From assembly GCA_963663765.2 (NCBI GenBank), contig CAXXUA010000005.1, positions 1,440,001-1,504,000 on the forward strand: DNA of 64,000 bases, read 5' to 3'. This document shows positions 1 to 64,000 of this stretch, in pieces (positions within the stretch are counted from its first letter, which is position 1; the number at the start of each line of letters is the position of its first letter). This DNA comes from Candidatus Poribacteria bacterium (GTDB lineage: Bacteria > Poribacteria > WGA-4E > WGA-3G). Below the pieces are notes generated by a model. The model searched no databases. It saw only the letters and a list, made by a program, of their open reading frames with translations, and had not been told where the DNA came from. Made by a program: the position numbers and the translations under genes.

Positions 1-193
1 GTTGCCCAATCCGCTATCAAATGGTCTGTCAGTGTTGTCGCTACTCCCAAATTGGTAGTGATTGCACCAAGAATTACATCTCTGTGGAAAGCATGATAAT
101 CTAATGTTGAAAGAACTACTGCCGGTCGTCTTTTTACCCCCATTACACCAGGAAATCAGCAATCACAACATCTGCTGGTTTCACGGAGATCAT
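1..193 (-). pseudogene. PemK/MazF-family toxin, frameshifted (or sequencing error) and cut by the window edge
   Basis: Manual translation: ATG at 193 overlaps the TGA of the 190..900 ORF. Reads MISVKPADVVIADF, then after a 1-nt frameshift at GATTTCCTGG continues PGVMGVKRRPAVVLSTLDYHAFHRDVILGAITT...DW, a typical MazF/PemK pattern (GDVV..FP..KRRPAVVLS). Confidence 0.7.
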
Positions 194-900
194 TCATCCC
201 ACTCCTTATCTCCTTCAGCATTCCACCACCCAGTAGGATCAATGCTTGACATGTTATCAGTAGGCATCCATGGTTCTCGGAATATTTCTTGCCAATCATC
301 TGGAAGATACATTAAATCTTCTTCTATTTTAACTCCCATAAACAAGAACCAATATTTCTTTGTAAGTTTTACAAGGTAATCTATACATTCATTTACTTCT
401 TTCAAATCTGGTTCACTTTTCGGTGGTAACATGTCATGGTGAGCAATACATTTGTCAGCGACACCCTCCACTTTATTACTAATTACCTTTAGATGATATA
501 GGTCTTGTTCGACTCTTCCAGGATCAATATAGTCTTCATCAATCCCTGAGAACTCCTGTGAAAAAATGATATTGGCTTCAACCCGTTTAGCAGAAGAAAA
601 TAAATTCACAAAACGTATCCTTGAAAGCAATTGAGGGGTATCTTTCATTTCATATAGCAGTTTAACAAGTGAGTTATCATCATTTTTCTTGAGTTGTCTA
701 CGTATTGTGATTATTGTGTTCCCTACATAGGAATCCCATATAAAATTGACAAATGGATTGTTCTTATGTTTTTGAAGATTGATATTATTATTGACAATCT
801 TTCTTAAGTCCGATAAGATTTCTTGATGTTCAGCAAGCATTGCAACATCATTACGGATTTGATGCAACCACATGTTCCAATTCTCAAATCGCTGTTCCAT
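190..900 (-). CDS. AbiU2-like HEPN-domain protein
   Basis: 236 aa helical protein with SLVKLL and a degenerate Rx4-6H-type motif (ADKCIAHHD), as in AbiU2/HEPN proteins; short acidic Trp-rich tail. Confidence 0.5.
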   Translation of the reverse strand: MEQRFENWNMWLHQIRNDVAMLAEHQEILSDLRKIVNNNINLQKHKNNPFVNFIWDSYVGNTIITIRRQLKKNDDNSLVKLLYEMKDTPQLLSRIRFVNLFSSAKRVEANIIFSQEFSGIDEDYIDPGRVEQDLYHLKVISNKVEGVADKCIAHHDMLPPKSEPDLKEVNECIDYLVKLTKKYWFLFMGVKIEEDLMYLPDDWQEIFREPWMPTDNMSSIDPTGWWNAEGDKEWDE

Positions 901-1239
901 ATTCCTAAATCCTTAAGGTATAATAACTGGTTGTTTTGTGTGTTGGACTAACCATTCACTGTACGAGGTTTGTGCATTCACTTCACTGGGAATAACAAAT
1001 TCAACCTATTTCATAATAATACCAAATCTCCTGATAGAATGCAATGAGTTTGACAACACAAAAAATGCAATTAAATGTGGAAATTTTAATCGCAATAGGG
1101 TAACATATTAACATATTGATTCACCTGAAAGGGAGTTTAATCTATCAAAATTTGCTAATCAAAAACGTGGATTTTCAATTGCATTTACAAGAATCAACAC
1201 AACAATTGGAAGAAAACTGTGGTGGTAAACATATCTAAT

Positions 1240-1361
1240 CAGGACTTACGCACCCAACGGTAGGCGTGCTTTGTAAGCGCGCCGGAACCCAAAAAATTGC
1301 TGAAAATTACATCGTTTTCGTCTTAATTCTTGATTGGATCATGAAAACTGCGTAAGTCCTG
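1240..1361. mobile_element. MITE family A (TIR CAGGACTTACGCA) carrying REP1
   Basis: TIR CAGGACTTACGCA...TGCGTAAGTCCTG, 5-bp TSD CTAAT, internal GTAGGCGTGCTTTGTAAGCGCGC. Confidence 0.9.
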
Positions 1362-1399
1362 CTAATATATCTTACTTTTTACAAGTATAAGGAGTTATC

Positions 1400-1729
1400 A
1401 TGGCTGAAAGTACTTTTGAAATTACAGATGATACATTTGAGGGAATGGTGATCGCATCCGATACCCCAGTAGTTGTTGACTTTTGGGCAGAATGGTGCGG
1501 ACCATGCAAAATGATCGCACCCACACTGGAGGAACTTGCCTCCGAAAACGCAGACACTTTCAAAGTCGGAAAGGTCAATGTTGACGACAACCGTCAAACA
1601 GCAATGAAATATAGCGTACGCAGTATTCCAACACTGCTTGTTTTCAAAGATGGAGAAGTCGCAGACCAAATTGTCGGCGCAATGCCGAAAGACGCACTTA
1701 AGAAAAAAATCTTGGACGCACTCAAATAG
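1400..1729 (+). CDS. trxA: Thioredoxin
   Basis: WCGPC active site, 109 aa, AAGGAG RBS. Confidence 0.97.
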   Translation: MAESTFEITDDTFEGMVIASDTPVVVDFWAEWCGPCKMIAPTLEELASENADTFKVGKVNVDDNRQTAMKYSVRSIPTLLVFKDGEVADQIVGAMPKDALKKKILDALK

Positions 1730-1858
1730 TAATTGTTCAAGGCAATTTCGTAAACCTTCCGCTATTTAGAAGCAGCACAGCCGAAGCACAATCGCTTCGG
1801 CAGGCTTCTGCGGGATTTCCTCATCACAATTTCCTTCCCTACTCAATAACACTGCCTT

Positions 1859-3145
1859 ATGTTTTGGCGACTTGTATACAACACACTTGCCCTTCCCGCA
1901 ATGTACATCGGCTACCATATCGCAGCGTTTTGTAATAGCAAAATCCGTGAAGGTATTCACGGACGAAAACAGGTATTTGAGAAACTAACACAACAACTTA
2001 AGGATGCCCGTAAAATTGAGAAAACCGCATGGTTTCACTTTACCTCGGTGGGAGAATTTGAACAGGCAAAACCGCTTATTGAAGCGACTTATCAAGATAC
2101 ACGTATCGTTCTAACCTTCTTCTCACCGTCGGTCGCACCTAATGTAGAAACATATCCTTTTGCCGACGCAGTCGTTTATCTTCCCTTTGATACACCTCGC
2201 AATGCTGAACGTCTGATACAACTCATCAAACCAACATGCCTAATCTTCTCCAGATACGACATCTGGCCCAATCTTGTTTGGAAAGCATCCAAATATAATA
2301 TCCCGACGATTGTTATTGCTGGCACGCTGCATGCTGGTTCCAAACGACTTTCCAAACTCGGAATGTCATTTTGTAAACGCGTACATCGGTATATCACACT
2401 GCATTGTGCCATTTCAGAGGAAGATGCCACCAGATTCCAAAAACTCTGCACTTCAAAACATCAGGTCGTTGTCACTGGAGATACCCGCTACGAGCAGGTC
2501 TACCGACGTGCAATGTCGGTAGAAACTGACAAAGAGTTATTTCAGGGACAACGGACTATCAAGCGAACCATATTCATCGCTGGAAGCACTTATGCAGATG
2601 ATGAGAAGGTTGTCTTCGCAACGTATCAGATACTTCGTGAAAACATGCCTAAACCTCTACCACACTTGATTTTAGTACCACATGAACCGACACCAGAACG
2701 GGTTGAGGAAATTATCGCCGAATTAAATCAGCACAAATTTACCTATACTCGCTTCTCAAAACTTACCAGTGATACGGATTTGAAAGATGTGGATGTCCTT
2801 ATTGTTGATGTCGTAGGGATGTTAGCGAAACTCTATTATTTAGCAGATGTTGCATTTGTTGGTGGGAGTTTTCATGGTAGCGTTCACAATGTAATGGAAC
2901 CCGCTGCAATGGCAAAACCTGTCATTTTCGGTCCAACTATCAAGAATTCTCACGAAGCTTCTATATTGTTAAAGAAAGGTGCTGCCAAACTCGTACATAC
3001 ACCAGAACAGATGGCAACAACTATCACAACATGGTTGACAAACGAGGAAGAGGGAATCGCTACCGGCAATATCGGTAAGCATCTAATTGAGGAGAACCTC
3101 GGTGCAGTTGAACGCACATTATCACATCTGCGGAAATATATGTAA
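1859..3145 (+). CDS. waaA: 3-deoxy-D-manno-octulosonic acid (Kdo) transferase
   Basis: WFHFTSVGE, YLPFD, IWPNL, AGST, AFVGGS and HNVMEPA motifs of GT30. Confidence 0.9.
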   Translation: MFWRLVYNTLALPAMYIGYHIAAFCNSKIREGIHGRKQVFEKLTQQLKDARKIEKTAWFHFTSVGEFEQAKPLIEATYQDTRIVLTFFSPSVAPNVETYPFADAVVYLPFDTPRNAERLIQLIKPTCLIFSRYDIWPNLVWKASKYNIPTIVIAGTLHAGSKRLSKLGMSFCKRVHRYITLHCAISEEDATRFQKLCTSKHQVVVTGDTRYEQVYRRAMSVETDKELFQGQRTIKRTIFIAGSTYADDEKVVFATYQILRENMPKPLPHLILVPHEPTPERVEEIIAELNQHKFTYTRFSKLTSDTDLKDVDVLIVDVVGMLAKLYYLADVAFVGGSFHGSVHNVMEPAAMAKPVIFGPTIKNSHEASILLKKGAAKLVHTPEQMATTITTWLTNEEEGIATGNIGKHLIEENLGAVERTLSHLRKYM

Positions 3146-3147
3146 GG

Positions 3148-3267
3148 CAGGGCTATTCAGTTTTCCTAATTTTTGGATTTTTCCAAAAAGAACCCCGCGG
3201 TAGGAGCGACCTCCCGGTCGCGATTTTCTCAGAAAACGACTAAAATGCCTAAAACTGAATAACCCTC
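3148..3267. mobile_element. MITE family D (TIR CAGGGTTATTCAGTTTT) carrying REP2
   Basis: TIR cagggctattcagtttt...aaaactgaataaccctc, 9-bp TSD TATGTAAGG, internal GTAGGAGCGACCTCCCGGTCGCGA. Confidence 0.9.
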
Positions 3268-3320
3268 TATGTAAGGACTTTCCGCTTGTCCTTACATATT
3301 GGACATGCTAAACTGAGTAC

Positions 3321-4226
3321 ATGAAAGTCTTTATACAGATTGGACACGGCATCATCGGTGCTGTTGTAATTGCCTTTCTCAGCATTTGGCAAGCAGGAAG
3401 TTACGGTGAAGCAAGACATACAATCAGCATCATCGGTGCAATAGCAATCCTCATCGCAAGCCTCTATTTACTGCGCAGCCGATGGATACGTTGGGGGAGT
3501 CGGCAGGTATGGCTAAAATACCACCAACGTCTTGCCTCTCTTGGTCTGTGTCTTGTACTGTTGCACTCTGCATTTCAACCCCTTACTTGGCATTCATGGT
3601 TAACGTTCTTACTTGCATTGTCAAATTTAGGCACAGGAATTGCCGTGAGTCTAACCGCACGCAATGTGCGTAAGTTACTGCTGAGGTGCCACCTTGTACT
3701 TGCCCCGATCCTATTGATTAGCATTGTCTTTCATGGACAGGCAAAACTTGATCATGATGACTTCTTTCCCTTGACAGATGTTCACGATGTGCCTTGTGCA
3801 AAATGCCATACTTCTGAACCCCTACTTTTCCATGTAGAGACAATACATCAACAGGAATTGGACACATCCGATACTATTCCTGAAGTCATCCATTGGTGGT
3901 TCATGCAACACGACACAGAAATATCTAAAACTGCAAGAGTCATCGTCAAAGAAATTGGCAATACATGGAGTATCATTGATAAAGAGAACAACCATAAATA
4001 TCATGCCAAAAAACGGGAAGACCAAATCGCACTTTATGCTGATACGTCATACAGCAGCTACACCTGCATCACATGCCACGAACATAACACACCAGAACTG
4101 ATATCAGCACATGAACTCCACGGAGTTAGCGATTTCCACAGGTGCCTTGTTTGCCACCAAACTGAAATTAACGGAATACGATATGGAAGGCAAAAGGTTA
4201 ATTGGGAATATGACCCCAATTGGTAA
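3321..4226 (+). CDS. Membrane protein with His-containing TM helices fused to a tri-heme cytochrome c domain
   Basis: About 5 hydrophobic segments with His pairs (YHQRL..LLHS, CHLVL..VFHG); three CxxCH motifs (CAKCH, CITCH, CLVCH). Confidence 0.8.
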   Translation: MKVFIQIGHGIIGAVVIAFLSIWQAGSYGEARHTISIIGAIAILIASLYLLRSRWIRWGSRQVWLKYHQRLASLGLCLVLLHSAFQPLTWHSWLTFLLALSNLGTGIAVSLTARNVRKLLLRCHLVLAPILLISIVFHGQAKLDHDDFFPLTDVHDVPCAKCHTSEPLLFHVETIHQQELDTSDTIPEVIHWWFMQHDTEISKTARVIVKEIGNTWSIIDKENNHKYHAKKREDQIALYADTSYSSYTCITCHEHNTPELISAHELHGVSDFHRCLVCHQTEINGIRYGRQKVNWEYDPNW

Positions 4227-4238
4227 ATGTATAAAAAC

Positions 4239-4431
4239 TATGGTAAATTATGGAATTAATTACACACTTGCACAGGTAGGAGCGACCTCCCGGTCGCGAC
4301 CGTATGGAGACCATGTATCAAAACAGTCGTGACCAGGAGGTCGCTCCTACCAAAGAAAAGATTAGGATACTTATATGACAGCTAATATGGTAAATTGTAG
4401 AAATGTAAACTTATTTTCAAATTTCACCATA
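4239..4431. mobile_element. MITE-like family E carrying an inverted REP2 pair (REPIN-like)
   Basis: Ends TATGGTAAATT...AATTTCACCATA; internal GTAGGAGCGACC...GGTCGCTCCTAC; inverted homolog at 56913-57223. Confidence 0.75.
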
Positions 4432-4514
4432 AATGCAAACGTTCATACGCAAAAAAGGCCTGAATCCAACCATTGCTCGGACTCAAGCCAAAAACCAATT
4501 ATAAACTGTCCATA

Positions 4515-5300
4515 TCAGCGTGACTTAATATCACCCCAAGTTGTAGCGAGTTTGTCTGTCGGTTCAACAGACAAAAAATCACCATTCATTACCTTATTGA
4601 TTTCTTCTTCTGACAAAGCACGAGAAAATATATAGTACTCATCCATCATGCCTATAAACCAGCGATCCCCTTTGTGTGAACCTATACCAGCAGAGACACC
4701 CCAGTTATCCGCAAGTGGATTGCCACTTCCCGCCATTGAGTGAGTTTCTTCACCATCAATATAAGTTTTTACTTCATTTGCTTCACTATCATAAGTTCCT
4801 GTAAAATGTACCCACTCATTCGTGTCAATGACTGGTCCTGGTTGGATTTTGAAAACATCTGCTCCCGCAATATTACGATGGAACCATCTGAAACCAGCAG
4901 GACGTATTTCGGCATGAAAAAGACCACTTGCCTGACCAGTACCTAACGCGTCAATTAGTTGTTGCACCCCACTTACACCAGTATGGTTTACCCAAACAGC
5001 AAGGGTAATCCCATCAATCGGTACGTTTTTAAACTCTGGTCCGTTCATATCAATGTAAGTGCTGCCATTTAATTCAATCGCTTTTCCTATCTGTCCATTA
5101 ACATATTTGGTAGTCCCTACAACCATACCATCGTTTCCTTGAATTGATCCATCTTTGACAGTATCCCCATCATTGTCAAAACTATAGTAGACTGATAGTG
5201 TAGGGTCATTTAGATCCGCTTGAACAGAGAGAAATGGCAACACCATAAACACCAAAACAGTAAAAATAACCTGAATCCTTCTAATATTACTACAACGCAC
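4515..5300 (-). CDS. Secreted LamG/ConA-like jellyroll protein with VEPxxKLxTTWGxIK tail
   Basis: Probable GTG start at 5300 after AAGGAG; signal peptide; YYSFD, WVHFTGTYD, GMMDE..IFSRAL; tail LSVEPTDKLATTWGDIKSR. Confidence 0.85.
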   Translation of the reverse strand: MRCSNIRRIQVIFTVLVFMVLPFLSVQADLNDPTLSVYYSFDNDGDTVKDGSIQGNDGMVVGTTKYVNGQIGKAIELNGSTYIDMNGPEFKNVPIDGITLAVWVNHTGVSGVQQLIDALGTGQASGLFHAEIRPAGFRWFHRNIAGADVFKIQPGPVIDTNEWVHFTGTYDSEANEVKTYIDGEETHSMAGSGNPLADNWGVSAGIGSHKGDRWFIGMMDEYYIFSRALSEEEINKVMNGDFLSVEPTDKLATTWGDIKSR

Positions 5301-5391
5301 TTTTCTACTCCTTTTTATATTAATAATAATTGAAAATGGCTTGAATCCAGAAGACACCGAATCCAAGCCTGTATTTATGCATGTTTGTTAT

Positions 5392-6174
5392 CTAACGATG
5401 CGATTTAATGTTACCCCAAGTGGTCGTCAGCTTGTCTTCTGGTTCTACAGATGTTAGAACACCGTCCATAATATCTGTAATTTCACTTGCTGACACAGCA
5501 CGATTGAATATGAAGTACTCATCTAACATCCCAATAAACCAGCGGTCGTTCTTATGGTGACCAATACCTGCTGAAATATCCCAGTTATTAGAGCAAGTTC
5601 CGGTACCAGTCTCTGAATGAGTCTCCTCACCATTCATATATGCTTTCACTTCACCACTTGTACTATCATAAGTTCCCGCGAAATGCACCCATTCATTGGC
5701 AGGAAGAATGGGGCCGGGGTTGATTTGAAAAACCTGATTGCCTGTTTCATTTCTATGGAAGAACCTAACCCCACCGGGACGAATTTCTACGTGGAAAAGT
5801 CCACTCCCATGGTCTGTAGTGAGTGCGTCAATCATTGTCTGCGGAGTCGTAGAACCAGTATGGTTAACCCAAAACGCAAGTGTGAAACCTTCAACTGGAC
5901 CATTCGTAAACTCAGGTCCATTCATATCTATCGACGAACTCCCATCAAAAACAGCAGCTTTACCATAGACACCTTCATCCCTAACAACATTTCCTACAAT
6001 CATACCGTCGTTGCCATTGGTAGAACCATCAACAATGGTATCATCGTCACCTTCAAAACCGTAGTAAACAGAAATCGTTGGATCACTCAGATCCGCTTGA
6101 GCAGAAATCCCCCCTGCTACTATAATGACTATAGCAGCAATGGCGATATAAGACTTTGTAAAACCTAAACGCAT
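5392..6174 (-). CDS. Secreted LamG/ConA-like jellyroll protein (tandem paralog)
   Basis: Start MRLGF after AAGGAG; paralog of 4515..5300; tail TSVEPEDKLTTTWGNIKSHR. Confidence 0.85.
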   Translation of the reverse strand: MRLGFTKSYIAIAAIVIIVAGGISAQADLSDPTISVYYGFEGDDDTIVDGSTNGNDGMIVGNVVRDEGVYGKAAVFDGSSSIDMNGPEFTNGPVEGFTLAFWVNHTGSTTPQTMIDALTTDHGSGLFHVEIRPGGVRFFHRNETGNQVFQINPGPILPANEWVHFAGTYDSTSGEVKAYMNGEETHSETGTGTCSNNWDISAGIGHHKNDRWFIGMLDEYFIFNRAVSASEITDIMDGVLTSVEPEDKLTTTWGNIKSHR

Positions 6175-6378
6175 TCTTACTTCTCCTTTGTAAAAGACTA
6201 CAGAGACACCCATAGTCCTAATTATATTTTAGGTAAACTACACATTAAGCATCTCACATTAAGAAAAACTTTTTAAATCTATAGTATCAGATTTAGTATT
6301 TTGTTTGTATAATATCAATTACATTGTTTTGTGTCAATAAAATATTTTAGAAATAACGCAAAATTGAACTGTTTTTCC

Positions 6379-6410
6379 TTGACAAACAATATTGTTTATG
6401 TTAATATAAT
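6379..6410 (+). promoter_or_regulatory. Sigma70-like promoter with palindromic spacer
   Basis: TTGACA-17-TAATAT preceded by TG; spacer contains the palindrome AAACAATATTGTTT. Confidence 0.5.
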
Positions 6411-6449
6411 ATTTACTTAATAATTGTTTTATGAATATTGATCTAAAAA

Positions 6450-6590
6450 TAGGACTTACGCACCCAACGGTAGGCGCGCTTTGATGAAGATTAATTTATT
6501 AATTCGGAAAATAAAACATTTCTCCAAAGGTAGGCGCGCTTTGTAAGCGCGCTTGTACTCAGAATAACCATCAATATTGCGTAAGTCCTG
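6450..6590. mobile_element. Composite MITE A with an internal family C fragment
   Basis: AGGACTTACGCA...TGCGTAAGTCCTG ends, one truncated and one complete REP1, internal ATGAAGATTAATTTATTAATTCGG; no clean TSD. Confidence 0.75.
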
Positions 6591-6624
6591 TATAAAATCA
6601 CAAAAATAAAAAGAAGGAGAATTA

Positions 6625-7527
6625 ATGCAACCACAATTACCTGATGCACGCAACGAAAATATTCTCATCCACGTCGGTGGAGAATTGCTGCCCCGCGAAG
6701 ATGCAAAAATATCGGTCTTTGATAGCCTTGCACAAGGTGGAGACGGCGTATGGGAAGGATTACGCATCTATAACGGAAAAATCTTCGCACTGGATGCACA
6801 CTTAGACCGATTGATAGACTCCGCACACGCAATGGCATTTGAAGGAATACCCACACGCGATGAAATCAAAACCGCTATTTTTGAGACACTCCAAGCGAAC
6901 GGTATGCGCAATGAAGTACATATACGACTCACACTCAGCCGAGGCAAAAAAGTTACCTCCAGTATGAATCCAGAGGCTAACCAATACGGCACATGTCTTA
7001 TTGTCTTGGCAGAATGGAAAGCACCCATATATGCAAGCACCGGTGTCCGGTTGATTACCTCTGCAATTCGTCGGAACCCAGCACAGTGTGTCGATTCAAA
7101 AATACATCATAACAACTTGATTAACAACATCCTCGCAAAAATTGAAGCAAATGTCGCAGGCGTTGACGATGCAATCATGCTTGACATTTTCGGTTTCGTC
7201 TCTGAAACAAATGCTACAAACATATTTATTGTCAAACGCGGACAAGTACTCACACCCCATGCAGATAGTTGCCTACCCGGTATTACACGCGGAAACGTCA
7301 TCCACCTTGCAAATAAAGCACAAATTCCATTAGTAGAGCGAAATGTATCACTGACTGAAGTCTACACTGCCGATGAAATGTTCACGACTGGCACAGTCGG
7401 TGAGTTAAGTCCAGTGTTAGAGGTAGATGGCAGGCAGATTGGCACAAAAGAACCAGGTCCGATGACAGCACGTTTGCAAGAACTATATGCAGAAATGACT
7501 GCAAGTGAAGGTGTGCCGATACCATAA
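6625..7527 (+). CDS. Aminotransferase class IV (IlvE/Dat-like)
   Basis: GDGVWEGLR, HLDRL, KIHHNN, ETNATNIF, LPGITR, ADEMFTTGT. Confidence 0.9.
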   Translation: MQPQLPDARNENILIHVGGELLPREDAKISVFDSLAQGGDGVWEGLRIYNGKIFALDAHLDRLIDSAHAMAFEGIPTRDEIKTAIFETLQANGMRNEVHIRLTLSRGKKVTSSMNPEANQYGTCLIVLAEWKAPIYASTGVRLITSAIRRNPAQCVDSKIHHNNLINNILAKIEANVAGVDDAIMLDIFGFVSETNATNIFIVKRGQVLTPHADSCLPGITRGNVIHLANKAQIPLVERNVSLTEVYTADEMFTTGTVGELSPVLEVDGRQIGTKEPGPMTARLQELYAEMTASEGVPIP

Positions 7528-7530
7528 CCT

Positions 7531-8655
7531 CTATTTCTGCACTTTTTGGATAGCATCCAAGAGAACTGCATCGCCGTCTGTAATCACCAATTCTACTGCC
7601 AACACAACTATCGGTAATTCCGTGCTAAAAGATATTAACTTTTGCTCGTCTTTTTGTGTTGTAATCACCAACTCAGCATTACAACTTTGCATCCGTTTCT
7701 GAATTTCATGTACATCAGTTTCGGTATAGACATGGTGGTCAGGAAATGCAAATAGTTCTATTGAAGTTGGATCATATTGTTTGAGTGTCGTAACGAAACC
7801 GTCAGGATTACCAATACCACATACCGCAAGCAGTCGTTTCCTCATCAGGGTTGTCAAGGGTAATACCTCTCGTTTCTCGTTCTGATTTAGCCAATACAAT
7901 GATGTCGGTTGGTGCACACTCTGCAAAATAGGTGTATTCGGTGCTAAACGAGTCAATTCCGTCTTCAATTCTGTGATGTTTATGTTGTCTGCATCTGTCC
8001 GGGTGAGTAAAATGATGTCGGCACGTTGTAATGCAGATATTGGTTCTCGCAACATACCTATAGGAAGCAATGCACTTGTGCCATAAGGTTGTGTCGCATC
8101 AATTGTTACGATGTCAAGATCACGTGCAAGTTGACGATGTTGAAATCCATCGTCAAGAATTAATACTTCGCTATCAAAACGTTCCAGAGCAGCTTTTCCT
8201 GCTAAATAACGTTGTTTTCCTACGACTATCGGTATGTCCGAAAGTTGACGTGCAAGCATGTCCGCTTCATCGCCGCTTTCTTCACTACTACAAAGTTGGT
8301 TTTCACCATCAGAAACAATCGTTACCGCATCATTGCTGCACCGTTTATAACCAGAGAGGACCAACGCAACCCGATGACCTTTACTATATAGGAGTTTAGC
8401 AATGGCATCGGTTGCTGGTGTTTTTCCGGTTCCACCAACGACAATATTTCCTACGCTAATCACGATGCATGATAACTGCTTCTGTTTAAACAAACCAAGC
8501 GTATAGCAATAGTTACGTCCCAAGATGATCGCGCAATAAAGCCAACAAAAAGGGGTAAGCAGAATCCGAAAGAGTGATGGAAGAAACCCGCGCTGTCTTG
8601 TAGTTATGAAATCATAAATTGCACGTTTCATAAGGTGTGTTTTATGCCGATGCAA
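7531..8655 (-). CDS. lpxK: Tetraacyldisaccharide 4'-kinase
   Basis: SVGNIVVGGTGKTP, GDEA, LDDGFQH, LLPIGMLRE, GIGNP, FPDHH, TTQKD. Confidence 0.95.
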   Translation of the reverse strand: MHRHKTHLMKRAIYDFITTRQRGFLPSLFRILLTPFCWLYCAIILGRNYCYTLGLFKQKQLSCIVISVGNIVVGGTGKTPATDAIAKLLYSKGHRVALVLSGYKRCSNDAVTIVSDGENQLCSSEESGDEADMLARQLSDIPIVVGKQRYLAGKAALERFDSEVLILDDGFQHRQLARDLDIVTIDATQPYGTSALLPIGMLREPISALQRADIILLTRTDADNINITELKTELTRLAPNTPILQSVHQPTSLYWLNQNEKREVLPLTTLMRKRLLAVCGIGNPDGFVTTLKQYDPTSIELFAFPDHHVYTETDVHEIQKRMQSCNAELVITTQKDEQKLISFSTELPIVVLAVELVITDGDAVLLDAIQKVQK

Positions 8656-9781
8656 CCTGCTCTAATACTAATTCTGCCGTTCTATTTGCTGCACCAGACT
8701 CACCCAACTTTTTGTGAACAGCATTGAGGGATTCTCGTTGTCTGTCAAGTTTTTCTGGATTGCAGAGAAGGTCCACCGTAGCATTGGTAAGCAAATCGGG
8801 GGTAAGTTCTGATTGAAGAAGCTCGGGAACAATGCGATTACCAGCAATGAGATTTGGTAAACCGCTGTCATCTAACGGGGTTAGGACATTGATAATACGC
8901 CAATTTATCCACGAAGTACTATAAAGTATGATCATCGGGGCACCGATGCAAGCCGCCTCAAGGGTAGCAGTTCCAGAAGTAATCAGCATCAACGTTGCAG
9001 CACGCATCGCTGCATAAGTTTCATCCTTTACGATCTTTATATTTGGAATACCTTCAACACCTTCCTGAAAGTCACCAATCAGTTCTTCAGAGATACCTGG
9101 TGCAAGTGGAAGAACCCAGTCTACATCAGGAAAGAGCAACGAAATATTGGCAGCTACCTTTAACATAACGGGGAAAATACGTTGCACTTCGGAACGTCTG
9201 CTTCCGGGCATCAAACCGATAACACGTGCGTCTTTGTGCAATCCTAATTTCTGACGTGCCTCTGTGGGAGTCAGTTCAATGTTTGCAAAATCAACCAACG
9301 GATGTCCAACAAATTCCGCTGTCGCACCAGCATTTCTATAAAACTCTGTTTCAAATGGGAAGATAGAAGCAATGACGTTTGCAGACTTACTAAGCTTTTT
9401 TGCTCTGCCACCGCGCCATGCCCACGCTTTCGGTGGAATATAATAGACGACAGGGACACCTTGTTTACTCGCATACTTCGCTAATGGCATGTTGAATTCA
9501 GCAAAATCTATAAGCAGAAGCACATCAGGAGGTCGTTGACGTAATCTCTTTCTTAGTATTGACTGTTTTTTTAGGAATTTGGGGAGAACTGCAATGGCAT
9601 CAACAAAACCCATCACAGCTGAATCACGGATGTGAATATCAAGAGACACACCCACTGCTTCCATCATGTCACCACCCATACCGAAAACAGATATTTCTGA
9701 ACAAAGCGATTTGAGTGCTTGGACGACATGGGAAGCATGCAGGTCACCAGAAGGTTCACCTGCAACAATCATTAATTCCAT
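8642..9781 (-). CDS. lpxB: Lipid-A-disaccharide synthase
   Basis: AGEPSGDLH, WAWR, FVGHPL, MPGSRRSE, SGTATLE, LPNLIA..VPELLQ. Confidence 0.95.
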   Translation of the reverse strand: MELMIVAGEPSGDLHASHVVQALKSLCSEISVFGMGGDMMEAVGVSLDIHIRDSAVMGFVDAIAVLPKFLKKQSILRKRLRQRPPDVLLLIDFAEFNMPLAKYASKQGVPVVYYIPPKAWAWRGGRAKKLSKSANVIASIFPFETEFYRNAGATAEFVGHPLVDFANIELTPTEARQKLGLHKDARVIGLMPGSRRSEVQRIFPVMLKVAANISLLFPDVDWVLPLAPGISEELIGDFQEGVEGIPNIKIVKDETYAAMRAATLMLITSGTATLEAACIGAPMIILYSTSWINWRIINVLTPLDDSGLPNLIAGNRIVPELLQSELTPDLLTNATVDLLCNPEKLDRQRESLNAVHKKLGESGAANRTAELVLEQVASA

Positions 9782-9827
9782 TGAAATGGTGCTATAAAAA
9801 GCACGTGTTGCACACCTATAATTGTGA

Positions 9828-10871
9828 CTACGGCATTAAACCCGGTGATTGAAGTCCATCCGTTTCGTCATAGCCGAACATAAGATTAAGGTTTTGCAAC
9901 GCGGCACCCGCCGCACCTTTGCCAAGATTATCCAGTGCTGCCATCGCAACAACGCGGCCTGTTCGGTCATCAACTTCTATTCCGACATCACAATAGTTAC
10001 TACCGAGAACAGATTTTGTCTGCGGATAAACCTCTTTATCAAGAACACGGATGAAAGGTTCATCTTCATAATAGGAAGCGTATATTTCAAGCAGGGATTC
10101 TGTATCAAGCGGTTCAATCAAACTGCCATAGACCGTACTCAGAATACCACGTGTCATCGGAACTAAATGTGGTGTGAAAGTTACAGAAACAGATTCACCC
10201 GCAACAGCACTTAACTCCTGTTCAATCTCTGGTGTATGGCGGTGTTTTCCAATGTTATACGCAACAACATTTGACTCACGATTCGGGAAATGCGTCGAGT
10301 CTTTCGGTTTTGGTCCTGCTCCTGATATACCTGATTTAGAGTCAATGATAATAGTGTCTAATTGGATGAGTTTATTGTTCAACAAAGGCATCGTGGCAAG
10401 GATAGCGCTACTCGGATAGCAACCCGGATTCGCAACAACTTCTGCCTCCCGTATCTTTTCACGGTATCGTTCTGGCAAACCGTAAACAGCATTCGGGATA
10501 AGCTCAGGACTCGTATGCTCAACATGGTACCAGCTGCTATAGGTTTCTGCATCATTTAGACGATAATCTGCACTGAAATCAACGAGACGTAGACCTTGTG
10601 CAACGATCTGCGGTGCAAACGTCATCGCAACTTTATGTGGCACGGCTAAGACAACAACGTCAACACGTTCTTTGAGTGAGTCAATGTCCAACGCTTCAAA
10701 AGTCAGATCAATGAAACCCCGCAGATGTGGCAAGACACTGTCAACACGCTGTCCGGCATAAGTTTCGGATGTCGCAAGTGCCACGCGCAATCCACCGGAA
10801 TGGTTGACCAGAAATCTCACCAACTCACTACCGCCATAACCTGATGCACCAACAATACCTATTCTTGTCAT
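9828..10871 (-). CDS. argC: N-acetyl-gamma-glutamyl-phosphate reductase
   Basis: GASGYGG, DFSADYR, YGLPE, ANPGCY, SGISGAG, HRHTPEI, DNLGKGAAG. Confidence 0.97.
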   Translation of the reverse strand: MTRIGIVGASGYGGSELVRFLVNHSGGLRVALATSETYAGQRVDSVLPHLRGFIDLTFEALDIDSLKERVDVVVLAVPHKVAMTFAPQIVAQGLRLVDFSADYRLNDAETYSSWYHVEHTSPELIPNAVYGLPERYREKIREAEVVANPGCYPSSAILATMPLLNNKLIQLDTIIIDSKSGISGAGPKPKDSTHFPNRESNVVAYNIGKHRHTPEIEQELSAVAGESVSVTFTPHLVPMTRGILSTVYGSLIEPLDTESLLEIYASYYEDEPFIRVLDKEVYPQTKSVLGSNYCDVGIEVDDRTGRVVAMAALDNLGKGAAGAALQNLNLMFGYDETDGLQSPGLMP

Positions 10872-10946
10872 CTTTCTTACCTGTTTGTTTATTCTTACAC
10901 AGATAGTTTAGCAAATAAATTCATTAAAGTCAATGTTTTATGAATG

Positions 10947-11690
10947 GAGTGTGTAAAGTTTTTGCACCATAGACGTCAATTTAAGAACAGGACTTACGCC
11001 CCCGATGGTAGGCGTGCTTTGTAAGCGCACCCCCCGATGGTAGGCGTGCTTTGTAAGCGCGCCCCATAAGCGTCAATTTAAGGATTTTCACCTCTTGTGG
11101 GAGGGGTTTTCAACCCCGAATTTATGCGCTTTTACACTCAAATCGAGGTTAAAACCCCTCCCACAAGAAAAATTACAACAATATTTTCTTAAATTGACGC
11201 CTATGGGTGTGTAAAGTTTTTGCACAGAGGTACAAACTTTTGTTCTCTTTAGTCCCGTAGGGACGCAATGTTTATAGATAGACGTTATCACATCACCTCT
11301 CTTTAGTTCCGTAGGAACGACATAGAAGGATAAACATATCGTCCCAACGGGACTAAAAAGACGTGGGGATATGTATTTCTATAAACATATCGTCCCTACG
11401 GGACTGAAGAATATGGTTAATATTAACAATATTTCTTTATATTGACACCTAATGAAGTTTGACAATCAAAATCGGTAGTTGTATTCGTAGGGGTTGGGTT
11501 CCCCAACCCGTTTGGTTTTTACGTTTGCGTAGATCATGTGTGGAAACCACGCCCCTACGAATACACAACTTGAACGTCAAAACTCATTAGGACTCTTTGT
11601 CCGCAATCTCTCATTTAATCAGTCGCGGCGGGGCAAAGAGACTGCCCTACAATGGAGAGTGGGATGTTTGTGCAAAAACTTTACACACCC
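10947..11690. mobile_element. Nested MITE stack (outer family F containing A, B and G parts and several REP types)
   Basis: Outer TIR G(A/G)GTGTGTAAAGTTTTTGCAC...GTGCAAAAACTTTACACACCC with 9-bp TSD TTATGAATG. Inside: A left end with 2 REP1 (10988), family B 11065-11205, GTAGGGACG/CGTCCCTAC repeats, family G ~11451-11588. Confidence 0.85.
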
Positions 11691-11820
11691 TTATGAATGT
11701 ATGTATGAATGTATGAATGTGTAAATATTTCGACAATTGAATGTCTCTGAAACATACAATTGGACTACTTATGATGAATTGGTGTTACGGTCAATGCGGT
11801 TTCCTAATCCATATTGTCAC

Positions 11821-12780
11821 TTACTTGCTTCCAAGAAGATGAATCAAAATTGCTTTCATGCTATGCAGACGGTTCTCCGACTGCTCAAATATAATTGACC
11901 GCGGATCATCAAGCAACTCATCCGAAATCTCATAACCGCGATGTGCTGGCAAACAATGCATGATGCGACAATCAAGACCATCAAGCAGTGACAGGTTCAA
12001 CTGATACGGTAACATCATGTTGATACGACGTTCCCGCTCCTCAGCGAAGTTCGGATCTGCAAAAAATTCCATATCTATCCAAGTATCTGTATAGACAACA
12101 TCACTTTCCGCAATGACTTCTTGCAGTACCGATACACTATGATCGGCAACTATGGAAACTGCTTTATAACAACCTTTCTGCTCTGCTTCAGACAACAGTT
12201 CTTCATCAACAGCCGCAGGATTAATTTCTGGTGCAATAACAGACACTTCAAGTCCAACCTTCATACCGGCCGCAATTAACGAGTTGCACACATTGTTATG
12301 CACACCGATAAAACAAACCTTCACACCATCCAACATACCGATATGTTCTTGTATCGTCATCAAGTCTCCAAGTGCTTGGGTCGGATGGTATCTATCGCAA
12401 CACCCATTAATTATAGTAACTGAAGATGCTCCGGCTGCATTGCAAATATCAGCATGTTTCAGGAAACGCGCTAAAATACCATCAACGTACGCAGACAGAA
12501 CGCGAATTTCATCGTTGAGATCAGCCAAACCAAAATTCGTTGTTCGCCAGTCTAAATACAGCGGATACCCACCCAGTTGCACAATACCTATTTCACCAGC
12601 ACAACGTGTCCGTGTAGAGGTCTTTTGAAAAAGCAACGCAAGACTTAACCCGCTCGCAGCGTGCCTGTACTTTTCGGGACAATTCTTGATCTTAATACCG
12701 TTTTCTACCGTTTCGAGAATCTCCGTTTCTGACCAATCTTTAAGTGTAACTAAATGCATATCTGCCTCCACAGTGGTCAT
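11821..12780 (-). CDS. argF: Ornithine carbamoyltransferase
   Basis: KTSTRTR, HPTQALGD, NNV, YTDTW, MHCLPA, QSENR. Confidence 0.9.
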   Translation of the reverse strand: MTTVEADMHLVTLKDWSETEILETVENGIKIKNCPEKYRHAASGLSLALLFQKTSTRTRCAGEIGIVQLGGYPLYLDWRTTNFGLADLNDEIRVLSAYVDGILARFLKHADICNAAGASSVTIINGCCDRYHPTQALGDLMTIQEHIGMLDGVKVCFIGVHNNVCNSLIAAGMKVGLEVSVIAPEINPAAVDEELLSEAEQKGCYKAVSIVADHSVSVLQEVIAESDVVYTDTWIDMEFFADPNFAEERERRINMMLPYQLNLSLLDGLDCRIMHCLPAHRGYEISDELLDDPRSIIFEQSENRLHSMKAILIHLLGSK

Positions 12781-12885
12781 ATATTCTGTTATTGTTTAGA
12801 CTTGGGGTAAAAAAGGAAATGGTAATTATAATCTACAATTCGTGCAATGTCAAATGTTTTTTACATGGTTATTCAGTTTTAAGAA

Positions 12886-13967
12886 CAGGACTTACGCAAA
12901 AACTGTAGGCGTGCTTTGTAAGCGCGCGACCAACTGCACTCCAATTGCAGGCGTGCTTTGTAAGCGCGCCACCCAACTGCACCCCAATTGCAGGCGTGCT
13001 TTGTAAGCGCGCCACCCAACTGCCCCCAACTGCAGGCGTGCTTTGTAAGCGCGCAACCAACTGCCCCCCAATTGCAGGCGTGCTTTGTAAGCGCGCCCCG
13101 CACTCACCCGCACTCCCCTGCAGGCGTGCTTTGTAATCGCGCCCCCAACTGCAGGCGTGCTTTGTAAGCGCGCCCCGCACTCACCCGCACTCCCCTGCGG
13201 CGTGCTTTGTAAGCGCGCCCCCTAACTGCACTCCCCTGCAGGCGTGCTTTGTAAGCGCGCCCCATAGGCGTCAATTTAAGGATTTTCACCTCTTGTGGGA
13301 GGGGTTTTCAACCACGATTTTTTAGTGCATTTCCGCTCAAATCGAGGTTGAAAACCCCTCCCACAAGAAAAATGACAACAATATTTTCTTAAATTGACGC
13401 CTATGGTGCTTTGTAATCGCGCCCCGCACTTAACCGCACTCACCCGCAGGCGTGCTTTGTAATCGCGCCCCTCAACTGCAGGCGTGCTTTGTAAGCGCGC
13501 CCCCTAGCTGCACTCCCCTGCAGGCGTGCTTTGTAATCGCGCCCCCCAACTGCAGGCGTGCTTTGTAAGCGCGCCCCCCAACTGTAGGTGTGCTTTGTAA
13601 GCGCGCCCCCAACTGCAGGTGTGCTTTGTAAGCGCGCCCCCAACTGCAGGCGTGCTTTGTAAGCGCGCCCCTCCCCTGCAGGCGTGCTTTGTAATTGCGC
13701 CCCCCAACTGTAGGTGTGCTTTGTAAGCGCGCCCCTCCCCTGCAGGCGTGCTTTGTAATCGCGCCCCCCAACTGTAGGCGTGCTTTGTAAGCGCGCCCCC
13801 AACTGCAGGCGTGCTTTGTAAGCGCGCCCCCAACTGTAGGTGTGCTTTGTAATCGCTCCCCCAACTGCAGGCGTGCTTTGTAAGCGCGCCCCCAACTGCA
13901 GGCGTGCTTTGTAAGCGCGCCGTTGCCAATACTGTGTTTATCGGCGCACTTATAAAGCACGCCTACC
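12886..13967 (+). repeat. Tandem direct array of about 25 REP1 copies behind a MITE A left end
   Basis: G(C/T)AGG(C/T)GTGCTTTGTAA(G/T)CGCGC counted about 25 times with C-rich modular linkers; interrupted by MITE B (13263-13405); closed by one inverted copy at ~13942-13967. Confidence 0.95.
13263..13405. mobile_element. MITE family B (TIR CATAGGCGTCAATTTAAG) with REP3 inverted pair
   Basis: Perfect TIR; internal GTGGGAGGGGTTTTCAAC...GTTGAAAACCCCTCCCAC; homolog at 11065-11205. Confidence 0.85.
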
Positions 13968-14068
13968 GAGATGGGGTATTTAGCACTTGACTTTTTCTTA
14001 AGTTGACACCTATGGGGTCTCTGTGTCCCGCCACAACTAATTAAATAAGAGATTGCGGGAACAGGACC

Positions 14069-14308
14069 CATAGGTGTTGTCATCATAAGGAAATATTGTT
14101 AATATCAACCATACTCTTCAGTCCCTACGGGACTAAATGGTTTTCTTGCTAAGTATTTATTGTGTGTTTCCATTGACGATCTACTACTTAGACAGATGAC
14201 TACTGGGTTCATCAGCATTGGACTTTTATTTTACGCTAAAATTAATTGCCGAAAGAACCACTAAAGAGAACAAAAATTTGTACCTCTGTGCAAAAACTTT
14301 ACACACCC
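14069..14308 (-). mobile_element. Inverted partial copy of the 11205-11450 composite (family F end)
   Basis: ACTAAAGAGAACAAAAATTTGTACCTCTGTGCAAAAACTTTACACACCC is essentially the reverse complement of ~11205-11253; CTTCAGTCCCTACGGGAC matches ~11392-11409 reversed. Confidence 0.75.
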
Positions 14309-14401
14309 GTTACATGGTTATTCAGTTTTCAATTTATTGTGTAATTCTATCACAGTCGTTAGTCCTTGTGTTAACTTGTTTTTGGGTGTTAACTCATTCT
14401 T

Positions 14402-14531
14402 TGTCTGAACCAGGATTTTCAGGATTGCCAGATTATCAAGATTATTCTCATCAAATACTATTTCAAAAGAGAGCATAGACACATATCAAAAACCCTTGAA
14501 GAGGTTAATCCTGAAAATCCTGGTTCAGACA
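14402..14531. repeat. Inverted-repeat element (TGTCTGAACCAGGATTTTCAGGATT)
   Basis: 25-bp perfect inverted ends. Confidence 0.75.
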
Positions 14532-14584
14532 TCTACAAAAAACAACATATATCAGACTAATAGAGTAAGGAATTATATAATTAT

Positions 14585-14613
14585 TTGACTTTATTGGTAA
14601 GATATGATATAAT
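14585..14613 (+). promoter_or_regulatory. Sigma70 promoter of the Rrf2-cys operon
   Basis: TTGACT-17 bp-TATAAT with extended -10 TG; AGGAGG RBS downstream. Confidence 0.75.
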
Positions 14614-14656
14614 TATTGTCACCAAAATAGGTAGGGGTTAATTAGGAGGGAAGTAC

Positions 14657-15094
14657 ATGCATTTGTCAGCTAAACTGAAATATGCAGTGTGTGCAATGTT
14701 AGAACTCGGTTTACAGTATCATAACCAATTCATCTCGGTCACGACGTTAGCAGAAAAACGGTGTATTCCAGGTCCATTTTTAGAGAAATTACTATTACAA
14801 CTCAAACACGCGGGATTAACAACAAGCCGTCGTGGACCTGATGGTGGATATAGTCTCGCACTGCCACCTGAGAAAATCCGCATAGGCGACATCTTTTCCG
14901 CTGTAGAGGGACCAGTCAATTTCACTAAAGGATTTGAAACACAAGAATCTACTGAAATAGGGGAATTCTTTGCTGAGATAGAGAAAGACGTACGCGAGGC
15001 ACTAAATACAAAAACCTTGCAGGAACTCTGTTCCCACGCAAGGAAATGTAAGCAAATGTCGCAACCACCACATCAGCATCCGTTCTTTATATGA
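14657..15094 (+). CDS. Rrf2-family regulator (CymR-like)
   Basis: FLEKLLLQLKHAGL..SRRGPDGGYSLA..IRIGDIFSAVEG; lacks the IscR three-Cys motif; overlaps cysK (ATGA). Confidence 0.9.
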   Translation: MHLSAKLKYAVCAMLELGLQYHNQFISVTTLAEKRCIPGPFLEKLLLQLKHAGLTTSRRGPDGGYSLALPPEKIRIGDIFSAVEGPVNFTKGFETQESTEIGEFFAEIEKDVREALNTKTLQELCSHARKCKQMSQPPHQHPFFI

Positions 15095-16041
15095 AAATCG
15101 CTAAAAACCTGACAAAACTCATCGGAAATACACCGACGGTACGCTTGAACGCGCTTCCAGAGAAACAAGGCGCAACCATCTACGCTAAGTTGGAATCCTA
15201 CAACCCAGGCGGCAGCATAAAAGACCGTATCAGTTTAGGCATGGTCCTTGATGCTGAACAACGGGGTGTCCTCAAACCCGGTGATACTATCGTTGAACCA
15301 ACCGCAGGTAACACAGGAATCGGTCTCTCTATCGTTGGAGTCGCACACGGATACCGTGTCATCTTGACAATGCCAGAATATGTTAGCAGTGAAAAATATG
15401 CACTACTCTCCGCATTCGGAGCAGAAATCATACTGACACCAGAACACGGCGGCATGGCAAGCGCAATATGGGAAGCAGAAGAAATACTACGACGCAATTC
15501 ACGCCATTATATGCCAAACCAATTTACGAATCCTGCTAATCCAAAGATTCATCGTGAAACAACTGCTGTGGAAATCTTAGATACGATTGGAAAAAATATT
15601 GACTATTTAGTCGTCGGTGTAGGAACTGGCGGAACATTAACAGGGGTTGGAGAAGTGCTAAAGGCACATAACCCCAAAACAAAGATTATCGCTGTTGAAC
15701 CTCTTGTCTCTTCTGTCCTTTCTGGTGGCATCCCAGGACCAACGCGAATTGATGGGCTTGGCGCAGGAATGGTTCCAGAGGTATTAAATGTGGACATCAT
15801 CGATGATGTCATCGCAGTTTCTGAAGAAATCTCATATCAGACTATGAAAGACATTTCAATGAAAGAGGGATTGTTAGTCGGAATGTCATCCGGCGCAAAT
15901 GTATATGCCGCTGTACAAGTCGCAAAAGAATTGGCTCCAGACAATACTGTGGTTACAATCCTACCAGATACAGGGGAACGATACTTTAGTTTAAGTCGGT
16001 ATTTCGAACTTGAAACCGATATAATGGATACACTCACATAA
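15091..16041 (+). CDS. cysK: Cysteine synthase
   Basis: IGNTP, KLESYNPGGSIKDR, EPTAGNTG, GVGTGGT, PDTGERY. Confidence 0.93.
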   Translation: MKIAKNLTKLIGNTPTVRLNALPEKQGATIYAKLESYNPGGSIKDRISLGMVLDAEQRGVLKPGDTIVEPTAGNTGIGLSIVGVAHGYRVILTMPEYVSSEKYALLSAFGAEIILTPEHGGMASAIWEAEEILRRNSRHYMPNQFTNPANPKIHRETTAVEILDTIGKNIDYLVVGVGTGGTLTGVGEVLKAHNPKTKIIAVEPLVSSVLSGGIPGPTRIDGLGAGMVPEVLNVDIIDDVIAVSEEISYQTMKDISMKEGLLVGMSSGANVYAAVQVAKELAPDNTVVTILPDTGERYFSLSRYFELETDIMDTLT

Positions 16042-16069
16042 AGAGAGAACAAATAGGAATTATTACCGC

Positions 16070-16828
16070 ATGACCCTTCAAATTCAAAATGCTGCAATGA
16101 TGAAATTGAGACAGCAGCTAAACATGACAGAAAATCCGCAAGAGATACTCTTTTCTCTCTTTAAGCGATTCAAAGATCGAGCAGCAATAGTTACAAGTGG
16201 ACAACTCTCAGGAATGGTGCAAATCCATCTCGCCGCTGAAAATAAACTCCCTTTTCGTGTCTGCACTATTGATACGCTCCGACTCTTTCCAGAAACTTAC
16301 GCTTTTTTTGATCAAGTTGAAAAACGTTACGGTATCCAAATCGAGCGCATCCAACCGGACACTACTGTAGTCAACAAAATGGTCACAGAACACGGTGAAT
16401 TCCTGTTTTTCGACAGCAAAACTAAACAGAAACTATGTTGTGATATCCGAAAGATTAAACCTATGCAGCAGCTTTTAGATTCATTAGATGTTTGGATAAC
16501 TGGATTACGAAGAGACCAATCTAATACCCGACAAAATTTTCAAAAGGTGGAAATCTTATCATCTACAACACGGCCTATTCTAAAGGTTAGTCCATTAATT
16601 CACTGGACTACAGAACAAGTGTGGGAATATGTACGTGAAAACGATATACCCGTGAATCCACTATTTACTCCGGATGCACACGGACAATACTTTGAATCAC
16701 TCGGATGTATCACCTGCACTACAAGAATCCGACCAGGTGAACCAAAGCGAGCAGGAAGATGGCGATGGCAAAACGCTATAGACAACGAAGATAACAATAA
16801 AGAGTGTGGATTACATTACGCTATATAA
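16070..16828 (+). CDS. cysH: APS/PAPS reductase ([4Fe-4S] APS-reductase type)
   Basis: DTLRLFPETY, CC..RK, WITGLRRDQS, SLGCITCT, RAGRW, ECGLH. Confidence 0.92.
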   Translation: MTLQIQNAAMMKLRQQLNMTENPQEILFSLFKRFKDRAAIVTSGQLSGMVQIHLAAENKLPFRVCTIDTLRLFPETYAFFDQVEKRYGIQIERIQPDTTVVNKMVTEHGEFLFFDSKTKQKLCCDIRKIKPMQQLLDSLDVWITGLRRDQSNTRQNFQKVEILSSTTRPILKVSPLIHWTTEQVWEYVRENDIPVNPLFTPDAHGQYFESLGCITCTTRIRPGEPKRAGRWRWQNAIDNEDNNKECGLHYAI

Positions 16829-16873
16829 CAAAAAAACAAGATAGTGGATTTTTCCGCTATAATCTTATATGAA

Positions 16874-16991
16874 CAGGACTTACGCAAAAACGGTAGGCGT
16901 GCTTTGTAAGCGCGCTGGAAACCTATAAAAATACTGATAATTATATCATTTTCATATTCTTGATTTAATCAAGAATAATGCGTAAGTCCTA
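16874..16991. mobile_element. MITE family A
   Basis: TIRs, REP1, 5-bp TSD ATGAA. Confidence 0.9.
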
Positions 16992-17037
16992 ATGAAAAAA
17001 CACGGTGTCAGAAATCTGACCCAACAATGGAGGAAAC

Positions 17038-17313
17038 ATGGCTGTTATAGTTCGTATCCCAACGCCGCTAAGACGGTTGACACAGAACCTCGCAGAGGTC
17101 GAAACTGAAGGTACTAATATACAAACCATCATTGAAAATTTGGACACAAATTATCCAGGAATGAAAGAACGGATTTGCGATGATGCCGGTAAAATACGCA
17201 GATTCGTAAATATCTACCTCAACGACGAGGATATCCGTTTTCTTGATGGAATAGAAACATCTGTCACAGATGGTGCAGAAATCTCAATAATACCCGCAAT
17301 CGCAGGCGGCTAA
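17038..17313 (+). CDS. MoaD/ThiS/CysO-family ubiquitin-like sulfur carrier
   Basis: VRIPTPLR, RRFVNIYLNDEDIRFL, C-terminal PAIAGG. Confidence 0.9.
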   Translation: MAVIVRIPTPLRRLTQNLAEVETEGTNIQTIIENLDTNYPGMKERICDDAGKIRRFVNIYLNDEDIRFLDGIETSVTDGAEISIIPAIAGG

Positions 17314-17357
17314 ATGCTTATGCCATTGCTAATTGATAATGCCTCTTTTTTGAGCAT

Positions 17358-17573
17358 CAAACTTTATGAAGATTAATTTATTAATTCGGTAATAAATATT
17401 CCTACACGGTAGGCGGGGAATGCCTAAATGGCATTCATACCCGGGAAATGCCTAAATGGCAATCATACCGTTGATTACTTGATTTGGTGCTTTGTAAGCG
17501 CGCTGTTGGAACTTGAAGTGCCGGCGTGCTTACAAAGCACACCTACCAGGGTGGGTTAGATAAAATTACCTAA
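17358..17573. mobile_element. MITE family C, left part (REP1 inverted pair plus micro-insert); right part apparently at 25473-25502
   Basis: CAAACTTTATGAAGATTAAT end; similar to the reverse of the 56523-56793 copy; breaks off at CTGACATTTTTCA. Confidence 0.7.
17415..17486 (+). repeat. Micro-insert (2 hairpin units + 2 octamers) inside REP1
   Basis: GTAGGC|GGGGAATGCCTAAATGGCATTCATACC...TTGATTTG|GTGCTTTGTAAGCGCGC. Confidence 0.9.
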
Positions 17574-17740
17574 CTGACATTTTTCAGATTAGCAGAGAAT
17601 CCGCTAAATATCACTACAACGAGGGTTTTGAACCATCAAAATGCGAATATTTTGAGAAGTTGACTTGATTTTATACACATGAAATGTCATCCTATATTAT
17701 AAAATTTCACTTTATTTGATTATATTTAGGAGGACAACTC

Positions 17741-18337
17741 ATGAATCATCAGATTATCACATCTTTACAGTTTTTTCAACATCTTCTTATTTCTCGTTTT
17801 CGTCGTATTAGATCACAAATCATTGACACTTTACTTTTGTTATCCGTTTGTCATCTTTTTGGTCTGTATAATCCGAACCAAGTTGCGGATGCGTTGACAT
17901 ATCCAAAAACGGGTTTTTATCGTGATCTTCACTCAATGAGCCAGTATCACTGGAAACGCTTGAATGTGCGGCTCGGGTGTGCTATGGCACTTGATTTGAT
18001 CAAAGATACTGAAGCCAAGAGTGCTTCAACACAATCGCGTCGGTGTATTACCATCAGTGTAGATGACAGTAATGTGGATAGATATGGAAAAACAATAGCT
18101 TACTGTTCAAACTGGTGGTCTAAAAAACACAATAACACCATTTGGGGGCAGAACATATTAGGCATCACGATCAAGATTGGTGATGTGGTAATTCCACTCA
18201 ATACGCGCCTTGTTTCAAAACAAGGGCGTGGTAATACAAAGAAACCGGTTCTTTTTGTTGCCATGATGGAAGAAGTGTTAGATTTCTTTGATGCACAAGA
18301 CCAAGACAAGGAAATTGATAACATGTTGTTTATATAA
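17741..18337 (+). pseudogene. DDE transposase (IS4/IS701-like), N-terminal fragment
   Basis: ISVDDS first acidic motif, WWSKKH..GQNILG; truncated near codon 185; putative left TIR CTGACATTTTTCA at 17574. Confidence 0.75.
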
Positions 18338-18650
18338 TATTTTGGTCGAATACAGCACGATAATAATGTATATTTGTTGTTGACAAATGGGTTGATGTTA
18401 TATTGTTTTCCAGGTGTGTTTAGGTTTTGATAAGGTGAGTTATCAAAATGTAATATAGCATAGATCTAAGGGAAATATAAAATAAATCAACAGAAAAGAA
18501 TTCACAAATGCCAGAACGCGGTGCAATCTCAAGGTATAAGGAAACTGACCGTTCTGAAGTCTAAAAAGTTTACGTCTAACTAATTAGCAGCCAACAATCT
18601 GTAGTGCGAAACCTAACAATCACTACTAATTAGTCGTGTGAATTCCGCTG

Positions 18651-21600
18651 CTACGAACGTTGTTCTGGAAGTGCATACACACCTCGACGCACCTTTGTGA
18701 TTTCACCGATTTTGCTAAGTCGGTCAAGTTCATTATATATCCCTTTTGGGGTGCCTTCAATCGCTGCGATCACTTCAGCCGCTTGTTTCTCACCATCGGC
18801 GAGGAGAGCAAGGATCTGTTCACGGTATGTTACTCGTGGGATATTCCCACCGCGAAGTTGCTGCAGCAAACTGTTAGCTATCCGTGGTGAACAGCCTAAA
18901 ATACGTTCTATCTCTATTCTGCTGGTTTCCGCTGTAATATTTTCACGGTCTTTTTCGTATTGTTGACGTGTCTTAATTGTTTCGGCAAGTTTACCAATAC
19001 TCCCAGCAATCTCAAAATCTTCCCAATCAAAAAGTATCGTTTGGTGTCTATCAGTGATGTCAGGAATTTCAAGGCTACTGATTAACACAACCTTTTTGTT
19101 TGGTAAACGGTTCAACCCAGCAAGTCCAACAATCCGTGTGAGCAATTCTGTAATGTGCTGTATGTATATTCGTTGTATTCGTGGGTCTTTATAGTATTGA
19201 AAAGTTGCCTCTGCTTCGTAGCAGAGGGGTTCTTCATCATTTCCATATAACATTTGTGCATGCAGCCAAAAGACAGTCGGCTCTGTGTAGGGTGTTCCGA
19301 CGATCCAAACGACATCTGCTGCTTCAAAAGCAGCTTCCAAGTTATTCAACTTTTTAAATTCAGTTAGCAAGCAGACATTCTCTTTCTCTGCAACATCCTG
19401 CAATTGCTCTATAGCTCCATAATACGTTATGATAGCGTGCTTGACATTTGGATCCCTATCAATCTCTGCACAGATGCCGATCAGGATCCGTTCTCCCATT
19501 TTTGAGAACCCGTTTACATCCCAAGTCTTGTCGTAGTCTAACATTGTTCTGATTGAATGAATACCCGTGCGGATCTGAAAGACGGTGTTACCTTCAATCC
19601 ACGGTGTCGGGGTAATACGAATAACCTCAATGTCTTCATCAGGGAACGTTCTGTTGAAATCGGTGTTATTTTGAACTGCGGACATTAAAAGGAGTCGTTT
19701 GACTTCAGGATGTATCACGGGAGGTATCCAAAACTCCAGAACGTCAGTATGTAATACAATAGGCGCGTCAGTATCGCGTTTATAATGTGCGAAGAAACGT
19801 TTGAGTTGATGCCAGAGTGTCCACTCTGGATTGGGGTTGACTGACGAAAGTTTCTGAATGTGTTCAACTGTGGTTATGTTCAATATACCGAGTCGGTGCG
19901 CTTGTTCAATTGACAGGGGTATATTTAAGTCTTCGTTAACACGAAAGTTATTCAGTTGGACAACAGGGAGCTGCGCTGTGTTAAGTTTTTCTGCGGTGTT
20001 ATTCTCAAGTGGGATGTAGGCGGTAGCACCCCCTTCAAATTCAACCTTATAACGTGCTAATTCGTCACCGCTCTGCTTATCTATGAATCCCTGTTCAATC
20101 ACTCTCCCTTTATGTATGACCCTGCACATCTGCTCGGTAATTTCTTGTTCATACGGATCAAACGCATGCATCACCGTGCGGATGCGATTAACCAATAGGT
20201 CATCAGGTTCCGGCTTCGTTTCTAATGCGTTGCGTAATGCCTGCGCAAAATTTCCTAATGCCTTACCTTTCCAATCAGTAAACCAAGTCTCTAATTGATG
20301 CTTTGATATACCACAGCACTCAAACACACCTCTTATATTTACTTCATTAATTATACATAATGGTTCTCTGTCATTGATTGGATCAAGAATTTTTTCTAAC
20401 ATTGTCGCGGAGTTCGGGTCCAAAAATATCCGCTCATTTCCAAATAATTGTGTATTTGCTTGTTGTAATGACTTAGGTTGAGAGAGGAAGCCAGTTTTCT
20501 GACAATCTGTATAAACCGGGCATTGAGGACAGAGAATTTTCGTTGCGTTCATACCCTTTTTTGAGAGTGCTAAGAACCGCTCTGGGTCCTCACAAACATT
20601 CCCGTGTTGGAAAGGCGTTTTCATCCGAACATCAGCAGGTATTTCTTTGATCTGATCCCACAGGTAACTTACATTTCTCCAGCGCGTAATTGATGGTAGC
20701 TTGTGCTTTTGATAATGTTGTATCATGGCTTCTATTGCCCAGAAACCTGAGCTGAAAACGACTGGACCGGCATTCAGGATATACTTTTCTAATTCATAGT
20801 TGTTCATTGCTTGGGTTTCACCGGAAAGTGCAATAATACGCGCATCGCTGGTGAAAATACGTTGAATCTGCTGAATGCTTTCATCAAGCATTTCATAATT
20901 CTTTTGTGTTGCGTCTATCTTTTCAAGAACTGGTGCGGGTCGCTTAATTGCCAATGGACTTAATTTGCTTTCCCTTATAGCCAGTATCTTTTCGTTCACA
21001 GGCATCCCTGTTTCGGGTAAAGGTGGCAGAATACCTGTATCGTCCCATACATCCGTAATGAGTGTGTCTTCCGTGGGTATCCCGAGATTGGGCGAAGTTG
21101 CGCGTATCCAGACTGTCCGATCCTGTTCCCATAATAACATATATTCATCACCTTGCTGTGTTCTCCAATAGTGATAATCTCCATTTTGTTTGATATACGT
21201 ATATCCGCGTTTTAAGAACGCCTCTTTTGCGAGATCTAATTTTCGTGAACCGAAAGAGAAAGAAAAGACGTGAACCTTCTGTGTATCAGGGAACGACACC
21301 TTTGGAGCAGATGTATTCGGGTGGTGGAGTTTCTCGCGAAGCACATCAGTTGCTGCAAAGAGTATCTCTTTTGATATGATCGGTGGATTCAAGAGATCAC
21401 CGGTGACAATCTCATATCGTGCGTCCCAGGTGCTATGTCCTGTATCCCCAAGCACTTTGAGGTAGACATTTCGCTGGAAATCGTTTTGCGATATCTGTGT
21501 GTCTGTGTAGACATAAAACCGGTCCGCTTCTGTGTTTGGGTGTAAATAGTCTGGCACTCTACAGGAGAAACGTAATCCGCCCGATTTTGTGATTACCAAT

Positions 21601-22043
21601 AGTGGGTTGACAACTGCCTTGCATAACACTTGAATACACGTTAACACATCATCGGGTACATCACATATCGCTTGGTATGAAAATTCCAAATCGTGCCAGT
21701 GTGCATCTCCGCGTTGCGAAGGAATACCCGTATATACCTGAATACCCCACGATGTGTGCCATAGTCGCATACCCCAGTCTTTCCAATTCTGTCGTGTCAG
21801 GAACCGTTCGCCTCCAAAAGAGTGTGGCAGGTGATCGTGTTGATGTGCTAAGCCTATCGGCATAAGGGAGATATCAGCTTGCTCAAGGTCATAAAGATTG
21901 ACAGGGTATCTACGGGCACAAAACACTGTGAAATGGTCGAAAAGTCCTTTGTAGATCGCTGGGGATACGCGGGTCTTTTTCTGTCGCAGTGGCTTCTCGT
22001 AGCGTTTGTGGCAACGTTGAATGAGGTTTTTTAAGGAGTTCAT
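18651..22043 (-). CDS. 1130-aa protein: degenerate Prim-Pol-like N-terminus, degenerate Fe-S SF2 helicase-like region, C-terminal winged helix
   Basis: GIQVYTG..WHDLEF..TKSGGLRF; Cys cluster CEDP...CPQCPVYTDC; IINEVN; VVWIVGTP; YNELDRLSKIGEITKVRRGVYALP. Confidence 0.5.
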   Translation of the reverse strand: MNSLKNLIQRCHKRYEKPLRQKKTRVSPAIYKGLFDHFTVFCARRYPVNLYDLEQADISLMPIGLAHQHDHLPHSFGGERFLTRQNWKDWGMRLWHTSWGIQVYTGIPSQRGDAHWHDLEFSYQAICDVPDDVLTCIQVLCKAVVNPLLVITKSGGLRFSCRVPDYLHPNTEADRFYVYTDTQISQNDFQRNVYLKVLGDTGHSTWDARYEIVTGDLLNPPIISKEILFAATDVLREKLHHPNTSAPKVSFPDTQKVHVFSFSFGSRKLDLAKEAFLKRGYTYIKQNGDYHYWRTQQGDEYMLLWEQDRTVWIRATSPNLGIPTEDTLITDVWDDTGILPPLPETGMPVNEKILAIRESKLSPLAIKRPAPVLEKIDATQKNYEMLDESIQQIQRIFTSDARIIALSGETQAMNNYELEKYILNAGPVVFSSGFWAIEAMIQHYQKHKLPSITRWRNVSYLWDQIKEIPADVRMKTPFQHGNVCEDPERFLALSKKGMNATKILCPQCPVYTDCQKTGFLSQPKSLQQANTQLFGNERIFLDPNSATMLEKILDPINDREPLCIINEVNIRGVFECCGISKHQLETWFTDWKGKALGNFAQALRNALETKPEPDDLLVNRIRTVMHAFDPYEQEITEQMCRVIHKGRVIEQGFIDKQSGDELARYKVEFEGGATAYIPLENNTAEKLNTAQLPVVQLNNFRVNEDLNIPLSIEQAHRLGILNITTVEHIQKLSSVNPNPEWTLWHQLKRFFAHYKRDTDAPIVLHTDVLEFWIPPVIHPEVKRLLLMSAVQNNTDFNRTFPDEDIEVIRITPTPWIEGNTVFQIRTGIHSIRTMLDYDKTWDVNGFSKMGERILIGICAEIDRDPNVKHAIITYYGAIEQLQDVAEKENVCLLTEFKKLNNLEAAFEAADVVWIVGTPYTEPTVFWLHAQMLYGNDEEPLCYEAEATFQYYKDPRIQRIYIQHITELLTRIVGLAGLNRLPNKKVVLISSLEIPDITDRHQTILFDWEDFEIAGSIGKLAETIKTRQQYEKDRENITAETSRIEIERILGCSPRIANSLLQQLRGGNIPRVTYREQILALLADGEKQAAEVIAAIEGTPKGIYNELDRLSKIGEITKVRRGVYALPEQRS

Positions 22044-22403
22044 ATTGTCTCAACCCTTCGGTAAAGTAGTTAATACATCCTACCACAAATTCAGAATTTA
22101 TTCCATTTGGGCTGAACCTGAGGTGTGTAATATCTTGCACAAAATTTCTCAATATCTATTGTAGGTCAAGGTCACTGGTTTTACGCGTCATGATATGTAA
22201 CACGAAACAAGGACGGACACTAAATTATTTAACTTGTTTTTTTTATTTTAATATCGTATAATTCCATATTAAGTTTAACATATATATATTATGTTAATAA
22301 CATATATAGTTTCTTAATATGTAATAAATTAATGTGGTTTCAAAAAAACGAAAATAACCCAACAAAACATAACACATCAATCCAATAGATAAGGAATAAT
22401 CGC

Positions 22404-24893
22404 ATGAAATACAATAGAAAATACATTCACATTCCCTTCATTTTGGTCCTGCTATTTTTCTGCACATGGACTCCGCAGCAAACCTTTTCCGAACAAACCA
22501 AAATACAGATAAATGATGTCTTAGTCAAAAAAGCAAAAGCATCTACAGTCCGAAGAAAATACATTCACATTCCCTTCATTTTGGTCCTGCTATTTTTCTG
22601 CACATGGACTCCGCAGCAAACCTTTTCCGAACAAACCAAAATACAGATAAATGATGTCTTAGTCAAAAAAGCAAAAGCATCTACAGTCCGAATTATTGCT
22701 GGAATTACTGCTGGTGATTTAAGGTCAATCTGGTCTGGCACTGGGTTTTTCGTCAGTCCTGACAAGATTGTGACAAATCTCCATGTCATCATAGAACCAG
22801 GGTCGATTTTCGCAAAACAGGACGATAATGATACAATCTGGGTAATTGAAGGCGTTTCCGCCTATGATATGAAACACGACCTTGCTATCCTAAAAGTTAC
22901 GAGAGAAGGAATTCCACTTCCACTGGGAGATAGCGATACTATAAAAACTGATGACCCCGTTTACGCTTCCATGTATCCCAGTGGGAAACAATATACGATA
23001 ACAGCCGGTATTATACACAAATCAGAAAAAGAATTCCTTGTGACATCAGCAGAGAGTTTTAAAGGCAGCAGCGGTTGTCCCATGCTAAATGACGCAGCTG
23101 AAGTCATCGGAGTTAATTTCGGCGTAAGAGGCAATCACACTCTCGCCATCCCTTCAAACATTCTCAAAACATTACTCTCTCAGGAAAAAGAAACAGTGCC
23201 ATTAGTCCAATGGTACAAACAAGACGATATCCGTGCTTATGTCATTTTCCAACGGGCTCATGATAAATATGAAACAAATGACTACGAAGGTTCAATCAAA
23301 GATTTTACTGAATTGATAGAGTTTAATCCCAACTTCTTGAGTGCATACTATTTACGAGGAGACTTATACTCCTATCAAGCAGAAATTGAAGCACAACAGG
23401 GAAGAATGGAAAAAGCACATAAACATTTTCAGGATTCCATAGCAGACTATACTGCCGCAATTGAATTAGACCCAAAAGAAGATACTGCATATAGATTTCG
23501 TGGACTTGTCCATACACATTACGGTGAAGCTGAAGCTGAAATACACAACTACAATGCAGCTCAAATACTATATAAAACAGCAATAATTGATTACAATCAA
23601 GCTATAACCTTAGACCCAGAAGACGATGAAAACTATGCTGGACGTGGTAGGACAAAATACCTATTTGCGCAATCCCATGTTGAAGAAAAGAACTTGAACA
23701 CTGCACAAAAACTTTACGAAGAAGCAATTGACGATATAAATGAAGCTATAAGACGAGATCCAAGAGATGTTAAGAACTACAAAAAACGCGGCTGGGCAAA
23801 ATACCTACTCGGAAAACTCCATACTTCACAAGGCAACGATGCCGATGCAAAGAAAAACTACCAAGCAGCAATAATTGATGCTGACAAAGCAATTGAATTA
23901 AACGCCGAAGTAGCATACATCTATCATACGCGTGGAGCAGCAAAGGCTGCACTCAGTGACTATCATGGTGCCATTGAAGATTTTGATGCTGCACTAAATA
24001 TAAAACCTGATGATCAAGACTTTTATACTGACCGTGCCAAAGCAAAAGAAGCACTCGGAAAACTTGATGAGGCAAAAGCAGATTTCACAAAAGCCAAGCA
24101 GGCTATAGGTCAAGGTGTAACCTCTACTAAAGAGATAAACAAAGCAGCAAAAGAGATGGTACGCATACCCGCAGGTGAGTTCCAGATGGGAAGCAACAAA
24201 GTAAACGACGCATCACCCGAACATAAAGTTTATCTTGACGAGTTCCTTATCGATGCTTATGAAGTGACTAATGCTCAGTTCAAAATGTTCATTGACGCGA
24301 ACCCCGATTGGAGTAAAAATAACATTCCGCGCAAATATCATAATGGACGTTATCTAAGGTTCTGGGATGGTGATAACTATCCTAAAGGAAAAGAGAACCA
24401 TCCGGTTGTATATGTGAGTTGGTATGCAGCGATGGCTTATGCAAATTGGGTAGGGAAAAGGTTACCAACGGAAGCAGAATGGGAAAAGGCTGCTCGCGGT
24501 GGCAAAATAGGTCAACGGTATGTGTGGGGTAAACATCGCGATCCCAGCAAAGCAAATTATGGGTATTTTGACACAAATACCTTACCCGTTGGAACTTATC
24601 TACCAAATGATTACGGTCTATATGACATGGGCGGCAATGTTTGGGAATTATGCTTGGATCAATACGACAGAAAGTTCTATAGTCAATCTCCAAAAAAGAA
24701 CCCTATTGCTGGGGATCCCAGTATGCAAGAATTAATGGAAAATTACCTGACGATTCGTGCTCCCCGAGTATCCCGTGGGGGGTCGTGGAACACACCAGGT
24801 CCAGCAAAAACCGCAGACCGTGAAAGCAATAGACCACATAATACCAATGGCTGGCAGGGGTTCCGATGTGCTAAAAGCATTCCCACAGAGTAG
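22404..24893 (+). CDS. Secreted trypsin-like protease + TPR repeats + FGE-sulfatase (SUMF1) domain
   Basis: TNLHV / HDLAILK / GSSGCP triad; many TPRs; IPAGEFQMG, EVTNAQF, RLPTEAEWEKAARG, GNVWE, RGGSW, GFRC. Confidence 0.9.
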   Translation: MKYNRKYIHIPFILVLLFFCTWTPQQTFSEQTKIQINDVLVKKAKASTVRRKYIHIPFILVLLFFCTWTPQQTFSEQTKIQINDVLVKKAKASTVRIIAGITAGDLRSIWSGTGFFVSPDKIVTNLHVIIEPGSIFAKQDDNDTIWVIEGVSAYDMKHDLAILKVTREGIPLPLGDSDTIKTDDPVYASMYPSGKQYTITAGIIHKSEKEFLVTSAESFKGSSGCPMLNDAAEVIGVNFGVRGNHTLAIPSNILKTLLSQEKETVPLVQWYKQDDIRAYVIFQRAHDKYETNDYEGSIKDFTELIEFNPNFLSAYYLRGDLYSYQAEIEAQQGRMEKAHKHFQDSIADYTAAIELDPKEDTAYRFRGLVHTHYGEAEAEIHNYNAAQILYKTAIIDYNQAITLDPEDDENYAGRGRTKYLFAQSHVEEKNLNTAQKLYEEAIDDINEAIRRDPRDVKNYKKRGWAKYLLGKLHTSQGNDADAKKNYQAAIIDADKAIELNAEVAYIYHTRGAAKAALSDYHGAIEDFDAALNIKPDDQDFYTDRAKAKEALGKLDEAKADFTKAKQAIGQGVTSTKEINKAAKEMVRIPAGEFQMGSNKVNDASPEHKVYLDEFLIDAYEVTNAQFKMFIDANPDWSKNNIPRKYHNGRYLRFWDGDNYPKGKENHPVVYVSWYAAMAYANWVGKRLPTEAEWEKAARGGKIGQRYVWGKHRDPSKANYGYFDTNTLPVGTYLPNDYGLYDMGGNVWELCLDQYDRKFYSQSPKKNPIAGDPSMQELMENYLTIRAPRVSRGGSWNTPGPAKTADRESNRPHNTNGWQGFRCAKSIPTE
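22416..22691 (+). repeat. Perfect 138-bp in-frame tandem duplication
   Basis: 22416-22553 equals 22554-22691 (46 codons including the signal peptide). Confidence 0.95.
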
Positions 24894-24945
24894 CGTGTCT
24901 GATCAGCTACCTTCCCAATAATGAAGCATCACATTAAGGGAAAAA

Positions 24946-25046
24946 ATGAGATATTTTGAAACACGAGATCCAGTTTATCCGGAAGACAGTTATGCTGTTC
25001 CACGAACTGATGAACTCGCAGATTTCATTTATCGTATAGAAAAAGG
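24946..25046 (+). pseudogene. Truncated N-terminus, probably of an AAA-type ATPase
   Basis: MRYFETRDPVYPEDSYAVPRTDELADFIYRIEKG resembles the pre-Walker A start of AAA-like proteins; fused to transposase remnant. Confidence 0.4.
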
Positions 25047-25417
25047 TAGTTATCAAACGCTAAGCGACAAGTCGGACATTCGGTTCTCTTGTGCTTCTCT
25101 TTTTTTTAGATATGGGCAAAATCCGAACGATGCTGGTATTCGGTAAATCCTTACGGGCGTGTGAGATACTCAGGATTTGGTCTCAACACTACGGGATAGA
25201 ACAATTTTGGCGACACCTAAAAATAGATTTGAAACTATCAAAAATAGGATTACGGAATCAGCAAGGGGCGTATGCCAGATTAGGTATAAAAGTGTTGAGC
25301 TATCTCCTATTACAAAATATGAGTCGTTTGCAACACAAAACATTTCATCAAATACAACTTGAACTTACAGAAAAAAGAAAGTTGTTGATAGAACTAAAAA
25401 AGCATTTTCATGAATAA
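25046..25417 (+). pseudogene. DDE transposase, C-terminal fragment
   Basis: WSQHYGIEQFWRHLK (YREK-like catalytic E region); in-frame stop upstream; right TIR TGAGAAATATCAG at 25460-25472. Confidence 0.75.
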
Positions 25418-25689
25418 ATACCAACTAAACACTGATAAACATTGAAATCTCAAGAACTTTGAGAAATATCAGATATCTATTTATTAATCTTCATTTAGTT
25501 TGTGACCTATGCAGCTTTATTTTTAACTAACGGAAATATGACAAATATTTGGTGAATTGTTGAAATAATTATACACTTCTAGTAGATAGTCCATACTAAA
25601 AGTTTGTATTTATTTTTTTGTTTCTTAGTATCTTGACAAACAAGAGTTTTTCTCTTATAGTATAGCAAAACTTAAGGAGGAACACAACC

Positions 25690-26133
25690 TTGACTAAGAA
25701 ATATGTTGTAAAACTCACTGATTCGGAGCGGCAGGAGTTGTTAGATTGTATAAACACAGGTAAAAAAGAGGCGTATAAGATAAGGAATGCTCATATTTTG
25801 CTGAAATCAGATGTCAATGGTCCCGGTTGGACTGATGGGAAAATAGCTGAAGCGTATGAGTGCACTGATAGGACAGTCGCGAAAGTGCGTAAGCGTTTTG
25901 CTGTAGGTGGTTTTTCTCGTGTCTTATTTCGTGCTAAGCGAGAGCATCCTCCCACACCTCGTAAACTTGATGGTGAAGCTGAAGCACGCTTGATAGCACT
26001 GAGTTGTAGCGAACCTCCCGAAGGTGCTGCTAAATGGACTTTACGCCTACTTGCGTCAGAATTGGTAAGACTTGAAATCGTGGAAAGCATTTCTCCAGAA
26101 ACGGTAAGACAGACACTAAAAAAAACGCTTTGA
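25690..26133 (+). CDS. IS630 transposase ORF A (HTH)
   Basis: KLDGEAEARLIALSCSEPPEG..WTLRLLA; ends at an A8 slippery run. Confidence 0.9.
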   Translation: MTKKYVVKLTDSERQELLDCINTGKKEAYKIRNAHILLKSDVNGPGWTDGKIAEAYECTDRTVAKVRKRFAVGGFSRVLFRAKREHPPTPRKLDGEAEARLIALSCSEPPEGAAKWTLRLLASELVRLEIVESISPETVRQTLKKTL

Positions 26134-26816
26134 AGCCGCACCTTCAGCAACAGTGGGTGATTCCCCCTGAAAAAGATGCTGAGTTTGTAAAGTCGATGGA
26201 AGAAGTGCTTGATCTTTACCAGAAACCTTTAGATACAGAAATACCTGTTGTGAACATGGACGAACAATCTGTCACGCTTAGGGATGATGTTCGGGATCCG
26301 CATCCTGTGAAACCGGGGCAAGTCAAGCGTGTAGATAATGAGTATAAACGCAAAGGCACGGCAAATATCTTCCTATTCACAGAAGCATTATCGGGATGGA
26401 GGCGTGTGTCTGTTCGGACGCGCAGAAAGGCAGAGGATTGGGCAGAAGAAGTAAAAATACTATTGGATCAGGACTACTCATCAGCAAAAAGTGTGATTTT
26501 AGTTTGTGACAACCTGAATATACACAAACTTTCGACGCTCAATAAAGTGTTTGGAGATGAGGAAGCAAATAGGTTGCGTAAGCGTTTAGAAATCGTGCAT
26601 ACGCCAGTACATGGAAGTTGGTTGAATATAGCGGAAATAGAACTGAGTGTCCTTACGCGTCAATGTTTGTGTCGGCGTATCCCAGATATAGAGACACTCC
26701 ATAGAGAGACACAAGCCTGGCAAAAACGGCGAAATGCAGAGCAAAAGCAGGTAAACTGGCAATTTACAACGGACGATGCACGCGTACGATTAAAACATCT
26801 ATACCCGAACAATTAG
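26130..26816 (+). CDS. IS630 transposase ORF B (DDE), likely joined to ORF A by -1 frameshift
   Basis: NMDE, LVCDNLNIH, HTPVHGSWLNIAEIE; CTAAAAAAAACG at ~26117-26128. Confidence 0.9.
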   Translation: MKPHLQQQWVIPPEKDAEFVKSMEEVLDLYQKPLDTEIPVVNMDEQSVTLRDDVRDPHPVKPGQVKRVDNEYKRKGTANIFLFTEALSGWRRVSVRTRRKAEDWAEEVKILLDQDYSSAKSVILVCDNLNIHKLSTLNKVFGDEEANRLRKRLEIVHTPVHGSWLNIAEIELSVLTRQCLCRRIPDIETLHRETQAWQKRRNAEQKQVNWQFTTDDARVRLKHLYPNN

Positions 26817-26830
26817 AATGGACTATCTAC

Positions 26831-27945
26831 TAGAGACAGAAACGGAAGCGCTTCGAAGTAAGCTTGGAGAATCTTATCCTTCAGGTGTCCCACCGACAAC
26901 CAATTCGCGTATATCCTACATACAAAGTGTAACGATTGGACATGAAATCGGACATGGTGTCGGACTTTTCCATCCGTTTGATCCTATCTCAAGCACTAAG
27001 AGACCTGCTATCACTCGTCCACGCTATCATGATCGTCTTAGATATAATTCCGTTTTATGCCAGTATGAGACAGGGCGTATTGATCGCGCACCATCAGAAC
27101 GGCATAGTTATCCACGGTGTCAACAAGGTTTTTCTACTTGGGATTCTGGTACCACAATCATGGATTACGGTTCAGAAACAGCGATAATCGGTTATATTGG
27201 CAGTTCCAATAATCGTTATTCAGGATCATCTGCAGCATACTTAGTGATATTTCTGCAATCTACCACATATCTTAGCAGTATTCATGATGTTGAATATATG
27301 TTTGTGAGTCCAAGCGTTGCAGCAGCACATCTTGCGAAACCGCTACCGAATCCGCGTCGTAAAACTAAACCACAGTGGACATCATCATCAACAGATGACA
27401 CAGGAACAGATACTCAAGGCACAAACACCACACCGCCAGATCAACCGTATGGTTTGTCTTATTCAATTGTAGATGGTCAATTCCGTCTTTTATGGTCCGA
27501 TGATGGCGGTACGGTTACCAGTTTCGAATATCAGTATCGTGAAAATGGTGGAAGTTGGAGTTCGTGGTTATCCGCGGGGTCAAGCACATTTATTGATCTA
27601 CTGAATTTAGTAAACGGAACGACTTATCAGTTTCAGGTACGTGCAATGAATGGTACACTTGTAATTGCTATATCTGATACTTTTGAAGTGAGAGTGCCGA
27701 CAGTGCCAGATGCACCGACAATTACGCGAGTCGACTCAGGCGATGGTCAGGTGAATATAAACTGGACAACTCCAAGTAATAATGGTGGTTCTGACATTAC
27801 TGATTACGAATACCAATATCGTGAGAGCAATGGTGGCACTTGGGAAGCTTGGACATCGTTTGGAGACCTTTTCACCAGCACAAGTGAAGATATTGCGGGT
27901 TAACGAATGGTACTGCGTATGAGTTCAGGTGCGCGCTGTCAATAG
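26831..27945 (+). pseudogene. Zinc metalloprotease (HExxHxxGxxH) + FN3 gene remnant
   Basis: GHEIGHGVGLFH and two FN3 domains; the annotated ATG lies in the IS630 TIR; 1-nt deletions at ~27900 and ~27925 relative to the copy at 30077-30590. Confidence 0.75.
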
Positions 27946-28286
27946 CGTGGGGAGAATGCTACACAGCAAAACGCTTGCCCACTGTACGTATTAATGTTAA
28001 AATTAGTGATGATGTGTTATTGAAGGATGAGTCTCTCACAATGGCAAACTGAGTAACTATGTCTATCAGTTAGTCGGTGGGATTCGTTCTGCTATCGAAA
28101 ATTGTGGCACGCCTGATATTGAGTCGTTACGTAGAGATGTCCAATTTGTCCGCATGTCAGGCAGTGGTTATTGAGAAAGTCATCCGCACGATATTGATAT
28201 TACTGAGGAAGCACCGAACTATACAGTTGCGAAGCTGAACACATAAACTGCTATGACTCAACAACTCAAACAATAGGAGAACTACA

Positions 28287-29198
28287 ATTAAACTTCGGAT
28301 TGAACACTTTACTTATTTACTCATACTCGCTGTTTTTTTCTTGGCAGGCTGCAGTGGCTGTGGTGTGAAAAACGCAAAGCATCACGGTGTTGATACAACA
28401 ACAAAGGACCCATTGTTAGGGGATGCTGGAGAAATACCTTTGTCCGCATCACAAACCAAACTTGTTGAACCTCGAACGCCAGACAGTTATCAGGGTGACC
28501 CATACTTTTATAGTCACAACATAATATATGACGAGTGGCTCAGCACAAATGGACACGATGGGCAATATTCTCTCCCGATACTTCCAAATCATATACAACA
28601 GCAAATTCATGATATAAATGTTTGGACTGATGAAGATGGTCAGCTGCGGACGAAAGCGGGACCTATAACAAAAGAAGAACATATACGTTTGGAGCTTGAC
28701 ATCATAGATCGAGTTTTTACGACAGATTTAGATATGGCAAAATATCTTTTCGTTGTTGATTTGTATGACAGAAAATATGTGCAGGAATATGTTCAGAAGG
28801 CACTTGACAAAAATCCGAATGACTATAATACACTTTATGTGTGGACAGAAGCACAAACAGACCCCGATAAGATCGTGGAAGGGTGTCGCAAGTTGTTGGC
28901 ACAAAACCCGAATTCTGCACATGTGCTGTGGCGCATAGGGGTAACACTTGTGTATGATGGGAAACATCAAAACGAAATTGAAGAAGGCATCGGACACCTT
29001 AAAAGGTCAGCAGCAATAACCCCTGTTCTATATAAAGGTGCCGCTTTTATCTATTTAGGGGAGGCGTATCTAAAACTCAAGGATACACTCAAAGCATTGG
29101 AAGCCTACAAGCGTGCCAAAAACATTTACCATACATCGTCTCGTCAACATATTATAGACAGCATAGAGAACAGAATTGAGAAAGGAGAACAGCCATGA
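28287..29198 (+). CDS. TPR lipoprotein with apparent ATT start
   Basis: AGGAGA-6 nt-ATT then KLRIEHFTYLLILAVFFLAG-C lipobox, in frame with the 28341 ORF; C-terminal TPRs. Confidence 0.65.
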   Translation: MKLRIEHFTYLLILAVFFLAGCSGCGVKNAKHHGVDTTTKDPLLGDAGEIPLSASQTKLVEPRTPDSYQGDPYFYSHNIIYDEWLSTNGHDGQYSLPILPNHIQQQIHDINVWTDEDGQLRTKAGPITKEEHIRLELDIIDRVFTTDLDMAKYLFVVDLYDRKYVQEYVQKALDKNPNDYNTLYVWTEAQTDPDKIVEGCRKLLAQNPNSAHVLWRIGVTLVYDGKHQNEIEEGIGHLKRSAAITPVLYKGAAFIYLGEAYLKLKDTLKALEAYKRAKNIYHTSSRQHIIDSIENRIEKGEQP

Positions 29199-31464
29199 AA
29201 CGAGCATTTTTTATTTCTGTTTATTTTTTCATTTTTTTCAGTTATGTGTCGGCAGACGCACAGAATGCAACTATCACATTAGAATCGGATTCGACGTGGA
29301 TACCGGAATATGGCAACGTTTGTAAAATCAAGGTTAGGATAAACGGCAATACCCCGAATACACATATCACTTTCCAGTTAGAATCATCAAGCTGGCCCGG
29401 CACCAGTATGAACTCTGGTGACAAAACGAACATTTCTGATGACCTCAAATTTCTTCATGCGGAGAACACCGTCACGCAAGGCGAAAAAACCGGACCCAAT
29501 GATGGTGAAGACAATCCTATGTTGGTGGTTACGCCTCTGGGCAGTCCGATCCGAATGATAATTTGAAACGGATACAAGGTCCCGCTCGTACAAATTATGT
29601 ATACATTTATAGCAAACATATTAAAGATTGGCTTGACCAAAGGAATCGATCCAATCAGTATAACGAAGCTGTTAGATTGAGTATCGGACATGAAGTTGCA
29701 CACTGCCTCTCACTTCCGCACGTTATCAGTAGTTCATCCGTAACAAATGAAGTGAGGTTCAGATATAATGAGGGTGGCAGTGGTGGCGGCACCCTTGTCA
29801 TAAAAACCCACGCGTCTGGTGGCGAAAAAAGTCTGATGCGGAGTAACATTTTACATCAACTCGGCTCGAATCCAGGTTTTCCTGCGTTTCACCATTATCA
29901 GTATATGATGATACCGAGCAATCTTGAACCAAATGATATACGTCCGCGTGCTTCCAGCATATTACCTGATTTCAATATAATTTTTGATGAGAGCAATACT
30001 CCTGGTTATCAAAATCAATAAGGGAGCAAACCACAAAGCACTAATCCAAGCAATGGAGGCACAGACACCGTACCGTCAGACCAACCGTATGGTTTGTCTT
30101 ATTCAATTGTAGATGGTCAATTCCGTCTTTTATGGTCCGATGGTGGCGGTACGGTTACCAGTTTCGAATATCAGTATCGTGAAAATGGTGGAAGTTGGAG
30201 TTCGTGGTTATCCGCGGGGTCAAGCACATTTATTGATCTACTGAATTTAGTAAACGGAACGACTTATCAGTTTCAGGTACATGCAATGAATGGTACACTT
30301 GTAATTGCTATATCTGATACTTTTGAAGTGAGAGTGCCGACAGTGCCAGATGCACCGACAATTACGCGGGTTGACTCAGGTGATGGTCAGGTAAATATAA
30401 ACTGGACAGCTCCAAGTAATAATGGTGGTTCTGACATTACTGATTACGAATACCAATATCGTGAGAGCAATGGTGGCAACTGGGAAACTTGGACTTCGTT
30501 TGGAGGCAGTTTCACCCACACAAGTGAAGATATTGCGGGGTTAACGAATGGTACGGCGTATGAGTTCCAGGTGCGTGCTGTGAATGCTATTGGAGAAGGT
30601 GCAGAATCAAATACTTTCTCAGCAACACCTGTACAACCGATCATAATATCACCACCGCCGCAACCTTTTTGGAGTGATATTCCGGATCCGTATACGCTCA
30701 CCGTTGGTGATAGTTTCAGTTTAGATTTGAATAGTTATGTGACAGGTAGACCGACGATAACCAGAAATGGAGGTAAGCAACCTGCTGGATTATCCTTTAG
30801 TAATGGTGTATTGAGTGGGACGGTGTCAAGTGTTGAGAGTAGAGGTATACGTTTCCTTGCAACCAATCTTGGGGGTTCCGAAAATAGCGAATGGATTGAA
30901 ATTTCTGTTTCAGCTGATCCACCACCTCCGGCCCCTGTTTGGAGTGATATACCGGATCCGTATACGCTCACCGTTGGTGATAGTTTTAGCTTAGACTTGA
31001 ATAGTTATGTGACAGGTAGTCCGACAATAACCAGAAATGGAGGTAAGCAACCTGCTGGATTATCCTTTAGCAATGGTGTATTGAGTGGGACGGTGTCAAG
31101 TGTTGAGAGTAGAGGTATACGTATCCTTGCTACCAATCTTGGGGGTTCCGAAAATAGCGAATGGATCGAGTTTAACATAGTAGCAGTTCCGTTGACAATG
31201 ATAGTCCCTATATGGAGTGATATACCGGATCCGTATACGCTCACCGTTGGTGATAGTTTTAGTTTGGATTTAAATAGTTATGTGACAGGAATTCCAATAA
31301 TAACCAAAACAGGTGGTCTTATACCTGCAGGATTGTCCTTTAGTAATGGCATTTTGAGTGGCACAGTGACAACGGCTGAGACTCGTGGTATACGATTTAC
31401 AGCAACCAATGCTGCAGGTGTCACTCTAAGTGAATGGGTAAATTTCACCATTCAGTCCGATTAA
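29195..31464 (+). pseudogene. Secreted metalloprotease-FN3-Ig-repeat surface protein broken into three ORFs
   Basis: Signal peptide (29195); GHEVAHCLSLPH (29563 ORF); TAA at 30019-21 reads through in frame to 30094; two FN3 and three WSDIPDPYTLTVGDSFSLDL..PAGLSFSNG (He_PIG-like Ig) repeats. Confidence 0.75.
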
Positions 31465-31635
31465 CGATTTGACATTCTTATTGTGGTTTCACTATGGCGG
31501 CACAATCACCCTTTAGTTTGGATTTGAATGATTATTTGGTAAATGATACAATACCAAGAATACCTTATAGAATTGATATAAACATCCCTGTTTTGATGTT
31601 AGCGTATTTAGTCTAATCGTGAGGTTAATGTTATA

Positions 31636-31932
31636 ATGTACTTAGCAAAAGTAATTGGCAAAGTTGTTTCTGTAATAAAGCATCCTGCGTATCAAAATCG
31701 AACTTTACTGTATGTGCAACCGTTGAGTCTCAGATCAGAATTGGTTCGCACCCCTACAATTGCCGTTGATTATGTTGGGGCAGGTGAGGGGGATACGGTG
31801 ATAGTGGGGGCTGGCCCGGGTGTTGCACAAGAGGTATTTGGGATAGAATACGCACCGATCCGTGAACTTGTCATGGGGATTGTTGACCATTTTGACGTGG
31901 CGTTTTTGGAGGAAACAAAATGGGAAGAATAA
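31636..31932 (+). CDS. EutN/CcmL bacterial microcompartment vertex protein
   Basis: MYLAKVIGKVVSVIKH..AVDYVGAGEGDTVIV..P..MGIVD. Confidence 0.92.
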   Translation: MYLAKVIGKVVSVIKHPAYQNRTLLYVQPLSLRSELVRTPTIAVDYVGAGEGDTVIVGAGPGVAQEVFGIEYAPIRELVMGIVDHFDVAFLEETKWEE

Positions 31933-32525
31933 ATAAGAAAAACCTTTACTTTAGTATATGTTTATTTATTTTCTGTTTGAATCTTAGTGCTTGCCGTCTT
32001 GCGGAGGTCTTATCAACACAGTACAGTGAAAACATCGCACAAGCGAGTTTTGGTACTGAAGCGAATCATCCCGGGCTGAACGATGGAAACCCACAAACTG
32101 TCGCTACACTCCCCGCACAAAATGAACGTAACTTTATCATCCGTTTTGCAGAAATACAACCTGTTCGTAAAATTATCATTCATAATGGTAACTTATTCCG
32201 TTTTCAGATGGACTATCTAAATCCTGACAGTGGAGAGTGGGAGACATTTGAGTCAGTCACACAAAGGCGCGACCTTGAAGGCAAACGCGCACAGGAAAAG
32301 TTTGAATTTGACAGATTGAACTTTCGGACACAGATGATTAGGATTGCAGTAAGTCGAACTGCAGACGACATTATTATCAACAAAGTTGTTACCGAACCGG
32401 GAGACAAAATCGTGAATCGTCGTACGACAATGGCGGGTCAGTACTTTCCACATTATAGGGTGGTGCGTCCTTCAACTGCTCAAATCCGAGAGGTTGAGAT
32501 ATATCATCTGGTTGATAAAAAGTGA
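31920..32525 (+). CDS. Lipoprotein with galactose-binding/discoidin-like fold
   Basis: Lipobox LSAC; ENIA..LNDGN..IREVEIY pattern. Confidence 0.55.
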   Translation: MGRINKKNLYFSICLFIFCLNLSACRLAEVLSTQYSENIAQASFGTEANHPGLNDGNPQTVATLPAQNERNFIIRFAEIQPVRKIIIHNGNLFRFQMDYLNPDSGEWETFESVTQRRDLEGKRAQEKFEFDRLNFRTQMIRIAVSRTADDIIINKVVTEPGDKIVNRRTTMAGQYFPHYRVVRPSTAQIREVEIYHLVDKK

Positions 32526-32529
32526 ATTA

Positions 32530-32815
32530 TTGAAGATTATTGAATTAATTACACACTTAACAAGCAGGAGCGAACTTCCGGTCATGACCAGGAGGTCGCT
32601 CCTACCGAATACAATAGGAAAAATAAATAACACAAATCCAACGTCGCAAACTGAAGAAATGTATAATTCACAGGACCTACGCAGTTTTCATGACTTAAAC
32701 AAATATTATGATGAAAATAGCGTAATTTTCAGGATTTTTTTGGTTTCCAGCGCGCTTACAAAGCACGCATACCGTTTAGTGCGTAAGTCCTGATTCTTTT
32801 CAAATTCAACCATAA
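32530..32815. mobile_element. Degenerate family E element with nested MITE A (32671-32792, reverse orientation)
   Basis: GAATTAATTACACACTT, REP2 and TTTTCAAATTCAACCATA ends; inner CAGGACCTACGCA...TGCGTAAGTCCTG flanked by ATTC. Confidence 0.75.
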
Positions 32816-32852
32816 TTCTACATTCATAATTATCCAAATTTAATATACAACA

Positions 32853-35800
32853 ATGAAAAACATTACTTTTCTCACAGTCATTTTGCTGCTTATTCAGATA
32901 GTGTCATTTTCTTCAGATGTACAAACGGTCGCTGCCCCAGATATTCAGGAGGATAGATTTCTTACTACTGGAATAACACACCTCAGTCAAGATATTGAGT
33001 TGGTGCATGTTACACAGAACGGAGTCAAGATTCAACTCAGTATTCCAAAGACAGATTTTAGAATAGGTACACAGGAACGCGACGGCAAACTGTATCAAAC
33101 GTTGTCATTCCCAGGCAGTCGTTATACAACAGAACTTGGCATGCCACGTCTGCCATTTCAAGCAACACTTATAGGGGTCCCAGATGATGCCAGTTTTACA
33201 GTGCAAGTTGTTGATAGTAGCGACTTTAGTACACATAAATTACAACACAAGATTGCTGATAATTACGTTGATTTTGGACGTGAGAATTCTGATGTGTCGA
33301 TTTTGAAATCAAATGCTGCTGTAGATACGATTTATACAACGAATCGCTTTTTTCCAAACAATCTTGCCAAAATTGGAACTGCTGGATGGATTAGGGAGAA
33401 CAGAGTTCTTCCAATTCAACTACATCCTGTTCAGTATAATCCTATCACTGGGGTTGTCAAACTCTATCATCGTCTGGTAGTAGAGGTGCAATTCAAGCGA
33501 TCTACGAATACACCGTCAGTACTTCAAGGGTCACCAAGACCAGAGTCTGCGGTGTATGAGAACATGCTTGGAAATCTATTGGTAAATCCTAAAAGTGCAA
33601 AACAGTGGCGTACACCAGTTTCTGTGTCACTTCAAGGACGTCATTCTACTCCAAATGCATCACTTACTGAACCGAATCCTAATCTTTCACTGGCAAGTGC
33701 TCCAACACTTACTACTCCGCAATATAAAGTAATTGTCAGAGAATCGGGTATATACCGAATTACTGGTAGCGATTTGGTAGCAGCAGGTATTGATATTTCA
33801 ACGATTAGACCTGCCACTATTACGATATCTAACAAGGGTAACCAAGTGCCGATTTATGTTCGCAACGTTGGCAACGGAAGGTCAGAAACTGGCACATCAG
33901 GTTTTTCCACAGAAGCTGAAGTCATCTTCTATGCGCAACGTCTTAGTGGTGAAAAAACATACATCCACCCGTATTCTGATGACAATATCTATTGGCTTTC
34001 GTGGAATGTGGGACCGGGACTGCGTATGGAAACAAAAGCACTATCCACGGAAATCCCTAAAGTTCCCTTAGATGCATCGGGGTTTCCCAAATATACATCG
34101 CCACTCCATGAACCCAAAAACTTCTACACACGTGTCCATGTTGAAAAGGATAATCAGTTTCGTAGGTTCAAAAACTTTGGACTGGACCTTGGAAACAACT
34201 ACCGAGAAGTTAGTAGTGGCCTTCAAGTGCGCGGTTTTACCCTCACATCGTTACCCGATTTGCCAGATGACAGTTGGTTTTGGACACAAATCAGTGCACC
34301 AGAAACAAGGAATTTTAATTTTCCATTAGACGGAGTTGCTGGTACTGGTCAAAAGGCAACTGTGCGGGTGGTATTGCACGGTAGGTCAGAAGATTCGCAC
34401 TTCGTAGAACTTTGGTTGAATCATGATATTGTGGTTGGAACACCTCGGTGGGACGGTGAAACGGAGCTTGTTTCTGAAAATCTGCAGGTTGCACAATCTT
34501 ATCTAAAAAATGGTAGAAATACGATTACCTTGGTGATGCCTTCTGCGGGACAAGCATTAGATCTCGTCATGTTGAACTGGATTGAAATTGATTATTGGCG
34601 CACGTATGAAGCACACGACAATGTGCTACCTTTTTCTATAACACCACTACCAGATGACGAAACCAGGCATGTAAATCCTAATTTTAAAGTGGAGTTGCTG
34701 AACTTTACCGATCCCAACATCAATATATATAGTGTTGATGGGACACGTTACGTCGGTTTAGCACCAATGGAAAATGAAGACAATCCGGGTGTGTATTCAG
34801 TAGCGTTTCAATCTTCGCGTATCGGTAGTGTACCACAATACAATTCAGATGGAACGCTCAAACACAACACGGATACCCAATATATTGCACTCACTAACAA
34901 CCAATACCTAACACCTGTAGAAATCATAAAAGACACACCATCCGATTTACGTGGACTGCACAACGGTGCAGATTATATCATTATCACTGATACAGAATTT
35001 GTGCGCGATGTACAACCGCTTGCGAACTTCCGCAGACAACAAGGGCTGCGGTCAAAAGTTGTAACAGTGGAAGATATATATGATGAATTCAGTCACGGCA
35101 TAAATAATCCGTATGCCTTGCGAGATTTCCTCAAGTACGCTTATGAAAATTGGCAGTCTCCAGCACCTACTTATGTGCTCTTGATGGGTGATGCAAACCC
35201 AAAAGAGAGAACCAGTTTTGTACCTACGATTCAAGTACAAGTGCCTGGATACGGTTCATCTGCAAGCGATCACCAGTACGTTACCTTGAAAGGAAACGAT
35301 AGTTTTCCAGAAATGCTGATCGGTAGAGTGCCCGCGAATAATAGTGTTGACGCGCGAATATTTGTAGAACGCGCCATCAACTATGAGACAACAAACGAAA
35401 TAGGTCCCTGGCACAAACGCATCTTAATGCTTGCAGGTTCAACCAATGACTTTCACTTCCAAACAGACACGCTTACGGAAGAATACAGTCTCAATGAAAT
35501 GTATGAAAATATACCTATCTATGCCCCTGCAACTGCTGAAGAAGAAATTAACTTAGGGGAAGGAACAACACCTGTTGGTCGAAAGGTTATAGATGGTTTC
35601 AATGATGGGGCGATTCTTGTCAACTATGTTGGACATGGTGCTGGTGGTGTATTAGCTTCAAGTCGTATGATGGGGTTGCAGGATCCACACCAGAACTTAA
35701 CGAATATTTCGCAGCTGCCTTTTATGCTAAGCATGACCTGTTTTACTGGTGAATTTGATAGTCCGTCGGGATGTCTCGCTGAAGAGTTACTGCGCTCAGA

Positions 35801-38144
35801 AAGTGGGGGTGCCATCGCTGTTGTCGGTGGGACAAGTATAGGACTCTTACTGCAAGATCACATACTGAATAAAAAGATTTTTAATGTTATTTTCAAAGAG
35901 AAAACACAGCACGTAGGTGCTATTCTTGCTAAGGCAAAAACACAATTCTTGATTGACTTACCAGGATACCCCGATATTGCAGAAGTATTTACGCTTTTCG
36001 GTGATCCTGCAACGCAGTTGAGATTGCCACACAAACAGTACCATTTGAACATAGATACGGAAAAGGTCCTACATAGAGACGTTTTTCAATCTGGTACGTT
36101 ACTGTCAATTTCTGGTACATTTCCTAACCCCGATTTTAATGGCGAAGCAGAAATAACAGTGCTTCCGAAACCGATAGACAGAAGGGGTAAGAAGAGACGC
36201 TCAGAATACCGTTCTTCTGATACCGCCCCTATCCGTGATATGGACACAACACCTCGTAAGGAAACTGTCTCAGTAGTTGATGGAAAGTTCAACGCTCAAA
36301 TTGAAGTGCCTTATAACAGTGCTTTTGAAAGTTGGAATATACGGTCTTATGCTTGGAATGGAGAAGAGGATGCAATTGGTTATTCTGCGTACAATCCCTT
36401 ATCTCAATATATAGAAAATGTAAGGCATGAACCTGCCTTCGTTCCACCTGAACAACCTGTCCATGTATATGCGGATATCATCAATCAAAGTGCAATAGAA
36501 GAAATCACTCTCTATTGGAGTACACAGCTGCTTGAAGATCGTTACACAGAAGCCACAGAAATTCCATTGGTGTCTCATGAGGGAAAAACCTATAGAACGG
36601 AGCAACCTATCCCTGCCCATGAACTTGGTGATTTGATAGACTATTACATATTGGTGAGGCCAAAGACTGGACGTGTACATCAAACAGAGGTTGTCACCTA
36701 TAGCATTGGAAGAGCTGATCTTGCAATTACAGGAAGCACACTCAGTTGGGACACTAACCCACCTTACCAACTTTCAGTACAAGTCAGAAACACAGGTACG
36801 CTTGATGTCAAAAACGTTCCTGTCAGCTTTTATTATATTTCAATAGCAGAAGATTCGGAAATTCCTGAGGTGACAATAGAGTCCCTTCAAAACACTACGC
36901 CTATCGGAGAAAATCAGGTAATACCACAAATTGCACCGGAAGGATTTGCTGTGGTAAGTGTGCCGTGGCAACCTGATCCTGGAAGATACCTTGTTGCAGT
37001 CGTTGTGGATATGCCGACTGCACAACATCCGAATGGAATAATATCTGAAGAAAGAGAGTATAATAACATCGTGTCAAGGGAATTTGTAAATAACAGAATT
37101 TTCCTTGATGCTGAAGACGCAAACAAACCGATCCAGAGTGTTGATGGATTATTCAATATTACAATTCCACGCGGGAACCTTCAAACACAAACAGTATTGA
37201 CTATTGAGACAGAAGAATTAACACTAATAAATCAGCCGGATATCGCGTACGCTACGACAGAAAACGGTCTGACTCCACCGGTTGCATATAGTTTAAACTT
37301 TGCTGAACAACTTGTTGACCAGCTTGTTGTAATGACAGGAACAGCATCGTTTAAGAGAACTGTACTGGGAGACCTACATATTTATATGCTTGATGACGAA
37401 ACAAAGAACTGGATCAGGATAGGAAACCAAGAAGACGATGGTGAAAACATCTCAGCAATGGTAAAATTACCGGGAACTTATGCCTTGCTTACACACACAG
37501 ATTTTCAACCACCATCTATAACAGTAACCGTTGAAAATCAAGGTTTCATTGACGGTGATTACATTTCTGATACACCGTCAATTTCTGCCAGAATAGAGGA
37601 CGCAAATGGGATTGATCCTCGTGCAGAGAATATCATTCTCACAAGGAACGGTGAACGAATTCCACAAGATGAGTACACAATATCCACATCACCTGTGAAC
37701 AGCAATATTCTTCTCATTACCTATTCACCGACTGATGCCTTGGAAGCAGGTGAGTATCGTATTCGGTTACAAGCACATGATGCAAACGGAAATGAAGGGG
37801 ATGCTGGGTTAACTGCGAATGTCGCTGGTGGTTTTCAGATTAAAAACATCGCTAACTTTCCTAATCCATTCCGTCCTGGAACAGGTTCTGGTAAAGGCAC
37901 AGATTTCGCTTATTATCTTACTGATGGTGCAGATAAAGTGACTCTGAAGATATATACACTTACGGGGAAACTTATCACAACTATTGATACACTTGATGCG
38001 TCAACATCATACAACGAGTATCACTTTGATGGGTTAGATGCTGACGGTGAACCGCTCGCGAACGGTGTCTATATCTACAAATTCACTGCCACCAAAGGCG
38101 ATGATCGCGTACAAAAGGTTGGTAAAATCGTGGTGCTTAAATAA
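32853..38144 (+). CDS. Peptidase C25 (gingipain/PorU-like) with propeptide, CARDB and T9SS-CTD/FlgD-Ig-like C-terminus
   Basis: Signal peptide; GMPRLP propeptide; ADYIIIT, VEDIYDEFS, YVLLMGDA, IGRVP, NYVGHG (His), SMTC (Cys), LFGDP; NFPNPF..LANGVYIYK..GKIVVLK. Confidence 0.9.
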   Translation: MKNITFLTVILLLIQIVSFSSDVQTVAAPDIQEDRFLTTGITHLSQDIELVHVTQNGVKIQLSIPKTDFRIGTQERDGKLYQTLSFPGSRYTTELGMPRLPFQATLIGVPDDASFTVQVVDSSDFSTHKLQHKIADNYVDFGRENSDVSILKSNAAVDTIYTTNRFFPNNLAKIGTAGWIRENRVLPIQLHPVQYNPITGVVKLYHRLVVEVQFKRSTNTPSVLQGSPRPESAVYENMLGNLLVNPKSAKQWRTPVSVSLQGRHSTPNASLTEPNPNLSLASAPTLTTPQYKVIVRESGIYRITGSDLVAAGIDISTIRPATITISNKGNQVPIYVRNVGNGRSETGTSGFSTEAEVIFYAQRLSGEKTYIHPYSDDNIYWLSWNVGPGLRMETKALSTEIPKVPLDASGFPKYTSPLHEPKNFYTRVHVEKDNQFRRFKNFGLDLGNNYREVSSGLQVRGFTLTSLPDLPDDSWFWTQISAPETRNFNFPLDGVAGTGQKATVRVVLHGRSEDSHFVELWLNHDIVVGTPRWDGETELVSENLQVAQSYLKNGRNTITLVMPSAGQALDLVMLNWIEIDYWRTYEAHDNVLPFSITPLPDDETRHVNPNFKVELLNFTDPNINIYSVDGTRYVGLAPMENEDNPGVYSVAFQSSRIGSVPQYNSDGTLKHNTDTQYIALTNNQYLTPVEIIKDTPSDLRGLHNGADYIIITDTEFVRDVQPLANFRRQQGLRSKVVTVEDIYDEFSHGINNPYALRDFLKYAYENWQSPAPTYVLLMGDANPKERTSFVPTIQVQVPGYGSSASDHQYVTLKGNDSFPEMLIGRVPANNSVDARIFVERAINYETTNEIGPWHKRILMLAGSTNDFHFQTDTLTEEYSLNEMYENIPIYAPATAEEEINLGEGTTPVGRKVIDGFNDGAILVNYVGHGAGGVLASSRMMGLQDPHQNLTNISQLPFMLSMTCFTGEFDSPSGCLAEELLRSESGGAIAVVGGTSIGLLLQDHILNKKIFNVIFKEKTQHVGAILAKAKTQFLIDLPGYPDIAEVFTLFGDPATQLRLPHKQYHLNIDTEKVLHRDVFQSGTLLSISGTFPNPDFNGEAEITVLPKPIDRRGKKRRSEYRSSDTAPIRDMDTTPRKETVSVVDGKFNAQIEVPYNSAFESWNIRSYAWNGEEDAIGYSAYNPLSQYIENVRHEPAFVPPEQPVHVYADIINQSAIEEITLYWSTQLLEDRYTEATEIPLVSHEGKTYRTEQPIPAHELGDLIDYYILVRPKTGRVHQTEVVTYSIGRADLAITGSTLSWDTNPPYQLSVQVRNTGTLDVKNVPVSFYYISIAEDSEIPEVTIESLQNTTPIGENQVIPQIAPEGFAVVSVPWQPDPGRYLVAVVVDMPTAQHPNGIISEEREYNNIVSREFVNNRIFLDAEDANKPIQSVDGLFNITIPRGNLQTQTVLTIETEELTLINQPDIAYATTENGLTPPVAYSLNFAEQLVDQLVVMTGTASFKRTVLGDLHIYMLDDETKNWIRIGNQEDDGENISAMVKLPGTYALLTHTDFQPPSITVTVENQGFIDGDYISDTPSISARIEDANGIDPRAENIILTRNGERIPQDEYTISTSPVNSNILLITYSPTDALEAGEYRIRLQAHDANGNEGDAGLTANVAGGFQIKNIANFPNPFRPGTGSGKGTDFAYYLTDGADKVTLKIYTLTGKLITTIDTLDASTSYNEYHFDGLDADGEPLANGVYIYKFTATKGDDRVQKVGKIVVLK

Positions 38145-38165
38145 AACAAGCAGAATCCATTACTA

Positions 38166-39146
38166 TTAAACCTCACGGTTATACACCAAAATATCGTACT
38201 TTTTGTCTCTATACGAAAAATGATTTTTAAACCTTCCCTCACAGACAAATCCTGCTGCTTCTAAGATTTCTGCCTTCTTCTTAGCAGTACTATCAATATA
38301 ACATTGAACTTTCAACTCAGGAAAGTTCACAGCAGAAAGTAGATTAGGAACAGATTCAACAAAGTTCGGATGAAAAAACAGGTCAAGAAGTGCAATGCTC
38401 TGACGCCAACGGTTATCTCTATGAACCGTTGCCCAACCGACTATTGTGTCGTTCTTTGAGACTAACAGTTTTGCGTCGTCGTAAATTTCATCGGTTTCCA
38501 ACACGTTTTTGAAGGTCAGAAAAGGTCCTTCAAGATTGGAAGGTCCATATAGGTTCCATATAAGACTACGAAGTATATCGCCTTGTACCAACCCAGACAG
38601 TGCAGTCAACTTAGGCCAGTCGTGCCATTCAACAGATTTCGGTTCTGCTGATGTGGTGCCAAAGTATGATTCCTCAAAATCGTCTTTCACATGATACTGC
38701 ATAAAACCCAACTTTGGAATGACGCTTTCAAATCCAAAACTTTGATATATATGATATGGATGACTATCGTAACCAGTTCCAAGGTAAAGTGCACGTCCCT
38801 TGCGTTGGTGAAAATGCTCCATTTGATATGCCATAACACCTTTACATGCGCCTTTTCTCCGCTGCTCTGGCAATGTAAAAACATGACCTAATATGCCTAT
38901 CCCTTCATGTTCAACCGTCATTATGTTAGTGATTATCTTTCCATCAACTTTACCCACATAGAAACGGGTTTCTAACGCATCAAGCGATTCCACAACGCAT
39001 CTGTCAATGTGCCATTTGAAGTTCCCCGGTTTGTGCCCAAGAAATTGCTTTATCTCTTCTGCATGCGGTTCATCAGGCGCATTAATCATTCCAACTTCCA
39101 TGTGTTCACCTGATTTTAGGACTGTGTTTCCTAATGTGTCATACAT
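38166..39146 (-). CDS. GNAT-family N-acetyltransferase
   Basis: GHVFTLPEQRRKGAC acetyl-CoA motif; IYQSFGF. Confidence 0.8.
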   Translation of the reverse strand: MYDTLGNTVLKSGEHMEVGMINAPDEPHAEEIKQFLGHKPGNFKWHIDRCVVESLDALETRFYVGKVDGKIITNIMTVEHEGIGILGHVFTLPEQRRKGACKGVMAYQMEHFHQRKGRALYLGTGYDSHPYHIYQSFGFESVIPKLGFMQYHVKDDFEESYFGTTSAEPKSVEWHDWPKLTALSGLVQGDILRSLIWNLYGPSNLEGPFLTFKNVLETDEIYDDAKLLVSKNDTIVGWATVHRDNRWRQSIALLDLFFHPNFVESVPNLLSAVNFPELKVQCYIDSTAKKKAEILEAAGFVCEGRFKNHFSYRDKKYDILVYNREV

Positions 39147-39236
39147 ATCTTCTTTACATCCAATAAATATTAATATTTGACAAAATATTTACATTATCAT
39201 ATACTTAAAACAGTTAGGTGTCAAGAGCGGATATTG

Positions 39237-39356
39237 CAGGTTTATTCAGTTTTCCTAATTATTGGATTTTTGAAATAGAAACCCCGCGGTAGGAGCGACC
39301 TCCCGGTCGCGATTTTCTCAGGAAACGGGTAAAATGGGTAAAACTGAATAACCCTT
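39237..39356. mobile_element. MITE family D
   Basis: TIRs, REP2, 9-bp TSD CGGATATTG. Confidence 0.9.
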
Positions 39357-39417
39357 CGGATATTGACACCATATAAGTATATAGTAACATACTGGTAAGA
39401 ACTGAAACGGAGTTGAT

Positions 39418-39837
39418 ATGGATATAGAACAGACGCTGATTCTGGTGAAACCCGATGGAGTTCAACGGGGTCTTGTTGGAGAGATTATTTCCCGTTATGA
39501 ACGAAAAGGACTAAAGCTGATCGGATTGAAATTATTGTTACTTCCACATGCGAAAGCAGAGGAACTCTATGCTATACATAAGGGACGGCCATACTATGAT
39601 CGACTCATTGAATTCATGACGGAATCCCCTATTGTAGCAATAGCTGTTGAGGGAGAAAATGCAATTCAGTTAGTCCGTTTAATAAACGGCGCAACCGACC
39701 CACTGAAATCTGCACCGGGTAGCATACGCGGAGATTTTTCAAACCACATCACCTATAACCTTGTGCATGCATCAGATTGTTTGGAGAACGCCAAACAGGA
39801 ATTAACGATTCTGTTTTCCCCAGAAGAATTCTGCTAA
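39418..39837 (+). CDS. ndk: Nucleoside diphosphate kinase
   Basis: KPDGVQRGLVGEII, GATDP..PGSIRGDF, NLVHASD. Confidence 0.97.
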   Translation: MDIEQTLILVKPDGVQRGLVGEIISRYERKGLKLIGLKLLLLPHAKAEELYAIHKGRPYYDRLIEFMTESPIVAIAVEGENAIQLVRLINGATDPLKSAPGSIRGDFSNHITYNLVHASDCLENAKQELTILFSPEEFC

Positions 39838-39883
39838 TTTCTTACAATAGTTATTATTTTAACGTTTTTTGTTCATTAAATAA

Positions 39884-40005
39884 CAGGACTTACGCACCCA
39901 ACGGTAGGCGTGCTTTGTAAGCGCGCCGGAACCCTAAAAAATGCTGTAAATTACATCGTTTTCGTCTTAATTCTTGATTGGATCGTGAAAACTGCGTAAG
40001 TCCTG
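39884..40005. mobile_element. MITE family A
   Basis: Near-identical to 1240-1361; 5-bp TSD AATAA. Confidence 0.92.
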
Positions 40006-40247
40006 AATAATTAGTATTCCATGTCGTTGTAATATGTTTAGTTTGATAGAGTAAATATATACAGTGACATCACTATAATAAAGAGGATTTGCTTAAGATT
40101 TTATTTTATTATATTTGCAAGTCATGAATTCTGTATTCTATGACAATATATTTAGGAGGTTTATTATGATTATTATTAATTTACTAAGAAGACAACATCA
40201 AGATAAACAGTTTGGACGATTCACTTTTATAATGATGTTTCTTATTC

Positions 40248-41704
40248 CAATACCTTCGCCAAAAATTAGTTGAATAAAATGGGCTTTTGTCCTATAGTGT
40301 TTACACTGTAATAACAAAACAAAAGGACAAATTCCCATGTTAGAAATTATAGCACTTTTCTCAATTCTTAATCCATGTATTTCAAAAACAACGATCCATC
40401 AGTTATGTCAAGTTGTATTCGCACTGCTTGCGATGACAGGACGGGTCACCATGTTAAATATCTCTCGTTGGACATTAAAAGGAGGTAGTTACCGCACTAT
40501 ACAACGCTTTTTCAACACAGTTCTTCCTTGGACGACAATGTGTTGGACTTTTTTTCGCACACACTTGCTTGATCATGAGAGTGTTTATATCTTAGCAGGC
40601 GATGAAGTTGTCAGAAGCAAAGATGGAAAATGCACCTATGGTTTATCACGCTTTTTTTCCTCATTGCATGGGAAAAGCATACCCGGTTTATCGTTCTTAG
40701 CCGTGTCCTTAGTCAGTGTATCTCAGCGACGTTCCTACCCCATGGCTATTGAGCAAATCGTTCGGTGTGAAAAAACTTCAAAGCCTGCTGCCGCTCCGAC
40801 TAAACAGTCAGACATCACCAACAAGACAGCAAAATCTAAAGGTGGACGTCCAAAAGGGAGCCGAAACAAAAATAAAAGAGATGTCGTTCTCAGTGATACT
40901 TTGAAACAACTTCAAACGCTGCTCAAAAAAGTGCTACAACTAATAAATAACTTGATACCCATCCGTTATTTTGTCCTGGATGGCTATTTTGGAAATAATA
41001 ACGCTCTACAAATGGTAAATCAATGTGGTCTCCATCTTATTTCAAAACTACGCACCGATGCTGCGTTGCATTTTCCACCGACAACACCTTACAAGGGACG
41101 CGGACGGCGTGCGATCTATGGAGAACGTGTCAATCCACATAAGATTGATGAAAAATACTCTATTTTTACACAGACAGCGGACAATCTGAGAACTGATGTG
41201 TATCAAATGGAACTACACCACAAAAAGTTCCCCGACCCATTGAATGTCGTTTGTATCAAAAAAACAAACCTAACCACTAAACAGCAAGCTTACGTCTTAT
41301 TATTCAGTTGTGATTTAGAACTTGACGCAGAAAAAATGATAGATTATTATTCGCTTCGTTTTCAAATTGAGTTCAACTTTCGTGATGCAAAACAGTATTG
41401 GGGTATGCAAGGTTTCATGAATGTAAACAAAACCCCAGTGAACAATGCAGCGAATATGTCAATGTTTATGATAAATGTAAGTGCAAAACTCTCGGAAAAA
41501 TACAGATGTCAAAATCCCGTATATAGTGTATTAGATCTTAAATCGCACTACCGAGGTCTGAAATATATACACGAAATATTAAAAATACTTCCGCAAAAAC
41601 CTGAACCTATTGTTATTCAGCAAATCACTGAACGCCTGAGTTCAATCGGTGCTATTCACAACACTCAAGCAAATCTTAATCCTGGATAATTGGCGAAGGT
41701 ATTG
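40248..41704 (+). mobile_element. IS4/IS701-like insertion sequence
   Basis: Perfect 15-bp TIR CAATACCTTCGCCAA/TTGGCGAAGGTATTG; 6-bp TSD TTATTC. Confidence 0.93.
40337..41689 (+). CDS. DDE transposase (intact)
   Basis: AGDE, VLDGYFG, YSLRFQIEFNFRDAKQ. Confidence 0.92.
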   Translation: MLEIIALFSILNPCISKTTIHQLCQVVFALLAMTGRVTMLNISRWTLKGGSYRTIQRFFNTVLPWTTMCWTFFRTHLLDHESVYILAGDEVVRSKDGKCTYGLSRFFSSLHGKSIPGLSFLAVSLVSVSQRRSYPMAIEQIVRCEKTSKPAAAPTKQSDITNKTAKSKGGRPKGSRNKNKRDVVLSDTLKQLQTLLKKVLQLINNLIPIRYFVLDGYFGNNNALQMVNQCGLHLISKLRTDAALHFPPTTPYKGRGRRAIYGERVNPHKIDEKYSIFTQTADNLRTDVYQMELHHKKFPDPLNVVCIKKTNLTTKQQAYVLLFSCDLELDAEKMIDYYSLRFQIEFNFRDAKQYWGMQGFMNVNKTPVNNAANMSMFMINVSAKLSEKYRCQNPVYSVLDLKSHYRGLKYIHEILKILPQKPEPIVIQQITERLSSIGAIHNTQANLNPG

Positions 41705-42486
41705 TTATTCTTGGAGTTGTTTTTACTATACATGCTGCGAAAGAAGACTGCACGAACATTGAAGGGGCTGGAGCAGTCCCAATTGTTGAAGTAGCTGAAG
41801 AAGACCCAACTGTAGCAAATGACTATGATACGGTGGTTGAAGAAGATGATCGTGACGGTGTCGTCTATCTGTCAGTCATTGGTGGTAGCCAACCAGAACC
41901 GAATGCATGTGGACTTAACCCGAAAAACCCCGTAGGGGAATGGACAGGTTGGGGCGGTCCACTCAACTTTGACAATGTGACTATCGGTGAAGGTGAAACT
42001 ACCCGAAACCATATCGTCATAGGTGGAACATACTTTGAGCGCGGTTTCGGTGCACACGCAATTGCTACCTTGGTCTATGATTTAACCGGTGGTAATTACG
42101 CCAGATTTGAAGCGTATGTCGGCATGTCAGATGAGAAAGATCCAACAGGATGTAATCATGGCGGCACATCAAACTTTGTTTTTTCAATTGATGGAACAGA
42201 GGTTGCTGCAACTGATACCTTCGCTGGCACAGTGGGTGGTGTGAATGTTGATGCGTTCAAAGTTGAATTTGATATTCCAGCAGGTGCTTCAGAACTTACT
42301 ATTGTTATGGGTGATGGTGGTGACGGTAATGGCTGTGATCATTCCGCAATTGGGGATGCTAAACTCTTGTCTGGACAAACCCTTGCAGTTGAACCTGCAA
42401 ACAAACTCCCAACAATTTGGGGGCATCTGAAATCCCAATATTAAGATTGATTTGATTAGTGGAAAATAAAAATCAGTCATTTTCCC

Positions 42487-42537
42487 AATCCTGCTGCAGT
42501 CAATACAAAATTTATGTTGACTGCAGCAGGATTTTTC
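42487..42537 (+). terminator. Intrinsic terminator-like hairpin
   Basis: 17-bp stem AATCCTGCTGCAGTCAA/TTGACTGCAGCAGGATT followed by a T-rich tract. Confidence 0.7.
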
Positions 42538-42560
42538 TTGCAATTCATTTTATTATACCA

Positions 42561-42766
42561 CAGGACTTACGCATCCAACGGTAGGCGCGCTTTGTAAGCG
42601 CGCTGGACTTACGCATCCAACGGTAGGCGCGCTTTGTAAGCGCGCTGGACTTACGCATCCAACGGTAGGCGCGCTTTGTAAGCGCGCTGGAAACTTAAAA
42701 AACACTGAATATTACATCATTTTCATCACAATTCTTGATTAATTCATGAAAATTGCGTAAGTCCTG
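42561..42766. mobile_element. MITE family A with triplicated left end + REP1
   Basis: Three tandem GGACTTACGCATCCAACGGTAGGCGCGCTTTGTAAGCGCGCT units; 6-bp TSD ATACCA. Confidence 0.92.
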
Positions 42767-42862
42767 ATACCAGATATTATAAACCCATTAAAGCAATTGA
42801 ATTCCTGCCATGGTTATGATAAAATAACAATAGAACATATATCTATACTAAGGAGTTAGCAA

Positions 42863-45532
42863 ATGCCCCAAGACTCTCATAATTTATTCAACACACTCCG
42901 AACTTTAAAGAGCGGTGTCTCTGATTATACATACTATTCCCTTCCAGCATTAGCAGAAATAGGTAAGGGGGAAATGCAAACTTTACCAGTCAGTATCCGT
43001 ATTCTACTTGAATCGTTATTACGGAATTACGATGGACATCAAATCACAGAACAAGACGTTGTCAATTTAGCGAATTGGGACGCACAAAACCCAAAGGCAA
43101 CGGAAATTCCTTTCAAACCTGCCCGCGTGGTTGCGCAAGATTTTACTGGCGTTCCACTCGTCGTTGATATCGCTGCGATGCGGACTGCAGTTGCAGAACT
43201 CGGCGGTGATGCACAGAAGATTGAACCACTTGTACCTGTGGACTTGGTAATTGACCACTCTATACAGGTTGATGCTTACGGTTCAGAAAACGCTTTTCAG
43301 TTTAACACCCGCAAAGAGTTTGAACGTAATAAGGAACGTTATGAATTTCTAAAGTGGGGACAACAAGCGTTTGAAAAGTTCAACATCATTCCGCCATCTA
43401 TCGGTATAGTGCATCAGGTGAATCTGGAATACCTTGCACAAGTTGTCATGACAGAGGAAGGAATTGCATATCCAGATACCGTTGTCGGTACTGATTCGCA
43501 TACGACCATGATCAACGGATTAGGCATAGTCGGTTGGGGTGTTGGTGGCATTGAAGCAGAAGCAGCAATGTTGGGACAACCAGTGTATATTCTAAGTCCT
43601 GCAGTACTTGGGGTACACATGACAGGACAACTTCAAGAAGGAGTTACAGCAACGGATTTGGTTTTGACTGTAACCCAAAGGCTTAGAGCAGCTGCAGTTG
43701 TCGGAAAATTTGTTGAGTTCTTCGGTGAAGGTGTCCAGGCACTTGCTTTACCTGACCGTGCAACACTCTCAAACATGTGTCCTGAATACGGTGCAACGAT
43801 CGGATTCTTCCCCCCTGACGTTGAGACGATAAATTATCTTCGTCTAACTGGAAGGGATGAAACACATGTTGACTTTGTTGAAGCATATCTAAAAGCACAA
43901 GGCTTGTTTGGAATACCGATGCCTGGAGAGGTAGAATACTCCGATGTGTTGGAGATTGATCTCAGTGAAATTGAACCGAGTATCGCTGGACCGAAAAGAC
44001 CCCAAGACAGAATAGCTTTGTCAGATGTCAAAGAGACTTTCAATGAACTCCTTACACGTCCAGTTGCGGAAGATGGATTTGGTGTAACTAAGGTATCAAG
44101 CGATGATACCATCAATCATGGGTCAGTTGTGATTTCAGCGATCACCAGTTGCACAAATACGAGCAATCCCTCTGTTATGATTGGGGCAGGACTGCTTGCA
44201 AAAAAAGCGGTTGAGAAAGGTCTACGTGTTCCTGATTATGTCAAAACAAGTTTAGCACCAGGGTCGCGGGTCGTAACGGCTTATTTACAGAATACGGGTT
44301 TGCTGCCCTACTTGGAGAAGTTAGGTTATAATGTCGTAGGATATGGTTGCACTACATGTATCGGGAACAGCGGTCCGCTCAACGAGGTCGTCCAAGAGGC
44401 GATTGACGCTGAAAATCTTGTGACTGCAAGTGTTTTGAGTGGAAACAGGAATTTTGAGGCGCGCGTGCATCCAGAGATAAAAGCCAACTTCCTTATGTCA
44501 CCACCGCTTGTCGTTGCGTATGGACTCGCAGGACGCATTGACATTGATCTTGCGACAGAACCCATCGGACATAACGATGCTGGCGAGTCTGTTTACTTAC
44601 GAGATATTTGGCCATCGCGAAAGGAAATTGCTGATATGATTGGTGCTGCCGTTGACCGCAAAACATTCAAGGAGATGTATGAATCTATAAGCAATCAAGC
44701 ACCAGAATGGGAAGAACTCGCGGGTGCAACAGGAGTGCTTTATCCGTGGAACGAAAGGAGCACTTATATACAGCATCCGCCTTTCTTTGAAGATTTTTCT
44801 CGCGAACCAGCATCGATTGCGGACATCACAGATGCAAGAATACTTGGTATTTTCGGTGATTCTGTCACGACAGACCACATCTCGCCTGCAGGTGCAATCG
44901 CGGCGGTGAGTCCAGCAGGTACGTATCTACAGGAACGTGGTGTTGATATTTTGGATTTCAATACCTACGGTGCAAGACGCGGAAATGACCGAGTCATGAG
45001 TCGAGGTACATTTGCGAACCGCCGCGTCCGTAACCTGATGACACCTGATGTTGAAGGTGGATGGACGGTTCAATACCCTGATTGTACGCAGACAACTATT
45101 TACGAAGCAGCTCTACATTATCAAGAAAATGCTATTCCTACCGTTATTTTTGCTGGACAGGATTACGGAATGGGGAGTTCACGGGATTGGGCTGCAAAGG
45201 GACCAAAACTCCTTGGGGTCAAAGCAGTCGTCGTAGAAAGTTATGAACGTATCCACCGCAGCAACCTCATCGGTATGGGTATTTTACCACTGCAGTTCAA
45301 AAATGGAGAAAATGTGCAGACGCTCAAACTTGATGGTAGTGAGATTATCAGTATCACTGGCTTCGCAGATGATTTGCAACCCGGCCAATCAGCATCAATG
45401 AAGATTATCAGAGCAAACGGTGACACACACACAACAGAATTACTCATCCGGATTGATTCCCCTGTAGAGGTGGAATATTACAAAAATGGCGGGATTCTGG
45501 ATTATGTGATTCGGAATTTCTTGTCTGCATAG
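42863..45532 (+). CDS. acnA: Aconitate hydratase A
   Basis: [62 protein letters not shown]. Confidence 0.97.
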
Positions 45533-45573
45533 TTGTATGCAAATTTATCAGAGATAACAAAGAAGTCTCTAGA

Positions 45574-45924
45574 CCGTATCTCATAAATCACTTGTAGGAG
45601 CGGGTCTCCCTGTCCGTTTAGAAGAACCCTTTCTATATTTAGGGACGGAGATGACCTCGACCCTACGATGAAGGTGTGATATTTTGAAAAAGATTAGATA
45701 AATGATTTATGAGATATACTGTAAACATTGTGTAATGATCTGATACCAATTCTGATTATTTTTTTATCATTCTTGCGTAGGTCGGGTAGATGTACGAAAC
45801 CCGACATGATAGCCGCCATCCATACATGTCCAAATTAACGCTAAACGGACGTATGGCATCTGTCGGGTAAGGTGCCGCTATCTAACCTACGAAAACAGAT
45901 ATATTATAAGATAAAAATGGTATA
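45574..45924. mobile_element. Two adjacent MITE-like elements, each with a different GTAG REP pair
   Basis: TATCTCATAAATCA...TGATTTATGAGATA around GTAGGAGCGGGTCTCCC..CGACCCTAC; ATACCAATT...AAATGGTAT around GTAGGTCGGG..AACCTAC. Confidence 0.65.
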
Positions 45925-45970
45925 AACATTGCTGCTCAGATAGATTTGGTTTGAAAATAGGAGTACATAG

Positions 45971-47326
45971 ATGAAACATCAAAATATTTCATTTTGCCAG
46001 TTACCTCAGATAGTATTTGTAATAATCCTTTTATTTATTTCGGCGAGTAGTGTGTTTGCTCAGAATATTCCAGATTTCGTTAAGAAAGCGGTAGATAGTA
46101 CTGTGTACTTAGAGATGCAGGATAAAGATGGAAATCCTCTTGGCACTGGTAATGGTTTTTTTGTTGCACCTAACCTAATAGTAACCAACCCTCAGATTAT
46201 TGAAGGTGCCGCATCTGGGACAGTGACATTACTTGGTCGCCCCTTGAAATATGAAATAGAAGGTATTACAGCAGCTGACGAGGAGAATAACCTTATTATA
46301 CTAAAAACTGCTATGCCTCTTATCAATCCTCCCGCTATCAGTAATAGTGATGTTGTCAAGAGTAATGATATTGTTTACATCACTGGTAGTAAGAAAGGGA
46401 TGAGTGGTACGATGTCAGACAATGTCATTATCAGTCTTAACAAAGGTAAAAATGACAAATGGTTCCAGGTAAAAAACCAAATTTTTCCAGGAAGCAGCGG
46501 TGGTCCTGTTCTAAACGCTAATGGTGAAGTAATCGGTGTTTTTTATTTTTCAATTGAGATAAAACAGAGGGGTAATTTTGTCATTCCTTCCAATTATCTA
46601 AAGCAACTGATTGCACGATCCACACAAGTGAGACCTATATCAGATTGGCAACAAATTATATCCGTAGAAACCTACTTCAGATGGGGTTATATAAACTATG
46701 CTCTGAGAGACTTTAAAGAAGCAATCGCAAATTATACAAAAGCTATTGAATTAAAACCAGATTATCTAAATGCCTACATCAATCGTGGTATCGCGAGAGA
46801 TCAACTAAAACTGCATGCTGATGCAATATCAGATTATGATACAGTTATTCGTTTAAATCCTGATGATTTAATTGCCCACAACAACCGTGGGATTTCTAAA
46901 GCTAACTTAGGACGATATGATGATGCAATCAAGGATTATGATAAAGTAATACAAATAGATGACAAATTTCTCGCTGCTTACGGCAACCGTGGACGTGCTA
47001 AAACAGCTTTAGGACAGTTTTCAGACGCTTTGTCTGATTATAACACCGTACTTCGTTTGAGGCCAGATGATATCATAGTCTTCTACAATAGGGGAGATCT
47101 GTATTACAAAATGAAAAAATATGAAGATGCTATATCTGATTTTAGTAAAGCGATTTTGCTAAAACCGGGTTACATCATGGCATATTATGGACGAGGATTA
47201 ACGAAAGAAGCTATGGAGCGTAATATAGAGGCGAAGCTTGACTTCCAGTCGGCATTAGAAATTGTAGAAGATCGAGAAGTTGAATTAAAAACCAAAATTG
47301 AGAAGGCATTACAACGTTTAGAATAG
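45971..47326 (+). CDS. Secreted trypsin-like domain + TPR protein (triad degenerate)
   Basis: Signal peptide; TNPQI and NNLIIL replace the His and Asp motifs, GSSGGP retained; about 6 TPRs. Confidence 0.85.
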   Translation: MKHQNISFCQLPQIVFVIILLFISASSVFAQNIPDFVKKAVDSTVYLEMQDKDGNPLGTGNGFFVAPNLIVTNPQIIEGAASGTVTLLGRPLKYEIEGITAADEENNLIILKTAMPLINPPAISNSDVVKSNDIVYITGSKKGMSGTMSDNVIISLNKGKNDKWFQVKNQIFPGSSGGPVLNANGEVIGVFYFSIEIKQRGNFVIPSNYLKQLIARSTQVRPISDWQQIISVETYFRWGYINYALRDFKEAIANYTKAIELKPDYLNAYINRGIARDQLKLHADAISDYDTVIRLNPDDLIAHNNRGISKANLGRYDDAIKDYDKVIQIDDKFLAAYGNRGRAKTALGQFSDALSDYNTVLRLRPDDIIVFYNRGDLYYKMKKYEDAISDFSKAILLKPGYIMAYYGRGLTKEAMERNIEAKLDFQSALEIVEDREVELKTKIEKALQRLE

Positions 47327-47470
47327 TTGTGCTATGGTAAAGTTTAAAAGTAATTATACAGTCACGTCCCCGGGAAGCCGAATATTCCAGTCCTCACCGA
47401 TGTTGAGCATATAATTAATTCAATAGTTAACATAAATCCAAGCAGGTGAAAATGAAGGAGAATTTTGAAC

Positions 47471-47794
47471 ATGGTAGAAACACTTGAATCTTTAGCCAAA
47501 AGATTAGATCAAATGGAAATTGCATTAGAGGACATAACACACCAACTTTCTCACCTTGTTGATGCTTTGAAGCTGGATGTCCCTGAAAATTGCAATGTAT
47601 CCACCGAGGAATACACCAATAATAAGGTGAACAAGAAAGAGGCAACTAAAATTATTAATGAACTTCTTGAAAAAATGGGAATTGCCGACGTAGAACCGAT
47701 TCCTATTGAGGAGGTACGCAAAAGTATGTCAAGCCGCATTCGCGCGGCGGATAATGAATTTAGCAGAGCGATTATTGAAGAACGTGAGAACTAA
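47471..47794 (+). CDS. Putative antitoxin
   Basis: Small ORF after AAGGAG, ending FSRAIIEERE, 2 nt upstream of a PIN gene. Confidence 0.6.
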   Translation: MVETLESLAKRLDQMEIALEDITHQLSHLVDALKLDVPENCNVSTEEYTNNKVNKKEATKIINELLEKMGIADVEPIPIEEVRKSMSSRIRAADNEFSRAIIEEREN

Positions 47795-47796
47795 CC

Positions 47797-48300
47797 GTGC
47801 ATTATTTCTACTTTGATGCAAGCGCACTTGTCAAGCGGTATACCGAAGAGTTTGGCAGCGATAAAGTTGATTACCTTTTTATTAATGCGCCTTTTAATCG
47901 GCTAAGGTGTCTGACTATTGGTGTAGCAGAAGTCTTCTGGGTATGTATTCGTAAGAAAAACGATGGGCGTATTACACAGCACGAATTTACCCATGCAGTT
48001 GCAAACCTAACCCGTGAGGTAATCTCGTACACGTCTGATTTTCATATAGCACCTGTTCCAGACTCACTTGTTTGGACATCGTTAAATTTAGTTGAAACAT
48101 ACTCCATTAACAGCGTTGATGCGATTGTGTTAGGTTCCGCCATAGAAACTGCAATGGAACTTAATAGTACAGATGATACGCTTGTTCTTGTAGCATCCGA
48201 TCAACGCCTATTGCGAGCTGCAAGACATGAACGACTGTTAATTTTCAACCCTGAAATTGACTCGGAAAAAACTTTAATGGCATGGTTGGATGCACCATAG
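47797..48300 (+). CDS. VapC-like PIN-domain toxin
   Basis: YFDASALVKRY..E.GS, AE, DAIVL, ASDQRLL. Confidence 0.88.
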   Translation: MHYFYFDASALVKRYTEEFGSDKVDYLFINAPFNRLRCLTIGVAEVFWVCIRKKNDGRITQHEFTHAVANLTREVISYTSDFHIAPVPDSLVWTSLNLVETYSINSVDAIVLGSAIETAMELNSTDDTLVLVASDQRLLRAARHERLLIFNPEIDSEKTLMAWLDAP

Positions 48301-48346
48301 TACACAATACCGCATACTTTAATATATTTCTTTAGAAGAATTTATT

Positions 48347-49050
48347 ATGAACATTCAACATCCTAATAGTGACTATGTTTACAACGCGTTGTTACGATAC
48401 AATTGCCTTCCTATAGGTAAAAAACATCCAGATAATATACCTTTCAAGGCTTTTTCCACTGCAGATTTTACACCTGATATTGCAAATGAATTACTTGAAG
48501 TATATCAAAGACAGGACTTACGAACCGAACGGTAGGCGGGGAATGTCTAAATGGCATTCATACCGTTGATTTGGTGCTTTGTAAGCGCGCTGGAAACCCA
48601 AAAAATGCTGAAAATAACATCATTTTCGTCGTAATTCTTGACTAAAGCATGAAAACTGCGTAAGTCCTGAAAGAAAAAGAAATGAAATAGAGAAAGTTAC
48701 AGGTTATGATCAAATTGAATATCATGCTACTCGATTTAACCTTGTAACTCGACTTTTTCATATACCACATCCCTCTCCTTACGCACGTCTATGCAAAAGC
48801 ATATCAAACCACTGGGATAAACTATCAAATATATGTGAAAATCCTAATAGCCGCGAAAAACCGGGAAAATATAATAGACATTATAATGTCTATTAATACT
48901 ACAATCGCACCTGATTCTTATTATCAGTGTGATCGGTACTGGATTCTACTTCATGAATTAGTGTCAGACTGTCCAAAGTTCAAACGTTACCTATGTGATT
49001 CTGGATTAAAATTTCTGAAAGGGAAAAAGTGCGATTTATACAGTCAATAG
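48347..49050 (+). pseudogene. DRT4/Abi-like reverse transcriptase remnant (MITE insertion plus internal deletion)
   Basis: Excising MITE A and one TSD gives ..ALLRYNCLP..FSTADFTPDIA..GYDQIEYHATRFNLVTRLFHIPHPSPYARL..HW; then jumps to C-terminal DRYWILLHEL; no YxDD core. Confidence 0.6.
48512..48669. mobile_element. MITE family A with a 36-bp micro-insert (48538-48573) in its REP1
   Basis: TIRs; 5-bp TSD AAAGA; GTAGGC|GGGGAATGTCTAAATGGCATTCATACCGTTGATTTG|GTGCTTTG. Confidence 0.92.
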
Positions 49051-49100
49051 ATTCGAAGAATTAACTTTTGAGTTAATCCTGTAACCCAAAATATTGGAAC

Positions 49101-49508
49101 ATGCAATATACTCCAAGACGACTACTCTCAATCACAATAATCCTCATATCCCTCACCATCGGATGTACTCAGGAGAGAAACAAAGACATTGGAACTGTGA
49201 TTACGCCAGAGGAAGATATGATAGAAACACTTATCATCGGACCCTATAGGACAGATTGTGTTGGTGCGTTCCCACAGGAATGTTATCTTGAATACAACGA
49301 AGAAGCAGGGAAATGGCATTTTTTCTATGATGGTATTCAAGGATTTGACTATGAAGAAGGTTTTATCTGGACACTAAAGGTCAGTCTGCACGAACGTCCT
49401 GAAGAGATTCAGGATGTCGGACGGTATGAATATCGACTGGTAGAGGTGTTGAAGAAGGAGGAAGCATCGGTTGATGAACGACCGCCGCGAAATCCTACTA
49501 CAGATTAG
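49101..49508 (+). CDS. DUF4377-like lipoprotein
   Basis: Lipobox TIGC; DCVGAFPQECY..W.FFYDGIQGFDYEEGF..LKV..YRLVEVL. Confidence 0.8.
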   Translation: MQYTPRRLLSITIILISLTIGCTQERNKDIGTVITPEEDMIETLIIGPYRTDCVGAFPQECYLEYNEEAGKWHFFYDGIQGFDYEEGFIWTLKVSLHERPEEIQDVGRYEYRLVEVLKKEEASVDERPPRNPTTD

Positions 49509-49805
49509 GTGTGCCTTGTCAAATACACAAAAAACTACAATTTAAGAGAAATTGCTGCTTCTTATTGTAAATGAGTTTTGTATACTCGCTTTTGAAGGAT
49601 GCATGCAGTTGTATCATCAGAAAAAAAACTCTCACAAGAGAGAGATTCTACACCTAAATTGCACGCCTATGGTCGGTTATGTAACCGCATCTACTGTGTA
49701 GTATAAGTGTATAATTCTTACAAAATTCTCTATAGTTAGGCATAATTCCTAAAGAATATTTATCACAAAATCAACTAATACACAAAAAATGGTCAGGTAA
49801 CAAAC

Positions 49806-50174
49806 ATGCGAAAATTAACATTACTGATATTTTCAATCACAATAATCCTCATATCCCTCACCATCGGATGTGATAGAGATGAACACATAGAAACGCTTAT
49901 CATCGGACCCTATAGAACAGAATGTCCAAGTTTTTCAGGTTCAGATTGTTATCTTGAATTCAATGAAGAAGCAGAGAAGTGGCATTTTTTCTATGAAGGT
50001 ATTCAAGGATTTGACTTTGAAGAGGGGTTCATCTGGACCCTAAAGGTCAGTCTGCATGAACGCGAGGAAGGAATTCAAGATGTAGGAAAGTATGAATATC
50101 GATTAGTAGAGGTGTTGAAGAAGGAAGAAGCATCTATTGATGAACGACCGCCGCGAAATCCTTTAGAAGATTAG
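49806..50174 (+). CDS. DUF4377-like lipoprotein (tandem paralog)
   Basis: Highly similar to 49101..49508 in DNA and protein. Confidence 0.8.
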   Translation: MRKLTLLIFSITIILISLTIGCDRDEHIETLIIGPYRTECPSFSGSDCYLEFNEEAEKWHFFYEGIQGFDFEEGFIWTLKVSLHEREEGIQDVGKYEYRLVEVLKKEEASIDERPPRNPLED

Positions 50175-50184
50175 GTATAATGCA

Positions 50185-51006
50185 TTACCTACCGTGAATT
50201 GCTCTTAGATCCAAACGTGCATCTATATTGTCTGAAACTGCGTTTGTCCAGTCCACATCGTCCCTGCTTTGTAGGCTCATCAAAGCAACATTCACCATCG
50301 GGTTTGATAGCGAATAGTTGAGTAGAAAACTGTCCACATCCACGTCTACCATCTCCTTTGGAAAGCAGTGCTTCATAAGGTTTTGAAATACGTTGCTTGT
50401 GGTGGAACGCATTAGGACAATCCCCATATCTTGTGCGACTGCATCAGGAATGACACCTCGTTTACTGAATGTATCACAAGTGCTTTGATACATCAGGTTG
50501 TAATGGATTTGCATCATGTCAAACTCACCCGTTGCGATCAGTTGTTCTGTGCCTCCAGAAGGACCATCTGCGGAGAATCCGATAAACCTAACCTTCCCTT
50601 CCTCCTTCAGTTTAAGGTAAGTGTCTAATCCACCACCGTTTATAATCTGGCCTGCCTCTTTTTCATAGAACCAACCCCCATGAAACTGAAGGATATCAAT
50701 ATAATCGGTGTTGAGTCTGCGTAGACTACCTTCCAAATCTGTTGCGATGCCGTCAGGGTGATATGCTTCTGTTTTTGTTGCAAGGATGCATGCATCCCGA
50801 CGATCCTTGATTGCTTTTCCGATTAATGTTTCGCTGTAACCACCGCCATAGGTCGGGGCAGTATCTATGTAGTTGATTCCAACTTCTATAGCATAATGTA
50901 TCATATTTGCAATTGATATTTCATCATGTTCTGGACGAACCCTGCCGCCACCGTAACCGATTTCTGAAACACGGAGTCCAGTTTTACCGAGTGTTTGATA
51001 TTGCAT
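50185..51006 (-). CDS. Aldo/keto reductase
   Basis: LGKTGLRVSEIG, IDTAPTYG..SE, LATK, SLRRLNTDYIDILQFH, GKVRFIGFS. Confidence 0.92.
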   Translation of the reverse strand: MQYQTLGKTGLRVSEIGYGGGRVRPEHDEISIANMIHYAIEVGINYIDTAPTYGGGYSETLIGKAIKDRRDACILATKTEAYHPDGIATDLEGSLRRLNTDYIDILQFHGGWFYEKEAGQIINGGGLDTYLKLKEEGKVRFIGFSADGPSGGTEQLIATGEFDMMQIHYNLMYQSTCDTFSKRGVIPDAVAQDMGIVLMRSTTSNVFQNLMKHCFPKEMVDVDVDSFLLNYSLSNPMVNVALMSLQSRDDVDWTNAVSDNIDARLDLRAIHGR

Positions 51007-51079
51007 TGCTTGCGTTTCTCCTCTGATACATTTAGGTTGAAAGTATTATAGATAATTTATCTGAAGCTAAGGTAAGTGT

Positions 51080-54000
51080 TTAGACATAATCCATCCGAGA
51101 GAATTTTCTGCCATTTTTGTTTTTTGACTTAGTTCGATTGCTTCGTTTGATGCTATCTTCTCCAAATAGATCTTCTACCTTTTTGAATACGACATCCTCG
51201 TCTGCAATATTGTAATTTGTTCCGCACTTTGCGATGACTTCACCGAAACGCGGACTCAATAGACGTAAGATCAAGTGTAGTTTTCCCTTGTTGTTAAGTG
51301 CGATCTCTTTTAATGCTTTTATTTTTTCAAGATTGTTGATGTCAGCTTCTGGGATTGTTACTTCCGCGGCTGTCGTCTGTTCAATGGGAACAGTTTCTAT
51401 GTCTAAAATAGTCTCTGCTTGTATCTGTCGTTCTTCTTCTTCAGTTTCGTCGTCAGAGTTCCTGTTTCTGCTATTCTGATTGATTTTGACATTCCCTTCA
51501 ATCCACACGATTCTCCCTTCAAATAGGTCGCCAGCTGTTTTATATGCTTCAGGAAATACGACGATTTCTATAGAACCTTCAAGGTCTTCAAAACCGATGA
51601 CCGCCATGGAGTCTCCTTTCTTTGTGGTAAGGTTTTTTACGTCAGTAATCATTCCTGCTACAGAAACTGTGGACTCAATTGGGTGTGCACCAAGTGTTCG
51701 AGTGCTTGCTGTTGTGTAGTATTCTATAATGTCCGTATATTCTTGTAGCGGGTGTCCGGAGACATAGAAGCCGAGTTGTTCCTTTTCACGTTTTAGTCGT
51801 TCCAAAGGATCATATTCTGCTGTTTCTGTAAGAACCATTTCTGTAGTTGATATGTCAGCGGTGTCCTCAAATAGGTTCATCTGTCCACGTTCTCGTTGTG
51901 CTTGTGCAGTTTGTGCGACTTTCAGAACACTTTCCAGATTTTCAAGAAGTTGTGCTCGGTGTCCATCAAGTAAGTCAAAAGCACCGCACAGAATCAATGC
52001 TTCAATGGCACGTTTATTCACGACTTTTGAATCTACCCGTTCACAGAAATCTTGTAGTGATGAGAATGAACCGCCTTCCTCACGAGCAGCTACAATTGCA
52101 TCTATTGCCGCTTCACCGACACCTTTCACTGCGACAAGACCGAAACAGATATCATTGCTATCTACCGTGAACTTCTTGTTACTGCTGTTCACGTCTGGTG
52201 AAAGCACATTGATCTCAACGCCAAGGTAATCAGCGAGTTTGCTGCAATCTGAACGGTATCGTGTGATTTTGTCGGAGTCTCCTGCTTCTCCTGTCATCAT
52301 AGCCGCCATGAATTCGCGTGGATAGTGTGATTTGAGATACGCCATGCGATAAGCCAACATTGCATAAACAACAGAGTGTGATTTATTGAACGCATATCCA
52401 CTGAAAGGTTCAAGTAAATCGTAAATTTCCTCAGCCGCATTCTTAGTTATTTCATTCTTGAGCGCACCTTCAACGAATTTCTCCCGCTGTGCTTGTAGCA
52501 GCTCTGGATTTTTCTTACCCATTGCAGAACGGAGTACGTCAGCTTCACCAAGTGTGAAACCTGCCAAGTCCCTTACAATTTGCATGACCTGTTCCTGATA
52601 GACGCACACCCCATAAGTGTTTTTGAGTGCGTTTTTAAGCAGTGGGTGTTTATATGTTACCTTTTCTAACCCGTTTTTTCGATCGATGAACTGCTGTGCC
52701 ATGCCGCTTTCTAAGGGACCTGGACGATATAGCGCTGGAATTGCACAGAAATCTTCAAAGTTGTCTGCTTTCAGTTGTGTCACAACCCTATACATTCCTG
52801 GAGATGTTTCCAATTGGAACAACCCCGCAAGTAAACCTTTGCTAATCAGCGAGAAGGTTTTTTCATCGTCAAAAGGTATATCTTCTAATTTGATTTCCTT
52901 GTTATGATTTTCCTTAATCATTTGAAGGCAGTCATATATTTCTGTAAGTGTGCGCAAACCGAGGAAATCAAATTTGACCATTCCAACATTTTCAACTGTT
53001 TTACCTTCATACTGTGTTGCAACTTGATCATGTTTATCCTTGAAAAGTGGTGCGAAATCAGTTAGGGGACCGTTGGAAATAACAATTGCACATGGATGAC
53101 AAGAAACGTGGCGTTTCATACCTTCAACGGCTCTGCTTAGATCGATCAATTCCTTGTATTCTGTTTGTTCGGAAAGCGTTTGCAATTCGGGTACTTGTTC
53201 CAAAGCCTCATCAATTGTAATATTAAGTGTATTCGGAATCAGTTGTGTTAATTTGACAACATTATCAAGTGGGACATCAAGCGATCGACCCACATCTTTG
53301 ATTGCTCCCTTTGCTTTCATTGTAGAAAATGTGGCGACTTTACCAACAGATTCATGCCCATATTTATTGACAAGATATTCAATAACATGGGCTCGTGCGT
53401 GATCTACGAAATCAATATCAATATCAGGTGGACTTATTCGTTCAAGGTTCAAAAACCGTTCAAAAATACATCCATAATCCATTGGATTGAAAGTAATAAC
53501 ATCAAGGGCGTAAAGCACAAGGCTACCGGCAGCAGAACCGCGTGCAGAAAGCGGATAGCCTTGTGCATTAGCGTATTTGACGTAATCCCATACAATAAGA
53601 AAATAACCTGGGTAACCTGTCTTATTAATTATATCAAGTTCATGATTCAATCTATCTTGAACATCTGTAGCGAGTTCTCCATCTAATTTTTCACGTAGCC
53701 CTTTGTGACAAAGTTCTTTTAGGTAACTCTCATTTGTATATCCTTCTGGCACCTCGTATTTTGGCATAACGCTCTCGCCATAATCAAGCTTAAGATCACA
53801 CCGTTTTGCAATTTCAAGTGTGTTGCTAATAGCTTCAGGCGGGTAATCCTTAAGAACTTCACGCATTTCGTCAATGTCTTTAAAATAGAAATGATTGTCA
53901 AATTGCATCCGATCAGTTTCTTTGACAGTTTTCTTGGTTTGAATGCAAAGCAGCACATCATGCATATGGTGGTCTGATTTTCGCAAGTAGTGACAATCAT

Positions 54001-54613
54001 TTGTACCAACAAGTGGAAGGTCAAATTCTTGTGCTAACTCTACCATTATGGGGTAAGCTTGTTGTTCTTTGTCAATGTAATGGTTCTGTACCTCAACATA
54101 TAGGTTATTGGGTCCCATAATGTCAATCAGAGTTTTGAAGTTTTGGATACCCTCCTCTCGTCTATTTGAGCATAAGAGTTGCGGTACTTGTCCTTGGATA
54201 CAACCCGTAAAAGCGATAATTCCTTCGCGATGTTCTCGTAGAATTTCCATGTCAATGCGAGGTTTACTATAGAAACCTTCTGTGTAACCTAACGATACCA
54301 ATTTAATAAGGTTTTTGTAACCAGCAGCGTTTTCTACCAACAGCGTTAAATGGTATGGACTCCCTTGTTCTTTACCGCGTTTGTGCCGGTCACCAGGGGC
54401 GACATAAACTTCGCACCCAACAATGGGGTTTACACCAGCCTCTTTTGCTTTCGTATAAAACTCCCATGCGCCGAACATATTCCCATGGTCGGTGAGTGCA
54501 ACAGCAGGTGCGCTATTCTCTATTGCCCACTGTATCATATCCGTAATGCGACATGCTCCATCAAGCATGCTATATTCACTGTGGTTGTGTAGATGGACAA
54601 ATTCGGAAGACAT
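51080..54613 (-). CDS. dnaE: DNA polymerase III alpha subunit
   Basis: PHP motifs HLHNHSEYSMLDG, TDHG, TNDCHY; RGSAAGS, FERFLN, PDIDIDF, KFDFLGL, YAFNKSH; OB fold. Confidence 0.97.
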   Translation of the reverse strand: MSSEFVHLHNHSEYSMLDGACRITDMIQWAIENSAPAVALTDHGNMFGAWEFYTKAKEAGVNPIVGCEVYVAPGDRHKRGKEQGSPYHLTLLVENAAGYKNLIKLVSLGYTEGFYSKPRIDMEILREHREGIIAFTGCIQGQVPQLLCSNRREEGIQNFKTLIDIMGPNNLYVEVQNHYIDKEQQAYPIMVELAQEFDLPLVGTNDCHYLRKSDHHMHDVLLCIQTKKTVKETDRMQFDNHFYFKDIDEMREVLKDYPPEAISNTLEIAKRCDLKLDYGESVMPKYEVPEGYTNESYLKELCHKGLREKLDGELATDVQDRLNHELDIINKTGYPGYFLIVWDYVKYANAQGYPLSARGSAAGSLVLYALDVITFNPMDYGCIFERFLNLERISPPDIDIDFVDHARAHVIEYLVNKYGHESVGKVATFSTMKAKGAIKDVGRSLDVPLDNVVKLTQLIPNTLNITIDEALEQVPELQTLSEQTEYKELIDLSRAVEGMKRHVSCHPCAIVISNGPLTDFAPLFKDKHDQVATQYEGKTVENVGMVKFDFLGLRTLTEIYDCLQMIKENHNKEIKLEDIPFDDEKTFSLISKGLLAGLFQLETSPGMYRVVTQLKADNFEDFCAIPALYRPGPLESGMAQQFIDRKNGLEKVTYKHPLLKNALKNTYGVCVYQEQVMQIVRDLAGFTLGEADVLRSAMGKKNPELLQAQREKFVEGALKNEITKNAAEEIYDLLEPFSGYAFNKSHSVVYAMLAYRMAYLKSHYPREFMAAMMTGEAGDSDKITRYRSDCSKLADYLGVEINVLSPDVNSSNKKFTVDSNDICFGLVAVKGVGEAAIDAIVAAREEGGSFSSLQDFCERVDSKVVNKRAIEALILCGAFDLLDGHRAQLLENLESVLKVAQTAQAQRERGQMNLFEDTADISTTEMVLTETAEYDPLERLKREKEQLGFYVSGHPLQEYTDIIEYYTTASTRTLGAHPIESTVSVAGMITDVKNLTTKKGDSMAVIGFEDLEGSIEIVVFPEAYKTAGDLFEGRIVWIEGNVKINQNSRNRNSDDETEEEERQIQAETILDIETVPIEQTTAAEVTIPEADINNLEKIKALKEIALNNKGKLHLILRLLSPRFGEVIAKCGTNYNIADEDVVFKKVEDLFGEDSIKRSNRTKSKNKNGRKFSRMDYV

Positions 54614-54893
54614 GGATTCTCCTAATGTATGTTATATTTCTAATGTATCTTACGATGGAATAATGGTTCAGATTTCAATATTTTTTCAGATGTAATTATA
54701 GCAGAATAATGGTAAATTTTCACTACGAAATATTAGGCAGGTTGATTTTGTTTTCCGCATTTTAGCTGTTTCCTGAGAAAATCGCGACCGGGAAGTCGTT
54801 CCTACCGCGGGGTTTCTTTAATGAACTGACTTTCAACAAAGTTGCATCGTGACAAATTGAATGCCTCTGTTTACACATCATCTTCATTTGACA

Positions 54894-55011
54894 CAGGGTT
54901 ATTCAGTTTTCCTAATTTTTGGATTATTGAAAAAGAAACCCCGGTAGGAGCGACCTCCCGGTCGCGATTTTCTCAGAAAAAAGCTAAAATACCTAAAACT
55001 GAAAAACCCTG
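54894..55011. mobile_element. MITE family D (a reversed partial copy lies at ~54755-54820)
   Basis: TIRs, REP2, 9-bp TSD CATTTGACA. Confidence 0.9.
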
Positions 55012-55163
55012 CATTTGACATTTTGTATTTTTTATGGTATTGTATTATTGAATACTCAATGGAAATTGCGATTGTCAACGAATTGTCTTAGACGTATGTA
55101 TAGAGAAAAATTATGAATATCCTGTCCATATTATCAATCTTGAGGAGGTACACAGAAGGTTTT

Positions 55164-56378
55164 ATGAAGAATCTCACAATTATCCCAATAATTCTAATTT
55201 TATTTATTTGCTTTGCATGTGAAACTGAACAGAAAGGTCCCAGTCATTTGGACGTAGGCACATCTGAATTGAATGGTGGTCGTGTTATTGATGCGATAAA
55301 AAATCTGAAACAGGCAGAAAAAAAAGAAGCGGATAAAGATGAATCACGTGCATTGCTTGTCATAGCATATTCGCATGCACTTAGTCCAAAAAGTTCAAAT
55401 GCAGCAAAAACACAAAGGGTTGAACCCGAATACAAAAAGGAACGTGCTGAAAGAATCGCTGCTTTGAACACAGCTGAGATTAACAAAATGATTGAACATC
55501 TCAGTAAAAAGCAGTCAGTTTTTCAAGCAGATGGATTTCAAGCATTAGTTGATAAAGGAACAGACGCTGCAGTTGTATTAATTGAACAGATTGTAAATGG
55601 CACGTATCCAGAGGCACAACATCATTTTATATCTACTATTGTAAAAATAGGGGCTGATGCGGTTGATCCAATTTTGAATAAAGTCACCGATACCGCTGTT
55701 TCTGATGAAGCGAAGATGAAACTCATTCACATGCTTGGGGAAATTGGTGATAAGAAGGCTGTTGAAAAATTAACATCAATGGACGTGTCAACAATGAGTC
55801 TTGCTCTCAAAATGGAACTTTTCACGACCCTATATAGACTTGGAGAAAAGGGGTATAAATCTGAGATCCTTGCTGGTCTAAAGGCGAATGAAGTGGAAGT
55901 GCGCAGAGCAGCTGCAAAAGCGATGGCAAACCTTAAAGATGTGAATACCAGAATCCTTATTGATACTCTTAAAGACACCGATTCTCAAGTTGTCACGGAT
56001 ATTACAAAAGCACTCTCTATCCATAAAACTAAAGACGCTGTTGATGCTTTAGTAAATGTCTTCAAGGGTGAGTATAGTGCGGAAGCAAAAAGTGCGGTTT
56101 TGAAAACACTCACTACTTATGCAGAAGCAGGAAGTGGTCTCACAAAAGGGTTAGCGAGAAAACTATCTCTGCTACTTATTAACAAAGAAATTAGTGATTC
56201 AACAGATCGCGTTCGTCTTGTACAGTTTTTGAAGCACAGTATTATGGTAAAGCAACTCAAAGCCGCGAAGTTACTTGATGACCTTGATGTAAAACTGTAC
56301 GATTATCTTGAAAAAGAGGAAGAGGCTAAGTTCGTTAAAACCGAACTTAGTGAACTTCTGAATAAAATAAAGAAATAG
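55164..56378 (+). CDS. HEAT-repeat lipoprotein
   Basis: MKNLTIIPIILILFICFA-C; LGEIGD..AV, VRRAAAKAM, AVDALV. Confidence 0.8.
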   Translation: MKNLTIIPIILILFICFACETEQKGPSHLDVGTSELNGGRVIDAIKNLKQAEKKEADKDESRALLVIAYSHALSPKSSNAAKTQRVEPEYKKERAERIAALNTAEINKMIEHLSKKQSVFQADGFQALVDKGTDAAVVLIEQIVNGTYPEAQHHFISTIVKIGADAVDPILNKVTDTAVSDEAKMKLIHMLGEIGDKKAVEKLTSMDVSTMSLALKMELFTTLYRLGEKGYKSEILAGLKANEVEVRRAAAKAMANLKDVNTRILIDTLKDTDSQVVTDITKALSIHKTKDAVDALVNVFKGEYSAEAKSAVLKTLTTYAEAGSGLTKGLARKLSLLLINKEISDSTDRVRLVQFLKHSIMVKQLKAAKLLDDLDVKLYDYLEKEEEAKFVKTELSELLNKIKK

Positions 56379-56522
56379 TGTATAGGTTGTTTTTCTGTTT
56401 CAAGTTATAATTTTTCGGATCTCTTTCATATAAAATAACCTAAGTTTCTACCTACAAAACTTAGACTTGGAAACACCATGTAATATCAAAAAATGCTGAT
56501 AAATTACCTATATTTTGAAACA

Positions 56523-56793
56523 CAAACTTTATGAAGAATAATAAATAAATGAGGTAATACTATCCAACCCAACCTTTGTAGGCGGGGAATGCCTAAATAG
56601 CATTCATACCCCGGGGAATGCCTAAATGGTATTCATACCCGGGGAATGCCTTAATGGCATTCATACCCGGGGAATGCCTTAATGGCATTCATACCGTTGA
56701 TTTCTTGATTTCTTGATTTCTTGATTTGGTGCTTTGTAAGCACGCCTACCGGGTGAAAAATATTTATTACCGACTTAATAAATTAATCTTCAT
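56523..56793. mobile_element. MITE family C with micro-insert (4 hairpins + 4 octamers, 56584-56728)
   Basis: CAAACTTTATGAAGAATAAT...ATTAATCTTCAT; REP1 split at GTAGGC|GTGC. Confidence 0.8.
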
Positions 56794-56912
56794 CTGGAGC
56801 AAAGAAAGTTTCTGTTTTGGTCGTTGAGTCTTGATTTGACCTTCCCAAACACGTCCAGAATGTCACTCCTACCTTAAGCAACATATTTTAGTATGTGTGC
56901 TTAATCAACAAT

Positions 56913-57223
56913 TATGGTGAAATTTGAAAATAAGTTTACATTTCTACAATTTGCAATATTTGCTGTCATGTCAGTATGCTATTCATTTATTTATTTGGTA
57001 GGAGCGACCTCCTGGTCGCGACTGTTTTGATACATGGTCCCTGTACGGTCGTGACCCGGGGAATGCCTAAATGGCATTCATACCGTTGATTTCTTGATTT
57101 CTTGATTTCTTGATTTCTTGATTACTTGATTTGGAGGTCGCTCCTACCAACGCAGGGTACGGTCCCGACTGGGAGGTCGCTCCTACCTGGGCAAGTGTGT
57201 AATTAATTCCATAATTTACCATA
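56913..57223. mobile_element. Family E element with micro-insert (57058-57133) in REP2
   Basis: Reverse homolog of 4239-4431; GTGACCC|GGGGAATGCC...TTGATTTG|GAGGTCGCTCCTAC. Confidence 0.8.
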
Positions 57224-57377
57224 AATACCTATGCTAAAAATTTCTTGACACAAAAAAGTATCTGTTTTATTATAAGTTTATGGTGCTGTTCTTGTATTTC
57301 TTAAGTATAGGAGACTATTTTATTTCGCACCAAATTTCGTATTTATGTTGATGTTAGGAGGGAAAAACGAACGTAAC

Positions 57378-58592
57378 ATGAAAAAACTTGTAACGATATG
57401 CCTTGTTTTAGTTTGGGTTGTGTCGTTTGGCTGCAAAAAGGAAAAGATTATCCGGGATCTTCCAGAGGGAAGGAAGATGTTGTTAGGAGCAGGACTTGCG
57501 GTTGAAGCTGTAAACGTTCTTAAACTTGCGGAAATAGCAGAAAAAAATAAAAGCGAACCACGAGCTCTCTTGCTCATCGCTTATAGTCGCGCGCTTTCTA
57601 AGGAAACTCCGTTGTTGAAGAGTAAGAATTTGGAGACCGAATATAGTAACGAACGAACACTACGCATTACTGAATTGAACGCTGATGAGATAGAAGAAAT
57701 CATTCAAATCCTTGATGAGAGAAGTCTTGTTCATGATGATGTTATTCAAATCCTAATTGACAAAGGCACTCCGGTCATACCCATAATATTAGATAGTTTT
57801 ATACAGAACCGATATACCGAATCCTACGACGTTTTTGCGTATATCTTGACTCATATTGGTGCGAAAGGACTTGAAGACCTTTTGTCAAGTATTGAGGCAA
57901 CAGAAACACCGACTTCAGTGAAGGTGCGATTAGTTCGTGTTATCGGGAATATCGGTGAAGCGGATGCCAGGGATAGGTTAGAAGCTGTTAAAAAGTCCGT
58001 TCAAGATGCTGGTTTAGACATGGAGATAAACGTTGCACTTTATCAAATTGGAAACAAAGAGTATGGAAAAAACATTGAGGAAGGCTTACAGAATAGTAAC
58101 TTGGTTGCACGGCAGGCTGCAGCAAGGTCTGTGGTAATGCTTGGCCAACCCTCAACATCTGAATTAATAAAGGCACTCAAAGATGAGGATGATCAAGTTC
58201 GTAGGAGTGTTGTAAAAGCACTACAAAAACACGTTGATCCCAACGCAGTGGATAATCTGGTTGAGATTCTTACCAACGATTCTGGAGGTAGCACCAAGCA
58301 ATCCGCATTGAATACATTAAATCATTATGTAGAAAAGAATATAGCAGATGGTTTGGCACCACGTTTAATCTCTTTGCTGATAGATACTGAAATTTCTGAT
58401 CACGAAGATAGAATTCGCATTGCTCAGCTCCTTAATAAACCTGCATTGATTCAGCAGATTGAAGCAGCGGATCCTTATGCTAATTTACCTCACAAGCTTT
58501 ATGAATACTATACAAATAAGGAAGACAATCTCTTCGTAAAATCAGAACTCACCTCGCTTCTTAATAAACTTGTGGAACCAAGTGAAGAATAA
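57378..58592 (+). CDS. HEAT-repeat lipoprotein (paralog of 55164)
   Basis: MKKLVTICLVLVWVVSFG-C; shared RALL.IAYS.ALS and FVK.EL..LLNK; ALKDEDDQVRRSVVKAL. Confidence 0.8.
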   Translation: MKKLVTICLVLVWVVSFGCKKEKIIRDLPEGRKMLLGAGLAVEAVNVLKLAEIAEKNKSEPRALLLIAYSRALSKETPLLKSKNLETEYSNERTLRITELNADEIEEIIQILDERSLVHDDVIQILIDKGTPVIPIILDSFIQNRYTESYDVFAYILTHIGAKGLEDLLSSIEATETPTSVKVRLVRVIGNIGEADARDRLEAVKKSVQDAGLDMEINVALYQIGNKEYGKNIEEGLQNSNLVARQAAARSVVMLGQPSTSELIKALKDEDDQVRRSVVKALQKHVDPNAVDNLVEILTNDSGGSTKQSALNTLNHYVEKNIADGLAPRLISLLIDTEISDHEDRIRIAQLLNKPALIQQIEAADPYANLPHKLYEYYTNKEDNLFVKSELTSLLNKLVEPSEE

Positions 58593-58675
58593 ACTGATTC
58601 TTTACTGAAGTCAACTACAGTCATAATGTGTCCTCTCTGTTTGTGCCATGTAGTCTTGGTAGGAGACAAGAAACC

Positions 58676-59839
58676 ATGCCGAAATATCCCACAGACATTA
58701 AGATAACGAAAATTGAGCAGGTTGTCGTTGAGATAGACATGCCTGCGATCGGTTGTAACTCTGGAGCAAAAGAAATACGTCAACCAGACCCAAATGGTAA
58801 ATGGAGTGAAAGCATAACACGTATTTATACCAATGATGGGACACTGGGTTGGGGACCTACCAGTTGGGGGACATCTGCAGAAGAAGCAAAAGATGCTCTA
58901 TACAACAGCCCTTTTGATCTGTTGACTCCTGAAAATGGAGTCGTTAAAGACTACCGCGGATTTGAAAACGCCTTGTGGGATACAATCGGGAAAATCCTTG
59001 AAAAACCGGCATATCAAATTATGGGAACTGAAACCTATGGGAACGGATTGCCTGCGTATGATAGCACGATTTATTTCAATGACCTTCTCTATGATACAAA
59101 AGCCGAAGGACTCAAACGGATTGAGGACGATGTAAAAAAGAGTTTGGCAGATGGTTTCACAGCATGCAAAATGAAGATGGGACGCGGTAATCATCTCATG
59201 GAGCGGAAAGCAGGATTAGAAAGAGATATAGAGGTTGTCCAACTTGCACGTAGCACTGCTGGAGAAGGTTTCCATATACTTGTTGATGCTAACAATGCTT
59301 ATACTTATGACGAAGTCATTGCCTTCCTGAACGAAACAAGCAACTGTGATGTCTTTTGGATTGAAGAAATGTTTGAAGAGGATGTTGAGTTGTATCGCAA
59401 CTTAAAGGAATTTATCCAAGAGAAGGGTTTGAATACTTTGATTGCTGATGGTGAAACACGTACTCGTGCACCTCTTGATTTCTACGATCCGTTTTTTGAA
59501 GCAGGTGTCATTGATGTTATCCAACATGATATGAAGGGACTTGGAGTGACGGGTTGGCGGAGGCTCGCAGAAATGGCTGGAGCGAACAACGTCAAATGTG
59601 CACCCCATAACTGGGGTTCTCTTCTCGGTTTCTTTCTCAGTCTCCAATTTGCAAAGACGATTCCACATTTCCTATATGGCGAAGTTGCCACCCTTACCAG
59701 TGATGTGATTGATGTTTCTGGATACGAATTCTCTGGTGGAACGTTCACCGTGCCTGACACTCCCGGTCTCGGTTTGGATCTCAATCAAGACGTTTATGAT
59801 GCACGCTATGCTGGTAATGAGGCATGGTTGATCGCGTAG
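58676..59839 (+). CDS. Mandelate racemase/muconate lactonizing enzyme family protein
   Basis: ALWDTIGK, KMKMG, VDAN, WIEE, ADGE, PH, PDTPGLG. Confidence 0.88.
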   Translation: MPKYPTDIKITKIEQVVVEIDMPAIGCNSGAKEIRQPDPNGKWSESITRIYTNDGTLGWGPTSWGTSAEEAKDALYNSPFDLLTPENGVVKDYRGFENALWDTIGKILEKPAYQIMGTETYGNGLPAYDSTIYFNDLLYDTKAEGLKRIEDDVKKSLADGFTACKMKMGRGNHLMERKAGLERDIEVVQLARSTAGEGFHILVDANNAYTYDEVIAFLNETSNCDVFWIEEMFEEDVELYRNLKEFIQEKGLNTLIADGETRTRAPLDFYDPFFEAGVIDVIQHDMKGLGVTGWRRLAEMAGANNVKCAPHNWGSLLGFFLSLQFAKTIPHFLYGEVATLTSDVIDVSGYEFSGGTFTVPDTPGLGLDLNQDVYDARYAGNEAWLIA

Positions 59840-59912
59840 TCTTTAGTTAAAATCTATATAATGTGGAAACAAGACGTATTATATTTTTCTATAAGGCTAA
59901 GGTGATTCCACT

Positions 59913-61892
59913 TTGAATTTATCTGAATATCTTGACTATCCCAATGAAGATTACCTTACTTATAATGAAGTCTCAGAAGTCTTGGGAGTTTCAACTGCGA
60001 CCGTTAGAAATTGGGTAAAACTTGGACACATTCAGCCTGCAGCCATTCAACAAAATAACAAATTTCTCAGATCCCATATAGAGGAGATAAGAAATAAAAT
60101 TGCTAAAGGTTCTCTGACAAAACTCAATCAACGTGCAAATAAAAGCAACTCAATCACCAAGAATATTCCAACGGAATATGCAGATAATCCTAAAGTATGC
60201 GAGTCTATTTTAACAATTACTGATATTTTCAATAGATATAACCTTAATAGAGATACAGTCCTATTTGTAACTGCTTTAAATTTACTAAGACAGGTTGACT
60301 TAATTAGAGAAACACAGAATCTATCCCTTAACGACATCAACTTTACAAATGATATAGTAAAATATGAAATAGAAACTTGGTCAAAACATATAAAAGATAG
60401 TGAACTGCCACATTATTACAATGAAGTTTTTGATATTAGTATCCCGTTAGAATGTGATTTCTTAGGTCTGCTGCATCAATCATTATTAAGTGAGGGAGAA
60501 AAAGCAAAAATCGGTTCGTATTACACTCCAAAATACATTGTTGATGAGGTAGTTAACCAAAACTTAAAATGTAACATCAACGTCCTTGATCCTTGCTGTG
60601 GGACTGGTCAATTTTTGCTTTTAGCTTCTAAAAAAATAGATAACCCATCTAATCTATGGGGTTTTGATATTGACAAAAATGCTGTTAGACTTGCAAAGAT
60701 AAATCTCTTGCTAAAGTTTCCACAACATAGATTTAATCCAAATATATATCATAAAAATACATTATTAGATGAAGGTAAAGACATTCCTCAATTTGACTTA
60801 GTGATAACTAATCCTCCCTGGGGTTCACATTTCTCTAAAGATGAGGAGTTATATCTAAAAAAGAAATACCCGAATGTCAAGTCAAACGAAGCATTTGCAT
60901 ATTTTCTTGAGGCAGGCATTGCATACTTGAAGGAGGAAGGCATACTTTCCTTTATCTTACCCGAGTCAATCCTAAACACAAAAATCCATAAAGATATTAG
61001 AGAAAAAATTCTAAAACAAACTACAATCAAAAGAATTAAACACCTCAAACGTCCGTTTGATGGCGTTTTTACAAATGCCATTCAATTGGATTTAGTGAAT
61101 AAAATAGCAGATGATAATTCTTTCATTGCAGAAAAAGACAATTCGTTATTTTATCCTAATCAAACACGATTAGTATCAAATCTTGATTTTATCTTAGATG
61201 TTTTTACAAAAGACAGTGATTACGAGTTAACAGATAAGATTTTTTCTGTCAAACATAATACGTTAAAGAACAATGCAATATGGGCACTGGGTATTGTTAC
61301 TGGTGATAATAAAAAACACTTACAAGAAAACAACGGTGACGGCTTAGAACCGATTCTAACCGGTAAGGACATTAAAAGATTTTGCACCAAAAAACCGAGT
61401 AAATTTATTAGATTTCTACCAGATAAGTTTCAACAGGTTGCACCGGAAAAAAAATATCGAGCAAAAGAAAAATTGTTGTATAAATTTATTTCTAAGCAAT
61501 TAGTCTTTGCCTATGACGATAAACAAACCCTCACTCTTAATAGCGCAAACGTTTTGATACCAACAATATCAAATTACCCAATAAAAACAATCTTAGCACT
61601 GTTCAATTCAACTTTGTATCAATTTATCTTTGAAAAAAAGTTTGGTGCAATAAAAGTACTGAAGAATCACATTGAACAATTACCTTTGCCCGATATCGAC
61701 ATACAGAAACATATTAGATTTGAGAAATTGGTGAACGGACTTCTAAAAAACGATCTTGTTATGGAAAAACGCAAAAGTCTATATAGGAAACTTGATGACG
61801 AAGTGATGAAATTATTTTCTTTAGATAAACAGGATAAGAACCATATATATAACGAAGTTAACGTATCAGATAAATTGTTAGAAGTAAAATAA
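59913..61892 (+). CDS. Amino (N6-adenine) DNA methyltransferase, gamma class, with N-terminal HTH
   Basis: LTYNEVSEVLGVSTATVRNW HTH; GSYYTP, LDPCCGTGQF, NPPW; TaqI-like C-terminal region; AT-rich. Confidence 0.9.
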   Translation: MNLSEYLDYPNEDYLTYNEVSEVLGVSTATVRNWVKLGHIQPAAIQQNNKFLRSHIEEIRNKIAKGSLTKLNQRANKSNSITKNIPTEYADNPKVCESILTITDIFNRYNLNRDTVLFVTALNLLRQVDLIRETQNLSLNDINFTNDIVKYEIETWSKHIKDSELPHYYNEVFDISIPLECDFLGLLHQSLLSEGEKAKIGSYYTPKYIVDEVVNQNLKCNINVLDPCCGTGQFLLLASKKIDNPSNLWGFDIDKNAVRLAKINLLLKFPQHRFNPNIYHKNTLLDEGKDIPQFDLVITNPPWGSHFSKDEELYLKKKYPNVKSNEAFAYFLEAGIAYLKEEGILSFILPESILNTKIHKDIREKILKQTTIKRIKHLKRPFDGVFTNAIQLDLVNKIADDNSFIAEKDNSLFYPNQTRLVSNLDFILDVFTKDSDYELTDKIFSVKHNTLKNNAIWALGIVTGDNKKHLQENNGDGLEPILTGKDIKRFCTKKPSKFIRFLPDKFQQVAPEKKYRAKEKLLYKFISKQLVFAYDDKQTLTLNSANVLIPTISNYPIKTILALFNSTLYQFIFEKKFGAIKVLKNHIEQLPLPDIDIQKHIRFEKLVNGLLKNDLVMEKRKSLYRKLDDEVMKLFSLDKQDKNHIYNEVNVSDKLLEVK

Positions 61893-61894
61893 AC

Positions 61895-62626
61895 ATGGAT
61901 GTCTTAAAACAGAAACTTAATAAACTGATAGAAGAACTCTCTGAAGATAAGAAAGAGGTAATAAAAAATAGGTTGTATGACCTGGTTTCGGTTTACCCAT
62001 TTAATGAGTATGAATATTTGATTTCATTGTTGATGGGTTTCAGAAAAATAACTCTTGATGATTACTACGAGATTAGAGATGAATACATATCACGAAATAT
62101 GTATTTATATCTTTTTGAGATTGCAGCACCAAGAGGTTTTGGAGAAAGATGGGCACAAGGACAACTCATGTCTCTTGAACCAGACTTTCTAAAACCTACA
62201 AAGAAACTTGATGAAGAATACAACGGTCAATACGACATTGCACTACCCTACAAAGATAGCCTTATAAAAATTGAAGTGAAAGCTTCCAGAGCAGTTGATG
62301 GAAAAAGCGATGAACCACTCTACGTAAAGGCTTTGTCTTACGAAAGTAACCGATCGTTTTGGATGAATTTTCAACAAATTAAGCCGGCATGTGCGGATAT
62401 ATTTATTTTAATTGCAGTATGGAGAGACGTCATTAAATATTGGGTTATTTCTTCTATTGAAGTAGAAAACAACAAATACTATTCTAAGGGACAGCACCGA
62501 GGAAATATCGGTGAGGGTCAATTACATATCAAAGATGACAACATACAAGAATTCGAACAATACCTATGCCGTCCGAATGAGTTAAGACAGACCGTTATTG
62601 ATGTTTATGAAAGACAAAATAGGTAA
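61895..62626 (+). CDS. Putative PD-(D/E)xK restriction endonuclease
   Basis: QYD..IKIEVKASR, NFQQIK; 2 nt downstream of the MTase. Confidence 0.7.
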   Translation: MDVLKQKLNKLIEELSEDKKEVIKNRLYDLVSVYPFNEYEYLISLLMGFRKITLDDYYEIRDEYISRNMYLYLFEIAAPRGFGERWAQGQLMSLEPDFLKPTKKLDEEYNGQYDIALPYKDSLIKIEVKASRAVDGKSDEPLYVKALSYESNRSFWMNFQQIKPACADIFILIAVWRDVIKYWVISSIEVENNKYYSKGQHRGNIGEGQLHIKDDNIQEFEQYLCRPNELRQTVIDVYERQNR

Positions 62627-62732
62627 ATTATGATCTCAAACCTTGTAGCATCTATATCAACAAAATTGCTTTATGGTGAAACATCATTGAAGTACACTCA
62701 CCCTATGCGGATAAAACCCAAGGTAATCTCCT

Positions 62733-63827
62733 ATGAAAAAAGTACTCGTCGCAATGAGCGGCGGTGTAGATAGTTCTGTCACTGCTGCAATGATGGTAGA
62801 TGCAGGATATGATGTCACAGGCATCACGATGCGCCTCGGATCTCCTGACACAATTGAGGTGGAACCTGAACGTCCCAATTGCTGTTCTCTTGAGGGTATT
62901 GAGGACGCACGACGGGTTGCTACCCAACTTGGTATCCCTTTCTACGGTGTGAATTATGAAGATATTTTCCAAGAACAGATTATTGACTACTTCGTTGCGG
63001 AATATCTCGTCGGTAGAACACCAAGCCCTTGTATGGTATGTAACCGAGAACTCAAATTTGGCAAACTCCTTGACCTTGCTAAATCTTTGGAGTGTGAAGC
63101 AATAGCTACTGGTCACTATGCCCGAATTGAGCAGCACCTCGAGACAGGACGGTATCTCTTACGCAAAGCACTTCATGTCAGTAAAGATCAGTCCTATTTC
63201 CTCGCCGGACTCACGCAGGAACAATTGCGATGTGCAATAATGCCCCTCGGTGAATACACGAAAGATCAGGCGCGTGACCTTGCACGAAAATATCAATTGA
63301 AAACTGCTGATAAGATTGAAAGCCAAGAACTGTGTTTTGTTGCGGATACCAATTATAGACGTTTCCTCCAGGATAGAATACCGGAAAAGATTGTTGATGG
63401 CGATATTATTGACAAGGAAGGTAAAGTTCTCGGCAAGCATCAAGGTGTGCCGTTTTATACCGTGGGACAACGGCGCGGTCTCGGTATTGCTGTTGGCAAA
63501 CCGCTATATGTAACGCAACTCAACGCAACCAATAACACCGTTACTGTAGGTGAACAGGACGATCTCCTTGAGGATACTATGCATGTTGAACGAATCAACC
63601 TTATCGCTATTGAGAAGTTGACAGAACCGATACGTGCACATGTTAAGATCCGTTCACGTGATGAGGGTGGTCCCGCGATAATCTCTCCCATCAGTGATAC
63701 AGAAGCAATTGTGAAGTTTGACGAACCGCGACGCGCAATTACACCCGGACAAGCAACCGTCTTTTATGATGGAGAATATGTCATTGGTGGTGGGTGGATT
63801 GTAAAGGCAGAAAACACATCGATCTAA
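62733..63827 (+). CDS. mnmA: tRNA 2-thiouridine(34) synthase
   Basis: AMSGGVDS, TPSPC..CN, ATGHY, KDQSYF, YTVGQRRG, TPGQ. Confidence 0.97.
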   Translation: MKKVLVAMSGGVDSSVTAAMMVDAGYDVTGITMRLGSPDTIEVEPERPNCCSLEGIEDARRVATQLGIPFYGVNYEDIFQEQIIDYFVAEYLVGRTPSPCMVCNRELKFGKLLDLAKSLECEAIATGHYARIEQHLETGRYLLRKALHVSKDQSYFLAGLTQEQLRCAIMPLGEYTKDQARDLARKYQLKTADKIESQELCFVADTNYRRFLQDRIPEKIVDGDIIDKEGKVLGKHQGVPFYTVGQRRGLGIAVGKPLYVTQLNATNNTVTVGEQDDLLEDTMHVERINLIAIEKLTEPIRAHVKIRSRDEGGPAIISPISDTEAIVKFDEPRRAITPGQATVFYDGEYVIGGGWIVKAENTSI

Positions 63828-63845
63828 ACAAGGAATACAACTCAG

Positions 63846-64000
63846 ATGCAAGAAAATATGCAGAAAATGCCTAACGCTATAAGCTTTATGAAAACATTCA
63901 GACCGTATATGTTAGTAGGGATAATCATTTATACCTTTTTGATATCTATCGTTACTTTCATTAGCATTTGTGTTAGCATGCCCGATTGGCAAATATCCAA
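63846..64000 (+). CDS. Partial ORF with hydrophobic N-terminus running off the window
   Basis: Open frame MQENMQK..LVGIIIYTFLISIVTFISICV to the window end. Confidence 0.4.
   Translation, partial: MQENMQKMPNAISFMKTFRPYMLVGIIIYTFLISIVTFISICVSMPDWQIS

Follow-up and report, generated by a model that had tools for sequence, protein, structure and literature searches.

The window, a stretch of 64,000 nucleotides, holds at 12886–14015 an array of short repeats flanked by two genes that both read away from it, so that the array lies in a divergent gap. On its left is a carbamoyltransferase gene on the minus strand, and the array is therefore upstream of argF, as a first, sequence-only reading of this DNA had stated; on its right is the gene of an Rrf2-family regulator. 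The features of the locus are as follows.

11821–12780, minus strand: ornithine/aspartate carbamoyltransferase gene (argF-like; PF00185 137 bits, PF02729 112 bits)
12825–12853, minus strand: sigma-70-like site TTGACA-17-TATAAT, 12/12 (consensus match only)
12886–12907, plus strand: left carrier end (CAGGACTTACGCA-type terminal repeat, "MITE A") and the GTA of the GTAG tag
12908–13261, plus strand: REP1 units 1–9, head to tail (periods 42, 43, 42, 42, 46, 31, 45, 42)
13263–13405: nested MITE (terminal inverted repeats ATAGGCGTCAATTTAAG / CTTAAATTGACGCCTAT; inner 30-nt palindrome)
13406–13448, plus strand: interrupted REP1 unit, 3' remnant (TGCTTTGTAATCGCGCC) and linker
13449–13921, plus strand: REP1 units 10–24 (periods 31–32, one 42)
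13922–13942: 21-nt spacer, the loop between the last direct and the inverted copy
13943–13967, minus strand: single inverted REP1 copy (iREP) with CTAC, the complement of GTAG
13968–14015: right carrier end, terminating in CTTAAGTTGACACCTATGG, of a carrier family other than that of the left end
14585–14613, plus strand: promoter-like site
14657–15094, plus strand: Rrf2-family regulator gene (PF02082 104 bits)

The 12/12 sigma-70-like site separates the carbamoyltransferase gene from the array, so that the array, which according to the sequence-only reading could affect argF expression, is upstream of this putative core promoter and not inside it.

Anatomy of the Array

The array is made of a repeat, REP1, of which the sequence-only reading had counted about 25 copies, all direct and head to tail, with an inverted partner for the last one only. 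This count stands. Twenty-four intact copies of the 21-nt hairpin core lie on the plus strand between 12908 and 13921, and a 25th direct copy (13406–13422) has lost its first bases to the nested, 143-nt MITE; the only inverted copy of the core, with 2 mismatches, is at 13943–13963 on the minus strand. With up to 3 mismatches allowed, the core (GGCGTGCTTTGTAAGCGCGCC) has 36 matches in the window, as opposed to 0.00 expected from 100 shuffles.

Read unit by unit, the linkers between the cores are indeed modular and C-rich, with a small vocabulary (CCCAACTGCA, CCCCAACTGCA, and CCGCACTCACCCGCACTCCCCTGCA). The shortening of the units from the 5' to the 3' end, also reported earlier, is clear: periods are mostly 42–46 nt in copies 1–9, in which each linker has two or more 10–11-nt modules, and 31–32 nt, with one of 42, in copies 10–24. 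Accordingly, TRF finds a period of 42 × 8.7 at 12902–13263 and a period of 31 × 14.8 at 13446–13921. Units 10–24 also contain a higher-order repeat of 190 nt, equal to six units (TRF period 190 × 2.5), the segments 13518–13671 and 13708–13861 being 92% identical.

The CAGGACTTACGCA-type terminal repeat that begins the array also stands in front of lone REP1 copies (1263, 16896, and 39907), of a two-copy case (11011), and of a three-copy case (42584). We thus recover the previously noted dosage series behind this repeat, with 1 copy at 1263, 2 at 11011/11043, and 3 at 42563–42691, where the three units are perfect, 42 nt long, and include the terminal repeat. The right end of the array is found again after at least 12 other arrays and is 91% identical to the right end of the nested MITE. 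The carrier of the array is a chimeric MITE-like element, with left and right ends from different families.

The nested MITE, whose inverted-repeat arms extend over 13259–13280 and 13388–13409, was inserted into the 5' stem of a REP1 core. It abuts REP1 cores at the identical core position in many other arrays, and copies of it are present in relatives. Neither this interruption nor the different origin of the right end had been described in the sequence-only reading. At the 3' end of the array, unit 24 and the iREP are predicted to form a long, REPIN-like hairpin, the fold of 13896–13970 reaching −23.6 kcal/mol on the plus strand (z −5.8) and −25.5 on the minus strand (z −6.9).

REP1 Is a GTAG-Type REP with 112 Arrays in the Genome

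The genome, which is sponge-symbiont-like, contains 1,638 copies of the REP1 core (≤3 mismatches) and 112 arrays of 3–47 copies each. The array at 12908 is therefore far from isolated, and the absence of similar arrays elsewhere, on which the sequence-only reading would have given up its interpretation, is not what we find. Together, the repeats account for about 54 kb.

A 31-nt unit folds into a 9-bp stem with one G·T pair and a 3-nt loop, with energies of −9.2 kcal/mol on the plus strand (matched by 2 of 200 shuffles) and −8.7 on the minus strand. Immediately ahead of the core, the array copies have TGCA in 815 cases and GGTA in 244, and 159 of the 229 singletons have GGTA there. Combined with the first G of the core, these give GCAG or GTAG, which makes REP1 a GTAG-type REP. 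Its other properties are those of GTAG-tagged REPs: a short stem-loop with the GTAG/GYAG foot at its 5' side, high copy number, and a mostly extragenic location, with only 2 of the 229 singletons found within filtered ORFs and 7 of 87 arrays of at least five copies within long ORF proxies that are probably spurious. The exact core with the preceding GTA occurs as scattered intergenic singles in records titled Candidatus Poribacteria.

Throughout the genome, the linkers consist of 10–11-nt modules, with one, two, or three per linker (the CCCCAACTGCA module occurs 88 times), and the linker type is particular to each array. Copy number within one carrier family ranges from 5 to 32. Among arrays of at least eight copies, 34 consist of direct copies followed by a single inverted one, and 29 have direct copies only. 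In the 34 inverted-ended arrays, the period of the first third exceeds that of the last third in 20 cases, falls below it in 3, and equals it in 11 (p = 3e-4), and the units adjoining the inverted copy are the shortest. The share of identical neighboring units has a weak gradient, 0.21 at the 3' end vs. 0.14 (9 vs. 4 arrays, with 18 tied). Mismatches in the core have no gradient along the arrays.

As for placement, 35 of 83 arrays of at least five copies lie in divergent gaps, compared with 49 of 222 singletons and 387 of all 3,343 gaps between ORF proxies, corresponding to odds ratios of 2.6 against singletons and 5.6 against all gaps.

Relation to Known Repeat Systems

Several identities could be discarded. 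A CRISPR array does not fit, because the spacers are not unique and consist of 10–11-nt modules recurring hundreds of times. The array is not protein-coding, its periods of 31, 32, and 42–46 being mostly not multiples of three, and the ORFs in it are repeat by-products. Intrinsic terminators are equally unsuitable, since no T-run follows the hairpin on either strand; of the two terminator-like sites in the region 12700–14700, where 2.3 are expected, neither corresponds to the unit hairpin. A search of the window against Rfam, at gathering thresholds, had 0 matches. The regular alternation of a BIME is missing, with 24 + 1 copies on one strand and the last alone on the other, and the inverted pair of a REPIN is limited to the last pair (13896–13970), the other 24 copies having no partner.

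Small dispersed repeats (SDR) in Nostoc and relatives, which Elhai et al. reportedly described in 2008, are said to be 21–27 nt long, hairpin-capable, inside MITEs, and amid short C-rich tandem repeats. A cyanobacterial genome could be rejected by a HIP1 test, which found just 29 GCGATCGC in 6.35 Mb.

Tandem REP arrays are already in print (Bertels & Rainey 2011; Di Nocera 2013). In the former (PMC3116915), Pseudomonas fluorescens SBW25 has several arrays of same-orientation, evenly spaced REPs, forward in one chromosome region and reverse in another, and RAYT genes flanked by REP clusters, and a second, nontranspositional mechanism of cluster formation is inferred by its authors. SBW25 has 11 mixed GI–GIII and two GI-only arrays of at most 12 copies, with long units (72 + 112 bp), whereas the 112 arrays of the present genome reach 47 copies, with minimal units of 31–32 nt, typically one terminal inverted copy, and MITE-like carriers. 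REP1 equally resembles the GTAG superfamily, short stem-loops with an unpaired GTAG/GYAG tag at one end (Di Nocera, De Gregorio & Rocco 2013, PMC3733652). In that paper, the superfamily spans many phyla, is RAYT-associated, and includes clusters reiterated in tandem, repeats in Thauera sp. MZ1T having been located via a tandem-repeat database; Poribacteria have 0 mentions there. What sets REP1 apart is the dominance of the head-tail (HT) arrangement, with 1,179 direct neighbor pairs genome-wide.

The third system is BIME-2 of Escherichia coli, which likewise has a variable number of tandem units that are well conserved within a locus (Ton-Hoang et al. 2012, PMC3333891). In that study, TnpA-REP depends on both the GTAG tag and a mismatch in the stem, and its cleavage sites are C↓T in linkers and CC↓TAC at the foot of the inverted REP. 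The amplification proposed for BIMEs starts with nicking and extension, followed by another nick and transfer of the strand. The nick-primed reiteration put forward in the sequence-only reading is close to this published model. However, BIME units, as presented there, are REP/iREP pairs in alternating orientation, as opposed to the single REP plus linker seen here, in which the last pair alone is inverted. REP1 arrays are a known kind of repeat in an unusually extreme arrangement. Our literature searches found nothing related for Poribacteria and REP, and the REP1 core had no match in the literature text searched.

The Arrays Appear To Be a Burst in a Single Lineage

We compared the genome with 28 genomes of the same genus, several of which are single-contig. 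These have 0–84 REP1 copies, vs. 1,421 here at ≤2 mismatches, and no head-to-tail REP1 run is found among the matches listed. The carriers and the REP are both present in relatives; the amplified core variant has a G·T pair at a position where relatives mostly have G–C. In a scan of metagenomes, the exact REP1 dimer was found at 0 loci, and the 4 loci matched by a looser 13-mer dimer are an unrelated 18-nt tandem repeat. The comparison with the 28 genomes points to a burst of arrays specific to one lineage. The carbamoyltransferase and Rrf2 genes are not neighbors in relatives, lying on different contigs in the two closest genomes.

RAYT Genes Lie Beside REP Arrays

An NF047646-type RAYT gene starts ~80 nt past a REP1 array on contig C10. 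It is cut by the contig end, so that its 5' flank alone is visible. Its reading frame also shifts by 1 nt within an A-run, and the gene may therefore be a pseudogene. No further REP1-type RAYT was found in the genome. The closest homologue that we found for this RAYT within the genus, at 64% over 53 aa, has a REP1-like hairpin, GTAGGCGCGTTTTGTAAACGCGCC, at its flank. A second RAYT of the genome is intact (122.5 bits, cut-off 80). The arrays that flank it are of a different GTAG-REP and point in opposite directions, and one of them consists of 37 nt × 47 copies. In relatives, direct REP runs of 3–5 copies lie next to the RAYT genes. Ten RAYT loci of relatives are at most 57% identical to the fragments of the REP1-linked RAYT, and each has a different GTAG-REP.

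By comparison with E. coli TnpA-REP, candidate cleavage sites are AAC↓TGCA, which is present in most linkers, and GCC↓T(G/A)C, which is present on the bottom strand of every unit; the G·T pair of the amplified variant likewise fits the need of that enzyme for a stem mismatch. Some linkers, CCCGATGGTA among them, lack a C↓T on their top strand, which counts against amplification by RAYT.

How the Arrays May Have Grown

The reading we prefer, with a probability of roughly one half, is that the arrays grew in place by duplication of REP-plus-linker units, that a RAYT was most likely the agent, and that slippage and recombination added or removed blocks. Growth in place is supported by the array-specific linkers, the spread of 5 to 32 copies within a carrier family, and the 190-nt higher-order repeat. 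New units would mostly arise near the REP/iREP pair, inside the MITE-like carriers. RAYT would bind the tagged hairpin on single-stranded DNA and nick at C↓T beside it. A short stretch of synthesis, or an exchange of strands, would come before the ends are rejoined, in line with the proposal for BIME amplification in E. coli, and blocks would later be gained and lost by slippage and unequal recombination.

We infer both that RAYT, rather than replication slippage, amplifies the units and where new ones are added, and all the regularities of the arrays are also compatible with hairpin-promoted slippage. The sequence-only reading had proposed an amplification mechanism acting at the REP. The genome-wide gradient and the RAYT genes beside arrays fit this proposal, but nothing seen here tells nick-primed amplification apart from slippage or unequal recombination.

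The close rival, in our estimation a serious possibility, is amplification by these two processes alone. The arrays would then be ordinary minisatellites, in which a microhomology-mediated duplication of the REP and the sequence upstream of it gave a dimer. Hairpin-aided slippage and unequal recombination would have lengthened and shortened the dimer, RAYT having once spread the carriers only. The triplication at 42563–42691, with a GGA microhomology at the junction of its three perfect 42-nt units, suits slippage. The linkers behave as a 10–11-nt microsatellite of 1, 2, or 3 modules, blocks of higher order are duplicated (190 nt here, 56/42/56/78 patterns elsewhere), and other hairpin units also run in short tandems, such as 28 nt × 4 at 56583–56695. 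That the REP1-linked RAYT may be broken points the same way. However, an ordinary minisatellite would leave the burst in one lineage unexplained, since relatives with the carriers and the REP have 0–84 copies and no run among the matches listed. It would not explain long arrays in at least two GTAG-REP families, one of them right beside its RAYT, nor why the minimal units are systematically next to the REP/iREP pair.

It is improbable, in our view, that the arrays are kept for a cellular function, as structural or regulatory spacers in divergent regions (for example, to absorb supercoils, to bind protein, or to keep two promoters apart). The enrichment in divergent gaps would agree with such a role, as would the location of this array between outward-facing promoter-like sites at 12853 (minus strand) and 14585 (plus strand). 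The same enrichment may equally reflect tolerance to insertion, or single strands exposed by supercoiling and open to amplification. Furthermore, arrays of anything from 3 to 47 copies occur, without a favored size, no arrays are seen among the matches listed for the closest relatives, and the flanking genes are not neighbors in relatives.

An assembly artifact, that is, a repeat inflated or invented by the assembler, is highly improbable: no contig from four public runs crosses the array (in Logan contigs from three runs of two studies, exact agreement with the left flank extends to 12916, and the right flank is matched from ~14401 on), and the frameshift at a homopolymer of the RAYT gene may point to error-prone long reads, but the junction of flank and first unit is identical in three runs of two studies, the interior has unit-specific substitutions and the nested MITE, and the 112 arrays have individual linkers, nested insertions, and unique flanks, on contigs of up to 1.8 Mb.

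Array Orientation Along the Chromosome

Array orientation is regionally polar along the chromosome, and this polarity is common to three unrelated REP families (REP1, REP2, and REP3), with a switch, for example, on C4 at 931–977 kb. A replication-strand account of it could be rejected. There is no switch in orientation at dnaA or at the cluster of seven DnaA boxes next to it (C5:1.2816 Mb), and orientation shows no association with GC3 skew (plus vs. minus ORF proxies) at 50, 100, or 200 kb. The expected tie to the lagging-strand template is therefore unsupported. Bulk GC skew is flat, and the coding-strand fraction has no replichore pattern.

More tentatively, and with some doubt on our part, RAYT could act in this genome as a strand-specific "satellite maker" working in place, which would not copy REP doublets into new sites but would add single REP-plus-linker units, one by one, beside a REP/iREP hairpin. 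More than 100 polar arrays would result, and their shared orientation would mark a chromosome polarity other than the one predicted from dnaA. In that case, nick-primed amplification of the kind proposed for TnpA-REP could for the first time be read, in a natural system, from the anatomy of the arrays, and growth of REPs would be tied to the negatively supercoiled space between divergent promoters. REPs and their RAYTs are widespread, but for the growth of REP clusters there has so far been just an in vitro model in E. coli.

The genome offers a natural test bed for enzyme-driven amplification vs. slippage and for what sets the orientation of REPs on a chromosome, with over 100 polar arrays, relatives that have the same hairpin and are array-free among the matches listed, and a second REP/RAYT pair that behaves alike. 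For annotation, the arrays explain puzzling repeats and, probably, many contig breaks in short-read assemblies of symbionts.

REP1 forms a genuine head-to-tail array with an internal gradient

When the window was searched with the core of REP1, a 21-nt hairpin repeat (GGCGTGCTTTGTAAGCGCGCC), we found 36 matches with no more than 3 mismatches, where shuffled sequence gives an expectation of 0.00. The head-to-tail array claimed at 12886-13967 by the sequence-only reading is a genuine tandem array. Its direct orientation with a single inverted partner also stands, 24 of the matches being on the plus strand within 12908-13921 and one on the minus strand at 13943-13963. The first bases of direct copy no. 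25 are missing, its 5' stem being occupied by a 143-nt insertion (13263-13405) bounded by terminal inverted repeats. As had been noticed, units are long at the 5' end and short at the 3' end: copies 1-9 follow each other at periods of 42, 43, 42, 42, 46, 31, 45 and 42 nt, while copies 10-24 are spaced by 31-32 nt, with one period of 42. TRF resolves the array into period 42 (8.7 copies), period 31 (14.8 copies) and a higher-order period of 190 nt; positions 13518-13671 and 13708-13861, six units apart, are 92% identical. No short public-run contig crosses the array, exact flank matches ending at 12916 and resuming at about 14401.

Folded as single-stranded DNA, a REP1 unit forms a 9-bp stem including one G.T pair and closed by a 3-nt loop (-9.2 kcal/mol), and the opposite strand folds with an internal mismatch (-8.7 kcal/mol). 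Folding the inverted copy together with the final direct copy gives a long hairpin (-23.6 and -25.5 kcal/mol; z-scores -5.8 and -6.9).

The element interrupting copy no. 25 is a MITE of about 143 nt, with terminal inverted repeats ATAGGCGTCAATTTAAG and CTTAAATTGACGCCTAT, that is recurrently inserted at one position of the REP1 5' stem genome-wide and also has copies in relatives. The start of its terminal repeat resembles the REP head (TAGGCGT); the MITE either targets REP cores or uses the shared 7-8 nt for recombination with REPs. A larger element containing the 28-nt hairpin unit CGGGGAATGCCTAAATGGCATTCATACC is inserted in REP1 cores just after GGTAGGCG, a site shared with this MITE. The unit itself occurs in direct tandem, four times at 56583-56695 and twice at 17414-17469.

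The array lies between two outward-facing genes, in a chimeric carrier

The array is held in a 1.9-kb gap whose bordering genes are both transcribed outward.

Features around the array
11821-12780, minus strand: ornithine/aspartate carbamoyltransferase gene, left neighbour of the array
12853 to 12825, minus strand: sigma-70-like site, putative promoter (12/12 consensus), between the array and the carbamoyltransferase gene
Left border of the array: CAGGACTTACGCA terminal repeat
Right border of the array, to 14015: right end of another carrier family, also closing many other arrays
14585-14613, plus strand: sigma-70-like site, putative promoter (11/12 consensus), 5' of the Rrf2-family regulator gene
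14657-15094, plus strand: Rrf2-family regulator gene, right neighbour of the array

The positions of the sigma-70-like sites place the entire repeat block upstream of both putative core promoters. Since the two borders come from different families of MITE-like carriers, the carrier of the array is chimeric. We recovered the proposed dosage series behind the CAGGACTTACGCA terminal repeat, which is followed elsewhere in the window by one REP copy (1263, 16896, 39907), two (11011) or three (42584). The carbamoyltransferase and Rrf2 genes are non-adjacent in relatives.

A perfect 20-nt direct repeat, TTACATGGTTATTCAGTTTT, encloses the whole repeat block (12861-12880 and 14310-14329). The sequence GGTTATTCAGTTTTAA also terminates other repeat blocks and contig C7, and is probably the end of a further small mobile element.

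REP1 arrays recur throughout the genome

Across the 6.35 Mb genome (15 contigs), in which the window occupies C5:1440001-1504000, the REP1 core is present in 1,638 copies at up to 3 mismatches. They are distributed over 229 singletons and 29 pairs, with the others in 112 clusters that hold 3-47 copies each. TRF detects 107 REP1 arrays that span 150 bp or more, summing to 54,357 bp. They are housed in a few recurrent MITE-like carriers, with 5 to 32 copies within one carrier family. Among the 67 arrays with at least 8 copies, 34 consist of direct copies closed by exactly one inverted copy (iREP), the others being all direct (29) or mixed (4). The four bases 5' of the core are GGTA in 159/229 singletons, and in array copies TGCA (815) or GGTA (244). 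Together with the first G of the core, these bases give GTAG and GCAG, which is the tag of the GTAG-REP superfamily (PMC3733652). The genome has only 29 HIP1 sites, a rarity which shows that it is not cyanobacterial, and one public run containing the stretch is labelled sponge metagenome.

The linkers between direct neighbours (n = 1,179) have length peaks at 10-11 nt (461), 20-22 nt (297), 25 nt (67) and 33-36 nt (94). They are modular, as the earlier reading had it, the two-module type being a near-duplicate of the one-module type (e.g., ACCCAACTGCC-ACCCAACTGCA). In the 34 iREP-closed arrays, the period averages 43.8 nt over the first third vs 37.6 nt over the last; the first third has the longer period in 20 arrays and the shorter one in 3, with no difference in 11 (Wilcoxon p = 3e-4, this and the other p-values being indicative only because neighbouring arrays are non-independent). 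The trend is weaker in the 29 all-direct arrays (longer in 12, shorter in 7, equal in 10; p = 0.16). Identity of neighbouring units is slightly commoner at the 3' end (0.21 vs 0.14; p = 0.036, with 9 arrays against 4 and 18 ties), and core mismatches show no gradient along arrays.

Arrays are evenly split between forward (57) and reverse (55) orientation, and 82 of 100 neighbouring pairs share theirs (mean 49.6 and maximum 71 in 10,000 shuffles). Two further GTAG-REP families (308 and 945 copies) track the regional bias of REP1, with Spearman's rho of 0.70 (13 bins) and 0.55 (28 bins). Measured by ORF proxies rather than real annotation, divergent gaps hold 35/83 arrays of at least 5 copies and 49/222 singletons, and make up 387/3,343 of all gaps.

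In 150-kb bins of this genome, the regional strand bias is common to three unrelated GTAG-REP families. That polarity is set by the lagging-strand template is unsupported: bulk and third-position GC skews gave no usable signal for array polarity, and REP orientation does not flip at dnaA and its 7-box DnaA cluster (C5:1281624-1281800, ~1.28 Mb), being the same on both sides.

The element is of a known kind; its arrangement here is unusual and extreme. In Pseudomonas fluorescens SBW25, same-orientation REP tandem arrays are described as few, with at most 12 copies and 72 + 112-bp units, and as oriented forward in one part of the chromosome and in reverse in another part (PMC3116915). The GTAG-REP survey defines head-tail dimers and also clusters reiterated in tandem (PMC3733652). 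Successive REPs of E. coli BIME-2 arrays lie in alternating orientation. What is out of the ordinary here is the head-tail dominance, the 31-nt minimal units, the more than 100 arrays and the gradient within them. Searches of the available literature returned no match for the REP1 core sequence and, for Poribacteria and REP, only an unrelated review.

Relatives carry few, dispersed REP1 copies

Searched without mismatches and with GTA in front, the core turns up at no fewer than 17 loci, as single intergenic copies that are dispersed; 16 of those listed are from Candidatus Poribacteria. This marks the organism of the window as a sponge symbiont of Poribacteria-like affiliation. At up to 2 mismatches, the genome has 1,421 copies, vs 0-34 in 24 same-genus genomes, several of the relatives being single-contig assemblies. 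Five further genomes, one already among the 24, have 2, 1, 84, 74 and 0 copies. The two relatives nearest to this genome in flank identity (85-88%) have 2 and 1, in fragmented assemblies from which repeats may be lost. In 16 genomes from other families of the order, the core was absent at this threshold. Among the positions listed (the first ones per genome), relatives' copies are dispersed or in inverted pairs about 100 nt apart. The fully paired stem GGCGCGC is commonest in relatives; GGCGTGC is the variant amplified here.

RAYT genes lie next to direct REP arrays

Pfam Y1_Tnp marks six places in the genome, two of which are REP-associated tyrosine transposase (RAYT) genes adjacent to REP arrays.

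RAYT genes
C10:24997-25277: REP1-linked RAYT, starting ~80 nt past a REP1 array (NCBIfam NF047646, two fragments, E-values 1.9e-5 and 4e-8)
C4:621598-622074: second RAYT, intact (122.5 bits, cut-off 80)

The REP1-linked RAYT is cut by the contig end and has a 1-nt frameshift within an A-run, and may be dead. Its nearest homologue in 40 genus genomes (64% over 53 aa, in same-genus genome G008) is flanked by GTAGGCGCGTTTTGTAAACGCGCC, a hairpin with a loop identical to that of REP1 and a nearly identical stem. The second RAYT is flanked by a different GTAG-REP, GTAGGAGGGAACTCCGATTCCC, which runs forward along one flank and in reverse along the other (C4:620161-623931, locus L022). Both flanks are direct tandem arrays, with ~120-nt units on the left and 47 copies of 37 nt on the right; this locus is a REPtron with direct arrays as flanks. 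RAYT genes above the family cut-off are found in 25/40 genus genomes, and direct REP runs of 3-5 copies at 43-nt spacing lie beside the RAYT of two relatives.

Arrays may have grown by RAYT-driven addition

As described (PMC3333891), E. coli TnpA-REP acts on a single-strand substrate, requires the GTAG tag and a stem mismatch, and can join strands. Its cleavage sites are C↓T within linkers and, at the foot of the inverted REP, CC↓TAC; two nick-primed amplification schemes have been put forward in that work for tandem BIMEs. REP1 units match such substrates on paper, as tagged hairpins with a G.T pair. AAC↓TGCA is present in most linkers, the bottom strand of every unit contains GCC↓T(G/A)C, and the sole complete REP/iREP pair is located at the minimal-unit end. 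Since REP1 units fit the TnpA-REP requirements and the pair lies at that end, we favour, as our inference, that arrays were built by RAYT-driven addition of single REP-plus-linker units. The RAYT would add units close to the REP/iREP pair; module gain and block duplications (e.g., the 190-nt repeat) would be due to slippage and unequal exchange. It is possible that slippage alone made the arrays, as suggested by GGA microhomology at the junction of a 42-nt triplication at 42563 and by the potentially dead state of the RAYT linked to REP1; the fit to TnpA-REP and the position of the pair lead us to prefer RAYT-driven addition.

The triplication (42563-42691) comprises three 100% identical 42-nt units, each with the MITE terminal repeat and one REP1-like core. 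It has the appearance of a very recent duplication, possibly a first step towards an array.

Other repeats

C4:126676-133463 and C4:1025845-1029790 look like CRISPR arrays, TRF finding ~37-nt repeats with variable sequence between them (consensus GTTTCAATCTCGTAATCGAGATACTTCTGATTTCAAG and another). Within the window, 22416-22692 is a perfect tandem duplication (138 nt, 2.0 copies), and 30650-31394 holds 2.7 copies of a 270-nt repeat (85%), which may encode a repeated protein domain, its period being a multiple of three. TRF arrays with a 126-nt period (42 codons) and a GH...WD-like consensus are abundant on many contigs of the genome, and are presumably WD40-repeat genes.

Follow-up and report, generated by a model that had tools for sequence, protein, structure and literature searches.

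A 36-nt hairpin unit that interrupts REPs and other small repeats in Poribacteria

A hairpin unit of 36 nt splits a REP at position 48,538 of the window and recurs in hundreds of composites elsewhere in the same genome. We read it, at a probability of roughly 0.55, as a non-autonomous micro-element that inserts independently at the DNA level and has mostly spread by hitch-hiking. It appears to rank among the smallest insertional DNA elements. Where empty host copies are known, the insertion site is a C^G (or ACC^N) step (the caret marks the bond). The commonest site follows immediately after the GTAGGC tag in several different REP families; others are the loops of small hairpins, including the loops and joints of the unit's own relatives. 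The window is the whole stretch of DNA that was analysed (64,000 nucleotides, G000:C5:1440001-1504000), and its genome, G000, comprises 6.35 Mb in 15 contigs.

We suggest that a folded single strand is the form in which the unit is recognised, and that joining takes place as DNA without an RNA intermediate. After the founding insertion, most copies would have been passive: they would have moved along when the host MITE or REP transposed, or arisen through tandem duplication, the latter probably giving 78-82-nt filled REP arrays and 36-nt arrays. An extra hairpin module would come with an extra octamer as a nested 36-nt addition, and further octamers may stem from 8-nt slippage.

To our knowledge, the spread of repeats far shorter than any transposase binding unit has been an open question since the cyanobacterial SDRs were described. 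SDR-like behaviour is now seen in an unrelated phylum, where the data are unusually clean: the unit is defined and 36 nt long, its insertion bond has been mapped, filled and empty paralogous sites number in the hundreds, and 40 congeneric genomes carry 1-466 copies. Together, these make the mechanism testable. The units also cause many breaks in short-read assemblies of Poribacteria MAGs and give rise to spurious ORFs.

Structure of the unit

In brief, a composite consists of hairpin modules (H) followed by octamers (T), and is written HxTy after their counts. At all four window loci H is 26-27 nt long and reads GGGGAAT-stem/loop-ATTCATACC, followed by octamers of the form GTTGATTT(CTTGATTT)n. 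In the basic unit, a conserved 5' GGGG precedes a 7-bp hairpin, which is followed by ATACC and then by the octamer GTTGATTT. The first-pass annotation had described the unit at four loci of the window, and we recovered all of them, as one H1T1, one H2T2, one H4T4 and one H1T6 composite (Table 1). The stem at 48538 is GAATGTC/GGCATTC with one T.G pair and the loop is TAAAT; folded as DNA the hairpin reaches -3.5 kcal/mol and is weak as a single strand. The H4T4 composite folds strongly as DNA (z-score -5.0). The 19-nt hairpin core has eight matches at three or fewer mismatches in the window against 0.03 expected, and none of 100 shuffles reached eight.

Table 1. Features of the window loci, contexts of the composites and Y1 genes. 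Plain position numbers refer to the window.
Feature	Location	Strand	Remarks
Basic 36-nt unit, H1T1	48538..48573	+	H 48538-48564; octamer GTTGATTT 48565-48572; junction G 48573
GGTAGGC tag of the interrupted REP1	48531..48537	+	unit directly 3'
Displaced REP1 hairpin part GTGCTTTGTAAGCGCGC	48574..48592	+	3' of the unit
Host MITE, inverted ends CAGGACTTACG..CGTAAGTCCTG	48511..48672	+	carries REP1 and the unit; 122 bp when empty
H2T2 composite in REP1	17415..17486	+	H 17415-17441 and 17443-17469; octamers 17470-17485; G 17486
H4T4 composite in REP1	56584..56728	+	H at 56584, 56613, 56641 and 56669; four octamers 56696-56727; G 56728
H1T6 composite	57058..57133	+	in the loop of an inverted REP2 (GTGACC-C..G-GAGGTCGCTCCTACC)
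Contig reach into the 48538 unit	to 48572; to 48558; to 48557		X1 record 1; X2 record 9; X6 record 17, respectively
Composites in REP1 directly behind the tag	G000		159 of 518
Composites at the second REP1 bond, TTGTA(A>G)GC^GCGC	G000		43 of 518
Composites in REP1 with a deletion	G000		4 of 518
Composites in REP2 loops	G000		38 of 518, some reversed relative to the tag
Composites in host2 (loop of a related hairpin unit with its own GTTGATTT tail)	G000		72 of 518
Composites in host3 (a further repeat)	G000		19 of 518
Composites directly after another unit's octamer (36-nt tandem arrays)	G000		36 of 518
Composites after a third H-like module	G000		32 of 518
Composites in other contexts	G000		115 of 518
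Four IS200/IS605 TnpA genes	G000		PF01797; at least one with an adjacent TnpB-type ORF (L013)
RAYT-like ORF, 225 aa	C4:621400-622077		PF01797; REP2-like arrays on its flanks
Broken RAYT fragment	end of contig C10		PF01797; directly after a REP1 array

At three of the loci the flanks are GTAGGC^..^GTGCTTTGTAAGC, and excision of 36 nt or multiples thereof gives back REP1. The earlier description of these loci, a split of REP1 behind GTAGGC that removal repairs and that carries no target-site duplication, is thus correct, with the junction position ambiguous by one G. The fourth composite lies in the different family REP2, as had been reported together with a discrepancy at the junction: empty REP2 loops read TCCC, TCCT or TCAC, and the junction at 57058 is not clean. 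The unit at 48538 was entered from its unique flank by contigs from runs of three different studies (Table 1). An artefact peculiar to this assembly can therefore not explain the inserts, although the run that best covers the DNA may be the window's own source sample.

The whole genome holds 646 H modules in 518 composites. The inner part of H falls into sub-families, among them GCCTAAATGGC (156), GCCAAAAGGC (137), GCCTTAATGGC (64), GCCATACGCGC (42), ACCATAAGGT (25) and GCTTTATAGC (20). A single H is found in 419 composites, two in 85, three in 10 and more than three in 4. Octamers are lacking in 44 composites and number one in 269, two in 157, three in 30 and four to six in 18.

The H stem is maintained by compensatory changes. 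Throughout the genome the 7-bp stem is Watson-Crick paired in 4234 of 4410 cells, and doubly compensated stems occur as GAATACC/GGTATTC (24 copies), GAATGCT/AGCATTC (27) and GAATGTC/GACATTC (2). A covariance model was also used to align 142 matches, 59 of the rows being distinct, taken from this genome and others. The alignment is fitted to its model, and most of its loci were fetched with a pattern fixing the 3' arm; 98.2% of its cells pair, and four of the seven stem pairs change on both sides. None of 500 shuffles reached such values, and slid controls lie far below.

The two modules had been thought to vary independently, but their numbers are coupled. H1T1 makes up 264 of the 419 composites with one H and H2T2 66 of the 85 with two, with just five H2T1. 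After collapsing like flanks and content the coupling persists (Spearman rho 0.40), with T2 in 25 of 42 H2 classes as opposed to 50 of 183 H1 classes. A derivation of H2T2 from H1T1 by a single plain 36-nt insertion at the H/T joint was considered and rejected: the base at the joint is C, where G is expected.

Insertion sites and host repeats

Uninterrupted REP1 is present in 320 exact copies, and in 1116 at one mismatch or fewer. REP2 has the form GTAGGAGCGACC-loop-GGTCGC and is present as 603 empty tagged hairpins, mainly with the loops TCCC (376), TCCT (137) and TCAC (49). These two GTAG-type families hold 244 of the 518 composites; the remainder lie in other small repeats or in the unit's own copies (Table 1). 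The claim that the unit is found only inside REPs is thus true of the four window loci and does not extend to the genome.

Empty counterparts were found for REP1, REP2, host2 and host3. Clean pairs of filled and empty sites are REP1 GTAGGC^GTGC, host2 CCATAC^GCGC (54-71 empty, 72 filled), host3 GAGACC^CGCCC and a REP with GAACTCC^GATTCC. The filled sites exceed the empty ones by 36 nt, namely a 35-nt core plus G in REP1, host2 and the GAACTCC^GATTCC REP, and the core plus C in host3. Filling of REP2 loses one loop T. At the second site of REP1 a change from A to G goes with filling: filled copies read GTAGGC in 34 cases and GTAAGC in 4, as against 5 and 1207 among empty copies. The ends of the unit, GGGGAAT.. 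and ..GTTGATTT, are not inverted repeats, so there is no TIR, and no duplication is seen between filled and empty pairs, so there is no TSD. This bears out the earlier view of a non-autonomous micro-element devoid of both.

The polarity relative to the REP tag is fixed, as had been claimed from the window, with 215 units behind GTAGGC pointing the same way and one the opposite way. Flank contexts, 465 in all, collapse to 92 distinct ones; 78 of these have a C immediately 5' of the unit and 59 a G immediately 3' of it. Defined bonds in hairpin repeats, spread over many unrelated hosts, uphold the idea that several independent insertions took place. A test for insertion at hairpin apices was weakly positive, with stems of at least 5 in 12% of contexts versus 5.7% in re-paired controls.

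Hosts outside this genome were examined in 76 composites from MAGs and 26 from three further genomes. Here, at least five different REP hairpins have the unit behind their GTAGGC tag. It also lies in the loops GGCGAGGC^CTTCCTAACCTCGCC (several MAGs), GCCCCC^CGGGGC and GGGAACTCC^GGATTCCC, in AATCC^GG..GATTCAGACA repeats and in CGCTCTACCC^GACCTAC. One host, AATCCGCGTAATCC^GGTGTAATCC, is peculiar to the genome G001. Nesting goes both ways: a MITE with TGAAGATTAAT ends and another small hairpin in turn interrupt the loops of H.

Evidence for independent insertion and for passive spread

Both insertion of the unit itself and hitch-hiking occur. The passive part is seen at 48511-48672, which we confirmed as a MITE of the 122-bp type with 278 copies genome-wide. 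Here it is the whole host MITE that varies: it is absent at the orthologous site of the relative G022, and a contig of run X7 joins 48511 to 48680, skipping it. Runs X6 and X7 contain strains of roughly 97% identity. Loop variants are linked to the host, with TTAAT in 38 of 72 host2 composites, AAAA as sole module in 26 of 43 at site 2 of REP1 and TAAAT in 54 of 159 at site 1. Filled REP units have moreover been multiplied in tandem, for example at C6:322738-323300. At one and the same host bond, on the other hand, the contents vary, with at least 12 combinations in 37 REP2 copies and a similar picture in host3.

For the MITE, a tree was made from 211 clean 122-bp copies, of which 135 are empty, 43 filled at site 1, 21 filled at site 2 and 12 filled at both. 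Filling of site 1 takes 35 changes on this tree versus 48.6 +/- 2.3 with shuffled labels, which speaks for repeated gain and loss inside a single host family; a tree from a 122-nt repeat is weak and the 35 changes are therefore an upper bound. Filling of site 2 is strongly clustered (12 changes versus 31.0 +/- 1.4 shuffled). No orthologous filled and empty pair for the unit alone was seen among the relatives compared, which are different species, or in the public-run contigs, which break at repeats and in which apparent joints are cross-matches between repeat copies. In RNA runs, 6-7% of the words were present.

These data can also be read without any mobility of the unit's own. A few ancient chance fusions of the unit with repeats would then have multiplied solely as the host REPs and MITEs transposed, through tandem duplications, and by gene conversion at short homology or template switching between repeats sharing the GTAGGC tag or ACC ends. 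The host-linked loop variants, the clustering of filling on the MITE tree (chiefly at site 2) and the tandemly multiplied filled REPs all fit such a history, as do junctions that have 1-7 nt in common with donor contexts (GTAGGC, ACC-C) and differ among themselves by a single base, and the failure of the searches below to turn up a dedicated enzyme. We nevertheless consider it unlikely. Many of the 92 distinct contexts are without homology beyond 1-3 nt, some hosts are peculiar to single genomes (AATCCGCGTAATCC^GGTGTAATCC in G001) or occur in several MAGs (GGCGAGGC^CTTCCTAACCTCGCC), many different contents occupy one site in REP2 and host3, and the unit has near-identical ends in species that share about 70-80% identity in their genes. 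We keep to the reading of a unit that founds new sites by its own insertion and is then mostly carried.

Gene context and strand polarity

Genes lie on both sides of 509 composites, and 462 of these composites are intergenic. The remaining 47, nominally in genes, are chance H-like matches, fall within spurious ORFs that cover arrays, or lie close to the end of an ORF. Co-orientation with the neighbouring genes was not found (152 versus 148).

A regional strand polarity is common to the unit, empty REP1 and empty REP2. At 300-1823 kb of contig C5 the strand counts are 96:22, 220:26 and 188:52, respectively, and at 300-521 kb of C6 they are 2:52 for the unit and 6:84 for REP1. Among the matches listed for the relative G022, the orientation of the unit looked mixed. 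In G000 the regional polarity is opposite to the weak GC skew and to the gene-strand bias. Agreement with the local polarity of REP1 is high for units in REP1 (108:10) and in host2 (41:8). Since units in other hosts agree just 41:26, 12:7 and 6:4, the polarity is mainly a property of the REPs, and the unit may inherit it from them.

Search for a mobilising enzyme

The first-pass annotation favoured templated synthesis at a nick, mediated by a reverse transcriptase or by an HUH enzyme. For the first route, RVT_1 (PF00078) gave no match in G000, which is 97.8% complete; control genomes did match. If a transcript of the unit were copied back at nicks by a reverse transcriptase, the fixed polarity, the absence of a TSD and the reiterated modules would be accounted for, and G.T pairs are indeed slightly more frequent than A.C pairs on the written strand of the stems (41 versus 25 distinct types in G000). 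This excess is not significant, however, and with no enzyme match and an orientation unrelated to the neighbouring genes we regard spread through RNA as highly improbable.

The HUH route leads to the Y1 family (PF01797), which has six matches in the genome (Table 1). Neither an H nor a T motif was found within 1.5 kb of the four TnpA genes, and the ends of the three to four resident IS200/IS605 copies carry hairpins unlike H. No gene of the IS110 family (PF01548) was found in G000. Within the genus, Y1 matches are present in 36 of 40 genomes, and Y1/HUH genes do not track the copy number of the unit: G009 has 21 matches and 3 copies, G017 one match and 404 copies. A PF01797 match is absent from G024 (closed, 131 copies), G001 (96 copies) and G010 (109 copies), and the fraction of perfect copies in Y1-less genomes, 58-68%, is inside the range of the others.

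We further looked at 18 RAYT-like loci in relatives. Nine have REP2-type arrays on their flanks; at the G017 locus, the flanking repeat is another GTAG REP. At none of the 18 does the RAYT gene have H modules on both sides. H modules are found at two of these loci: at L128 adjacent to the gene on one side, where they are inserts in the flanking REP, and at L130 about 1.2 kb away. The phyletic pattern thus weakens the Y1 model, and the HUH part of the earlier proposal is left with Y1 genes that are present, none of them flanked by units on both sides, and with three good genomes that carry 96-131 copies and show no Y1 match. G024 keeps GTAGGC REPs without a detectable RAYT, so a RAYT may have been active in the past despite the absence of the gene today.

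A master copy beside an enzyme gene, which the annotation had suggested seeking, was looked for near arrays and between composites, and none was found. The 36-nt tandem arrays at C6:362459-362788 and C5:1377877-1378260 have WD40, DDE-transposase, dehydrogenase and LptF/G genes as neighbours, and neighbouring composites enclose WD40, GFO/IDH/MocA, sulfatase and similar genes.

Given that the unit does insert independently, a REP-associated Y1 (HUH) transposase acting in trans is a tentative first guess at its mover, and a weak one; a different host or mobile enzyme, as yet unrecognised, is about as likely. If Y1 does act in trans, the unit would be a parasite of the REP/RAYT system. A further speculation, of low probability, is that the unit is a hyper-parasite of REP/RAYT or of another, as yet unrecognised enzyme joining single-stranded DNA, its 36-nt hairpin being either copied or cut and pasted as a single strand into the tag-side nick and into other extruded hairpins. 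Were this so, no defined mobile DNA whose target bond has been mapped would be smaller, and this one would belong to an uncultivated phylum of sponge symbionts and not to cyanobacteria.

Distribution among Poribacteria

A search with the 20-nt H/T junction, one genome per species, gave at least 94 loci. Among the matches listed, 79 of 80 are from MAGs titled Candidatus or uncultured Poribacteria, and the remaining one is titled "uncultured bacterium". In an order-wide scan the exact 17-nt junction was sought in 159 genomes; a reversed control pattern gave 0 matches. All 40 genomes of the genus carry the junction, in 1-466 copies, with the most (466) in G000, followed by G017 (404), G016 (246) and G014 (232). 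The sister genus is positive in 31 of 65 genomes, mostly with 1-2 copies. The other genera of the family gave 0 of 7, and the other three families of the order 1 of 47.

The REPs interrupted in the window have a narrower distribution. Empty REP1 is present 1116 times in G000 and at most 154 times elsewhere, with 0-6 in G016, G017, G014 and G024, and REP2 tags number 0-4 in five relatives. Since congeners with 96-404 copies of the unit have 0-6 empty REP1 and 0-4 REP2 tags, the unit is older and wider than these REPs. It is independent of REP1 and REP2. In six genomes 50-83% of the copies are perfect over 17 nt, and between species with a DNA identity of about 70-80% in their genes the ends of the unit stay nearly the same.

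Presence in 40 of 40 genomes, together with this conservation, would also suit a motif selected by the host, either a protein binding site or a structural signal on one strand, with mobility being apparent only. The pattern of change within the unit, with invariant single-stranded flanks, a covarying stem and a free loop, points the same way, as does an orientation in G000 that follows the regional polarity common to the REPs. We find this rather improbable, more so than pure carriage by host repeats. Genomes of a single genus carry anything from 1 to 466 copies, copies lie inside other selfish repeats and inside each other with no conserved position relative to genes, the G022 orthologous site lacks the whole host element, and Rfam holds no matching family, even at E up to 1. 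An independently inserting micro-element remains our preferred reading.

Relation to known repeats and mobile elements

Viral contigs gave no exact match to the unit. A literature search did not find its sequence; among the matches listed there was just its 9-mer, in unrelated primers. Among the papers listed, those on Poribacteria and palindromes concern CRISPR or general genomics alone, and none of those on REPs or MITEs is on Poribacteria.

The closest likeness is to SDR4, SDR5 and SDR6 of heterocyst-forming cyanobacteria, reportedly described by Elhai et al. in 2008 (Genome Res 18:1484) as repeats of 21-27 nt with a common hairpin and compensatory changes. These SDRs are said to form nested or tandem heterogeneous arrays, to lie inside MITEs and other repeats, to lack TIR and TSD, and to be confined to one clade with very different copy numbers. 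We know of no mover for them; an RNA-templated route has reportedly been proposed. The unit (H 26-27 nt, whole unit 36 nt) likewise has conserved ends around a compensated hairpin, is nested and in tandem inside MITEs and other repeats, has no TIR or TSD, and occurs in one clade with varying copy number. It differs from the SDRs as described in its presence in Poribacteria MAGs, its marked preference for the bond behind the GTAGGC tag and its reiterating 3' octamer. A further difference is that HIP1 is not enriched in G000 (29 copies). The cyanobacterial comparison made in the first-pass annotation is thus a fair analogy in behaviour and does not hold for the organism, which is Poribacteria-like.

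As with REPs, we are dealing with an extragenic short hairpin in hundreds of copies that follows, in G000, the same regional strand polarity, and that is probably recognised as a single strand. The reverse strand of H reads GTAT and then directly the 7-bp hairpin; GTAT is not among the GTAG/CGTC variants quoted in PMC3733652. REPs themselves are reported there to lie inside small palindromes. Unlike the REP/REPIN and RAYT system, the unit flanks the gene on both sides at 0 of 18 RAYT-like loci, is abundant in three genomes without PF01797, and interrupts REPs instead of pairing with them. REPs are specific, orientation-defined targets of insertion sequences, ISPa11, ISPpu9/10, ISRm19 and others (Tobes and Pareja 2006, PMC1525189). 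Those elements are complete IS with a transposase gene of their own; the unit is 36 nt long, and G000 has no IS110-family gene.

With IS200/IS605 elements the unit shares the absence of TIR and TSD, a single polarity and a position beside a short specific sequence, and hairpin-dependent single-strand chemistry is a feature of that family. It differs from the resident IS in its ends and hairpins, and it has one hairpin where the IS have two subterminal ones; the missing phyletic link to Y1 genes further sets it apart from an IS200/IS605 derivative. A MITE would have terminal inverted repeats and a target-site duplication, and the unit has neither. Unlike a repeat derived from a retroelement, it resides in a genome, G000, without a reverse transcriptase match (PF00078).

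BIME and BOX are stand-alone intergenic mosaics of short modules, the numbers of which vary from copy to copy. The unit is modular with variable numbers as well, and differs in being inserted at defined bonds inside other repeats. BIME is mentioned in PMC2884548. The unit overlaps with SDRs, REPs, REP-targeting IS and IS200/IS605, but it fails a defining feature of each. It would best be placed, by analogy, with the very small nested dispersed repeats, among which it stands out by its phylum, which is new for them, by its mapped target bond and by its additional octamer module.

REP1 expansion and strand polarity

REP1 (GTAGGCGTGCTTTGTAAGC) and REP2 are two GTAG-type REP families; within the window REP1 is found, for example, at positions 17487-17503 and 48574-48590. 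The genome under study, G000, contains 1116 REP1 copies genome-wide at one mismatch or fewer. Of the 111 family genomes compared with it, none exceeds 154 copies, and REP1 is absent from many congeners. Among the family genomes compared, the huge expansion of REP1 is thus restricted to G000.

Copies of REP1 and REP2 that carry no inserted unit (empty copies) are strongly strand-biased by region across G000. In C5:300000-1823873, which includes the window, the strand ratio is 220:26 for empty REP1 and 188:52 for empty REP2. Empty REP copies give 6:84 in C6:300000-521609 and 20:158 in C4:1-760000, and the polarity flips within contigs C3, C4 and C6. Weak GC skew and gene-strand bias run in the direction opposite to REP polarity. 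We suggest that regional REP polarity may mark the direction of replication.

Unit families and their hosts

The 36-nt unit consists of a 26-27 nt hairpin module, H, an octamer tail and a junction base. It also forms head-to-tail intergenic arrays, and the genes adjoining the two listed here encode WD40, DDE-transposase, dehydrogenase and LptF/G proteins. A paralogous small unit, host2, has the form CCGCCAAATGCC-ATAC-GCGCATTTGGCG followed by a GTTGATTT tail, which is the octamer tail of the 36-nt unit; its stem variants covary. Host2 is present empty in 54-71 copies and with an H unit in its loop in 72 copies. There are thus at least two unit families with a common octamer tail.

The H hairpin has an AT-rich loop, which serves as a target too (e.g. 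at C2:89668..89841, and at many other sites in G000). H loops are split by a MITE with TGAAGATTAAT.. ends, and in approximately 30 copies part of H is replaced by the small hairpin AGCATGC-GCGTATG-GCATGCT.

The host MITE in the window

The 122-bp-type MITE that hosts REP1 and the unit is polymorphic. It is missing from the orthologous site in the genome of the nearest species, and in an approximately 97% identical population one contig joins 48511 to 48680 without it. Elsewhere in the window, further high-copy repeats are marked by a very high summed contig depth at 54880-55010 and 56537-57198, where contigs from four public short-read runs also break off.

Candidate transposases

Coordinates of the repeats and transposase genes in G000
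Feature	Location	Remarks
122-bp-type MITE	window 48511-48672	inverted ends CAGGACTTACG; 278 copies
36-nt unit arrays	C6:362459-362788; C5:1377877-1378260 (outside window)	8-10 complete units
host2 copies	C2:108700-108800 (example); other MAG loci L024, L042, L046	
IS200/IS605-type element	C5:687134-690487; C3:286218-289571; C5:549367-552720; C5:351559-354873	3 full, 1 disrupted
RAYT-like Y1 gene	C4:621400-622077 (outside window)	225 aa; flanked by REP2-like repeat arrays
RAYT fragment, broken	C10:24997-25277 (outside window)	contig end, directly after tandem REP1 array

The full IS200/IS605-type copies have conserved, well-defined ends, and the copy read at locus L013 encodes a TnpA of 139 aa with an adjacent TnpB-type ORF of 370 aa. 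RAYTs are the Y1 (HUH) transposases associated with REPs, and the two REP families probably have their cognate REPtrons in the RAYT-like gene on C4 and the RAYT fragment on C10.
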